This document shows positions 1 to 64,000 of a stretch of 64,000 bases of DNA, piece by piece. This DNA is from Octopus vulgaris (taxonomy: Eukaryota): the NCBI GenBank assembly GCA_951406725.2, contig OX597821.1, positions 93,806,001 to 93,870,000 on the forward strand, read 5' to 3'. The notes beneath the pieces were generated by a model. The model ran no database searches, was not told where the DNA came from, and saw nothing but the letters and a program-made list of their open reading frames with translations. Numbering within the stretch: the first letter of the stretch is position 1; the number at the start of each line of letters is the position of its first letter. Both the position numbers and the translations under genes were made by a program.

Positions 1-159
1 TGACTAGATGATCCTTGTCACTTTGACGGGTGAACAAATAAAAGCAAGACAATTATAGAATAAGCTCCCATTCCCTTTTAATATCCTGAAGAAATAAGAG
101 AAAACTAAACAAGAATTGTGAAAATAAAATCACTGAAATTATTTGTAAAACTTACACAT

Positions 160-583
160 AGGCGCAGGAGTGGCTGTGTGGTAAGTAGCTTGCTAACCAA
201 CCACATGGTTCTGGGTTCAGTCCCACTGCGTGGCATCTTGGGCAAGTGTCTTCTGCTATAGCCTCGGGCCAACCAAAGCCTTGTGAGTGGATTTGGTAGA
301 CGGAAACTGATAGAAGCCTGTCGTATATATGTATATATATATATATATTTGTATGTGTGTGTATATGTTTGTGTGTCTGTGTTTGTCCCTCTAGCATTCC
401 TTGACAACCAATGATGGTGTGTTTACGATCCGTCACTTAGCGGTTCGGCAAAGGAGACCGATAGAATAAGTACTGGGCTTACAAAGAATAAGTCCTGGGG
501 TCGATTTGCTCGACTAAAGGTGGTGCTCCAGCATGGCCGCAGTCAAATGACTGAAACAAGTAAAAAAGTAAAAGAGTAGAGAG
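160..583 (+). mobile_element. tRNA-derived SINE, family A (GGAGTGGCTGTGTGGTAAG head, internal TA/TG microsatellite, AGTAAAAG tail)
   Basis: A-box/B-box-like head (TGGCTGTGTGG...GGTTCAGTCCC) then CTTGGGCAAGTGTCTTCT body; same sequence recurs more than 10 times in the window. Confidence 0.9.
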
Positions 584-897
584 TATGAGGACTACTATAT
601 CTTTCATCAATCAATATTTCCTTTATATAGAATTAAAACCAGCATAAAATGAAACGAGGCAAAAATTGTTATTAACTTCATTATTGATTACTTGTGTAAC
701 TAAAGTGAGTTACTAGATTGTATACCAAACAATTAGTCCCCTGGCAATTATTAAATTTGATTCAATTTCCATATCACATTAAAGTCTACACCTCATCTTC
801 AAAATGTTAGAACCTGATCCCAGAAACATTGCTTTCTTCATACATAATCTTACCCACTAAACTGCCAAAACAGATGAAGCACCATGCCTGTCATTAA

Positions 898-1116
898 CCC
901 TTTTGTTACTGTATTTATTTTGAGATGTTCTGTGTTTCTTTCAATTACTTTAAATATAACAAAGAATTTAGTAAACTAACTTAGTTATCATTCAGCTAGT
1001 GTTAGAAACATAAATTGTGACTAAGGTTTGGTGGAAGATTTTAATTCAGAACTTATGAAAGCAAGATATTTGTACTAGAGCCAGAGCTGGTTTCAGCCGG
1101 GTTGGTAACAAAAGGG
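898..1116. mobile_element. piggyBac-type MITE
   Basis: TTAA-CCCTTTTGTTAC ... GTAACAAAAGGG-TTAA: 12-bp TIRs, TTAA TSD at 894-897 and 1117-1120. Confidence 0.9.
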
Positions 1117-1909
1117 TTAAGGGGGTTCACTGGAAGGCACTGTCCCCGCCACTATTCAATGGTGCACCCTCAGGTTTAGTGATATTCTTATTTTGAAACT
1201 CTTCTTTAGCATTATTACAAATTAGTGCCCACCCAGAATACACTGATGCACCCCCAGGCACCAAAGTTTGGTGATGGATTTGTGAGGTATAAATTGCCCA
1301 TTGGATCTGGTATCTAAAAAACAAAACTTGGTATGGCCAAAAGACTTAGTAATTGACAGAAATGTCACAATATCAGTATTAAAGCTGAGAGGCACCCACC
1401 TCTGAATAAGTCGATATTGAATGAGATTGTATCGCAATTAACAAACTGAACTATGAACTGGAATAGTTTATTGAGGCATATGACCATCTGGCATCCAGTT
1501 CAGGTTGATTATTGTAACCTGTTATTCACACACCATGGAAACTGAATAACTGGCCTTATGAGTTCTAGGGCTCAAAAACAAAATTCTTCTTTTGAACATA
1601 TAGTTCTTCAGAACTGTTGGATTACAAACCAAATTTATCAAGAGAACAGATCCAGAAATCAAAATATCCCAGTTCCTACAATTCTTGAGATACCTTCAAA
1701 TTCAAATTGCCTTAAGCAGGTTACATTACTATTCTTTATAAACAGCTACATGGATTCCTTACAGAAATATTATCTTGATATAGATTTGGCTATACATAAA
1801 GGATGATAACTCAAGAGAATACCTTAGAGCAATGTAACTCTCTCCCCACCCTCCCTCTCTCCCTCTTTCTCTCATATTATATATTGCAGCTGTATGTGTA
1901 GTTCGAATG

Positions 1910-2460
<551 letters not shown>

Positions 2461-3124
2461 CAATTTTGTTTCATATACTTGCCATCTACTTCCTAGCAGC
2501 TTCCTTTTAACTTAAGGCTATCACTATTCATTCCTTCTATTTCCTGTTATCTCTCTCGTTTTCACACAACCCACCCCCAAAAGATAAGAGGGCTCTCGGA
2601 TTTGTGGGATACTTCATTCCATTATAACAGAATACAAAACAGATCCCTCACTACCTCAATGGTATACATAACATCATTCTCTATTACATGAAATCACATA
2701 ATTTGAATAACTTTTCAAATGATTTTCCTGTGACTTTCCATTTCCTGAACTTGATAGCTAGATGAGTTAGATAGATTAATAAGCCAACTAGCTCTATGTG
2801 TCGATTGGTATATCTATCTAGTTAGCTGTTTCTTAGTGCATAGGTTTGTATTGCAAGTAGATTTATGTACAAATGCATCTGTGTATATTGACATTATCTA
2901 AAAGAGAGAGGATGATAGAATCGATTGCACGTTGAGTAAGATATCTGATTGGTATTTGGTTACAATTCTTTAGATTCTCAGTTCAGTACCTACCTAGGTT
3001 GATGCTGTCTTGCCTTTTATACCATAAGTCCCCCAGCTCCTCTTCGTAATATACATAACATAAGGTAGTGAGGTGGCAGAATTATTAGACCATCAGGAAA
3101 ATGCTTAATGGTATTTATTCCAGA

Positions 3125-3356
3125 CGGCAAGCTGGCAGAACCGTTAGCACACAGGGAGAAATGCTTAGTGGTATTTCGTCTGCCGTTACGTTCTGAGTTC
3201 AAATTCCGACGAGGTCGACTTTGTCTTTCATCCTTTCGGGGTCAATAAATTAAGTACCAGTTACGCTCTGGGGTCGATGTAATCGACTTAATCTATTTGT
3301 CTGTCCTTGTTTGTCCTCTCTGTGTTTAGCCCCTTGTGGGTAGTAAAGAAATAGGT
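3125..3356 (+). mobile_element. tRNA-derived SINE, family B (Meta/MESC-like central domain GACTTTGCCTTTCATCCTTTCGGGGTCGATAAATTAAGTACC)
   Basis: GCTGGCAGAA..GAGTTCAAATTCC head and conserved body; copies at about 17108, 24710, 37880, 44538, 46095, 63447. Confidence 0.85.
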
Positions 3357-3522
3357 ATTTCTTCCAGCTGTTTACATTCTGAGTTCAAATCCTTTCATGA
3401 TCCATTTTGCGTTTCTTTCTCTCCAGATTCAGTACAACAAAATACCAGTCAAGTACTTGGGTTGTTATAATTCACTAACCTCTTTCTTCAAAACTGCAGG
3501 CCTTCGGTCTAAATAAGAAACC

Positions 3523-3853
3523 AGGAGTGGCTGTGTAGTAAGAAGCTTACTTCCCAACCACATGGCTCTGGGTTCAGTCCCACTGCATGGCACCTTGGGC
3601 ATGTGTCATCTACTATAGCCTCAGGACAACCAAAGCCTTGTGATTGGTTTTGGTAGATGGAAACTGAAAGAAGCCCGTCATATGTGTATATATGTATATA
3701 TATGTATGTGTGTGTTTGTTATTTGTGGCTGTGGTTGTCCACCCACCATTGCTTGACAACCTTAGCAGTTTGGCATAAAAGACTGATAGAAAAGTACTAG
3801 GCTGACAAAGAATAAGTCCTGGGTCGATTTGTTCAACTAAAGGTGGTGCTCCC
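3523..3853 (+). mobile_element. SINE family A, CpG-decayed copy
   Basis: homology to 160-583. Confidence 0.85.
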
Positions 3854-3972
3854 ACATATGTGTGTGAGTGTATAGAAAAAATTATTAAATAGTGCAATAC
3901 AGTAGTATTACTTCCCAGTAAAACAAAGCAGTGAATAGTGGTGCAGTGTTGTACCACTAATTTATTCATATA

Positions 3973-5003
3973 CAGGGGTTGGACAAAATAATGGAAACAC
4001 CTTAAAATTTTAAACAAATTTATTTTAATATAAGGTAGGACTGCCTTTAGCAGTAATTACAGCTTGAGTTCTATGAGGTATGCACTCATACAAAGTTTGA
4101 ATTGTTTTCAAAAAAAATTTTTACCATTCTTCAGCTAAAACAGTTTCCAGTTCTTGTTGTGATGATGGTGGAGGATATCAACACCTTACTTCTTTTTCTA
4201 AAATGCACCATAAATGTTCAATAATATTGTGATCTCGGGACTGTGGTGGCCAGATAAGATGTTCAGCTTCACTAGAATGTTCTTCGTGCCATTCAGTAAC
4301 AACTTTAGCTGTGTGAATTGGTGCATTATCATCCTGAAAGATTGCATTTCCCTCCAGAAACAGTTCCACAACCATAGGATGAATTTGATCAGATAAAATG
4401 CTTAGTCTTGACTATTGATTCTGCATTGAAGGGAAACTACTAGGCCAGCGGATATCCAAGATATAGCCCCCCAGATCATCACAGATCCTCCTCTATGTTT
4501 AACAGTTGAAGGAAGGCAGACTGTGTCAAATGCTTCCTTTGGCTCTCTCCACATGTATATTTGGCTGGTGGTCGGAAATAAGGTAAAGGATGACTCATCC
4601 GAGAAAACGACATTCTTCCACTTCTCTAGGGGCCAATTCTGTAGGTTTTTACTCCACTCTAAACACTTTGCAACATTTGTTTTTGAATGTAGGGATTTTC
4701 TGATTGCAGCCCTCCCATGAAATTTGGTTTTGTGCAGCACCAGCAAACAGTTTTTGTGGTAACTGGGTTCGCAAGGTGGTCATTAAGCTCTGCAGTAATT
4801 TTGGGAGCTGTGCTTTTGTGATCCTTTCTAACAATTTGCATAAGAGTCTGACAGTCCCTATCTGAAAGTTTTGGTTTCCTTCCAGTGTTTTGTTTTGATG
4901 AGGAGGTTTTTCCCTCTTTCTCAAAGGTTGTCATTACTTTTAAGACAGTACTTCTTGATACACCAAACATTTCAGCTGTTTTCGTTATGCTAGCACCTGC
5001 CAT
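3973..5003 (-). mobile_element. Tc1-like DNA transposon remnant with frameshifted transposase (DD36E spacing), 5' end truncated
   Basis: TA|CAGGGGTTGGACAAAATAATGGAAACACC TIR at 3973; ORF pieces AGASITKTAEMFGVSRSTV (HTH), FSDES, VKHRGGSVMIWG, FQDDNAPIH...WPPQSRDHNIIEHLW. Confidence 0.92.
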
Positions 5004-5375
5004 AAAATTCCTTTACTTTCGACATATGTTTCGAAGACAACATTGGTTTTATTCCAAAGGAATAAACAGTGTAAAATGCAATCTTCTCATCAGGAAAGAA
5101 AGAGAGCCTATCTCAACAACAAGACATTATAACAATTACGATGACTGCCTAAATGATAAACAGAACGTTATTAAGTATTTAATAAAAACTTTAGTAGATT
5201 TGATGTCAAAGGCAGATACTAGGAAGAGAAGGGTTAAAGAAATAATAAGTAGAGAACAAATAAAGAGGGATACGTTGGTTGAAAAAATGTTTAAAGGCTT
5301 AGAAGTAGATTTCTCTATTGAAGTAAAGTGCAAGTTAAACTAACTGTTCAAACTATAAAGACTGGTGAAATCATA
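5004..5375 (-). mobile_element. Penelope-like element terminal fragment carrying the hammerhead
   Basis: hammerhead motif, ends in TA/CA microsatellite, abuts the truncated Tc1 ORF. Confidence 0.55.
5016..5098 (-). ncRNA. type I hammerhead ribozyme (Penelope pLTR type)
   Basis: minus strand: ctttc CTGATGA GAAGA...TCTTC GAAAC ATAT GTC gaaag; all core nucleotides and three helices present. Confidence 0.8.
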
Positions 5376-5414
5376 TATACACACACACACACACACATTG
5401 TGTATATGCATATA

Positions 5415-5900
5415 TGGGTAGAGGACGTCACCAACTGTAAACAACAGCAAATACGAAAACAAACAAGTTAAATACGCAAGCAACAAGAGAAAAAAATGGA
5501 AAACAGGGCAAGTAACACAAAGAATGACCCTCATCAGTTGTCGGCTGTCAATCTACTCTTCATTTCGAGCATTCAACGAGAATATGAATCTTCGAAGATA
5601 GTTGCTCCCATAACTTCTAAAATAAAATTTTGGATTCGTGGAGGGTCAAAGTTGGGAACAAAAACAGAACAGTGGGACATACAAGGATACTGAACAAAAA
5701 CAAATATGAAGGGTCGTTAGACCAGAACGGGGGGGAAATAGTGAACACTGAGAGAAATATATTCTTTGAAAAGAGAAAAGATAGAAGTTAGAGGAATAGA
5801 AGATGCCCAGTCCTTAGAACATCGTGTAGGAAAAGAAAGATGGACAATGGTCATGTGTGAGCAACGAGAGAAAGAGAGAAAGCAGTATAGAGTAGAGTTG
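5415..5900. mobile_element. TA-associated dispersed repeat, probably Penelope-like; second copy 11131-11560, stub 6027-6056
   Basis: GGGTACAGGA(C/T)GTCA...CTCATCAGTTGTCGGCTGTC...AAACAG(G/A)ACAGTGG shared between copies. Confidence 0.6.
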
Positions 5901-5982
5901 TATCAAAATGGTTAAGATAAACTTGGAAATGGATATGTGGAGTTCAATTAAATAATAATATAAATAATATATATATGTATGT

Positions 5983-6020
<38 letters not shown>

Positions 6021-6420
6021 ATATAAGGGTACAGGATGTCACCAACTGTAAACAGCTGAGTATGCTGAGGCTATTTTTGTCAATGCAGAAACTGGTCCAC
6101 ATGTGTCCAAATACTTAAATGTATGTTAGGAGATTGTCTTAGCCCATTTGCCTTCAGACAGTTGATTTCTGTAGTTATTATCAGTGTATTTTGGTGATAT
6201 AAATAAGAGTTTTGACTGTTATTTCCAGCAGGTAGACATACTTAGTCTGTCCTTTGATTAATTTTAATCCTTCAGATATTTAATGCTTTTTTTGAGCCTG
6301 CAATCACCTATATTATTGATTCTGTTATTATAATTTTTAAATTGTTACACTAGGTAATAACAGAGTCAATGGTATCTTCACAAATTATTTTTTTGTGAAC
6401 TATATTTTTTGTGAACTACA

Positions 6421-6620
6421 ATGTTTTGGCTGATATACCCTCCAGTTTTCATCACGTGTCTTGGGGAAATTTTGAAACCTAGGTTCTCATTCCTAAGGTA
6501 TTTTTCGATATTATTATCATTATTATTATTATTCAGGTCACTGCCTGGAATTGAACTCGGAATCTTGGAGTTAGTAGCCCGCACTCTTAACCACTACGCC
6601 ATATGCCTGTGGGCATATGG
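6421..6620 (-). mobile_element. tRNA-headed element with degenerate hammerhead-like tail
   Basis: minus strand GGCATATGGCGTAGTGGTTAAG...GAGTTCAATTCC head, (AAT)n linker, gTGATGAaaaCTG...CAGCCaAAAC. Confidence 0.65.
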
Positions 6621-6831
6621 TCATGAATCCAGCACTCTAACCACTAAGCAACGTGCCGCTACTAGTGGTATTCATGTCTACAGCTTAATGGACTGGAGCA
6701 AATTGAAATGAAGTGTTTTGCTCAAGAACGCAATGGATCACCTGGTCCAGGGATCAAAACCACAATCTTACGGTCATGAATCCAGCAATGCACCTCCATG
6801 AGTTACCTATTTACAACTGAGTAACACCGGA

Positions 6832-7253
6832 GGATCTTTTCGGTTTGAACGGCAGTTTTTCTAGCGGTGTCATATGAAATTGTCACCCATAATTATGACC
6901 CTAGTATTGATCTATTGCATCTCAATCTGTTTTAGGGTTAGGGTTAGGGTTAGGGGTTGGGGAAGGGTATCTTTTTCTCTTCACAAATGTAAATAAACCC
7001 AATCTGTCTCTTAAATGAGGGACATATTCATATGGCACAGAATGTTTTTACCTCAATGGATGTGATTGATTGGTTGAAATTGCAGAAATTGAAGAAAAAA
7101 AAACAACAAATATCTTACAAACCATAGAATTTTCTCAATAAAGCCAAGAGAAAAAGATGATTTATAAACACATTCTACCAGTATACGAAGTTTAAAATTT
7201 TTTTAGTTACCTAGAAATTATGTTAAAAACTGCCGTTCAAAGCGAAAAGATCC
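6832..7253. mobile_element. Merlin-like MITE with internal (TTAGGG)n
   Basis: TIRs GGATCTTTTCGGTTTGAACGGCAG / CTGCCGTTCAAAGCGAAAAGATCC; 8-bp TSD ACAC(C/T)GGA; interrupts a tRNA-SINE. Confidence 0.8.
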
Positions 7254-7840
7254 ACACTGGAGCAACATGAAATGAAGTGTTTTGCTTAAGAACACAAAAC
7301 ACCACCCAGTCCAAGAATTGAAACCACAACCTTGCAATTGAGAATATAATATCCTAAACACTAGGCAATGCGTTGTCACCAATATAATAGACTATAGTAT
7401 TGAAGAGTATCTCATGAAGACTATATATGGCTAGTAAAAGAACAAATCAAATATTCTTGCAGTGTGAAAAGCATGAGTTAATAACAGAAAGATTCCATTT
7501 CCTCTTGTCTTCAATGCAACATTGACTGTAGCACTGCCCTATACAATGTGTTCTATACAAAAAGTTAAAACTATCTTAACTCAATTAGTTAAGTAAACTA
7601 TTTTATCAATAAACAGCAAAGACTAAATTGACCAGAGCATGGATTGACTAAAAGGAAAAGAATGAGTTTGTGTGATGTCTAAGCTTTATCCAAGTATATT
7701 AAACACAAACGTAGTGAAGCACTTAATAAGGAATCTAAACTTGAGTCGCAGTCTCAGAACACAGGAAGCTTAACTTTTTTTTTTATTGTGAAGTTTTTCA
7801 GGGGGGTCTTTTTTTTTCCTTCTTAAACTCATAAACTACT

Positions 7841-8032
7841 TTGTTGCTGCTGTTGTTGTTGCTGTTGTTGATTGTGTTTGTGGTTGAGGTGGTGGTGGTG
7901 GTGTTGGTGTTGGTGGTGGTGGTGGTCGTCGTCGTCGTCGTCATCGTAGTCGTGGTGGTAGCCGTAGCAGTGGTAGTGACAACATCATCATCATCATCAT
8001 CATCAATATCATTGTCATCACAATCGGCAGTG

Positions 8033-8066
<34 letters not shown>

Positions 8067-8068
8067 GA
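7841..8068. repeat. compound trinucleotide repeat (TTG/GTG/GTC/CAT)
   Basis: direct inspection. Confidence 0.95.
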
Positions 8069-8369
8069 ATAAAATAAAAATTAGAAAAAAAAAAAAGAAG
8101 AAAAACAGAAAAAAAAAATCACTCAACTCGACTCACTTCTGTTTGGGAAATAACATTGGTTATTTGTTGTCAGAATAAATATTTCAAGATTTTAATAAAT
8201 TATTTCAAATCTCCCATGTCACTATATCATTACACAGATCTGTATTGAAAGTTGGTTCCAGAGTTGGGCAAAGATTTCTAATAAACTATTGATCTTTATC
8301 AGCAGATATTCAAAATGTAGTCAATGAACCAATACTAGAGATGTATGCCAGTTTATTTCTTCCACCATG

Positions 8370-8414
8370 ATATATATATATATATATACATATATAAATA
8401 TGTGTGTGTGTGGG

Positions 8415-8485
<71 letters not shown>

Positions 8486-8710
8486 GTGTGTGTGTATGTA
8501 TGTATATATACATATATATATATATATTTATATATTTATATATATATATATTATGTATATATATATGTATGTATATATGCACATATATATACACATATAT
8601 ATACATATATATATATATATACATATATACATATATATACATATATATATATACATATAAATATATATAGAGAGAGAGATTCATACATACATACACGCAT
8701 ATATATATAT

Positions 8711-8788
<78 letters not shown>

Positions 8789-8826
8789 CACACACACACA
8801 CACACACACACACAACACATATATAT

Positions 8827-8877
<51 letters not shown>

Positions 8878-8895
8878 TACATATATATATATATA
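8370..8895. repeat. (TA)/(CA)n microsatellite tract
   Basis: direct inspection. Confidence 0.95.
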
Positions 8896-9555
8896 GTAAC
8901 AATAACATATCTGTATTGAATTCAGTTTCTTCCAATCAATTCTAGTGTTTACACAAGTAATAGAAAAACAGTTTTATCTTTTCACTGAGTTTTAGAAAAC
9001 ATTGAGATTTTCTCAAGAAGAGTGAGAATTTCTGTGATAAAACGAAAAGAGTGGTTTATCTTTTTTGGCTCCGAATTCTATAGAATTGAAATAACATTGT
9101 TGACACTTTTCTCTAACAAATAAATCAATCCTTTTTTTTTTATTCTAATTATTGTCTATTATGTTTTAATATCGTTTTAGCTCGCATATGAATATATAAA
9201 TTGTGTAAATCATGTGATAATTGAAAAATGTCTATAGGCTAAAGAATACGAGCAGTGAAGATAGCTGAGTTGGTACAATGATGAATGGATGTCTTACTTA
9301 ATTTGGTTTTTTGCTATTTTTCTGTTGTGAGTTCAGATCATCCAAAGTTTAACAATGCCTTTCACACATTCAGGATTTATAAACTTAAGTATCAGCAATA
9401 AGCTAATAAATCAACAATAACCCTTCATCAGCCACAAGAAATCAGTAATACTAACCTATATATATATAGGTTAGTATAGATCGCCATGTTGATTCGCTAG
9501 CTTCTGCACACATTTTTTCCTCTCCTTGTTTCTCTCTGTGTTTCTTTTCTGTGTA

Positions 9556-9593
9556 TCTTTCTGTTGAAGAGCGTAGGCTCGAAACGTAAAAGA
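9556..9593 (+). ncRNA. minimal hammerhead-like motif with one core mismatch, inside a TA-flanked Penelope-like fragment (about 9469-9690)
   Basis: tcttt CTGTTGA A GAGC GTAG GCTC GAAAC GTA aaaga. Confidence 0.6.
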
Positions 9594-10100
9594 CTTGTTT
9601 TATTTATATTCTTGAGCGCCATACTAATACAATTGTTTGTTTGTATTCCACCTGCCTTCGTCTTTTGTTTATTTTCATAAAGCTTCCCGTTATATATATA
9701 TATATATACAATATATAAATTGAGGAATTGTAACAGGTAAAGTGTATATGTTTCCTAACAAGCTGAAGCTCGTGATGCAATTGTTAGGCAATGAACTCTG
9801 CTTAATATAGCTAATCACTAGGCTGAGATTATATTGTCACAACTTTTTTAGCACCTTTAATTGCTAATTGTGACCTATATAGAAACTATCACTTTATTGA
9901 ATGTCTTTGCAACTTTGATATCAAAAATGTGTCACTCTCAATGCTAATAAACTGTTATTATAATTTAAAGTGGTATCATAACTTAAAGTATATTATCCAC
10001 TTATTTTTCTCTATACAAGCTGCTTACTGCTTGAAGCTGACAAACTTTCTACACTCGGATCCCTGGATTGCATTTAAATATATATACACACATATATATA

Positions 10101-10136
<36 letters not shown>

Positions 10137-10423
10137 TGTATGTACGTATATTCACAATCAAAGGTGCTCCAAATAAATAAGGTGAGGTAATCCAATGGTA
10201 GAACAAAATACTCTCTACTCTCTTTTACTCTTTTACTTGTTTCAGACATTTGACTGTGGCCATGCTGGAGCACCGCCTTTAGTCGAGCAAATCGACCCCA
10301 GGACTTATTTTTTGTATGCCTAATACTTATTCTATTGGTCTCTTTTACCAAACCGCTAAGTTACGGGGGCGTATACACACTAGTATGGTTTCCCTTCATG
10401 ACAGAATTATTAGTTAAAACTAG

Positions 10424-10848
10424 TTAAGCATTTTATCTGATCAAATTCATCTTATGGCTGTGGAACTGTTTCTGGAGGGAAACACAATCTTTCAGGATGA
10501 TAATGCACCAATTCCCGCAGCTGAAGTTGTTAGTGAATGGCACAAGGAGCATTCTAGTGAAGTTGAACATCTTATCTGGCCACCACAGTCCCGAGATCTC
10601 AATATTATTGAACATTTATGGTGCATTTTAGAAAAAGAAGTAAGGTGTTATCCTCCACCATCATCACTACAAGAACTGGAGACTGTTTTAGCTGAAAAAT
10701 GGGAAAATTTCCTTTCGAAACAATTGAAACTTTGTATAAGTCCATACCTCATGGAATTTAAGCTGTAATTACTTCCAAAAGTGGTCCCACCCCATATCAA
10801 AATAAATTTGTTTAAAATTTTAAGGTGTTTCCATCATTTTGTCCAACC

Positions 10849-10852
<4 letters not shown>
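10424..10852 (+). mobile_element. Tc1-like 3' fragment, same family as 3973-5003, opposite orientation
   Basis: FQDDNAPI...WPPQSRDLNIIEHLW; right TIR GGTGTTTCCATCATTTTGTCCAACCTCTG|TA. Confidence 0.9.
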
Positions 10853-10879
<27 letters not shown>

Positions 10880-10884
10880 TTTAT

Positions 10885-11014
10885 TTTATTTTATAGAAGG
10901 AGCTTCTACAGGACTAGAACTGTTTCATTCAAAAGAAATCATCAGGAAGCTTCCTGATGATTTCTTTTGAATGAAACAGTTCTAGTCCTGTAGAAGCTCC
11001 TTCTATAAAATAAA
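10885..11014. repeat. perfect 130-bp palindrome centred on AAGCTT (inverted Penelope-like pLTR)
   Basis: arms are exact reverse complements with no spacer; each carries CTGATGA-TTTCTTTTGAAT-GAAAC. Confidence 0.9.
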
Positions 11015-11080
11015 TTAATTTACTCTGCTATGTATTGAGTACCTTATTTACTGTGGTTAACCCCGACTCAACCCAGGACC

Positions 11081-11122
<42 letters not shown>

Positions 11123-11599
11123 TGCATATATGGGTACAGGATGTCAACATGAAATACGAGAACAGACAAGTTAGATACACAAACAATGTGAGAGAAAAAT
11201 GGAAAACAGGACAAGTAAACTCAGAGAACAACCCTTCATCAGTTGTCGGCTGTCTATCTAATCCTCATTTCAAGCATTCTATGACAATATGAGTCTTCAA
11301 AGACAGTTGCACCTATAAATTCCAAAATAAAATTTAGGATTTATGGGAACAAAAACAGGACAGTGGAGACATACAAGTAAACTGAACGAAAACAAACATA
11401 GAGGGTTGTTAGACCAGAATGAGAGGAAAATAGTGAACGCTGGGAGAAATATTTGAAAAGAGAAAAGATAAAAGAGAGAGAAAGAAAATATCCAGTCCTT
11501 TGAACGTCCATGCAAGAAAAGAAAGATGGTCACGTGAGGAAAAGAAAGATGGAAGATGGTCCTCTGGTACAATTCAGGGTCATTGATGGGGCAATTCGA

Positions 11600-11900
11600 C
11601 AATGTGCACTCCTCAGAGTAGTGAGAGGTGTTGTTCTTGGACAGCCAGAGGACCTCTGTTTTATATGAGATCATCTGTGGCAAATATGGTGCATAGGAAG
11701 TACAACAAGAAAACTGCATATATGCATTAAGGAACACATGCAGGCAGACACAATGGAAATGCCAGACCTTTGAATTCACAGTGCACATCAAGGCAACACA
11801 GCAGAACAGGGGCAACCTTAGAATCTCTGAGGCTATCCTCATACACCAAAAGAAACCTAAGATCAATCATAGAACAGAGTTACAGGAAGCTAGCTGGTTG
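11600..11900 (+). pseudogene. Penelope-like GIY-YIG endonuclease remnant
   Basis: frameshifted VLYEIICGKYGA / IGSTTRKLHICIKEH resembles the GIY-YIG YIG.T.R.L..R..EH motif. Confidence 0.65.
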
Positions 11901-12211
11901 CTATAGCATTACTTTTCCATGCATGTCCACTCCACACATGCTCACACACATACACATCAGCAACATTCATCAATTTCCTGAAAATGGGGTCATAACCCCG
12001 AAACATTAAATGCAAGGTAATTCTACATAAATTCACATATTTGTTTTCTTGTGATTTACCTTGCATTTACTTCACATTGATATGGCTTTACCCACATTCT
12101 TTTATACAATATATTCTGTACAATACTTCATAGTAATTATTCCATTATAATATATATATATATTATTTATATTATTATTTAATTGAACACTATGCACCCA
12201 TTTCCAATTAA

Positions 12212-12265
<54 letters not shown>

Positions 12266-12734
12266 AGAAGGGTAAGATGTGATGTTCATACCTTACAGAA
12301 AGGTATTGCATAACTATAATCAGTCTTATGGAAATTATTGTCACTGAGCTAAAAAAAAAAAAAAAGAGTATTTACTACTATAAGTGAGCTATTAGTCAAA
12401 TTTGTAGTAAACTGGCCTTCACAGCTCACATAGCTGTCAGTCCTTGTCAGTTTACATTGCTTTTTACAAGACTGTGACAGGTAGTCCTCAACAGTTCACA
12501 TTGCATGTTAAATTAATGCAACTAGTAGTCCTTGACAACTCATATTCCTTGTAACAAGAATGCAATTAGCAAAATTCAACAGCTCACATTGCCTGTTACA
12601 ATACTCTAACTAGCAGTCCATAACAGTTCACATTGCTTCAAACCATCCTTCACTGCTCACCTTGTACAAGTTGTGTATCATATGAATGAATTGGATAATC
12701 TTCAACTATCATACTAATTTGAGTATCGCCCCGA

Positions 12735-13180
12735 CGGGCCTCCGTGCTGGTGGCACGTAAAAAGCACCATCCGATCGTGGCCATTGCCAGTCTAGCCTGG
12801 CCTCTGTGCCGGTGGTACGTGAGAGAACCATCTGATCGTGGCTATTGCCAGTCTAGCCTGGCCCCCGTGCCAGTGGCATGTAAAAAGCACCATCCGATCA
12901 TGGCCGTTGCCAGCCTTGCCTGGCCCCCGTGCCGGTGGCACGTAAAAAGCACCATCCGATCGTGGCCATTTGCCAGCCTTGCCTGGTCCGTGCCGGTGGC
13001 ACGTAAAAAGCACCCACTACACTCACGGAGTGGTTGACGTTAGGAAGAGCATCCAGCCGTAGAAACATTGCCAGATCAGACTGGGCCTGGTGCAGCCTTC
13101 TTGGCTTCCCAGACCCCAGTTGAACCGTCCAACCCATGCTAGCATGGAAAGCGGACGCTAAATGATGATGATGATGATGA
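12735..13180 (+). mobile_element. SINE family C (GGCGTTAGGAAGGGCATCCAG core, (GAT)n tail) with tandem 5' units of about 61 bp
   Basis: units GTGCCGGTGGCACGTAAAAAGCACCATCCGATCGTGGCC x4; copies at about 14786, 19450, 21180, 43789, 48010, 60893, 62768. Confidence 0.85.
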
Positions 13181-13415
13181 AGTATTATGCACTTTTTCCA
13201 GAATTTTAAATCTAAAAAGTTAGGTGTGCACATTATATAGGAAAATTTTCTCCCAGCTGTAAGCATGACTGTATTCAGAATGGCATGATTAGAAGTAAAT
13301 AGCATTTATTGCCCAAGCTAACTGATGTGTAACAAAGAGTTTAAGTCATTATAATGGTGCTACATTTTTCTATGATAGCAATAACATATCGAAAGTTCAT
13401 TATATTTTATAAGGC

Positions 13416-13620
13416 ACTGGAGTGGCTGTGTGGTATGTAGCTTGCTGACGAACCACATGGTTCCAGGTTCAGTCCTACCGCGTGGCACCTTGGACAAGTG
13501 TCTTCTACTATAGCCTCGGGCCAACCAAAGCCTTGTGAGTGGATTTGGTAGATGGAAACTGAAAGGAGCCGGTCATATGTATATATATATACATATGCAT
13601 GTGTGTGTGTGTGTGTGTGT

Positions 13621-13655
<35 letters not shown>

Positions 13656-13850
13656 TCCCACCAACATTGCTTGACAACCGATGCTAGTGTGTTTACGTCC
13701 CCGTAACTTATCGGTTCATCAAAAGTGATCGATAGAATAAGTACTAAGCTTGCAAAGAGTAAGTCCTGGGGTTGATTTGCTCAACTAAAGGCGGTGCTCC
13801 AGCATGGCCACAGTCAAATGATTGAAACAGGTAAAATAGAAAAAGAGTAA
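13416..13850 (+). mobile_element. SINE family A
   Basis: homology to 160-583. Confidence 0.9.
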
Positions 13851-14551
13851 GTATTCGCTAAAAATGTAAATTCTATGTTGCTGGTGCAAATATTCATACC
13901 TGTTGCACAATCTTTACAAACAATGAGCTCCTCATATGGCTGCCTATATTGGAGACCATATCAATCAACGTCCAACTAAATACAACAAAATCTTTCTCAT
14001 CCGTTGTTAATGTGAAATAATCAGAAAATAAAATGGAACAATGTTTTGTTATGTCTTGTGTTTCTGTTTTTCTAATTTTGATAGAAATTCACACAAAAGA
14101 CCTCAATCACTTCATACTATAAATAGATACTATGTCATTAGTGGTGTCAACACAATTTATGTCACATGAAATTACATTTGCAGGAGGAAGCAAGTAATGA
14201 AATGCTGGAATGACTTAAAATCTTTTAATGATGCTCATTTTAATGATGCAGCCATAACAAAGCAATGATCTGAGATAATGACGTTAAGCATATTTTTACA
14301 AATTGATCTTTTTCGGTTTCAGTCTGACTTTGCATTTGCCAAATTCATTTAAAACTTTAGACATTTACTTTCAAAGAATAAGTACAGATCTCATTTAGAA
14401 ATTTACCAGTTTACATTTCAAACACTGGCAAGGAGTCATCAAAACCAAGGTGGTCTATTCCACTCCTGTCAGTGTCAAAGACAGACACAGCACGTATCTT
14501 ATGTGCAGTAGATCTCTTCAGTGTCTGCAATGTTGACCACATCCAAAGAGA

Positions 14552-14552
<1 letters not shown>

Positions 14553-14590
<38 letters not shown>

Positions 14591-14628
14591 CATCCTCATC
14601 CTCATCCTCCTCATCCTCCTCCTCCTCC

Positions 14629-14707
<79 letters not shown>

Positions 14708-14786
14708 CCTCCTCCTCCTCCTCCTCCTCCTCCTCATCCTCCTCCTCCTCCTCATCATCATCATCATCATCATCATCTTCATCATC
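14553..14786. repeat. (CAT)/(CCT)n expansion of the tail of a minus-strand family C SINE (14786-15010)
   Basis: direct inspection; contiguous with the SINE 3' end. Confidence 0.9.
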
Positions 14787-15339
14787 GTTTAGCATCCGCT
14801 TTCCATGCTAGCATGGGTTGGACGGTTCAACTGGGGCCTGGGAAGCCAGGAGGCTGCACCAGGCTCCAGTCTGATCTGGCAGTGTTCCTACGGCTGGATG
14901 CCCTTCCTAATCCCAACCACTCCGTGAGTGTAGTGGGTTCTTTTTACGTGCCACCGGCACAGGTGCCAGACGAGGCTGGCAAACGGCCACGATCGGAGGG
15001 TGCTTTTTTACATTATTGGATGCTCAGGAAAGAAGGAAAGAAGGAGGGCTTAATGTTTCGAGCGAAACATAGGAGATGGAAAGATCCAGAGAAGGGAGAT
15101 AGAGGAAAATATATATATATCATGAAGCACACATAAAGCTATAATTGATTGTATACAAATATTGGTTTAAAAAACTTTTAGAAAGAAGAAGCTGAAGGTT
15201 ACCAGTGAGACTTGAATCCACATCTCTAGTAAACATGACAAGTGTTATATACAAAAGGATTTTCCAACCCAATATTTACATGGTATTATTTATAGATATA
15301 TCTAAATAAAAGGAAACATTTCATATATATATATATATA

Positions 15340-15746
15340 CAGGAGTGGGTGTGTGGTAAGTAGCTTGCTTACCAACCACATGGTTCTGGGTTCAGTCCTA
15401 CTATGTGGCACCTTGTGCAAGTGTCATCTACTATAGCCTCGAGCTGACCAAAGCTTTGTGAATGGATTTGGTAAACGGAAACTGAAAGAAGCCCATCATA
15501 TATATATATATATATGTGTGTGTGTGTATATGTTTGTGTGTCTGTGTTTTTTCCTCCCCCAACATCGCTTGACAACCAATGGTGGTATGTTTACATCCCC
15601 GTAACTTAGCGGTTCGGCAAAAGAGACCAATAGAATAAGTACTAGGCTTCCAAATAATAAGTCTTGGGGTCGATTTTCTCAACTAAAGGCAGTGCTCCAG
15701 CAAGGCCACAACCTTTGGACTGAAACCTAAAAAGAATAAAAGAATA
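15340..15746 (+). mobile_element. SINE family A
   Basis: homology to 160-583. Confidence 0.9.
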
Positions 15747-15799
15747 TTCTAAAAAACCTTTCAAAAACAAAAGCTGAATGACATGAATGTTATGGAAGG

Positions 15800-16370
15800 A
15801 AGTTTCTGTGTTGTGTTTAACACATTTTGCGGTTGTCACCTTTTCAAGCACATGTGCCATAATGTAATCTATGTAGGTGTAGATGTTTTTTGCAGCAGTG
15901 TTGACTATTTTCACCATGTTTTAGATTATTAATTCTTATAAAGTATTCTTCTTTTGTCTTACATAGTTGATCATTTTCTTCCTTCATTTTGAAAAATCAG
16001 AATATTTTCATTTGGACAACTGCTTGATGTTTACAACAAAAAACATTTGTAAGAGATGAAATTTTTATTTGTTGCTTATGAACCCTAACTCAACATATTC
16101 ATTTTGATCCCATTTGATTGCTATAATTCTCATTGCACAAAAACTCAGAATTATTTCAACTTAAGTTTGATCACTCTTCCTCTACCATTATTACTATTAG
16201 AACAGCTTTTGCTTTGGTGAACTAAGAAGCATCTTACCATGTCCACCCAGGCTTACCAACACGCCCAATTCCTCCTCCTACAGTGTTTTTCCTTTCAGAT
16301 TCTTTATCAAACAATATATTAAATCCTTTCTTTCCATGGATGTACCCACTGGAAATGCCTTCTTGCTCAG
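15800..16370 (-). pseudogene. Penelope-like GIY-YIG 3' remnant
   Basis: minus-strand fragments LCNENYSNQMG, VRVHKQQI and FFKMKEENDQLCKTKEEYFIR resemble the C-terminus of PLE endonucleases. Confidence 0.5.
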
Positions 16371-16377
16371 ACTTCCT

Positions 16378-16600
16378 CATCATCATCATTGTTCGACTGT
16401 GGTCGAGACAATGGAATTTACCATGCTACGCCAGACTTCATGGTTCATCATAGCATTGTGGAGGTCCTGTTGCTGGATGCCTGTATCCCTGGAGATTACA
16501 TCAGGGTAGGAGAGTGTGCGCCCTCTGGTATTGCGAGTAGATGGCTTCCAGAGGAGAAGAGTAGAAATTGCCTCGTTTCTACTCAGACTTCTTGCTCAAA
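16378..16600 (-). mobile_element. RTE-clade LINE 3' end
   Basis: minus strand LLWKPST.NTRGRTLSYPDVISRDTGIQQQDLHNAMMNHEVWRSMVNSIVSTTVEQ* then (TGA)n tail. Confidence 0.75.
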
Positions 16601-18129
16601 CATAGAACAACAAAGAACAACAACAATATTGATCTCAGTATTCTGGAAGAGTCTGTACAGGTTATTGACACTGACCATTCTTCTTTCATTAAAAAATAAA
16701 AATGTGGTTTATATGTTTATTGTCAAAAACCAGTAAATACTGGACACAATGATTCATACAATATATTTGAAATATATTCAAAATGTTATCTTTTATCAGA
16801 ATTTATCAGATTTATTCTGTTAGTGTTGTTTACTTCCAAATGAAGCAAATCTAATATCACGGGTTCCAGATGTGACCATTCTGGGTACCAGATATGACTG
16901 TTCCATCATTTTTTTTTTTTGCCTCCCAGACATAGTTTATCAAGGAGTACATTAACTCATGTTTCTTTTGTCTTTTGAGACTGGAGGATTTCTATCAAGG
17001 GTGATTCAGCTGTTTTATCTATGAGTTAACCTGAAAATATGTATATTCATCATCATCATCATTTAATGCCCTCTTTCCATGTTGGCATGGGTTGGACTGT
17101 TTGACAGAGCTGGCAGAAACGTTAGCATGCTGGGCGAAATGCGTAGCTGTATTTCGTCTGCCGTTACGTTCTGAGTTCAAATTCCGCCAAGGTCGACTTT
17201 GCCTTTCATCCTCTCGGGGTCGATAAATTAAGTACCAGTTACGCACTGGGGTCGATCTAATTGACTTAATCCCTTTGTCTGTCCTTGTTTGTTCCCTCTA
17301 TGTTTAGCCCCTTGTGGGCAATAAAGAAATAAGGAGCTGGCTAGGCAGGAGCCTAAGCCATGCTTCTATGTCTGTTTCAGCAAAGCTTTTACGGCTGGAT
17401 GCTCTTCCTAACACCAACCACTCTGTAGCATGGGCTGAGGGATTTTTACAGAGCACCAGCACAGGTGAGGTCAGTTTTGGCATGGTTTTTGCAGCTGGAT
17501 GTCCTTTCAAATGCCAACCACTTTACAGTGTGGACTGGGTTTTTTTTAAGTGGCACCAGCACCAGCAGGGTCACCAGGTAACTTTACAAGATGAGGAATC
17601 TTTGAGAGGGGAGGGGGTATCAGAGGAGGTGGTCTTGTGTCAGATGATGAAAGGTTAGAGTGTGACAGAGAGACAGAAACAAATGCCTAGCTGCAGAAGA
17701 GGTACATGGTTACCCAACCAGAGAGAAGGAGAGGAAGAGGAAGAGAGGGAGAGAAAGAAAGAAAGAGAGCAAGAGAAAGAGAGTGAGAGAAGTACCCAGT
17801 CTGTCATGTAAGACCCATGGCCATTCTCAAGCACATAGAAGCAGTCACAAAATATTCTGAGAATTCATATTACATATATAACTTCAGATCAAAAGTAACA
17901 CCACAATTCAAAGGTTTCCCTATGAAAGTTAAACCTACCCAGGAATGGTTAGAACATCAGAATTACATTTATGACATCCCTTGCATTTGAAGAAAGTTTT
18001 ATAAAGTAGAAACTAAGAGTCCCCAAAGATCAGAATATAATAGGAAAATGCCTTAATCAGAAGAAAAGTATCTATGTTTGGAATTGCTGAACATATTATG
18101 GCATGACAAAAGAAATCATATACTGCTAT

Positions 18130-18600
18130 GAAATGAAATTTCCATCTACATGAGGTGAGATGGAGGGAAAGTCTCAGTCAGACTCCTTATATGCACTGAA
18201 TACAAGTAAAATGTCTACTGGATATGCAACAGCATTGATGTGGATAGAATAGGCATTTTAATAGCAGAGAAATGGACAGATAGAAAAAAACTGAGGTAGC
18301 TAAAGAATGTGACAAAATAATTAAACTTAGACCAGAAATAAATAAGATGCTGGCCACAAAGATTTCAAATTACAATCAGAATGGAAAATAAACAAAAGGT
18401 ATTGTTTCTATAAGGTCCGCTTTTAGATTATTTTTATCCTTGATTATTTTTATCACAGTTGATATTTAATAGACATGCTGGTCTGCAAGAAGATGGTTCC
18501 TCTAATATATTCAGAAGCTATGGTGTGGTAAAAGAAATGAAGTGGGAGCAATTTTCTTGGAGTTCTGTGAAAACTGGGCAAAACTAGAGACAGAAGGGAT
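18130..18600 (+). pseudogene. decayed RTE-type AP endonuclease
   Basis: fragments VDRIGILIAEKW, CDKIIKLR, FNRHAG, GKRNEVGAIFLEFC. Confidence 0.6.
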
Positions 18601-18804
18601 GAAAGTATAAAGATCTTTTGGTATTAAGCAAGTTCAGAAAAATGCTAGGTAACATATATATAATGAGGAGAAGGTATCAGGAAGTTTCTTCAAGATGACG
18701 TACTGCAAGGGAACCACAGACCAGATCTATAAATAAAGGGAGGAGAAAAGGGACATGGTAGCGAAAGGATACAGTAACTTGAACAATAAAGACTAATACA
18801 CGCA

Positions 18805-18855
<51 letters not shown>

Positions 18856-19298
18856 AATACACACATATCATCATCATTGTCATCATCATTTTACATCCAT
18901 GTTATTGTTTCAGACATTTTGACAGGATCTGATGGGTTCAAGAAGTGCCCCTTGCTCCAGCGTCGGCTTTGGCATGGTTTCTCTAGCTGGATGCCTTTCC
19001 ATATACCAACCACTTTACAGCTTACATTGGGTGCTTCCTTCATGCCACTAGCACAACTGAGGTTGTCAGAAGACTACAAAACCCAAGATGGGTGGTGGGC
19101 GTGCTTTATACTAGCAGGTGAGGAATGAGAGTATGTAACAAGGAGAGAGGTCAGAGCAGGTTCTTGTCCACAATAAGAAAAAATACTAGGATCTATTATT
19201 CATTCAGCTAAAACCCCTTTTATTACATGGTTGCATTCTAATGATTGAAACAAACAAAAATGGAAAAGTAGTGCATTCATACATTCATACACACATAC

Positions 19299-19383
<85 letters not shown>

Positions 19384-19741
19384 GATATATATACACATAT
19401 ATACACATACATATATATACACATATATATATACATATATACATATATATAAAAGCACCAACCGATTGTGGCCAATGCCAGACTCCCCTGGCACCTGTGT
19501 CGGTGACACGTAAAAAGCACCCACTACACTCGCGGAGTGGTTGGCGTTAGGAAGGGCATCCAGCTGTAGAAACACTGCTAGATCAGACTGGAGACTGGTG
19601 CAGCCCCTGGCTTCCCAGACCCCTGTCGAACCATACAACCCGTGCTAGCGCGGAAAACGGACGTTAAACGATGATGATATATATATATACATACATACAC
19701 ACACACACACACATATATATATTTTTTTTTTTTTTTTTTTT

Positions 19742-19966
<225 letters not shown>

Positions 19967-20634
19967 CAACATTTTATAAGCAAACTTTTTTCGTATTTTA
20001 CAGACAAAATTTCATTATTATTATTTAAATTTCAAACACTGGATAGCTGTGAAAACAGCAGAAAGATTGGGTTTTTTATAAGACAGAAAGTTGTCAGCAG
20101 GCTGGCAACATTTTTCCTTCATATCAAGGTAAAATACCCAATCTTATATACATATATATATATTGTTTGTTCCTTCTTGAGCCATGCCTGACTCATAAGG
20201 GCTGGTTTCCTTGGCGTATAGGCTCTCCACCGAGACGGGACGCTAGTCTCTGTCACAGGTGAGCTGCAAGATGCAGGAGGAAAGAGTGAGAGAAAGTTGT
20301 GGTCAAAGAGTCAGCAGACGTTCACCATTACCTTCTGCCGGAGCTGCATGGAGCTTAGGTGTTTCACTCATAAACACTCTCATCACCCAGTCTGAGATTT
20401 GGCACTTCCAAAGTTTGTTTATAAAATGTTGTCATATGTATATATATATATACTATATAATTAGGGTTCAGCAACAATTTGCTTCACCACACACCGAAGT
20501 TTAGAAATAGCAGTCAAAAAATCTTAGCTATTCCTTCTACTTTAAAGGGAGTTCCCAGAAAAACCACAGCACTTGAAAACAAACCACACAGGCAAAAGGG
20601 AAAAAATGACGAAGATCATTCTATATTAGGTTAT

Positions 20635-20725
20635 CTACAGACGCGCGTTTCGGAATTAAGTCAGTATAAAGCATAAATAATAAATAATTATACCTTACAC
20701 CACTATTTTCGTTTCTTCAGCATAG
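20635..20725 (-). ncRNA. degenerate hammerhead motif in Penelope-like fragment
   Basis: minus strand ctatg CTGAAGA ...AT-rich... TTCC GAAAC GCGC GTC tgtag; 5' side of stem II damaged. Confidence 0.55.
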
Positions 20726-21085
20726 GATTCCACAATCATAAATAATTGTATCTCAATTATTAATAATTGTATATTATATATATATTAATGTATTAATATT
20801 TGTTTTTATGTTCGGCTATAATTAAAAAAACAGTTTTACATTAATCTGATGGGTTACTCTATACTTTTGTGGAAAAGAAATTTATCATTCTTAAACAAGA
20901 ATGTTGTTGACTGTGACTTTGAAATTTCGACAAGCTAAGCCAACACCAGTCTGCTTATAATGGCTTAGCTGGCTGAAACTTCAAAGCCAACATATTTATG
21001 GAGTGTTCGGATATAAAATCGTTCAGTGTTGATTGAGTTGAAGGTGGTTCTGTCTCTAAAACTACTTATATACATATACATATAC

Positions 21086-21132
<47 letters not shown>

Positions 21133-21771
21133 TTTATACATGTGTACATATAAACCATAAAAGTATGAGATCATCATCATCATCACCATCATCGTTTAAC
21201 ATTCCCCTTTCCATGCTGGCATGGAGTGGATGGTTTGTGTGAGGAGTGACAAGCCAGGAGGCTGCACCAGGCTCCAATCTGATCTGGTAAGGTTTCTACA
21301 GCTGGATGTCCTTCCTAATGCCAACCACTCTGAGAGTGTAGTGGATGCATTTTGTGCCACCAGCATTTTTAATCCTTTGATACCCTTAAGTTTATGGCCA
21401 TTTTGCAACCTTCTTCAAGTAGTATTAATTTCAGTGTGGAAGAAATTATGATGATATGTCTGCATCAATATTTGTGCTTTGTTTTATACAATACAATTGT
21501 ATATTCACAAATCAATGGAAATAAAAGAAGGCTAACTCATGAGATCACTAGAACACTGTGGTTACACCTACAATCAACTCGATGTATGTATATATATATA
21601 TATATATATATATAGAAAATAGTAAAAAGGGAAAAAACTACAGAAGGCTTGTTTTAAAAGGTTAAAAAATATATATTTGAGTCATTATGTCAGAAGAATG
21701 TTATAAATTTTTTTGATTCAATGACATAGTTTTTGAAGAAAATATATAAATATATATATAAATATATATGT

Positions 21772-22152
21772 GCAGGAGTGGCTGTGTGGTAAGTAGCTTG
21801 CTTGCCAACCACATTGTTCTGGGTTCAGTCCCACTGTGTGGCACTTTGGGCAAGTGTCTTCTACTATATCCTCAGGCCAACTAAAGCCTTGTGAATGGAT
21901 TTGGTAGACAGAAACTGAAAGAAGCCCGTCATATATATAAATATAAGTGTGCGTGTGTGTGTGTATTTGTGTCTGTGTTTCCTTGACAACTGATGCTTGT
22001 GTGTTTACGTCCCCATCAGCAAGAGAGACCGATTGAATAAGTACTAGGCTTACAAAGAATAAGTCCTAGGGTCAATTTGCTCGACTAAAGGCGGTGCTCC
22101 AGCATGGCCGCAGTCAAACGACTGAAACAAATAAAAGAATAAAAGAATAAAA
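21772..22152 (+). mobile_element. SINE family A
   Basis: homology to 160-583. Confidence 0.9.
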
Positions 22153-22359
22153 GTATATGCACGTGTCTGTTTGTTTGTTATACTGTTTCCTTGCCTTGAC
22201 ATTAGGAACTAGTTGTGAGTGTCACTGTTAAGCAAGATGTGTTCTTTTTTTCCAATCTTCTACGTCTTTATGTCTGAGCAATGTGAAATGTTAGCAATGG
22301 GAATGGCATCAAGCTATACAAAATCTGTCTCATCCATGTAGGCATTCCTTATAAATATT

Positions 22360-22756
22360 AGGAGTGGCTGTGTGGTAAGTAGCTTGCTAACCAACCACAT
22401 GGTTCCGGGTTCAGTCCCACTGTGTGGCATCTTGGGCAAGTGTCTTCTGCTATAGCTCCAGGCCAACCAATGCCTTGTGAGTGGATTTGGTAGACGGAAA
22501 CTGAAAGAAGCCTGTCGTATGTATGTATATATATATGTATATGTATGTGTGTGTTTGTGTGGCTGTGTTTGTCCCCCTAGCATTGCTTGACAACCGATGC
22601 TGGTGTGTTTACGTCCCCATCACTTAGCGATTCGGCAAAAGAGACCGATAGAATAAGTACTGGGCTTACAAAGAATAAGTCCCGGGGTCGATTTGCTCGA
22701 CTAAAGGCAGTGCTCCAGCTTGGCCGCAGTCAAATGACTGAAACAAGTAAAAAAGA
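22360..22756 (+). mobile_element. SINE family A
   Basis: homology to 160-583. Confidence 0.9.
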
Positions 22757-22935
22757 GATTAACCTTACTTATTAATTTAATCACAGATCTTAATGGAAAG
22801 CTTTTGTTATAATCCTACTTGAAATTTGGTGGCATTGGGTGTGGCAACATACCCAATACAACAACCACCATACGCCACTAAGATGTGTGTGCGTGTGTGT
22901 TATGTGGATGGTAATATTTTCCACAAAAGCCATTG

Positions 22936-23100
22936 GATTCACTTCAACAACTAAGTTTAATTTGTCAAAATATTCTCGTCGCCTTAAGACCGCAACCTGT
23001 TCACTGACAAAATTAGCACGGATTTTTGTCAGTGAACAGGTCGCGGTCTTAAAGCGACGAAAATATTTTGACAAATTAAACTTAAATGTTGAAGTGAATC
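22936..23100. repeat. near-perfect inverted repeat, arms about 77 bp, loop about 11 bp (probable inverted pLTR)
   Basis: GATTCACTTCAACA...CACTGACAAAA / TTTTGTCAGTG...TGTTGAAGTGAATC. Confidence 0.85.
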
Positions 23101-23579
23101 GAACGACTTTTGTGTGTTTCTTAAATGGCTTACAAACACCTTCCACACTGCAATTGTTTTCGTTTCAGCACACAATCTCAGATCAAATCACTTGCTATGC
23201 AAGTACATCTCCGTAAAATATTTTCCACTGAGACGTTAAAACCGTTTCTGAATGTTTAAGTGATTCAGTTCGGTATATATACATATATTTACTCGATTGC
23301 TGACATTTATCAGTGGTTTCTCCCATTTTCTATCATTAGAAAAAAAAAAAAAAACTATCAGCTTTTTTTGACGATACGTATATACTAGTATATAGATAAT
23401 GTATATATGTTTGCATCATCTACTCTTCTAGATTACCCATAACGTATACAATGTGCAGATAAGAGTGATTAAAAACTTATTCGATAACTTTAATAAATGA
23501 ATCCTTAAATGATATTACAAATCGTATGATTTTTGTAAAGCAAATTTATAACCTAAAATTCAATTCTATTAGGATTTCC

Positions 23580-23809
23580 CAAAAAGATGCGGCGTTAACG
23601 CAGAGTTCAAGGGAGGCAAGTAATAAAGGGAAATAACTTCTTCGCAAGGGAGATAAATATACAAGGTAAATATCTAAATTTTTTATTTATTTCTCAACTT
23701 ATGGAATTCTGTAATCGTTTTCCTGTACTATGATACGTTTAACTTGACAATAACTAACTGTTCAGTCTTTTTTTTACCAGACGTATTTGTGCATTTAAAA
23801 AAGGTAATA
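23580..23809 (+). promoter_or_regulatory. candidate promoter/first exon with 115-nt intron and 23-nt micro-exon
   Basis: CpG-retaining unique DNA, repeated AAGGGA(G/A)ATAA motifs, donor AAG|GTAAAT 23665/6, CTAAC branch point, (T)nACCAG acceptor 23780, donor AAG|GTAATA 23803/4. Confidence 0.4.
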
Positions 23810-23875
23810 AGAAAAATGAATTTTCTAATTGGTGTTGCGCATCATGAAGAGCAATTTCAGACTGAAGTCGTCTGT

Positions 23876-24272
23876 TCCTCTCTCTCTCCCTCTCTCTCTA
23901 CCTTTTTCCCTTCCCTTCCCTCTCCTTCTTTCTCTCCCTCTTTAGCTATCGTTCTTTCTCACCCTTTCCTCATCCCTTTCTCTCTCCTCTCTCGCTCTCA
24001 CTCTCTTCCCTTCCCTCTCCCTCTTTCTCTCACTCCCCTATATCTTTCCCTCTCTAACTATCTATCTTTCCCTCTGTTTTCCCATCCCTTTCTCTCTCCT
24101 CTCTCGCTCTCACTCTCTTCCTCTCTCTAACTCTCTCTCTTCCCCTTTCCCTCTCTCTCCTCTATCTCTCCCTCTCTATCTACCTGCCTTTCTCTCTCTT
24201 CCCTTTCTCTTGCTTCCCTTTCTCTCTCTTCCTCTATCTGTCTTTCTCTCTCTCTCTCTCCCGCCTCTCTCT
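23876..24272. repeat. CT-rich polypyrimidine low-complexity tract
   Basis: direct inspection. Confidence 0.9.
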
Positions 24273-24999
24273 TCATATTGGTGCCTATGATGCCTAAAAT
24301 CACTTTACATTCATAATATTTCTTCCGGAGGAGGACTGAAACATTTTTATCTCCGGTACGATTCGAAATATATGTCTATAAAATCATTTCTAATATGAGC
24401 ACGCCAGAATTTGTAAAGGACGTGTGTACTCGATTTAATCAATACGGTACTTGATTTGTACTCGCTTCATCGAGCTTAAGATCATAAAAAAGCAAGTTGA
24501 TCTTGGGGAAATTTGAACTCAGATGTTACAGGCTTAGAACAAATATTCCTTTCTTATATTGACACTAGACCAGCAATTTCAAAGGTTGTGGAAGTCGATT
24601 GCATTGACTTTAATGTTCAACTGATTCTTATTTCATCGACCTCGAAAGGATAAAAGGCAAAGTCGACCTCTGGGGTGTTTGAACACGAAATGTACTGACA
24701 GACGAAATACCTATTTCTTTATTACCCACAAGGGGCTAAACACAGAGGGGACAAACAAGGACAGACATAGGTATTAAGTCGATTACATCGACCCCAGTGC
24801 GTAACTGGTACTTAATTTATCGACCCCGAAAGGATGAAAGGTAAAGTCGACCTCGGCGGAATTTGAACTCACAACGTAACGCAGACGAAATACCTATTTC
24901 TTTACTACTTCTTTGTAGGGCCTGTAAATTTGTACCATTTCCATAAAAGTGAACGTTTTTTGATAAAGCAGAAAGTAACTCATTCATGCATAGAAGAGG

Positions 25000-25640
25000 C
25001 AAAATAAGAAGCAAAACGAAATCCTGGGGGACGCCAAATTTGGTTGTCAGTGGGACAGAAAGAGTTCGGTCAATATATGTTGCGATGGTGCGTTCTAATA
25101 GGAAATTGCCAATTCAAGAGATGAGATGGGTAGAGCCCGTAAGCAGGAGGTTTTGATTGAAGATTTGCCTGCCAGACACGATCGAAGGATTTGTTGATAT
25201 CTAGGGTGACAACATTTCTTTAATCGAACTTCTTTAATGTGAGAGCCCGCCGATGATTGACATAAGAGAATAGGTCTTCAGTTAATCTAGTTGTACGAAA
25301 GCCGTATAGGTGGCCAATGAGGAGAGAGAAAGGGAGATTAATGGCGTTGGAGTTCATCATTTGTTAACGGCTGTCTGCATTACCGTGTAGGTGTTAGAAG
25401 TGAGAGCGATAGGACGATAGCTGGTGGGTCAAGAGAAGTTGCCTTTCTTTGGAATGGGACACGCTAAAGCGCGCTTCCAAATGTCAACGCATATGCTCCT
25501 AGAGAAAGAGAGAGAGATTAAAGACTTTGGTAAGTTTCAGAGCCATTTCTGGGGTGCAGTGTTTGAATGTAATAGAAGAGACATTGTCAGGACCAGTTGT
25601 TTTGTTTTTTTGAAGCAACTGGTGTGTATCAATGCGTAAT
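25000..25640 (-). pseudogene. CR1/L2/Jockey-group LINE reverse transcriptase remnant
   Basis: TTGPDNVS..KHCTPEMALKLTKVFNLSL; WKRALACPIPKKG; SYRPIALTS; TLDIS. Confidence 0.8.
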
Positions 25641-25865
25641 GGGATTCTTTGTAGAGTGGAAGGATGTGCCCGCACGCGTGTGTGGATGTGTGTGAAGATG
25701 CGTGGGTTAGTGGTTAGAGGTATTTGTCTCACGATCGAACAAATCTTGTGAGTAACATTTACCTTCACTTCAGGTATTCACATCTATATCTAAACAAACG
25801 TTATTCAGTTTAACCAGGAAGGGGTTTTATCTTTCCCCTATCAGTTTCAAAGCATTTATCTTCAA

Positions 25866-26276
25866 CTAGCAGTATCGCCCGGCGTTGCTCGGGTTTGTAA
25901 GGGAAATAACTATATAAGCATTTTAGAAAGTTACTTCCCTTATATAATAGCAAAAAAAAAAATGCATTAAAAATGGAAAGAAATGATGGTAAATTATTTT
26001 TTTTTAAATCGTAGACTCATCGTAGACATTTTTAGAGAGTTACTTCTCTTATATAAAAGCAACAAAAAATGCATTAAAAATGGAAAAAAATGATGGTAAA
26101 TTTTTTTTAAATCGTAGACTCATTGTAGACGCGCGCTAATACCCAGAAGGGCTCGATATGAATCACGACTATAAGATACCCGGTTTTGGTTAAACTGCAC
26201 CGCAAAATGTGGGAGTAGTTAGGAATCTAAATCGTAGGAGACAGACACCACACAACTTCACTTTTATATATATAGA
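25866..26276 (-). mobile_element. non-autonomous Helitron
   Basis: minus strand A|TCTATATATATAAAA ... CCCGAGCAACGCCGGG hairpin ... CTAG|T. Confidence 0.88.
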
Positions 26277-26841
26277 TTTGTTAAACACGTTCTACGTTTT
26301 CTTTTTAAAACTATAATCTAATGAAAAACTGTTCTTTTCTTTGCACAACTTGCATTTCTTTCCGAATGCAGAACGTTTCCTTTTAAGAAATATATTTGGG
26401 GCAAAATATAAGCATCGGTAACTCTTTTAACATCTGATATTATCTCTTGTGTGAAATCCACATATGAATCAAGTGACGTACTTCTTAACTGCATATACGA
26501 AATGTATGATACATGGCCTTTGTATCAATGTCTCTTCAATACTTTTGGTCAAGCACACAATACATACGCAGACATTTTCTTATGGTCTCAGAGGAAACCT
26601 AACGCGAAGACATAAACCTGACTAGTTCTACAATAACCAATTCTTTTAGGTCTCACATTATTTATCATTTTCTCCCACATTACGCTAAAATATAGACCTT
26701 CTAGTTGTTTCGGACAAACCGTTAAGGAAACTTTCAGTATCATTTCTATGCTGATCCTCAATAAATACAAATACTTCCTTCAGACACGATGTTTATCATT
26801 ATCCCCCAATCATTTTTCTTCTCGCGTTTGCCACAAAAACT

Positions 26842-27308
26842 TGTAGTGACGTCATTCTTCAGTGTGCGTGTGCGGGACTGGAACCTTCTGGAAAGGCCTA
26901 GGGAAGTTCCCTCAGGCACATGCGCTAAAAACTGAGGAAAAAAATTCTATCGCGTTCCTTGTTAGCGTGGAGACTTGAGACACGGCTATCGAAGAGAGAA
27001 GACGTGTTTAACGTGTTATCAGCCTATGCTCCTGTCCCAGACGCTTGGGATTTGACCGGTTCTGTTGCTGCTGGAGTTTTTGTGAGGTTTATCTCTACAA
27101 ATGTTTAACTTCAGTCTTGCTGTACCTACACCCAGTGGTTACCAATTTACTAACGTATCTTCTTTATGTAAATAACGAAATAAAGTGTCATATTTTCTAA
27201 GGTTGATTTCTTGTTCCTGAAACCGGTAGTTTTTGGAAACAAAGAAGGAAATTGTGTTGCACCCAAACAGTGCAAAAGACCCAACCTGTTCCAGACAGTT
27301 CCTTTACA
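26842..27308 (+). mobile_element. solo LTR related to the Gypsy element at 30539
   Basis: TGTAGTGACG...TTTACA termini, AACT TSD on both sides, U3 and U5 blocks homologous to the 528-bp LTR. Confidence 0.88.
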
Positions 27309-27770
27309 AACTTAAGCAATATTTAGACAGGAATAGAATGAATCCGTACATCTCGGATCCTGTCAGGGAACAAGAAACTGGAACAAGAAATTGACAACTG
27401 TAAATACGTTGTTTCGATTCATTTTCGAAATTCTTCATTTATTTTCAGTGATGTTTTCACTGATGGTGTGTTTCTTTGAATTATACCAGAAGACCGCCTT
27501 CTGAGTTGTTTTCTGCTGGTCGCTTAATGGTATTTACACATTTGATTCCCAATTTGTGTAATTTTTCTTATATTCTTTTATGCTTTTACTTGTTTCAGTC
27601 ATTTGACAGTGACCATGCTGGAGTACCGCCTTTAGTCGAACAAATCGACCCCAGGACTTATTCTTTGTAAGCCTAGAATCGGTCTCTTTTGCCGAATCGC
27701 GGTTGTCAAGCGATGGCAGCCGAACAAACACAGACACACAAATACATACATACATACATACATACATACA

Positions 27771-27804
<34 letters not shown>

Positions 27805-27805
27805 C

Positions 27806-27851
<46 letters not shown>

Positions 27852-28113
27852 ATGGTAGTAAAAATATATATTTATTTACATATCACATATTATTTCTTCA
27901 TATTAGCGCTTTCAACTACTCCTGTAGTTTCATCAGAAATGTCAGTTTGTAAAGTTTTGCCTGTATTTATATTATTGGTAAATGAAGTTTATATATACAA
28001 TTATGCATCTTAAACCTCTGACTATGTATGTATGTGATTATAAATGCTTATATACATATGGACGTGTATATATATGTACAGACAAGTTTGTATATACAAA
28101 TACACACACACAC

Positions 28114-28151
<38 letters not shown>

Positions 28152-28152
<1 letters not shown>

Positions 28153-28255
28153 GAGGCGCAATGGCCCAGTGGTTAGGGCAGCGGACTTGCGGTCGTAGGA
28201 TCGCGGTTTCGATTCCCAGACCGGGCGTTGTGAGTGTTTATTGAGCAAAAACACC
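28152..28255 (+). mobile_element. head of tRNA-derived SINE family D
   Basis: A box TGGCCCAGTGG, B box GTTTCGATTCC; same head as the SINE ending at 35786. Confidence 0.8.
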
Positions 28256-30538
28256 AAGAAGACACTTGCTCAGGTACCACGCAGTTGACTCAACCCGGAT
28301 CCATGTGGTTGCGAAGGCCACTCCTGCGCCTATATGTTGTGTCTAATTTTCATTTGCAGCATTTATTCGATAAATGGTAGCCACTCGTTCAACAAATAAA
28401 TTTAGAATAATACCAAGTGCGCAAAGACAATTTTAGAAGCTATGAAGGGATCAGATTTTATGCTAACTTAATTTACCTACGAAAAGTCCTCACTTTATTG
28501 GCTTCAACATCACCCAAAAAATAAGAAAGCATACGGAAATCGATATAATTCAGCTGATGCTAGATAAGCTTATTATTTGGGAAAATATTATTTTTACTTA
28601 TATATCTGTAGAAAATAGTGTTGAAAATATTAAGGTAACACTCGTTTTTCTAAAAGTATAAACAGAGATGCCTAACCCTTTTAAAACGGTTGACGTAAAT
28701 TTACGCATGCAATGTACATTTTTTAAAATCGGTCGACGTAATTATACACCGCCTGACTTAAAACCTGTCGTCTGAGTTAGTAACGGTCCACTTGCCAACT
28801 GATAGGCCGATTAAAAATTTCATGTAAATATTTACAACCTGATAGGCTGGTCCTGTTACTCCGGCTCTGTCAACTTCGTCGTCGCGTCCTGTTTCGTCGA
28901 ATTTATGGTCGTCGCGCCAAGACACACCAAACTCCACCACCTCACGAGTTGTTTCTTCCAGTTCGGACGATGACTCGAAGAGTGAGTATTTTCCTAGTTC
29001 ATAATCAGTTGATTCCGATAGCAATGATGATATTCCGGCGAATCAAAGGTACAGACGGGCAGCCCTGGATAACAGAGTGTCGTGTGGCGAGCGAGAGACA
29101 GTTTCGTCCGATGGCATGGGTTTACTGGTACACCTGGCATAAAAGTAAACCTTGAACATGGAAGTTCGCCACTGGAAATCTTCCACGAGTTTTTGATGGA
29201 TGAAATGTTCCAATATATAGCGGACGAAACGAATGACTATGCTAAAAACCACCCCCAGCATAACAGACCCGTGCATGGTGGTGATTGCTTTCCAACCACA
29301 GGGAACAAGACCAAAGTTCTGCTTGCCCTACATCGTGAAGAAACCAATCCTGGCGTCATATTGGAATCGGAAACCAGCCACGTCGACACCTTTCTCTCCG
29401 GAAACGATGACACGTAATCGATTTTTGGCGCTTCTTCGAAATCTACATTTCAACTCAGGCGAGAACCAGGACGATAGGCTGCACAAAATACGTCCTATCG
29501 TTGATGAAGTGGCTGAAAATTTTAGAATGGTGTATGTCCCCACACAGGACATTTATACGGATGAGAGTTTGTGGAAATTCAAGGGAAGGCTCCGATTCAA
29601 GCAATACAACCCGACCAGAGCTGCCTGCTTTGGAGTTAAGGTTTATAAAGTATGCCAGTCAACTGGCAGAGCCTGTGGGTCCACGTAGAATTACAAAATC
29701 TACGCTGGTTCAGGACAGATTGTCTCTCCCAACGTCTATGCTAGTGTCAACTGATGTCGTGTTGTCGCTGAATTAAAACTTGTTTGACAAAGCCTTCAAT
29801 ATTTATATGGACAACTGGTTTTCCGGTACAGGCCTCTTCCTGCAGCTGCAGGTGAGTAGGACTAATGCCTGTGGGACTAGAAAAAAATATGCCGCCCGAT
29901 CTCCGCAAGATAAAACTTCGAAAGTGGGAAACAGCGCACCGATGCAATGATAGTAACATTCTCGCTCTAGTGTGGCATGATAAGAAAAACGTTTCCGTGT
30001 TATTCACAAGGCATTTTGCAAGCATGAAGAAACAAGATGCAGACGGTAATGCCATAATGAAACCGAGTGCAGTTGTTTCATACGCTGAAGGGTTGGGCGG
30101 GGTCGATCGCTCAGATCAACTGGCGACGGCACACAAATTGGTAAGAAAATTTGTGAAATGGTACAAAAAAATTTTTCTTGTATATAGTTGACGTGTGCGT
30201 CGTGAACTCACATTTGATTTGGCAGATCTTGTTGGTGTGACGGATGGATTGACATTCAGGAATCTGAGGAAGCACTCCGTCGGTTACGACGACGAGGGTT
30301 CCGGTTGATCCGATCAACGGAACAGCCTGCTCGTGAAATTAACGTGTAAGTGGCTTAGCACTCCACAGACACGTGTACCCTTAACGTAGTTCTCGGGGAT
30401 ATTCAGCATGACAGAGGGTGACAAGGCCGGTCCTTTGAAATACAGGTACAACAGAAACAGGAAGTAAGAGTGAGAGAAAGTTGTGGTGAAAGAGTACAGC
30501 AGGGATCACCACCATCCCTGCCGGAGCCTCGTGGAGCT

Positions 30539-31066
30539 TGTAGTGACGCTATACAACAGTGCGCGCGCGCGCAACGCCACTTCAGTTCGCGTGTGCGGGG
30601 TTTGGAGCCTTCTGGAGAGGCAGAAGGGAAGTGTCCTCTCGCGCATGCGCGAAGACTGGAAGAAGGGAATGATGATGTGGCATTTAGCTGATAGGCGAGG
30701 GAGCGTAAAACCTTAACCAAAAAGGGTACAGAGACACGTAGCAGTAAGCAGAAGGCTTTCGATACCAAATTGTTGCAGACGTGTATTTTCTCCGCTCTCT
30801 GGACGCCATATTTGACCAGCTCTGTTTGCTGCTGAAATTGTAAGATTCTTACAAGCGTTAAAGTTCAGCCTTGCCACATCCAGACTCAAGTGGAACCAAA
30901 TATACCACCTTATTTCTTTCTGTGGATAAGACAATAAAGAGTATATATTTTTTACTGTTGCGTTTGTGTTCTTTGACTGGTAGAATCTGGAAATTAAAGG
31001 AACGGAAATTGTGAATGCACCCGAGTTGCACCCCAAAAGTGCAAGAAGCAACTAATTCCCGTCACA
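30539..31066 (+). repeat. 5' LTR (528 bp)
   Basis: matches 35161-35688 except GTCACA vs GTTACA at the end; contains AATAAA and an NRF1-type GCGCATGCGC. Confidence 0.97.
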
Positions 31067-31067
31067 G

Positions 31068-31079
31068 TGGTGACCCCGA
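31068..31079 (+). promoter_or_regulatory. primer binding site complementary to tRNA-Trp 3' end
   Basis: TGGTGACCCCGA 1 nt after the LTR; reverse complement TCGGGGTCACCA is the eukaryotic tRNA-Trp 3' end. Confidence 0.85.
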
Positions 31080-31450
31080 ACATAGAACATTTAACTGAAA
31101 TCTAGATTCTGCCTAGTCTGAACCAATCAACCCGCCGCAGTCATTATCTTTCAACAGTTTGCTTCCACTCGCATCTCAGCACACACGCACGGAAAAATTT
31201 TTTTTCGTTTAAGACGCGACGAAGGTTGGTAAAACAAAAAGAAAAGAATTTTTTTTATTCTCTGTGCACACAGTACAAAAAAAAAAACCACATTTTTTTT
31301 TTGTAAATTGCACATACAAAAATTTATTGGTTCAATTGCTGGTCTTTCTTTCTTTTTTCCCTTTTCCTCATTGCGTCTGTTCAACGTTGATTCGTTGTCA
31401 TTTTACCTTTCCATTTGACAGAATCATCTAGTGGAGTTAAAAACTACAAA

Positions 31451-34400
31451 ATGTCTCTAACATCACGGTCTGCTGGAGTCTGCTCACAAGCTTTTTCAGC
31501 TTCAATTGAGGGACTTTCTAAACAAATAGAAAGTCTCACCAAAAGGTTGGACGCGATGGCAAGCGATGGCAAGCGATTTTCAAAATCGCGGAGTCGCAGC
31601 CGTTCATCGTCACATTCCACACAGTCAAAGTCCGGACTGTGTTGGTACCACTCCAATTTTGGAGAGGAAGCACATAAGTGCATACAGCCATGCACCTACA
31701 AAAGATCTAAACTAGCTTCGGAGAATTTGAGCACGTCAACTTCCTCCTCAACATTTTCTAGTTATCGTGCATTTTTCGTCAAGGATCAAGTGTCGAAGAA
31801 AAACTTCATGGTGGACACTGGTTCTTGTTGTAGCATTTGGCCTTTGCGTCTCACAACCGACAAGCCAAAACGATCTAACGTCACCTTGCACGCTATTGAC
31901 TCGTCACCAATAGCCACATTCGGTCAGATCTCTTTACGCCTTGACATTAATCTTCGTCGAGATTTTCAATGGGTTTTTATCATTGCTGACATTCCGCATC
32001 CTATTTTAGGTGCGGATTTTCTAAATAACTTTGATTTATTGGTAGATGTCAGACGTCGGAGGCTAGTCGATAGTTCGACTACACTCTCCACGCCGACCAG
32101 AGAATCAACCGATTCAGCTCTTAGCCCGACATTTTTTGTTTGTACATCTGGAGACGTTTTTCACTCTCTTTTGGCTTCTTTTCCAGAGCTATTTGATGTT
32201 ACCTTTAAAGTGGCGAAGCCATTACACTCGACACAACACTTTATAACAACAACTAGACCGCCTGTTTTTTCGCGTCCACGGCGTCTTGCACCTGATCGAC
32301 TTAAAACTGCTAGGGCTGAGTTTGAGCATATGCTCCAGCTCGGTCTGATACGCCCATCCACCAGTCCATGGGCATCACCCCTTCATTTAGTTCGAAAAGG
32401 GGATACAGATTTTCGCCCGGTGGGAGATTATCGGCGTCTAAATTCGGTGACGATTCCGGACAAATATCCAATAAGGATTCTAAATGATTTTTCAGCAAAT
32501 CTTCATGGCTGTACCATTTTTTCTAAGGTTGACCTCATACGTGCCTATCATCAAATACCGGTCAACCCAGACGACGTTCCTAAAACGGCAATTACCACTC
32601 CTTTTGGCTGTTTCGAATTTTTGTATATGAGTTTTGGTTTAAGGAACGTTACTAGTACGTTCCAACGTTTTATAGATGAAGTTGTTCGTGGACTTGATTT
32701 TGTTTTCGCGTATGTCGATGATATTCTCATCGCAAGAGATACGCATGAGAATCATCTCCTGCACTTGTCTCAGCTTTTTCAGCGTCTTTGCGACTATGGT
32801 GTTCGCATTAATCCAGACAAGTGTGTTTTGGGGCAACCATCTCTTAATTTTCTCGGTCATTATATTGATTCGAGAGGAATCAAACCACTCTCGTCTAAAG
32901 TCGATGCTATTCAGCGCATCGCACCACCTTCTTCTTTGCGTCAACTTCGCCATTTTTTGGGTATAGTTAATTTCTATCGACGTTTCATAGATCGGTGTGC
33001 AGACAAGTTGTTTCCTTTAACGCAGATGCTAAAGGGCAATTCTAAAAAGGACGCCCGTCTTACTCTTTCAGCTGAAGCACTGTCTGCCTTTGAGTTAGTT
33101 AAAAAGGAACTGGCTTCAGTCCCTGTTTTAGCACATCCAGCTCCTGATGCTCCACTTACTTTATCTGTGGACGCATCAGATTCTGCAGTTGGCGCTGTTT
33201 TGCAGCACACCGTAGAGGGTGAAGTCAAAACTTTGGCTTTCTTTTCTTGCCAGCTAAAGCCAGCTGAACGCAGATATAGTACTTTTGATCGAGAGTTACT
33301 AGCGATCTATCTGTCAGTTCGGCATTTTCAGCACCAGCTCGAGGGACGAGAGTTTGTGATTTATACTGATCACAAGCCCCTTACTTTTGCACTATCTTCT
33401 AAAACGGATAAACTCTCTCCTCGTGCTTTCCGTCACCTGGACTATATTTCTCAATTTACAAGTGATATTAGGCATGTGCCAGGGAAGGAGAACGTCCCTG
33501 CAGATGCTCTCTCTAGACTCCCTGTCAATTCCATTTCCTCTCCTGCAGCAATTGACTTAACTGCTATTTCGCAGGATCAACCACCTTTAGAAGAGTTGGA
33601 TTTAACTTCGCCTAAGTTTATTAACTGTAAGTTTGCCTACCTTCCGCTCCCTTCAACAGAAGGCTCTATTCTTTGTGACGTCTCTACCGGTTCACCTAGA
33701 CCATTAGTACCTGAGAAACATCAACGTTCTGTGTTTGATGCTCTTCATTCACTGTCACATCCAGGTATCTCTACCACAGTAAAGCTTGTTACTGCTCGGT
33801 TCTTCTGGCCCAATATGCGACGATCAATTACCTCTTGGGCACGCTCTTGTTTGAGGTGCCAGAGTGCTAAAGTCCATAGACACGTTCGTGCTCCACTTGG
33901 ACAGTTTTCTTCTCCTGAAGCCCGTTTTCGCCATGTCCACCTTGATTTGGTTGGGCCATGGCCTGTGAGTCGCGGGTTCTCATACATTTTAACTTGTATT
34001 GATCGCTTTTCACGCTGGCCGGAAACTATTCCTATAGCAGACATTTCTGCTGAAACTGTTGCGAAAGCTTTCGTGTCTAATTGGATTTCTAGGTATGGTG
34101 TACCGTCCAGTTTAACCACAGATCGTGGTCGACAATTCGAGTCTGCCTTGTTTCGTGAGTTATCACGAATCCTGGGGATGCATCATATACGCACCACTAG
34201 TTACCACCCCGCTTCTAATGGGATGGTGGAGCGTTTCCATAGGCAACTTAAGGCCGCGTTGCGTGCCTCGCCGAATCCACAGTCGTGGACTGAATTTCTA
34301 CCTATTGTCCTACTTGGATGTCGGACTGCGATTAAAGCAGACCTTGGTTTTTCGTCTGCCGAGCTCTTGTATGGTACCACACTGGCATTGCCTGGTACGA

Positions 34401-34948
34401 TGTTGGTGTCAGACAAGTCACAGTCTCTTAATTTAGAGTCTTATGTTGCTCGAATACGCAGATATTTTTCTGCCCTTCCTCCTGTGGACCCTCGACACCA
34501 AAATCCTCCTTCTAGTGTGCCATCAGATCTTAATTCTTGGACGCATGTTTTTATTCGTGATGATTCTGTCAAGGGACCTCTTGTTACTCCTTACAAAGGA
34601 CCTTTTCGTGTGATTTCCCGCACGCCGAAGGTATTCAAAATTGACATTAACGGTCGTTCGGAGACCGTCTCCGTAGATCGCCTTAAAAGGGCATATTTTG
34701 AGGTGTCCACATCTTTTGATGACCCCACGGCCACAACCATCGTTGAACCTTCACATGCACCTTTGACAACACCACCATTCACACATGCACCTTTGACAAC
34801 ACCACCATTTACACATGCACCTTTATCAACACCAACATCGGCAACACCACCTTCGTCGTCGCAGCCTGCCTCGAACAAACCTTATGTTACGAGGTCAGGC
34901 AGAACTGTTCACTGGCCTAAAAAACTTTCCAAAACTATTTATATTTGA
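31451..34948 (+). CDS. pol: truncated Gag (nucleocapsid only)-Pol polyprotein, 1165 aa from the first ATG
   Basis: CAAAATG start; CWYH-x9-C-x3-C knuckle; protease VDTGS..ILGADFL; RT YVDD; RNase H DAS..ELLA..TDH; integrase H..H..C..C, DLVG, TDRG, VERF, PYKGPF. Confidence 0.95.
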
Positions 34949-35160
34949 CATTCTCAATTGTGACAGTTACAATACTTATTGAACTTTGCTCATTTTGAGT
35001 ATTTTTCTCTTTTTTCCTTTTGGTGCATTTCTTGTTTGTATTGTAAATTCTGCCTTGATTTGTCATATTGTGTGCTATTTGGTTATCTGGTGTCCACCTT
35101 GAGTTTTATAGTCACTACAAGGAATTTTGTTTCGTGCTTACGCACTCGTGGGCGAGCTTT

Positions 35161-35688
35161 TGTAGTGACGCTATACAACAGTGCGCGCGCGCGCAACGCC
35201 ACTTCAGTTCGCGTGTGCGGGGTTTGGAGCCTTCTGGAGAGGCAGAAGGGAAGTGTCCTCTCGCGCATGCGCGAAGACTGGAAGAAGGGAATGATGATGT
35301 GGCATTTAGCTGATAGGCGAGGGAGCGTAAAACCTTAACCAAAAAGGGTACAGAGACACGTAGCAGTAAGCAGAAGGCTTTCGATACCAAATTGTTGCAG
35401 ACGTGTATTTTCTCCGCTCTCTGGACGCCATATTTGACCAGCTCTGTTTGCTGCTGAAATTGTAAGATTCTTACAAGCGTTAAAGTTCAGCCTTGCCACA
35501 TCCAGACTCAAGTGGAACCAAATATACCACCTTATTTCTTTCTGTGGATAAGACAATAAAGAGTATATATTTTTTACTGTTGCGTTTGTGTTCTTTGACT
35601 GGTAGAATCTGGAAATTAAAGGAACGGAAATTGTGAATGCACCCGAGTTGCACCCCAAAAGTGCAAGAAGCAACTAATTCCCGTTACA
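35161..35688 (+). repeat. 3' LTR (528 bp)
   Basis: see 5' LTR. Confidence 0.97.
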
Positions 35689-36008
35689 AGCTTTTAGGTG
35701 TTTTCGCTCAATAAACACTCACAACGCCCGGTCTGGGAATCGAAATCGCGAGTCCGCTGCTCTAACCACTGGGCCATTGCGCCTCCATTCAGGAATCTAT
35801 TGTTCCGTGAAATGATAAAAGCATCAGACCTGCCAAACTACAGAAAGCGTGGACTTCCCCACGTTAGACTCTCTCCTCACCGCATGGTGAAGAGACGTAG
35901 ACATTTTCCACGAATGTTTCCCTCCACCGCCAAGAAGACAAATTCTTCAAAGAGATGTGTAGTGAGAAACGTGAAGTAAAAGATGTTGCGATGGTAGATG
36001 AAATAGGC

Positions 36009-36044
<36 letters not shown>

Positions 36045-36234
36045 TCCTTACTTGTTTCAGTCATTTGACTGCGGCCATGCTGGAGCACCGCCTTTAGTCG
36101 AGCAAATCGACCCCGGGACTTATTCTTTGTAAGCCCAGTACTTATTCTATTGGTCCCTTTTGCCGAACCGCTAAGTGATGAGTGATGCTAGGGGGACAAA
36201 CACAGACACACACAGACACACACACACACACACT

Positions 36235-36300
<66 letters not shown>

Positions 36301-36451
36301 TATGACAGGCTTCTTTCAGTTTCCGTCTACCAAATCCACTCACAAAGCATTGGTCGGCCCGGGGCTATAGCAGAAGACACTTACCCAAGATGCCACGCAG
36401 TGGGACTGAACCCGGAACCATGTGCCTACTTACCACACAGCCACTCCTGCG
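36045..36451 (-). mobile_element. SINE family A, CpG-intact
   Basis: reverse complement of family A. Confidence 0.9.
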
Positions 36452-37046
36452 GCATGTGGACGACATCAAAATAAAACAACGGGAAAGCATCGGATTGTAG
36501 TTTAAATGATTTATTCAAACGACACTTGCATTTACTTGTTGTATGCACCAAAAATTTCACTACATCACATTACCAACTTACTTCGAGCCGGTGAATAAGA
36601 AATTAACAGGGTAAATACTGTATCGATATGACAGGGTAGAACCGGACAGCTTTTGTGCCTGTGTATGCGTTGGTCATTCAGTGGTGTCTGTTTATGTTCT
36701 GCATCTGCAACTGTGTTGAGTCGTTCATGTTGAATATCTGGTTCTGTGTTGCCTGCTTAACTGGCGAAGTTACTTGCTGGCCGTCTCGCCTCTGACTATT
36801 TCTTTCTGCCATCTCTTGACGGATTGCTGTATTTATAATGATCGTGACAGCTAGAAGGACAGACATACCACAGGAGAAAATCCTACCCATGTAGGTCACC
36901 TCCTGTCTACTTGAACCTCCAGTGACACAACAGAGGTCGAAGGTCGGAGGGAAACCGTGCATCATTTTTTGACAGGTCAAAGGAATTTCTTTCACTTTCG
37001 AATCTCAGCTCGGAAAAAGGAAGTGTTAGTTTTTACAGTAAGTAGC

Positions 37047-37182
37047 TTGTTTACCAACCACATGGTTCCGGGTTCAGTCCCACTGCGTGGCACCTTGGGC
37101 AAGTGTCTTCTACTATAGCCTCGGGCCGACCAAAGCCTTGTGAGTGGATTTGGTAGACGGAAACTGAAAGAAGCCCGTCGTA

Positions 37183-37225
<43 letters not shown>

Positions 37226-37436
37226 GTGTATATGTTTGTCCCCCTAGCATTGCTTGACAACCGATGCTGGTGTGCTTACGTCCCCGTTACTTAGCGGTTC
37301 GGCAAAAGAGACCGATAGAATAAGTACTGGGCTTACAAAAAGAATAAGTCCCGGGGTCGAGTTGCTCGATTAAAGGCGGTGCTCCAGCATGGCCGCAGTC
37401 AAATGACTGAAACAAATAAAAGAGTAAAAGAGTAAA
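37047..37436 (+). mobile_element. SINE family A, CpG-intact
   Basis: homology to 160-583. Confidence 0.9.
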
Positions 37437-38900
37437 GGGACGTAACTTTTAAAGGGAAGCAACCTATATCGAGTGAATCGCCCTGTTAGGATTTCTAAAT
37501 GGTGAAGTGGTAAGCTTCATGCAGCTTGATTTAATGTTCATATTTTCTCCAGATAAATATACTCTTCAAGAGATAATACTACAAACTATAGCAATTTACT
37601 GTGTACTAGTGTGCATGCAACATGAAATTCATCTAAATGCAGCACAAAAATTAATACATAATATAACCTTTCATAAGTTTTGAAAATGTGTGAAACAATT
37701 TTTTCGTTAGGCTTGTGACTAAATGACCTGAACATAAACATCCCAATGATCAGTTTAGTACCAAAATTTATTTTCGTTGAATTTGTGACAGAAGATTTCA
37801 AGTACAGCCAACCCTGTAGGGCTTGGTAAGTACAGCTGAGTACAGCCAGGTAGAGCTTGGTAACATGTGTGACTGCATTCTGGCAGACACGTTAGGGCGC
37901 CGGGCGAAATGCTTAGCGGTATTTCATCTGTCATTACGTTCTGAGTTCAAATTCCGCCGAGGTCGACTTTGCCTTTCATCCTTTCGGGGTCGATAAATTA
38001 AGTACCAGTTTCGCACTGGGGTCGATGTAATCGACTTAATACCTATGTCTGTCCTTGTTTATCCCCTCTATGTTTAGCCCCTTGTGAGTAATAAAGAAAC
38101 AATTATTGTTTCAGAATTAATAAAATGAAATAATAACAGTTTAGTGAGATAAATTTAATTTACAGCATTTCTCCTAAAACAATTGCTTAATTGTACGTAT
38201 GCTAAAAATAATTCTGAATCAATAAGTTCCCAGATTTACAGGAAGGAAAATTAAGATGCTATGTTGTTGGGGTTTAGCACCAGATCAACTTTGATCAAGA
38301 ATCAAGAAGCACTATGATGAGATCATCTCATGTTTATAGTTGTATAAAGAACTACATTATCTAATGTATATTTCCCTTTCTTTTTAACTGAAGGATGTGA
38401 TTTAAGAGAAATTTGGTTGCTATTTCTAGAAAGGCGAGTAGGTATGTACAAGATCACTCTTTGACTTGGGATGTTATGCACGTGGCTTTGGTAAGGACTG
38501 TAGCATCAGAATGCATGTATCTATTTCAAGTAATTTATTTAAAAGCTACCTGCAATATTCTGTATATTTTCTTCATACATACACATACACCAATGCGTGC
38601 ACACACACACATTCACACACACATATATACACTCATATATACAGAGACATACATACATAGATATATACATATATACAGGCATGCATGCATACATGCACTG
38701 AGACATACATACATTCATGCATATGTACATGCATAGAGATATACATGCATACATACAAGCATACATTCATGCATAAATACATACATAAATACCTACATAT
38801 ATACATACATGCATGCATGCATACACACACATACATACATATATACATACATACATACATACATACATACATACATACATACATACATACATACATACAT

Positions 38901-39107
38901 TATGGCTGCCCCCTCGTTATCGAGTATGGCCATTGCACGAAGCTTAACTATTACTGGTGCTGTGATCGAATGTCTTGTACAGAATTGGCAACTAATACCT
39001 TTACCAGTAATAGCCGGCTGTAGTTGTAACTGGGCTTCATGTACCTTTGCATGTCGTTTAAGTCCTCCTGCCGAATTACACTCTCTTCCACATGCCCATA
39101 CATGCAT
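38901..39107 (-). mobile_element. RTE-like LINE 3' end with C2H2-like zinc-finger remnant and (ATGT)n tail
   Basis: ACGRECNSAGGLKRHAKVH..SCQFC; GGCCATACTCGATAACGAGGGGGCAGCCATA followed by ATGT repeats. Confidence 0.7.
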
Positions 39108-39114
39108 ACATACG

Positions 39115-40098
39115 TGAGCAACATTATATGTGTTGGCAGTGAAATCCTCAAGAAATACTCTCTTCCTGGTGACTTCCTATACAGCCCCAAAACAGCTGGG
39201 CTTTGTTACCTCAGAGAAAACCTGGATGGAAAGCACAAAGCATATAAAAAGAAAACTATGTTGCCCAGAAGCTTGAAGAAGACAGTAGAATTGACATGAA
39301 GCACAGCCTCTCTTGGACACAAGACCACTACATCACATTACACTTTGAAGACTTTTCGTTTACAATCCAGAAACACGAGATTGCCACAAAGTACCAAGAA
39401 AGACACTGACGCTCTTCTAATCCCAAGGTGAAACAGCAAATGTAAGTTATGCCATGTTTCTGTGGAAGGCATCACACGTGATTAGCAGCTGTCCAAAATT
39501 GTTGTCATGGTTCTACCTCCCTATGCAGCACAATGTTGTTGCTAAAACAATTTACAATGCCATCCACAAAAAAGACTGTCCTGAAATAAACTTAGAAAAT
39601 CCCTCTGTTAAGGAATAAATTCATAAACACCAACTCAAGGAATACTGGTGGAATATTCCCATCAAAACTTCTGTGAAATGTAAACATAACAGGCTGAATA
39701 TTGTTATTTGGAACAGAGGGGCAAAGGTATATACCATCATATAGGCCAACTGCCCTGCAGATATAAATATCTCTTTGAAAATCAAAGAAAAAAGAGGATA
39801 TCTATGGATAACTACTTCAAAAAACCTTCAGCTTCTATATCTAGACTATGAATTCATATTCATACCAATAATAATTGGAGCACTAGGTTTTATTTTCAGA
39901 AAGAGAAACTGACTGGTTGATTCGTACATTACAAGTGCAATCTGTGAGTGGAACAGTGAAAATATGCAAGACTTTTTTCAAGTTCCAAATGTGAATTTGT
40001 CTGTGTTAACCACATCTCAAAGATGGATCCATGTCTCTTTGTTGGAAACCGGCTCCCTCCTCAGTGGAAGATTTATAATAGTCAAAAAATAGTAGAGA
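39115..40098 (+). mobile_element. R2/R4/NeSL-group (RLE) non-LTR retrotransposon 3' portion, decayed
   Basis: CKLCHVSVEGIT..ISSCPK CCHC motif; EYWWNIPIKTSVKCKHNRLNIVIW; CPADINIS.KIKEK; FIPIIIGALG. Confidence 0.85.
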
Positions 40099-40459
40099 CA
40101 TACATACACACATACATACATACATACATACACACACACACATACACACATACATACATACATACATACATACATACATACATACACACACACACATACA
40201 CACATACATACATACATACATACATACATACATACATACATAAACTCACATATAGTCACATAGCTATATAAATAGTGTATGAGATGAGCCAAATTCCTGG
40301 ATTTCCTGCACTTGGGAAAAGAAGGAAGGGTTACAACTAGAATACTTTTTCATCATGGACTTAGTCGATTGAAGCTAAATAACAATTAACTCTCCCAAAA
40401 AGCAAAACAAAACCTATGAAGTCCACTGAGATTATATGAAACTGGCTGGGCCATAAATA

Positions 40460-40719
40460 TTAGGTTGTCAGAGAAATCTGTTTGTTTTATTTTATTTTGC
40501 TTTTTCGACTTCGAACTTCATTGTCATGTCAGAAGGAAAAAAATTTATTCAAATTTCAGAAACGATAAACAAAATTTGTAAAGGAAGAATAGGGCTACAA
40601 AGAAAAAACACATAAAATACTACGATAAAAATATTTTTCGGGTTAATACAAATGCCGTTGGAAAGGATTAAAGTAAAGCGGTGAGAAAGGAGAACGAACA
40701 AATTTATCTGACAACCAAT
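40460..40719. mobile_element. mariner-like MITE
   Basis: TTAGGTTGTCAGAGAAAT ... ATTTATCTGACAACCAA imperfect TIRs. Confidence 0.6.
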
Positions 40720-41825
40720 TGTATTTTTTTTTAAATATAGCGAAGGGAAGCAACTGTTCCATTGATTATGCGGATATTGGGCCTTGCATGTGGGAATGCG
40801 GCCAAAACTTTACTGAAATGTTTGCTCAGTCCATCACAGCATGGAAGGACAGATATTAAAATGGGAGATGATCGTGATGATGATGACGACTCCGACAACG
40901 ATGATTGTTGTCGTTTTGTCTCGGGTCAATCTTCATCAAACTATATGTAATTTCAGCCATAAACCACCTTGTTTTTTTAGGAGTAACCAAAAACCACCCT
41001 TAAAAATTTTTTTTTAGACATATACCCCACTTTTCGGCTACGGGGAATACGAATTTGCAAAAAAAAGGCAAAAATCGACATTTCTAAATCACCACCATTT
41101 CCTTCATTTTTAACCTTTTTCCCTTTTTTTTTTCTTCAAAATATGCGGGAAAATACGGAGATTATGATTCTAAAAGAATTTCTAAAAATCTTTGTAAAAA
41201 TTTTTTTAAAGATTTTTTTTTTATAAATATGCGGAAAAATACGGACATCATGATTCGGACAAAACTTTCAAAACATTTTTGTACTTATGGTTACGGTTTA
41301 AGGGTTAGGGTTAGGGTTAGGGTTTTAGGGTTAGTGTTGGGGAAAAAGTCAAATTTGAAGAAGCTGGGGGGAAAGGGGCGATTTCACAATGCCGATTTGG
41401 GGTCATTTTCTGGAATCTCTGTATACGAAAACGGGGATTTTTGGAAAAAAAAAAATTACAAAAATAAACAAATTTGGGAGAAAATGGGCGTGGGGGAACA
41501 GGGTTAGAAGATTTGACAGTTGTCTCCGGCAACTCGTCCGACGATGTAGACGCTTCTATCGTAGGTTCATTGACTGTGTTATGACTATATTGGGCGTTCA
41601 TATAAGATTTTGTTCTTGAATCTTATCTGCAATGAATTGGTTATATTTCTTTAATCAATACACAGGATATTTTAACCATTTTTTATTCAGTTCCTAATAA
41701 TATTTAGTTATAAAATTATCATAGAGCTTTGTAAATATTGAATGGGTTTGAGGGTCCACCCAAATAAAGAAGGAATCAAAGGGATCTGTAGACGGAAAAA
41801 TAGTTGAGAACCACTGGTATAGAGT

Positions 41826-41952
41826 ATGGATGATGACGATGACGACGATGATGATGATGATGACGACGACGATGAGGATGATGATGATGATGATGACGAG
41901 GACGACGACGATGATGATGATGATGATGAGGACGATGATGATGATGATGATG
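41826..41952. repeat. (GAT/GAC)n trinucleotide repeat
   Basis: direct inspection. Confidence 0.95.
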
Positions 41953-44900
41953 CAGAGGAGAATGACGACACTGCGATGGGGTTGGTGATGTTGGTGGCGG
42001 TGCTGTTCTCATTTTTGTTGGTGATGTCGTGTTAGGGAAGATTAAAAGAAGTGACCCACATATATATTGACTTCAAATTTTGGCACAACGCCAGCAATTT
42101 CGGGGGAGTGGGTAAGTTGATTACATCGATCCCGGTGTTCAAATGATATTTATTTTATCATTCAGCCCCAAAAGGATGAAAGGCAAAGTCAACCTTGCCA
42201 GCATTGAAATCCAGACTGGATGAAATACCAAGAAGCATTTCAACCAGCGTGCTAACAATTTTGTCATCTCGCAACCTTAGTAACCCACATACATGTAAAG
42301 AACAAACACTGAACTGAATAGACTAAATGAAGAATGTTGATCTCAATACATAGTCTTTTCTTTTTATTCTATTATTCTCTTATTCTTTTACTTGTTTCAA
42401 TCATTTGACTTCAACCATTCTGGAGCACACCACTTTGAAAGGTTTTAGTTGAACAAATTGACATCCGGGACTTATTTTTTTAAGTCTGGTAATTATTCTA
42501 TTGGTCACTTTTGCCAAACTTAAATTACGGGAGATGTAAACACACCAACACTCACCAAGCAAAAATGGGGTGACAAACACAGATGCAAAGACACACACAC
42601 ATAGAGATATACATATATATATGTATGTATATATATAAGTATCTGGGGATTTAGCGCGCCAGAATGAGGGCATTTGAATGTAACTGTGAATATAATCGGC
42701 TGTACCGTTCATCTCTGTTCAGCATTGTGTGGATTTTGCCGTTCGGTTCGACAAATTATATTCTGATGTACTCTACTGACAATTCGAAAATACTTATGTG
42801 AGTAAAATTACATAATCTATTAACGATGAAACAATTGTATAGAGTTAATCTATTTTTTCATTATTTTCCATTTGTCCTGCTCGCTTATGTTCTTGGCACA
42901 TTGAATTAATTCTTGAGAACAATTCTTTGGTGGTGGATTGCCTTTGCGGATCTATATCTAGCGCTAGAGCGTCCACATAGTGGACTCTCTCTTATTGTTT
43001 TTTTATGTATATATATATACAATGGGCCTCCTTCAGTTTCTGTCTACCAAATCCACTCACAAGGCTTTGGTCAGCCTCAGGCTATAGTAGAAAACACTTG
43101 CCCAGAGTGTCAAGCAGTGGTACTGAACTCGGAACCATGTGGTTTGAAAGTAACCATCTTACCACACAGCCATTTATTTGAAATACATTTTATCATAAGC
43201 TCTTTGCTTTATGATCAGTTGAAACAATTGACGTTTCTATTTTGTGTATAAAATCTTTTTCATAGTCTGACCCCCAAAAATGTCATTTTGTATTTACCTG
43301 ACAAGAACTAATTATAATTAAATGAAGGATGCTGGCATGTGAATAAGCAGTTTCTGTTTTTTGTTATATTTTTTAAAAGGTTTGTCAGAAGAAGGAAAAA
43401 AGCAGTGCTCATGACCCTTTTAGGGGTCTGTGTTTGCTGAGAAGAAATTATCCTCAGACAGGCGTTAGGAAGGGCATCCAGCTATAGAAACTCTGCCAGA
43501 TCAGATAGGAGTCTGGTGCAGCCATCTGGTTTGCCAGACCTCAGTCGAATCGTCCAACCCATGCTAGCATGGAAAGCGGACATTAAACGATGAGGATGAT
43601 GATGATGACAGGAAACCTGACTAAAATGTTTGTGGCCAGATTAGGAGACGGTGTTAAAATGGGTGATGGATAAGGTCAAGCACCCAAAATGATCATAATA
43701 TAGCACAAATAAATACATATAACATGGCAGAACATTTTATAAAATGGTGTTAAAAATATGAGAGGAGAATGTATATATATATATATATCCAGCCTTGTCT
43801 GGCACCTGTGCCGGTGGCACGTAAAAAGCACCCACTACACTCACGGAGTGGTTGGCGTTAGGAAGGGCATCCAGCTGTAGAAACACTGCCAGATCAGACT
43901 GGGCCTGGTGCAGCCTTCTGGCTTCCCAGACCCCAGTTGAACCGTGCAACCCATGCTAGCATGGAAAGCGGACGTTAAACGATGATGATGATGATGATAT
44001 AGGCATATACACACACACACACACATCATCATCATCATACTCATCAGTTAATAAAGCATCTTTGACAACAGCCTTTTGTGAATCTAGTAGATGGAAACAG
44101 TATTGAAGTATGCTGTGAGTATATGATGTCCGTTGTGCAAGTGTACACATTTTTCATCCACCAGTTCAAAAATGGGACAACCGCATTGCCAAAATGAATT
44201 TCCTTTCATGAGGGCAGCAATGAAGCATCTTGCCTTGTGAGTTTTTGAAGGCACTTTGTGTGAAATTTTTAGGAATGATTCTCCACTCAGTGAAGCACAT
44301 CTTGCAATATCTACTTGCATACAGATAGGCCCCAGGATGTTCCAGCAGTTGATTTGTATGGTATTCCTTTTACTTTTAATCACCATATATAACAGGATAA
44401 TGTAACATTGTACCTCTCTTTGATGCTAAAAGAGGATATGTGGTTATTTAGCTTGGACTTAAATGAACCCTCCATTGCCTCAATAAATTCCCCTGTGTGT
44501 GTGAGTCTGTGTGTGTGTCTGCTGTTGTTGAAGAACACCTATTTCTTTACTACCCACAAGGGGCTAAACACAGAGAGGACAAACAAGGACAGACAAACAG
44601 ATTAAGTCGATTATATCAACCCCAGTGCATAACTGGTACTTATTTAATTGACCCCGAAAGAATGAAAGGCAAAGTCGACATCGGCAGAATTTGAACTCAG
44701 AATGTAGCAGCAGACGAAAAACTGCTAAACATTTCGCCCGGTGTGCTAATGATTCTGCCAGCTTGCCGCCCTTGAAGAACACCACCTCTCCTTCGTAAAC
44801 TATGGCTATAATAGAGAATTTTTATTTGGATCACTTTAAATCAGGAAGACAGCATCATATAAACAGCAGAAGTCTCAGGGTTAATATTGCACTGTGGTTT

Positions 44901-45384
44901 TACAGGAAGTTGAGCACTTAACAGAAAATTGTAGATGAATTTAGTCTAAACACAGTTTTACTTCAAACTAATTTTCATAGATTTGTTCATGGTTTCTAAT
45001 AGATTTAGTTCTAACAAACATTTCAAAGGCAAATTAATAATTTGTTTAATCTGTTATGAAATTTAATTTTATGAAAAAGAAAAAAAAAGATTAATAAATA
45101 TATATAATAACTTTAATGTTGAAGTATCCTACAATATGAAATGTATTTCAAAGCTTCTCCAAGACAAAAAAGAAAGGTTTGGAAACACTGTTCTAGACCA
45201 TCTAGTGAAAGAATATACAATATTACATACAATACGAAGCTGGGAACAATGGTTGCTTAAGAGATTTTATTTCACAGTTATATGATTTTAAGTTCAGTCC
45301 TAATCCAGTACGTTGAGGAAGTGTTTTATATCATAACCTTGAACCAAACAATGCTTATAAGTGAATTTGGTAGACAGAACTTCT

Positions 45385-45992
45385 ACAGCAGCCAAAACAG
45401 TTAGTATGCTTCAAACAGCTTACAAGGACGCTACTATGAGCAAAAACACAAGTTTACAAGTGGTTTTCACACTTTAAGAATGGTCACTTGTTGCTTGAAG
45501 ACCAACTTTATTCAGGGCGACCGTCAACCTCCTGAATACCCTCACTGAACAATTGACGAACTTGTTGATATGATTGGTGAGTCCTGGAGCTCCTGCCAAT
45601 GAAATTTTGAGTGAGGAATTGTGAATGAAAAGAGTTGCAACAAATTTTGTGCTTCACTTGCTCACAGAAGATCAAAAGCAGTCATGACTGAATGTGTGTC
45701 GTGAAGTGAAAGAACAGTTGGAAGTTGATCCGAACCCTTTTTCAAAGGTAATCACTGGTGATGAAACCTGGTGCTACAGAATTTGCAGGTGTGGAAGAGG
45801 TGAAGAAAAAAACGATGGAGGCATTAAAAGGCATCACTTTGCAAGAATTCCAACACTGCTTCAAATAGTGCAAAACGCGCCTGGACAAAGTCGGTGCTTC
45901 AAATGGGGAATACTTTGAAGACAATAAAAGTGTAAACATGTAAAAACTAAGTGAATAAAATAACATTGTAAAATTCTGGTTTCTTTTGAGTA
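45385..45992 (+). mobile_element. mariner transposase remnant with internal deletion
   Basis: MLQTAYKDATMS, KWF, SGRPSTS, MKRVATNFVLHLLT, VITGDETWCY joined to RFAGVEEVK...NGEYFE. Confidence 0.88.
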
Positions 45993-47264
45993 CATATATG
46001 TGTGTGTGTGCGTGTGTGAGTACATGGTAGACAGAAAAAAACTTATGTATATGTGTATTTGAGTGAGTGGATGTTTATATTCTGTGTTCAGAGATTAACC
46101 TTGCCTTTCATCCTTTCGGGGTCGATTAAATAAGTACCAGTTATGTACTGGGGTCGATATAATCGACTTAATCCGTTTGTCTGTCCTTGTTTGTCCCCTC
46201 TATGTGTAGCCCCTTGTGGGTAGTAAAGAAATAAGAAATGTTAGCACGCTGGGCGAAATGCTTATCGGTATTTTGTCTGTCTTTACATTCTGAGTTCAAA
46301 TTCTGCTGAGGTGACTTTGCTTTTCATCCTTTCAGGTTCGATTAAACAAGTACCAGTTACTCACTGGGGTCGATGTAATAGACTTAATCCCTTTGTCTGT
46401 CCTTGTTTGTCCCCTCTATGTTTAGCCCCCTGTGAGCAATAAAGAAACAAATATATTGCTAAATATTCATACAGTTATTTCCATTTATAAATAGATTAGT
46501 CATAAATTAAATGTGAAATATAAATCATCATTAGCTAATTCTCTAATCTGGTCTCTGTAAGCTTGGCACACCAGGAGTGATGCATTCATATTTCAGTAAC
46601 CAGGTCCCTGCCTTCTAAGCCTATCTATGTTGACCATACAGATCACAAATTTGTGGTCTGTGAATGATTTTGACAAGTGGGCAACTTATACTACCTTTAT
46701 CTACTGACCTACAGAATACCGTGTCTAGATGCAACCAGGATGACCTAATGCAATTCATCCACGTCCACATTGGCACATCAGGGAAACCCAGTCAGTACCT
46801 GTCAGACAGTTTGGAAATGTTTGAGCATTTTTTTCCACCCCCTCTTCTATCCACTAGACCTACACAGTTCCAAATGTAGCCTTAAAATAGCATTCAATCC
46901 TCAGATAACATGATTACATGTGATATAATTCAGTTCTAGATGCTGGTTACTACATCTAGTACACCTGAGGGTTTGCTTTTCCAAATTCAGTAAAAGGAAT
47001 TTGGAAATGAACTCGATGAAGGACAAAGTATGATTTTTATACAAACACTACTATATCGTGAGTACATAACTTGGGTGACAAAAAAATACCTTATACTTTT
47101 CTTTTTTGCTCGTTAAGTCATGAATTTTGTGGGTCGTTTGAAGCCAATGAGTTTGAAGCTATTAATGTTTCATCTAAACTTTTGCAAGTCAACACCTGCC
47201 AGAAAGATTCCAGAATGCTGATGTTCTGAGGAGAAAACACTGAAAATAATGACTGCCCTTAGAG

Positions 47265-47483
47265 CAGTGGTTTTCAACCAGGGTTCTGCGGAACCTTAGG
47301 GTTCCGCCAGTACAGTCCAGGGGTTCCGCAAGAAGTTACAAAACTGCTAAAATCGGCAGTAATTTTTAAGTCTCCTGTGCAGATATGTGTGCATAAGACT
47401 ATGAAATTATTGCACAGGAGTTCCTCAAGCCAGTGGAATGTTTCCTTGGGGTTCCGCTGCAGCAAAAAGTTTGAAAAGCACTG
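47265..47483. mobile_element. hAT (Charlie-like) MITE
   Basis: CAGTGGTTTTCAA ... TTGAAAAGCACTG TIRs; perfect 8-bp TSD CCTTAGAG. Confidence 0.92.
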
Positions 47484-47499
47484 CCTTAGAGTGATGAGA

Positions 47500-47770
47500 A
47501 GTAGAGAGACAACTGGAAAATGTGTACTTGAGTGGTGAAAATTCAAGAGCAGATAGCTCCAAAGAACGAAAGCAATTACAGAAAGTTATAGAAATGACAG
47601 GGAGAGGAGATGGCTTGCCTGTGGGCCAGAGGCTGGAGCATGTCTCTTAATGATTGAATTCCAGTAAGTTTAGTAGCCCTTTTCTGGATGTACTCCAGAA
47701 TGTTTGTATGTGTAACAGCAGCAACATCCAAAATACATCCAAGCACAACTCCACTGTAAGCTTCAAACAA
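47500..47770 (-). pseudogene. CR1/Jockey-group LINE 3' RT remnant
   Basis: LEYIQKRATKL...LQPLAHRQAISSPCHFY. Confidence 0.7.
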
Positions 47771-49439
47771 GTTTTACAGAATGTCATACAGATATGATGC
47801 ATTTCTCAATACCATAGCTCCAGATGAGGTTTAAAGAATGTATTAACAAACTAGAAGTCAACATTATATTTTTTAAATTTAAGCATTAACCCTTTAATCT
47901 TAATTTCAAAAGCTTTCATTTTTATACTTGAATGTAGCCTTCTCTGGCAATAACCCCATACAATACTACTAACTGTGATATTTTAATAGTGTCAGTAAAA
48001 ATTCCATTCATCATCATCATCATCATCATCGTTTAACGTCCGTTTTCTGCACTAACACAGGTTGGACGGTTCGACCGGGGTCTGGGAAGCCAGGGGCTGC
48101 ACCAGGCTCCAGTCTGATCTGGCAGAGTTTCTACAGCTGGATGCCCTTCCTAACGTCAACCACTCCGCGAGTGTAGTGGGTGCTTTTTACGTGCCACCTG
48201 CACAGGTGCCAGGGGTGTCCGGCATCGGCCACAATCGGTTGGAGCTTTTAACGTGCCACCGGCACGGGAGCCAGCCAAGGCAGCGGTGGCAACGGCCACG
48301 TACGGATGGTGCTTTTTATGTGCCACCAGCACAGAAGCCAGTCGGGGCGGCGCTGGCATCGGCCACGTTCAGATGGTGCTTATAAATTCTATTATAAATT
48401 CTCTCCTTGTTTTGTTTGCCAAAAATCCAACTACCAAGATAACTAAAATGATATCTCTTAGTTAACAAAAAGTAATCTCAATTAGCGTATTGATAAATCT
48501 ATAAGTAATTTCTACATTAAAATGAACAAGACTCAGACTAGACTAAGTCATTAACACAAATGAGCTAAATGTTAATATATCTACACCCTCCTTAGAGTTG
48601 TAGATTAGTGCAAATTCATTAAAATTTTAACTAAATAAATTTGTGATTATTTGACCTGGTCAAATTATGTACTCTTCTATCTGAGTTCAAATTAATCTTA
48701 ATCATTTAGAAACTTTTTATAACAGGTGATTTTGACCCCAAGTTTTGCCACACAGTAATACAAGCTGGTCTTGTGCACAGCCCTCATTTCAGTCCAATCA
48801 ACAACTTTTGTACACATGATAGTCTGGCAGCAAGACTAAGACCTTCTGTGAACAGAGCATACAAATACAGCTTATTTGAACACAAAACTTTCTCAGTAAA
48901 TGTCACTCTCACCACTTAGCTGTTTTCACAGCTACATATTCAACCTGGCATGATAGATGAAGAAACACACTGCTGTAACACAGCAGCAAGAATATATATT
49001 GGTGTGTAAAAAATTAGCTCGAATGTTGAATCTCTGATGAAGATTTCCTCAGCCTGTAGTAATGTTTGTCATTTCATCTAAATAATCCTTTTTGTGTGCT
49101 ACATGAATGCTTTCTGTATTAATGTGACAATAAATATGTTCATACACATAAACCAAGCTTTCTTACTGACTATGCTACACTTTTACTTTGCATATAGTAG
49201 CCTCCCTCACTACAGTAGCCCCACCCAGTTGAAAGGAATCTTAGTCATGCAAGCTAAAAGGTGACCTCACTAGTGCTGGTGCTATGAAAAAAGAAAGCCC
49301 CAGTATACTCTGTAAAATGGTTGGCATTAGGATAAGCATCCAACCGTAGAAACCATGGTAAATTTATGATCTTAATAATGTCTGTGTGTTTTGGGTGGGT
49401 GTGTATGCATTGTTTACTGAAAAATGCTAACAACAGCCT

Positions 49440-49615
49440 ACATAGGTGTAAGAGTGGCTGCGTGGTAAGTAGCTTGCTTACGAACCACATGGTTCTGGGT
49501 TCAGTCCCACTTTGTGGCACTTTGAGCAAGTGTCTTCTACTATAGCCTTTGGCCGACCAAAGCTTTGTGAGTGGATTTGGTAGACGGAAACTGAAAGAAG
49601 CCTGTCATATATATG

Positions 49616-49659
<44 letters not shown>

Positions 49660-49883
49660 TGTGTGTGTATGTTTGTGTGTCTGTCCTCCCCCCTCACCAA
49701 CATCACTTGACAACCGATGCTGGTGTGTTTATGTCCCTGTAACTTAGCAGTTTGGCAAAATACACTGATAGAATAAGTACTAGGCTTACAAAGAATAAGT
49801 CCTGGGGTCAATTTGCTCAACTAAAGGCGGTGCTCCAACATGGCCACAGTAAATTGACTGAAACAAGTTAAAGAGTAAAAGAG
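49440..49883 (+). mobile_element. SINE family A
   Basis: homology to 160-583. Confidence 0.9.
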
Positions 49884-50507
49884 AAACAGCTAGAGAAAAA
49901 AAAAATGATAAGCTGGTGCTTCCAAATAAAAGCCCCTTGTGTATTTGTTTAGCCTGATTTATATAACCACTCCCTAGTATTCTCCCTATCTTTAATATTT
50001 TAAAGAACTAGTGATTCAGCCTCTGAGATATCAGTCAGCAACAAAAATATATAATGTGAAAAGAATCAATCAATTAAATAAATATAAAATAGAAGTTAAC
50101 CATAAGCCTGTCCTAAGCATTTTCATAAGTTTGTCCTTAACGTCCATGCATGTTTTCAGACTTTTTTTTAGCCCTTATTTCCTACATTCCGAGTGATATA
50201 AAGCTTTCCTTTCATATGTCTCAAGTTATCTTAGCGGCTGAAAAAAATATTTGGGAATGTGTTTCATATTTGAATCATGGAAGCCAGGAAGATACACAGG
50301 ACAAAGGGAAATGAAAATCTGCCTCAAGTTTATTGGCCCAGTAGGTCGGAGTTGATCCTGGTTTCCGTGGTGTGTAAATAATGAGTGTACAAGATTTTTC
50401 CTGGACAGAATGTCAATCCAGTGCAAGGCTAACTCTTAGTTATTGCTGATACTCGTTGCAACTAAGCTGAAATGAAGTATCTTGCTTAACTCTGGGTTAT
50501 ACAATGT

Positions 50508-50974
50508 TGAACGGCAGTTTTTTCTAGCTGTGTCATATGAAATTGTCACCCATAATTATGACTCTAGTATCGATCTATTGCATTTCAATCTCTTTTAAGG
50601 TTAGGGTTAGGGGTGGGGAGAAGGGTATCTTTTTTTCTTGAAGCCATGGATCTTTTCGGTTCGAACGGCAGTTTTTAAAAATAATTTCCATGTAACTAAA
50701 CACTTTTAAACTTCGTATACTGGTAGAATGTGTTTATAAAACATCTTTTTCTCTTGGCTTTATTGAGAAAATTCTATAGTTTGTAAGATATTTGTTGTTT
50801 TTTTTCTTCAATTTTTGCAATTTCAACCAATCAATGACGTCTATTGAGGTAAAAATACATTCCGTGCCGTATGAATATGTTCCTCGTTTAAGAAACAGAT
50901 TGGGTTTATTTACATTTGTGAAGAAAAAAAAGATACCCTTCCTCCCACCCCTAATCCTAACCCTAACTAGATCC
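50508..50974. mobile_element. Merlin-like MITE pieces (family of 6832-7253) in opposite orientations
   Basis: 50508-50639 forward left part; 50648-50974 inverted copy flanked by GA(A/G)GCCAT; related right end at about 51290-51498. Confidence 0.75.
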
Positions 50975-51496
50975 GAGGCCATTACTTAACATTCATGAGT
51001 CCAGCACCATAACCATTGAGCGAACCATCTTCACAAAATAGAAATTGTTAACATAGAAATGGTTGTTACTTTGATTAAAGATCGCCAAATTTTCTCTCTC
51101 TTTCACACACGTACACATGCATATAAACATATACATATATACATACATACATACATACATATTCACACACATATATACGCACGCACACAAACATGAATGC
51201 ATGCATTCACACATGCATGCTTGCATACATACATAATACATACATGCATGCATACAATGTTGTCGTTGACAAAACAACGCAGAAATTGTATTTACCTCAA
51301 TAGACGTCATTGATTGGTTGAAACTGCCGAAATTCAAGAAATTAAACAAGAAATAACTTACAAACTACACAATTTTCTCAAGAAAGCCAAGAGAAAAAGA
51401 TATTTTATTGGACACATTCTACCAGTATACGAAGTTTAAAAGTGTTTAGTTACAAATAACTTATTTTTAAAACCTGCCGGTCAAAACGAAATGATT

Positions 51497-51660
51497 CCAT
51501 ACATACATACATGCACACATACATAATACCTGCATACATACATATATACATGCATACATACATACATACATACATACATAATACATACATACATACATAC
51601 ACACATACATAATACCTGCATACATACCTGCATACATACATATATACATGCATACATACA

Positions 51661-51691
<31 letters not shown>

Positions 51692-51763
51692 GTACATGCA
51701 TACATACATACATACATACATAATACCTGCATACATACCTGCATACATACATACATACATACA

Positions 51764-51797
<34 letters not shown>

Positions 51798-52495
51798 CAT
51801 ACATACATACATACCTGCATACATACCTGCAAACATACATACATACATACCTGCATACATACATACGTACCTGCACACATACATACATACATGCATATAT
51901 ACATACATACATACCTGCATACATACATACATACATACATACATATGTACATACATACATACATACGTACGTACCTGCATACATACATACATACCTGCAT
52001 AATACATACATACATGCATACATACATACATACATACATACATACATACATACATACATACCTACATACATACATACATACATACATACATACATGCATA
52101 CATACATACATACATACATACATACATACATACCTGCATACATACATACATACGTACCTGCATACATACAGACATACGTACGTACCTGCATACATACATA
52201 CATACCTGCATACATACATACCTGCATACATACATACATACATACATACATACATACATACATACATACATACATACATACATACATACATACATACATA
52301 CATACATACATACCATACATACATACATACCTGCATACATACATACATACATACATACATACATACATACATACATACATACCTACCTGCATACATACAT
52401 ACATACATACCTGCATACATACATACCTGCATACATACCTACATACATACATACATACATACATACATACATACATACATACGTACGTACATACA

Positions 52496-52529
<34 letters not shown>

Positions 52530-52575
52530 CATACGTACCTGCATATATACATACATACATACATATATACATACA

Positions 52576-52609
<34 letters not shown>

Positions 52610-52759
52610 CATACATACATACCTGCATACATACATAGATACATACATACCTACATACATACGTACATACATACATACATACATTCATACATACATACAT
52701 ACCTGCATACATACATACATACATACATACATACATACATACATACATACATACATACA

Positions 52760-52793
<34 letters not shown>

Positions 52794-52806
52794 CATACAT
52801 ACATAC
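51497..52806. repeat. 1.3-kb (CATA)n tetranucleotide array with CCTG/CGTA/TAAT interruptions
   Basis: direct inspection. Confidence 0.97.
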
Positions 52807-53220
52807 GCACGCACGCGTGTGTTATTCGACCCCACTGTTTCGTATCGCTTACCTCCCTTTAGTTTCTATGATTCAGTGATTTTGAAAGCTGTCAAAATAC
52901 TGTAGTCCATCTGAGCACTGATTTCAATAAATTCGTTTATATTTTCCTCAGTTGATCATTAAGATATTTATTTGTATTCTGAAATTTACTATCACGATAT
53001 TTTTTTTTTTTTACTAATGAATGGGATTATTTAAATGTTTTTAATCGTTTATTTAGTGATACTGAAATCTTATATAATATGTATAGGCGTTAAATTAAAA
53101 TTTTACTGCTGAATTTTAGGTCTTAGATAATAAATAAATGGTTTAACGATTTTACAGAATCAATTATAAAAAATTTTACACTTTCTGTTTAATACGAGAG
53201 GTAAAGTTTGCTAGATGTTA

Positions 53221-53609
53221 TCTTTATATATAAAAGAAAGGTTGTGTGTCTGTCTACTCCGATTTAGATTCCCTAACTACTCCCACATTTTGCGGTGCAG
53301 TTTAACCAAAACCGGGTATCTTATAGTCGTGATTCATATCGAGCCCTTCTGGGTATTAGCGCGCGTCTACGATGAGTCTACGATTTTAAAAATAATTTAC
53401 CATCATTTTTTTCCATTTTAATGCATATTTTTTCGCTATTATATAAGGGAAGTAACTCTCTAAAAATGTCTACGATGAGTCAACGATTTAAAAAAAAATT
53501 TACCATAATTTTTTTTCCATTTTTAATGCATTCTTTGGCTATAACTCTCTAAAAATACTTTATAGTTATTTCCCTTACAAACCCGAGCAACGCCGGGCGA
53601 TACTGCTAG
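53221..53609 (+). mobile_element. non-autonomous Helitron
   Basis: A|TCTTTATATATAAAA ... CCCGAGCAACGCCGGG ... CTAG|T. Confidence 0.9.
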
Positions 53610-54692
53610 TATATATATAAAAAAGATCTGGATATGCCTTAGAGGAAACGGTCAGCATAGCCTTTGTGTAGGAAACTTATCTGGAGAGAATAATGTGCTT
53701 AAACTAAGGTTGAAATTGATATGCTTATATCCAAAGTATTGTTGGATATGTCAGTCAGTTGCTTTAAGGTTTGCAGCTAAGCACTGCATGACGTAGTCTT
53801 TTAGTCATTGTTCAATTTTGAGAGCAGACTTTATTATTAACGACATTTCAACCGTGGCCTTCCCGTTTTGTTTTTCTTTTTCAAGGATATCTCGGACTAT
53901 ATTATCTGTGTCCTTTCCTTATTTAAGTTGGTTAAGTGTGAATTTAGAGATATATGACAGCTGCTTTTTAGTAGATCGGACATCCACTTAAATATCTACT
54001 TTTTGGCTCGATTGTGAAACATACTACTTCAATCTATTTGATGATTCTTTAATATGGTAGTCTGCCAAATTCTTCTCAACTTCCTTGAAAATTAAAAAAA
54101 AATGTTTATTGTAAACCGATACTACATGAACAATGAAGTCGAAACTTCAAATACTGTTAAAATATTTCTAAATTTAAAACTTTCGAATTCAACCTTATTA
54201 AAATATCCATCGTATTTACATTGTAAAAACATTGTAGCATTTGTCTCATGGTATATATTATGTAATATCTTATTCATGAAAAAACCAATCATGGGATTAA
54301 TTTTACCGTGACTAGAAAGGTTACTTTAATTTTAGTACTGCACCAACTCTTACCAAAAAGTTACTTCCTATTCTAAACGGTACTAATGTAAAAGGGGGCT
54401 TTACAATATCACCTCCTTTAACATCTGTCTCTATCATTCATTGGCCCCTCTCTTACTACCAACGTCGCATCTATTTTAAGCTATAAGGGGAGTATCTACG
54501 TCAAATACCCACCAAATCATAGCATATTTCCTTAATAAAGGAACTCCATTTAATAATGTAGTTTGAGACCATTATGTTGGCTGAAAAAAAAGGAAAGATA
54601 AGATGGGATTGTCACAGCGGAAACATCTTTCATCATAGATCTATAGGGCAACTGGATCAACGCTGAGCTCTGGCTAAACATTATATATATTA

Positions 54693-55095
54693 CTAGCAGT
54701 ATCGCCCGGCGTTGCTCGGGTTTGTAAGGGAAATAATTATATAAGCATTTTTAGATAGTTATAGCCAAAAAATAGCAAAAAAATGCATTAGAAAAGGGAA
54801 AAAAAAATGATGGTAAATTTTTTTTTAAATCGTTGACTCATCGTACACATTTTTAGAGAGTTAATTCCCTTATATAATAGCGAAAAAATGCATTAAAATG
54901 GAAAAAAATGATGGTAAATTATTTTTAAAATCGTAGACTCATCGTAGACGCGCGCTAATACCCAGAAGGGCTCGATATGAATCACGACTATAAGATACCC
55001 GGTTTTGGTTAAACTGCACCGCAAAATATGGGAGTAGTTAGGAATCTAAATCGTAGGAGACAGACACACAACCTTACTTTTATATATAAAGAAGA
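54693..55095 (-). mobile_element. non-autonomous Helitron
   Basis: reverse complement of 53221-53609. Confidence 0.9.
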
Positions 55096-55469
55096 TATAT
55101 GAGATATACAGCGGATATACAAACTAGAAATTACAGCCAAATCGCCCCCCGTATTACTCCCTACCGTTTTAAAAACGGAAGGCTTTTATTGCGTAATGTA
55201 GTCCTATATGCACTGTGTATGAATAAAAGACGGGTTGATAGCGCCAGAAACATCTATTGTGATAGTGACAAGCTGGATCAGGGTTGACCTGGAGACTAAA
55301 AAAAAACACTACAATCACTCCTACAACTGTACTACAATGCAGGAAAAGGCGAGAGGTGCATGTAATGCGAGCACGTACTTGTATGTATGCGTGCATATGT
55401 GTGTGTGCGTGCACGTGCATGCGTGCGTGTGTGTGTGTATGTATCATTGGTGCAGTAACGGGATATCTG

Positions 55470-55894
55470 TGACGTCATGGCTCTGATATCACACTGCAAA
55501 AAATAAATAAATAATAATAATAATATTAATAAAAAAACAATATCAAACGTACCATATAACTAAACCAGGAAAGTAGTTTAATAAACGAACGAGTGCAGAG
55601 GAATATGGAATAGAGAGAAACATAACATAATCAATAAAATAAAAGGAATAAATAAAAGGAAACCAGACATTCTCAGCGTTCGTTAAATCCATACTTATAT
55701 TCTTTATGGAGTGGTTGAGATCCAGCAGGCATTTATCTAGTGTGTGTGTATGTGTTTGTGTGCGTGTGTATACGTTTGTTATTTGTGAGTGTGTGAGTTT
55801 ATGTGAGTGCATGATCAGATGTAGTTTGCGCTTGTCGCTCGGATTTTGCATCTTAAAATACTAGTAATATACTCAGATGAGGTCAGATGACTCA
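55470..55894. promoter_or_regulatory. candidate promoter/enhancer: CRE TGACGTCA (55470), TGAGGTCA (55878), AP-1 TGACTCA (55888)
   Basis: perfect motifs in CpG-retaining DNA about 0.8-1.3 kb upstream of a start-codon exon; motif matches alone are weak. Confidence 0.35.
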
Positions 55895-55956
55895 ATTGCT
55901 AGATGTAGTATTTCCTTTATATATATATATATTTTTTTTTTTTATGTGTTTACTCC

Positions 55957-56007
<51 letters not shown>

Positions 56008-56062
56008 ATGTATATGTATGTATATGTATGTGTGTGCGTGTAAGATAGATAGACAGACAGAC

Positions 56063-56138
<76 letters not shown>

Positions 56139-56736
56139 TGGAAGTCGCTTATTGGGATCATCTTGGTGGGTGGAGGCTTTTTGAATATCTATGACCGGCT
56201 AATAGCATTAACCAGAGGGTAGAGCAGCAATATTGCGAATGTGTTTGGGACCCAGTTTTTGATATTAATAACCGTATGTTAACATTATTGTGATTACATT
56301 AAGCGGTCTCCTCAGAGCGTGTAAATAAAAATAAAACCTTGATTTTATTTTTAGAGAGTAGAAATTTCATTTTGATTTCATCTCTCTTCTAGTCGTAAGC
56401 AGAATGTGTTATATATATTATATATATATATGCATATCTATATGTGTGTGTAATACAGAGAAAGAGAGGTACATGCACACATACACACGCACATAGACAG
56501 ACAGACACACACACACACACTCTCTTTCTCTCACACACAAACATACACATGTATGAAATCGATGTAGAATATGACGGAATGATAACACCGCTATTCTTAT
56601 TCCGGAATAACGGTGGATCAAAATTACCGAATGCATAGGCCTAACCTTAGCGAGAGAAAGAAGCAGTAGACTTTTGGAGGAAGCGACTTTAAGCTTCTAA
56701 TTTTTTTTTTTTCCTAATCTTACAGAAGTCAAAATC

Positions 56737-56780
56737 ATGGCTTCGACCGGACAGAGAGCTTTTGCTCATATGCTAAATAA
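56737..56780 (+). CDS. probable first coding exon of an unidentified host gene (MASTGQRAFAHMLN..., phase 2); exon 56726-56780
   Basis: (T)13CCTAATCTTACAG acceptor, AAAATCATGG start context, AA|GTAAGT consensus donor. Confidence 0.65.
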
Positions 56781-56939
56781 GTAAGTTTCTTAATTTCCTC
56801 GGCTATGTCATTATTTATATCGCCATCGCGAGTGTCTTTTTGGGTTTTTTTTTTTTGCAATTAACCCACCTCGATTGTATGTCTTCTTCCCTGTTTTCTC
56901 CAACCTTATTTCAAACAATGATCAGCATCCCTTATATAC

Positions 56940-57271
56940 ATTTATATATAACCTAATATAAAACAATTCCTTTTTTTAATATTCCTATGGTTATATTAAT
57001 TATTGGGGGTCGAATGAACATCCCCGTTTGGCTACTTAATTGCCTTGCTTGCCGCTAAACCTGCAACGGTACCCTAAAACTGTTATGGTACCCCGATTGC
57101 ATTTATATGACTTAATATAAAACACAAATTCCTTTTTTAATATTCCTATAGTTAATTATTGGGGGTAATTGGGGGTCGAATGAACATCCCCGTTTGGCTA
57201 CTTAATTGCCTACTGGTACTTGTCGCTAAACCTGCAACGGTACCCTAAAACTGTTATGGTACCCCGATTGC
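56940..57271. repeat. tandem duplication of about 165 bp
   Basis: two copies of ATTTATAT..TAATATAAAAC...GGGGGTCGAATGAACATCCCC...GGTACCCCGATTGC. Confidence 0.9.
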
Positions 57272-57591
57272 CAAATGATTAACTGTATTATTAGTTCCGT
57301 CTTCTTGTTCCACTTAAAATCTTAATATACGTAGAATTTATTTTAAAGGATCTCTTCCTTACATGCTTCCTGTATTCTCGTGTATATCTTTATGTTTGTT
57401 GACATATTCATCCATACAAAACAATCTATTATAATATTCCCTCTCTCATATGTACACACGCGCCCACTCATCTATCTATCTATCTATCTATCTATCTATT
57501 TATCTATCTATAATCTATCTGTCTATCTATCTACCTATCAATCTATCTATAATCTATCTTTCTTTCTATCTATCTATCTATCTATCCATCC

Positions 57592-57645
<54 letters not shown>

Positions 57646-58010
57646 ATATATATATATATCATCTATATATCTATCTATCATCTATCTATCTATCTCTATC
57701 CCTCTCTCTCATATATATATATATACATATCCCTTTCTATCTATCTACGTGTGTATACATATATCTTTTATGCATGTTAATATTATGTATATTTAAATTG
57801 AAACATATATAATGTATGTACGATAGATGTTGTTATATTTTTTCATAATCTGATACATCTTTTAATGGGTGATTAATTTGATTTAACACGGATGATTATT
57901 TCCGTCTTTCATATAAATGAATAGAGACGAATAGGCATCCCTAAATGTAATTTGTGTAAAGACTTTCCTGGGAAACACATACGATGTAATAGCACACACA
58001 CACGTATATA

Positions 58011-58067
<57 letters not shown>

Positions 58068-58214
58068 TTAAGGGTAGAAATTGATATTAGTCAATTAAAA
58101 CCAGTGGTCTAGCATATTAAAAAGAATCCGAAGATTAAAATATTTATATATACCAATTAAGGACGTCTATATCTAGCATGTTGACTGTCCACTTTTCGTG
58201 TTCAGTCCTTAATT

Positions 58215-58273
<59 letters not shown>

Positions 58274-58952
58274 TAAGTTGGAGTAGGCGAGAAGATTGGT
58301 GAAGGAGAAGGGAACAACACCAAAGAGTAAATAAGATTATTAGTAGAAACAAAAATACCCTTATAATTATTATTAGTATTATTATTATTATTGTTTCTAC
58401 GAATTAACAATGTCTTATATGATTGACACAAAGTCTGACATTTCCACAGGAAGTGGGGGGGGGGATGGAGAATTAATAATCTTAGTTGATCTCTTCTGTT
58501 ACATGGACTATTTATTCAAATTGCAGCCCTTTGGATACAGGACGTTGATAAAAGAACAAGGTACTTAGATCGGTGCTCTTCCGTTTCGTGTAATGTGTAG
58601 TTCCCAGAATATATCTCAAAACATTTTAATAAGTCTTGAATTCGTTATTCGAATAGATCTTCCACATAAATATAGACACGCTATCAATAGTGTTCACTCC
58701 CACATATATGGGTTGCTGCACGTTGGTGTTTACAGATGCTGGGAATAGTACTTAGTACATTAGTATAAATGAAATTTATGTATTTTATTAGAAAGCGAAG
58801 GTTCTTAAATTGGAATGTTGGAATTTAATGTTTTCGATTATTCGAACAATTTACTTTAAATTATCCGATTATTGAAATTAAATTATTAAATTGTTGAATA
58901 ACTGAAATCGTTATAATCAGAGTTATAGATAGATAAATAGATAGGTAGATAG

Positions 58953-59027
<75 letters not shown>

Positions 59028-60014
59028 CAAATATATAGATAGATAGATAGATAGACAAATAGATAGATACATAGAGATAAATAGATAGAATGTATAGATG
59101 GATAGATAGATAAAGATAAATAGACAGATAGATCGACAGACTTTGTAAGAGGTATCACGAACACAGTAACAAGTACTCGACACATTACGTAGAGTATGTT
59201 TTATAATAGTAAGAAGACTGCTTTAAGTTTCATGCCAACAAACCAATCATCAGATGGTTTTTCAACGAAGAATTTTATTTAAAACAAATAAATAAATAAA
59301 TAAATAAAATTCATTACTGAAAATTTTTTTTTTTTTCCGACGTGAAATTTAATCATGAAACAGAAGTCATTGAAATGTGTGTGTGTGTAAGCATATATTC
59401 ATTTGCTTATACTATATCAAATTCTGCTATGAGTATCTGACCGAAACCAGCGGTTATACATACATCAGACGTGTGTGTTTGTGTTCTTACACAGAATCTA
59501 TATATATTTGTAAACATTTATTGGAAATATACTGCTAATGACATTCGTGCTAATACTTATGTGTGTTAAAGTCAAAGCTTGAAATTTTCGAGTGCGTGTC
59601 TATTTCATTTATGACAATGTGTATTTGTGTATATCTCTTGTGTATGTCAACAAGATTCTCTTGCAAATCTACGCGTACTAACTACACACATTTAGAACGG
59701 AAGCTATTAAGTTTAGCATTTTTATTATACAAACACATTATCCACACGCATGCACGTGTGCGTGTGAGTATAAGTAAAATATAACAAAGGCGACCAGTGG
59801 TGAATATCCTGTCTATTAAAAAAAATTTATTTTAGACATAATGCATCAAGGAATATAATATCTTTTTAAAGAGTGTAGTGTTTGAGTAGAAGTTTGGCTG
59901 TTATTTCTAGCTGATTTAACGACCACATAGTGGCTCCGGCACCTTCATTGACTCATCTTATAAAAAGGACTGGTTGGCCTGGTGGCTGAAGTGGTAGAAC
60001 TCCACACTAAATGT

Positions 60015-60226
60015 CTTACTCTTTACTCTTTTACTTGTTTCAGTCATTTGACTGCGGCCATGCTGGAGCACCGCCTTTAATCGAGCAAATCGACCCCGGG
60101 ACTTATTCTTTGTAAGCCCAGTACTTATTCTACCTGTCTTTTTTGCCGAACCGCTAAGTGACGGGGACGTAAACACCAGCATCGGTTGTCAAGCAATGCT
60201 AGAGGGACAAACACAGACATACAAAC

Positions 60227-60257
<31 letters not shown>

Positions 60258-60430
60258 CATATATACGACAGGCTTCTTTCAGTTTCCGTCTACCAAATCC
60301 ACTCACAAGGCTTTGGTCGGCCCGGGGCTATAGCAGAAGACACTTGCCCAAGATGCCACTCAGTAGGACTGAACCCGGAAGCATGTTGGTTGGTTAGCAA
60401 GCTACTTACTACACAGCCACTCCTGCGTCT
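60015..60430 (-). mobile_element. SINE family A
   Basis: reverse complement of family A. Confidence 0.9.
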
Positions 60431-60892
60431 TATACTGTTTATTTTCAACTCTACACATTCTGAGTTCAAATGACAGAATGGAACTAATTCAAAGGTTAAG
60501 TTGGACAAATCGACCACAGTACTTATTTTTGGGACTGTGACTTATTCTATTGATTTGTTTTGTTAAGCTACTAAATTACAGGGGCATAAATAAACCAACA
60601 AAGGTTGTCAAGCAGTGGCGGGAGACAAATGTAATACAAACACAAAAGACATTCATTTACATACATATATGTATATGTGTGTGTGTATCATAAGCTTCTT
60701 TCTGTTTCCGTCAACTAAATTCACACATAAGGCTTTGGTTGACCTGGAGCTACAGTAGAAGACACCTGCCCAAGGTACCATGCAGTGGGACTGAACCCAA
60801 GACCACATGATTGGGAAGCAAGCTTCTTAACCATACAGCCAATGACTGCATCTATAGCCATGCTTCCATCTCACTGATATACATTTATATTA

Positions 60893-61299
60893 CCGTGGCC
60901 TTTTGCCAGCCTCGTCTGGCACCTGTGCCAGTGGCACATAAAAAGCACCATCCGACCGTGGCCGTTTGCCAGCCTCGTCTGGCACCTGTGCCAGTGGCAC
61001 GTAAAAAGCACCATCTGACCGTGGCCGTTTGCCAGCCTCGTCTGGCACCTGTGCCAGTGGCACGTAAAAAGCACCATCTGACCATAGCCATTTGCCAGCC
61101 TCGTCTGGCACCTGTGCCAGTGGCACGTAAAAAGCACCCACTACACTCACGGAGTGGTTGGCGTTAGGAAGGGCATCCAGCCGTAGAAACATTGCCAGAT
61201 CAGACTGGAGCCTGGTGCAGCCTTCTGGCTTCCCAGACCTCAGTTGCACCATCCAACCCATGCCAGCATGGAAAGCAGACGCTAAACGATGATGATGAT
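60893..61299 (+). mobile_element. SINE family C with four 62-bp tandem units
   Basis: GCCAGCCTCGTCTGGCACCTGTGCCAGTGGCACGTAAAAAGCACC x4, then core and (GAT)n. Confidence 0.88.
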
Positions 61300-64000
61300 G
61301 TATCAGTTAGATAAAATACCAGTGAAGTACAGGGTCCAGTTTAATGGGCTGAACCTTCCCCACCAGATTTCTTACCTTATGCTTATTCAAAGTATAGGTC
61401 CAGCTTATTTTAGGTAAGAAGTTTGCATCCCAACCAAATGGTTTTCGATTTAGTCCCACTGTGGCTTCTTCTATAACCCTGGGTCAACCAAAGCCTTGTG
61501 AGTAGATTTTGTTGTGTGTGTGTGGGTGTGTGTATATGTCTTGTGTCTCCTTGTCTTGACATTGTGAAATAGTTGTAAATGAGTGTCACTGTTGTACATG
61601 CGGTGTCATTCATTTCCAGTATTCTGCATAGAAATGTCTGGTCATGGGAAAATATTACGTGATGATGGGTCAGTGACATAGCTAATAAGGGATCAAGGGG
61701 AGCAGTCTCCTCCCAACCCAGCACATTTTTCAAAATTGGCACTTTTTTACCAATTTTTAAAAAGATCTTTAGTTACCTGGATCAGTAGTTGTAAGTCTCA
61801 TATATTATGATACTGTTACATATATTATAACTTGATGAAATATTTTGGGCATTATAAGAGAGGTGAGTCGATAATTGAATGGTACATGTCACAGCACCTT
61901 TTTTTTATATGCTTGCTCCCACTAACTTCAGAACCTCACTACACCTCTGTGATGGTTGACAACAGGGAAGACATCCAGCCATTGAAAATCTGCTCCAAAA
62001 ATCTCTGGAAAACTGGATATTGAAATGATGATGTGTGTTTTTATGATGGCATATGTTTGACATGTCCTCAGCACTTTGTCTCTTGTCTTGGGCCGTTGTT
62101 GTCTGGCATACACACATGGCAACAGAGTGAATAGTCAAATTTTGTTGTTCTGTGTGTCATGGCTTTTTTGGCACAGTGTTTATGGCTGCCCTTCCTATCA
62201 CCTGCCATTTTAAAGCAGGGGTTTGGTACATTTGTCATACTACTAATACTACTGCTTCATGACTAAACTGTACTCTTTACCATGTATCAGTTTTTATGTG
62301 GAGTTACTGCTCTCCTGGAGGAGTAATAATGTCTGGATAAATACTTATACAGAAAAACTAAAAATAAGTGATATAAGCATACTCAGTTGAAGGCAGTGCT
62401 TCAGTTGGCATAAGCCATTATTGCTAAGCCAACCTATAAAAATTTCAGATCTAGGAAATGTCTAGGGTGCTCCAAGACATATCTCTTCAGACTGACAAAA
62501 TTATCATAGTAGACTACTATTCAGATATCATAATGAAATGAAGGAAGATAAGTGTATACGTATACTCTGATAGACATTTTAATACTTTTCGATTAGAAAA
62601 ACACCTGGAGGCCTCAAAGAAAACTTATCCAATGAAACAATCTCAAAACTGGAAATATGAGACAACATTGATATAATTTATTCTGTCGACACGTATTTAG
62701 CTTAGCTAACTGAAAGAGATTAAGAGTGAAACAAGCAGCATCAGTAAGAGCTGGAATACTGGTAAATCATCATCATCATCATCATCGTTTAACGTCCGCT
62801 TTCCATGCTAGCATGGGTTGGATGGTGCAATTGGAGTCTGGGAAGCCAGAAGGCTGCACCAGGCTCCGGTCTTATCTGGCAATGTTTCTACAGCTGGATG
62901 CCCTTCCTAACGCCAACCACTCCGTGAGTGTAGTGGGTGCATTTTACGTGCCACCTGCACGGAAGCCAGTCGAGGCGGCACTTGCTTCGGCCTAATGAAT
63001 AACATAAACAAAAACATAAAAACCATAGCCGAGCTCACAACTTTAAATACTGTCCGGACAGCAATCATTACTAGGCACTTTAGAACATTCTATGGGAGGT
63101 GCTTTTAGTTTGCTTACACAGCCCAAACTATTGATCCTTTCAGGGTCAATAAAATAAGTACCAGTTGAACTCTGGGGTTGATGCTATTTCCCTACCCACT
63201 CACCTGAAAGTGCTGGCCTTGTACCAATATTTGAAACCAATATTATAGCACACTTTACTCATGCATATCCTATAAATTCATCTTCCAATACACAACATAT
63301 TCACCACCCAGTACTATAACATGCCTTATACGGCACATTATTCTGCAATTACCTGACCATGAAATAACACAACTTAATCATCTCCCAGTATTACAACATA
63401 ACTATTCTGCACCACACAAATAATTTCCGCTATAACACAACTTAAGGGCAGCAAACTGGCAGAATTGTTACAGCAATTTATGTTCTAAGTTCAAATTCTG
63501 CAGAGGTTGACTTTGCCTTTCATCCTTTCAGGGTCAATAAAATAAGTACCAGTTGAACTTTGGGGTTGATGTTAATACCCTACCCACCCACCCCACCAAA
63601 ATTGCTGGCCTTGTACCAATATTTGAAACCAATATTATAGCACACCGTACTCATTGCATATCCTATAAAATCATCTTCCAGTTTTGTAACACCTATTTGC
63701 AAACCACATATTCCACACAAATACCTATCAATTTTATAACACAACTTAGAAATTGCATATTCTTATACAATCACTTCCTAATACTAATCACATCACATAT
63801 TTGACACGGTAACTTCCCAACACTATCATACAACCGCTGGAAGAAAACAACAGCAAAACAACGCAAAAGGAAATATTAAGACAAAACCCCACTATTACAG
63901 CAAATTAAATGTAACGAATTCCTTCCTTTCTTTCCTTCAAACATAATTCTATACTCATACAATGGAACATAAAGGTGTAGCTAGAGAAGTAGCACAAGAA

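Follow-up and report, generated by a model that had tools for sequence, protein, structure and literature searches.

A young CsRn1-clade Ty3/Gypsy element in Octopus vulgaris with an in-frame capsid deletion and a fused Gag-Pol frame, probably relying on borrowed capsids

The window analysed here, a stretch of 64,000 nucleotides from Octopus vulgaris, contains at positions 30539-35688 a young Ty3/Gypsy element of the CsRn1 clade, which differs from its relatives in two new points. First, its short Gag is an in-frame deletion of the capsid behind the native start, and second, the Gag stop and frameshift of the relatives are replaced by read-through. The element is probably a capsid-deleted, enzyme-carrying, non-autonomous member of the clade, which would borrow its capsid from full-Gag relatives. 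Judged from sequence, it would be a further variant on the known theme of Gag borrowing, of which the capsid deletion and the loss of the frameshift appear to be new. A literature search, whose scope ended short of Repbase-type entries and most subscription journals, found no description of a capsid-less fused CsRn1 form.

All features lie on the forward (+) strand. The element is inserted into a high-copy SINE and is flanked by matching target site duplications (TSD), AGCT on the left (30535..30538) and AGCT on the right (35689..35692). The LTRs (30539..31066 and 35161..35688) are 528 bp each, have TG...CA ends and are 99.8% identical with a sole mismatch at 31063/35685. In all four runs, loose ends of the reads at 30539 reveal the host SINE without the insertion. 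The primer binding site (PBS) TGGTGACCCCGA (31068..31079) starts one base past the LTR and is of the tRNA-Trp type, fitting the pattern given in PMC2582038; no tRNA gene was found within the 64-kb window. Re-measurement confirmed the LTRs differing at one base, the TSD, the PBS and the stop-free PR-RT-RH-IN frame of the original prediction. A flaw that had escaped it is the polypurine tract, where the candidate stretch (35143..35160) is weak by purine count, with 7 of 13 purines vs 9-12 in ten other TSD-matched elements. At 31700-31800, no unusual RNA structure was detected (z -0.19).

A single ORF of 1165 aa (31451..34948) encodes a helix, a basic RS tract, a CHCC knuckle, protease, reverse transcriptase, RNase H and integrase without a stop, and the motifs DTG, YVDD, DAS, HHCC and D-D-E are all present. 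The aspartic protease (approximate bounds 31766..32080, DTG at residues 122-124) was assigned by motif and by alignment to relatives, with no Pfam match. The reverse transcriptase core with its YVDD (32390..32863) matches PF00078 (E 1.6e-27), RNase H (33074..33457) matches PF17919 and PF17917, and the zinc finger and core of the integrase (33707..34210) match PF17921 and PF00665. In neutral simulations, the ORF stays stop-free in 0.6% at 5% divergence and in 10% at 2% divergence; alternatively, the frame may be open because the copy is young or because helpers have repeatedly renewed its pol. Sixteen read differences comprise 7 synonymous and 9 non-synonymous changes from a pool that mixes several subfamilies, so that they do not amount to a selection test.

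The start of this ORF is the start of the full 242-aa Gag P0122 of Octopus sinensis. The short Gag keeps the family start MSLTS, directly followed by the deletion point (31451..31466), lacks about 155 residues that map to P0122 residues ~6-160, and retains about 85 Gag residues. When the deleted stretch was modelled and compared with 48,161 chains, the top 38 were all retroviral or retrotransposon capsids. The capsid assignment rests on this ranking; VIA Z-scores of at most 8.9 are modest for a helical protein. A Foldseek search with the full-Gag model had no hit of E 0.001 or lower, with capsids still at the top of the list. The modelling shows that the deleted residues are both predicted capsid lobes, and Pfam DUF7041 is likely the N-terminal one. 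The deletion is probably the product of template switching in reverse transcription; the full copies are known from proteins, not DNA, and a spliced origin was also considered.

That the capsid is missing from the element, as originally claimed, is agreed upon by Pfam, the family profile and the alignment to full Gag, and the single-sequence model of residues 1-120 displays one helix (7-39), with low confidence elsewhere, rather than a capsid fold. Six-frame searches for a capsid remnant found none, either in the homopolymer-rich leader (31080..31450) with Pfam or throughout the window with the family capsid profile (best i-E 9.2). The leader, which read contigs span in 4/4 runs, is thus free of a gag remnant, as had been described. 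It does not stand in place of gag: the ORF begins at the Gag ATG native to the family, with the capsid excised in frame behind it, and the leader would be the native one of the family.

Behind the deletion, the retained long helix (residues 7-39, 31469..31567) corresponds to helix 174-193 in the full-Gag model; of the coiled-coil-like segment proposed earlier, the helix is borne out by modelling and the coiled coil comes from the sequence pattern only. It is followed by the basic Arg/Ser tract (31571..31612), also conserved in full Gags, and the zinc knuckle C-X2-H-X9-C-X3-C (residues 64-81, 31640..31693), with the expected 63 residues ahead of it. All three are joined in frame to the intact Pol. 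Full relatives end Gag at a stop and use a frameshift, whereas the present copy reads directly into Pol at the gag/pol boundary (31694..31715), where the relatives' Gag stop falls out of frame.

The short junction is also found in octopus reads. A diverged variant, which departs from the window by 19 substitutions and 10 gaps over 196 letters, crosses it with over 31 letters to either side in 4/4 runs from four studies and two organism labels. Because this variant bridges the junction in every run, the short structure is not a misassembly, and it is not a one-off either. The contig matching the window's own variant without substitutions reaches only 25 letters beyond the deletion point, below the 31-letter rule. 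Flanking TSDs apart, the two junction variants mark the octopus short form as an amplified subfamily. The sister variant has no start codon and, in three of the four runs, no other short variant is among the rows listed. Its translation might begin at Met36, in a good start context, or it may make no protein; the variant was seen at the deletion junction, unlinked to the frame of its gag/pol boundary.

Full-Gag partners, for which a search had been proposed, exist in O. sinensis: P0122, P0123, P0003 and P0341 are capsid-bearing close relatives by protein comparison. Identity to the present element is 90% for P0122 across the retained part and 94-95% for P0003 in blocks of Pol. A strict pair of gag-only and pol-only elements, as suggested before, is not supported, as P0003 and P0341 carry pol as well.

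The capsid-less and fused form beside capsid-bearing relatives of at least 90% identity occurs in three lineages on separate branches. Among 79 metagenome loci, a full capsid is present in 56 (54 unfused, 2 fused), and two loci, L015 and L027, are capsid-less, both fused and LTR-bounded, with differing TSDs. In their family, the short start is common to eight proteins, seven of which read through a fused boundary while one is deleted there; the partner P0324 contains capsid sequence, stops at the boundary and shares 92% identity across the retained part. L027 already carries a frameshift in PR. In a tapeworm family, known from gene models without the underlying DNA, read-through is seen in 31 of 33 short proteins, a share to be taken in light of the fused query, which biases protein searches towards fused matches. 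None of ten tapeworm capsid-bearing models reaching the protease has a whole knuckle. Here, short and full forms are intermixed in the RT tree. Because they are about 95% identical in PR and RT vs 53% before the knuckle, the comparison points to an exchange of pol via shared particles. The capsid-less label requires seven changes on a 34-row tree, built from CHCC/DUF7041-bearing relatives with no named CsRn1, PwRn1 or Boudicca reference and no outgroup. A search of IMG/VR gave only three distant loci with 29-36% identity. A tapeworm '107' family, whose start falls inside the last capsid helices, and P0036 are similar and weaker cases, known from gene models only, and stand outside the count of three lineages.

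BARE2 from barley, a Copia element, is reportedly without a gag start, whereas the octopus element keeps the start and the nucleocapsid and drops the frameshift. In both, the remaining genes are intact: BARE2 has a disrupted GAG and presumably uses that of BARE1, which makes it a precedent for GAG borrowing (PMC9744471), and here the capsid is uncodable, pol is intact and a close capsid-bearing relative is present in O. sinensis. In mouse IAP 1Δ1, an internal deletion likewise yields an in-frame gag-pol fusion in a non-autonomous element; it is a retrovirus that loses parts of both gag and pol and needs both in trans, its fusion protein works in cis, and this subtype is dominant among new insertions (PMC6466679), which makes it a second precedent. 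In contrast, the octopus copy has all Pol domains and catalytic motifs and would not need Pol in trans. The wheat elements RLG_Sabrina/WHAM with RLG_Wilma are semi-autonomous Gypsy partners giving part of the proteins as well, in mirror image, with GAG-protease kept and RT and integrase absent (PMC9744471). According to PMC2582038, the CsRn1 clade (CsRn1, PwRn1, AgCR1-14) shares with the present element the CHCC knuckle, the tRNA-Trp-type PBS (by match to the published pattern), the 4-bp TSD and the PR-RT-RH-IN order, and CsRn1 and PwRn1 include single fused ORFs. It differs by the full-length Gags reported there (ORF1 of 756-984 bp in 14/14 AgCR elements); the full Gag with capsid domain of an autonomous CsRn1 element is missing here.

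In the favoured capsid-borrowing mechanism, each ribosome starting at the ATG would yield NC-Pol, vs the small frameshifted share in a normal element. This protein, presumably unable to form a shell, would bind its own RNA via basic tract and knuckle, enter together with that RNA into particles built from the Gag of a full-length relative, and supply protease, RT and integrase in cis. From the helper, only its most abundant product would be needed, and the missing capsid would spare the lattice from crowding by a constant Gag-Pol fusion. The intermixing of tapeworm pol may bear indirectly on packaging in helper particles. Action in cis is suggested by the recurrence; the start-less sister variant speaks against it and against a needed protein. 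Further points against are a partial, out-of-frame capsid deletion that retains the frameshift (L060/L061) and the weak polypurine tract. When the retained helix-knuckle part was modelled in complex with the C-terminal part of P0122, the score was 0.03, which speaks neither for nor against this mechanism.

A quite possible, clearly less favoured reading is that of a passive passenger, whose RNA keeps packaging and priming signals only, while a helper gives all proteins and the open frame and the fusion would be side effects of young age and recombination. The start-less variant in 4/4 runs and the PR frameshift of L027 fit this, the LTR identity leaves little time for decay, and mini-Ty1 and mini-Ty3 are mobile with proteins provided wholly in trans (PMC4974528). 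However, an in-frame start is combined with the loss of the frameshift in three separate lineages, fusion is seen in just 2 of the 56 loci with a full capsid, and 21 of the 33 short proteins from tapeworm reach at least 1090 aa despite an N-terminus 47% diverged from that of their partners.

A bolder, rather doubtful view is that CsRn1 elements have repeatedly split into a capsid donor and a frameshift-less enzyme donor, with mixed particles as the replicating unit and the Gag-to-Pol ratio set by copy numbers, not by ribosomal frameshifting; such a split would have arisen three times or more among animals. Less probable again is a true division of labour, a mutual dependence as in two-part viruses, in which capsid-bearing copies would chiefly donate shells and most enzymes would come from the capsid-less copies. 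The 242-aa Gags are annotated as intact in O. sinensis while stretches are missing from the two models with both gag and pol, a sign of probable damage; tapeworm forms share pol, and wheat has gag-only partners (PMC9744471). Yet damaged models are normal among old copies, P0003, P0341, P0147 and P0158 bear both capsid and pol, and a gag-only element with these LTRs did not turn up in the material compared.

Replication without a conventional particle, offered by the original prediction, is very improbable. Here, a helix-NC-Pol complex on its own RNA would complete reverse transcription and integration without a shell, and the intact enzymes and RNA-binding module of a young copy would allow it. 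Against this stand the close capsid-bearing relative (at least 90% identical) in each of the three well-supported lineages and the intermixed tapeworm RTs. A Ty3 gag-pol fusion is reportedly limited by capsid supply. Furthermore, the Ty3 protease is activated upon particle formation (PMC4589538). A single post-insertion deletion or misassembly has hardly any chance: octopus multiplicity is known from read junctions, not from separate TSD-flanked insertions, and the run behind the exact-match contig could underlie the window sequence, yet the second variant crosses the same junction.

Partly coding parasites of LTR elements have so far been single cases, BARE2 and IAP 1Δ1. Here, one anatomy, with capsid lobes lost, nucleocapsid kept, frameshift lost and a capsid-bearing sibling, recurs on separate branches of the CsRn1 clade, which suggests a repeatable evolutionary route. 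Capsid-less copies pass as autonomous in RT-based annotation. These elements are natural test cases for two questions: by what means Pol gets into a particle when capsid contacts are absent, and whether Pol made in cis can let a defective genome outcompete its helper.

The element at 30539-35688 is bounded by two LTRs of 528 bp (30539-31066 and 35161-35688), which differ at a single base, and displays the 4-bp target-site duplication AGCT on both flanks. A tRNA-Trp-type PBS begins at 31068 and is followed by an ORF of 1165 residues (31451 to 34948) harboring intact PR, RT, RNase H and integrase motifs, in which the CHCC zinc knuckle of the nucleocapsid (NC) starts at residue 64. For the capsid, neither a Pfam match in the six frames of the leader nor, using a profile built from the capsids of the family, any match in the whole window was obtained. 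All features noticed in the original prediction were confirmed, and the element is a genuine and young CsRn1 copy in which the capsid is deleted and Gag and Pol are fused in frame. The available text of PMC2582038 defines the CsRn1 clade by such a knuckle, PBS and TSD; the element carries all three and lies within this clade, but is non-autonomous. Its closest named protein relatives are from Octopus sinensis, making an octopus the probable host.

The insertion site lies within a SINE, the empty form of which was seen as loose ends in all four read runs. The polypurine tract (35143-35160) is weaker than in 10 other elements with matching TSDs; its likeness to the SINE flank immediately 5' of the 5' LTR is probably due to chance. 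Furthermore, a 30-nt unit is present in about three copies in the integrase tail (34755-34830), one more than in P0003, an O. sinensis protein with capsid and pol, and a pyrimidine-rich stretch (31395-31421), whose AG end lies 30 nt upstream of the start codon, looks by eye like a splice acceptor. A solo LTR of a related subfamily (26842-27308; 68-78% identity in blocks, TG...CA, TSD AACT) and, immediately upstream of the host SINE, broken transposase fragments (29221-30188; PF13843, which we take to be piggyBac-like) are found nearby.

P0122, a 242-aa Gag of O. sinensis, shares the MSLTS start with the window ORF and is 90% identical to its retained Gag part; the approximately 155 residues in between are absent from the window with the frame being kept. 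The AlphaFold model of P0122 displays two helical lobes at residues 1-159 (mean pLDDT 75.5, 11 sequences). In a comparison with 48,161 chains, the top 38 matches were without exception retroviral or retrotransposon-derived capsids, at modest Z values, with PEG10 being the best (Z 8.9, rmsd 4.1, 83 aligned) and MLV (8.7), Arc (8.5), dArc1 (8.2) and Ty3 (6.4) also among the scores. Foldseek returned nothing for this model at E 0.001, capsids nonetheless being ranked at the top. Since the deleted stretch models as capsid and capsids rank first, the deletion takes out both capsid lobes and nothing else. DUF7041 (PF23055), for which P0147 is listed together with P0122, spans residues 12-86 of P0122, which the model shows as the N-terminal lobe of the capsid. 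The earlier claim of an absent capsid holds. Since the ORF keeps the MSLTS start of P0122 and the loss lies in frame behind it, the most plausible view is that the leader is native and does not represent replaced gag.

P0122 and the second full Gag P0123 terminate a few residues past the knuckle, and the gene models P0003 and P0341, both comprising capsid and pol, omit the gag/pol boundary. In the window the frame continues through this boundary, the corresponding stop being out of frame (31713-31715); contigs of other copies differ here from the window by substitutions and one gap. Among 79 metagenome loci, many of which share one assembly and are hence non-independent, 56 harbor a full capsid, with pol in the -1 frame in 51, fused in 2, behind a same-frame stop in 2 and in the +1 frame in 1. 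The capsid is absent and gag fused in 2 loci, partial with a frameshift in another 2, the 5' end is unseen in 8, and the knuckle-protease pair was not found in 11. The fused full-capsid loci L050 (5081-9415; open for more than 1000 residues beyond the knuckle) and L019 (5166-9015) are possible intermediates. In L060 (5378-6100) and L061, the second capsid lobe is deleted out of frame and the frameshift retained, which looks like plain decay.

A second capsid-less lineage is represented by the metagenome loci L015 and L027, 4.0-kb elements on separate contigs (99.3% identity; TSDs AGTC and AGCT, respectively) with a 48-nt leader. L015 contains an open ORF of 1162 aa with 49% identity to the window ORF, and L027 a frameshift within PR. 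Their short start is common to 8 proteins (P0321 and 7 of the 15 listed members of a 19-member cluster), with the gag/pol boundary fused in 7 and affected by a deletion in 1. P0324 contains capsid sequence and terminates at this boundary, showing 92% identity in the retained part; the closest full-capsid Pol among the fetched loci reaches only 73% identity. The third lineage, from the tapeworm Spirometra/Sparganum, is known from gene models only. Here, 33 proteins have a common short start, 31 of them reading through from knuckle to protease and 21 being at least 1090 aa long. There are 14 capsid-bearing models; the 10 that extend into the protease all lack a complete knuckle, a pattern to be expected if gene prediction jumps over a stop or frameshift. 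Over the 50 residues preceding the knuckle, identity between short and full forms is 53% (only 2 full models comparable), against about 95% in PR and RT, and a quick tree of 143 rows shows the RTs of both forms intermixed. A further quick tree, with 34 hand-picked rows, pairs the window with P0003; on it the capsid-less label changes 7 times, each change being forced by well-supported branches. The capsid-less forms have separate origins; some of the changes may represent recombination within families.

In a second tapeworm family (P0011, P0025 and kin), 22 fused proteins with the knuckle mostly near residue 107 are present alongside 14 full-capsid models; because the start of the fused proteins falls within the final capsid helices, gene modelling may have produced it. 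P0036, a capsid-less fused polyprotein of 1157 aa on its own branch with the knuckle at residue 74, is a possible further case known from protein only.

For the octopus reads, 4 of 23 listed runs were aligned to 30480-32280. One contig represents the window's variant (31261 to 31490, no substitution, one gap), reaching only 25 letters beyond the deletion point, below the 31-letter rule, in a run that may be the source of the window. A second variant with 19 substitutions and 10 gaps in 196 letters fully spans the short junction in all 4 runs, which come from four studies with two organism labels. The short form, known from junction-spanning contigs, is therefore a diversified subfamily.

The capsid is absent, the nucleocapsid module is retained, Pol is intact and in frame, and capsid-bearing family members exist. 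We consider it probable that this is an enzyme-carrying element in particles of helper Gag. Its RNA would be translated into helix-NC-Pol only, which would bind its own RNA, join particles made of Gag from a capsid-bearing relative and provide the enzymes in cis. For a Ty3 gag-pol fusion, capsid supply is reportedly limiting, judging by the title of one study. In the available text of PMC4589538, the Ty3 fusion product normally amounts to about one-twentieth of Gag and the protease is activated at particle formation, and according to that of PMC4974528 RNA packaging is directed by the NC domain.

A passive passenger appears rather unlikely. In the second variant the start codon is gone, an argument against the protein being required; an alternative in-frame Met in good context is present at residue 36. 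Under simulated neutral change to 2% divergence, 10% of runs kept the ORF free of stops, and at 5% divergence 0.6% did so; the Pols of the window and P0003 differ in about 5% of residues, where P0003 itself has changed as well and pol may be refreshed through recombination. The boldest reading, a bipartite retrotransposon, seems quite improbable, a mutual division of labor very improbable and capsid-free replication extremely so. The single deletion or misassembly considered in the original prediction is contradicted by the diverged second variant across the junction in every run, and an artefact can practically be dismissed.

The capsid-less fused CsRn1 form is absent from the available text of PMC3286476, and literature searches outside TE databases and subscription journals listed no description of it. 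As an enzyme carrier in helper particles, the element probably acts similarly to BARE2 (available text of PMC9744471) and IAP 1Δ1 (that of PMC6466679), and it mirrors WHAM/Sabrina of wheat. In contrast to these non-autonomous elements, it combines a clean capsid loss and the lack of a frameshift with a complete Pol and recurrence.
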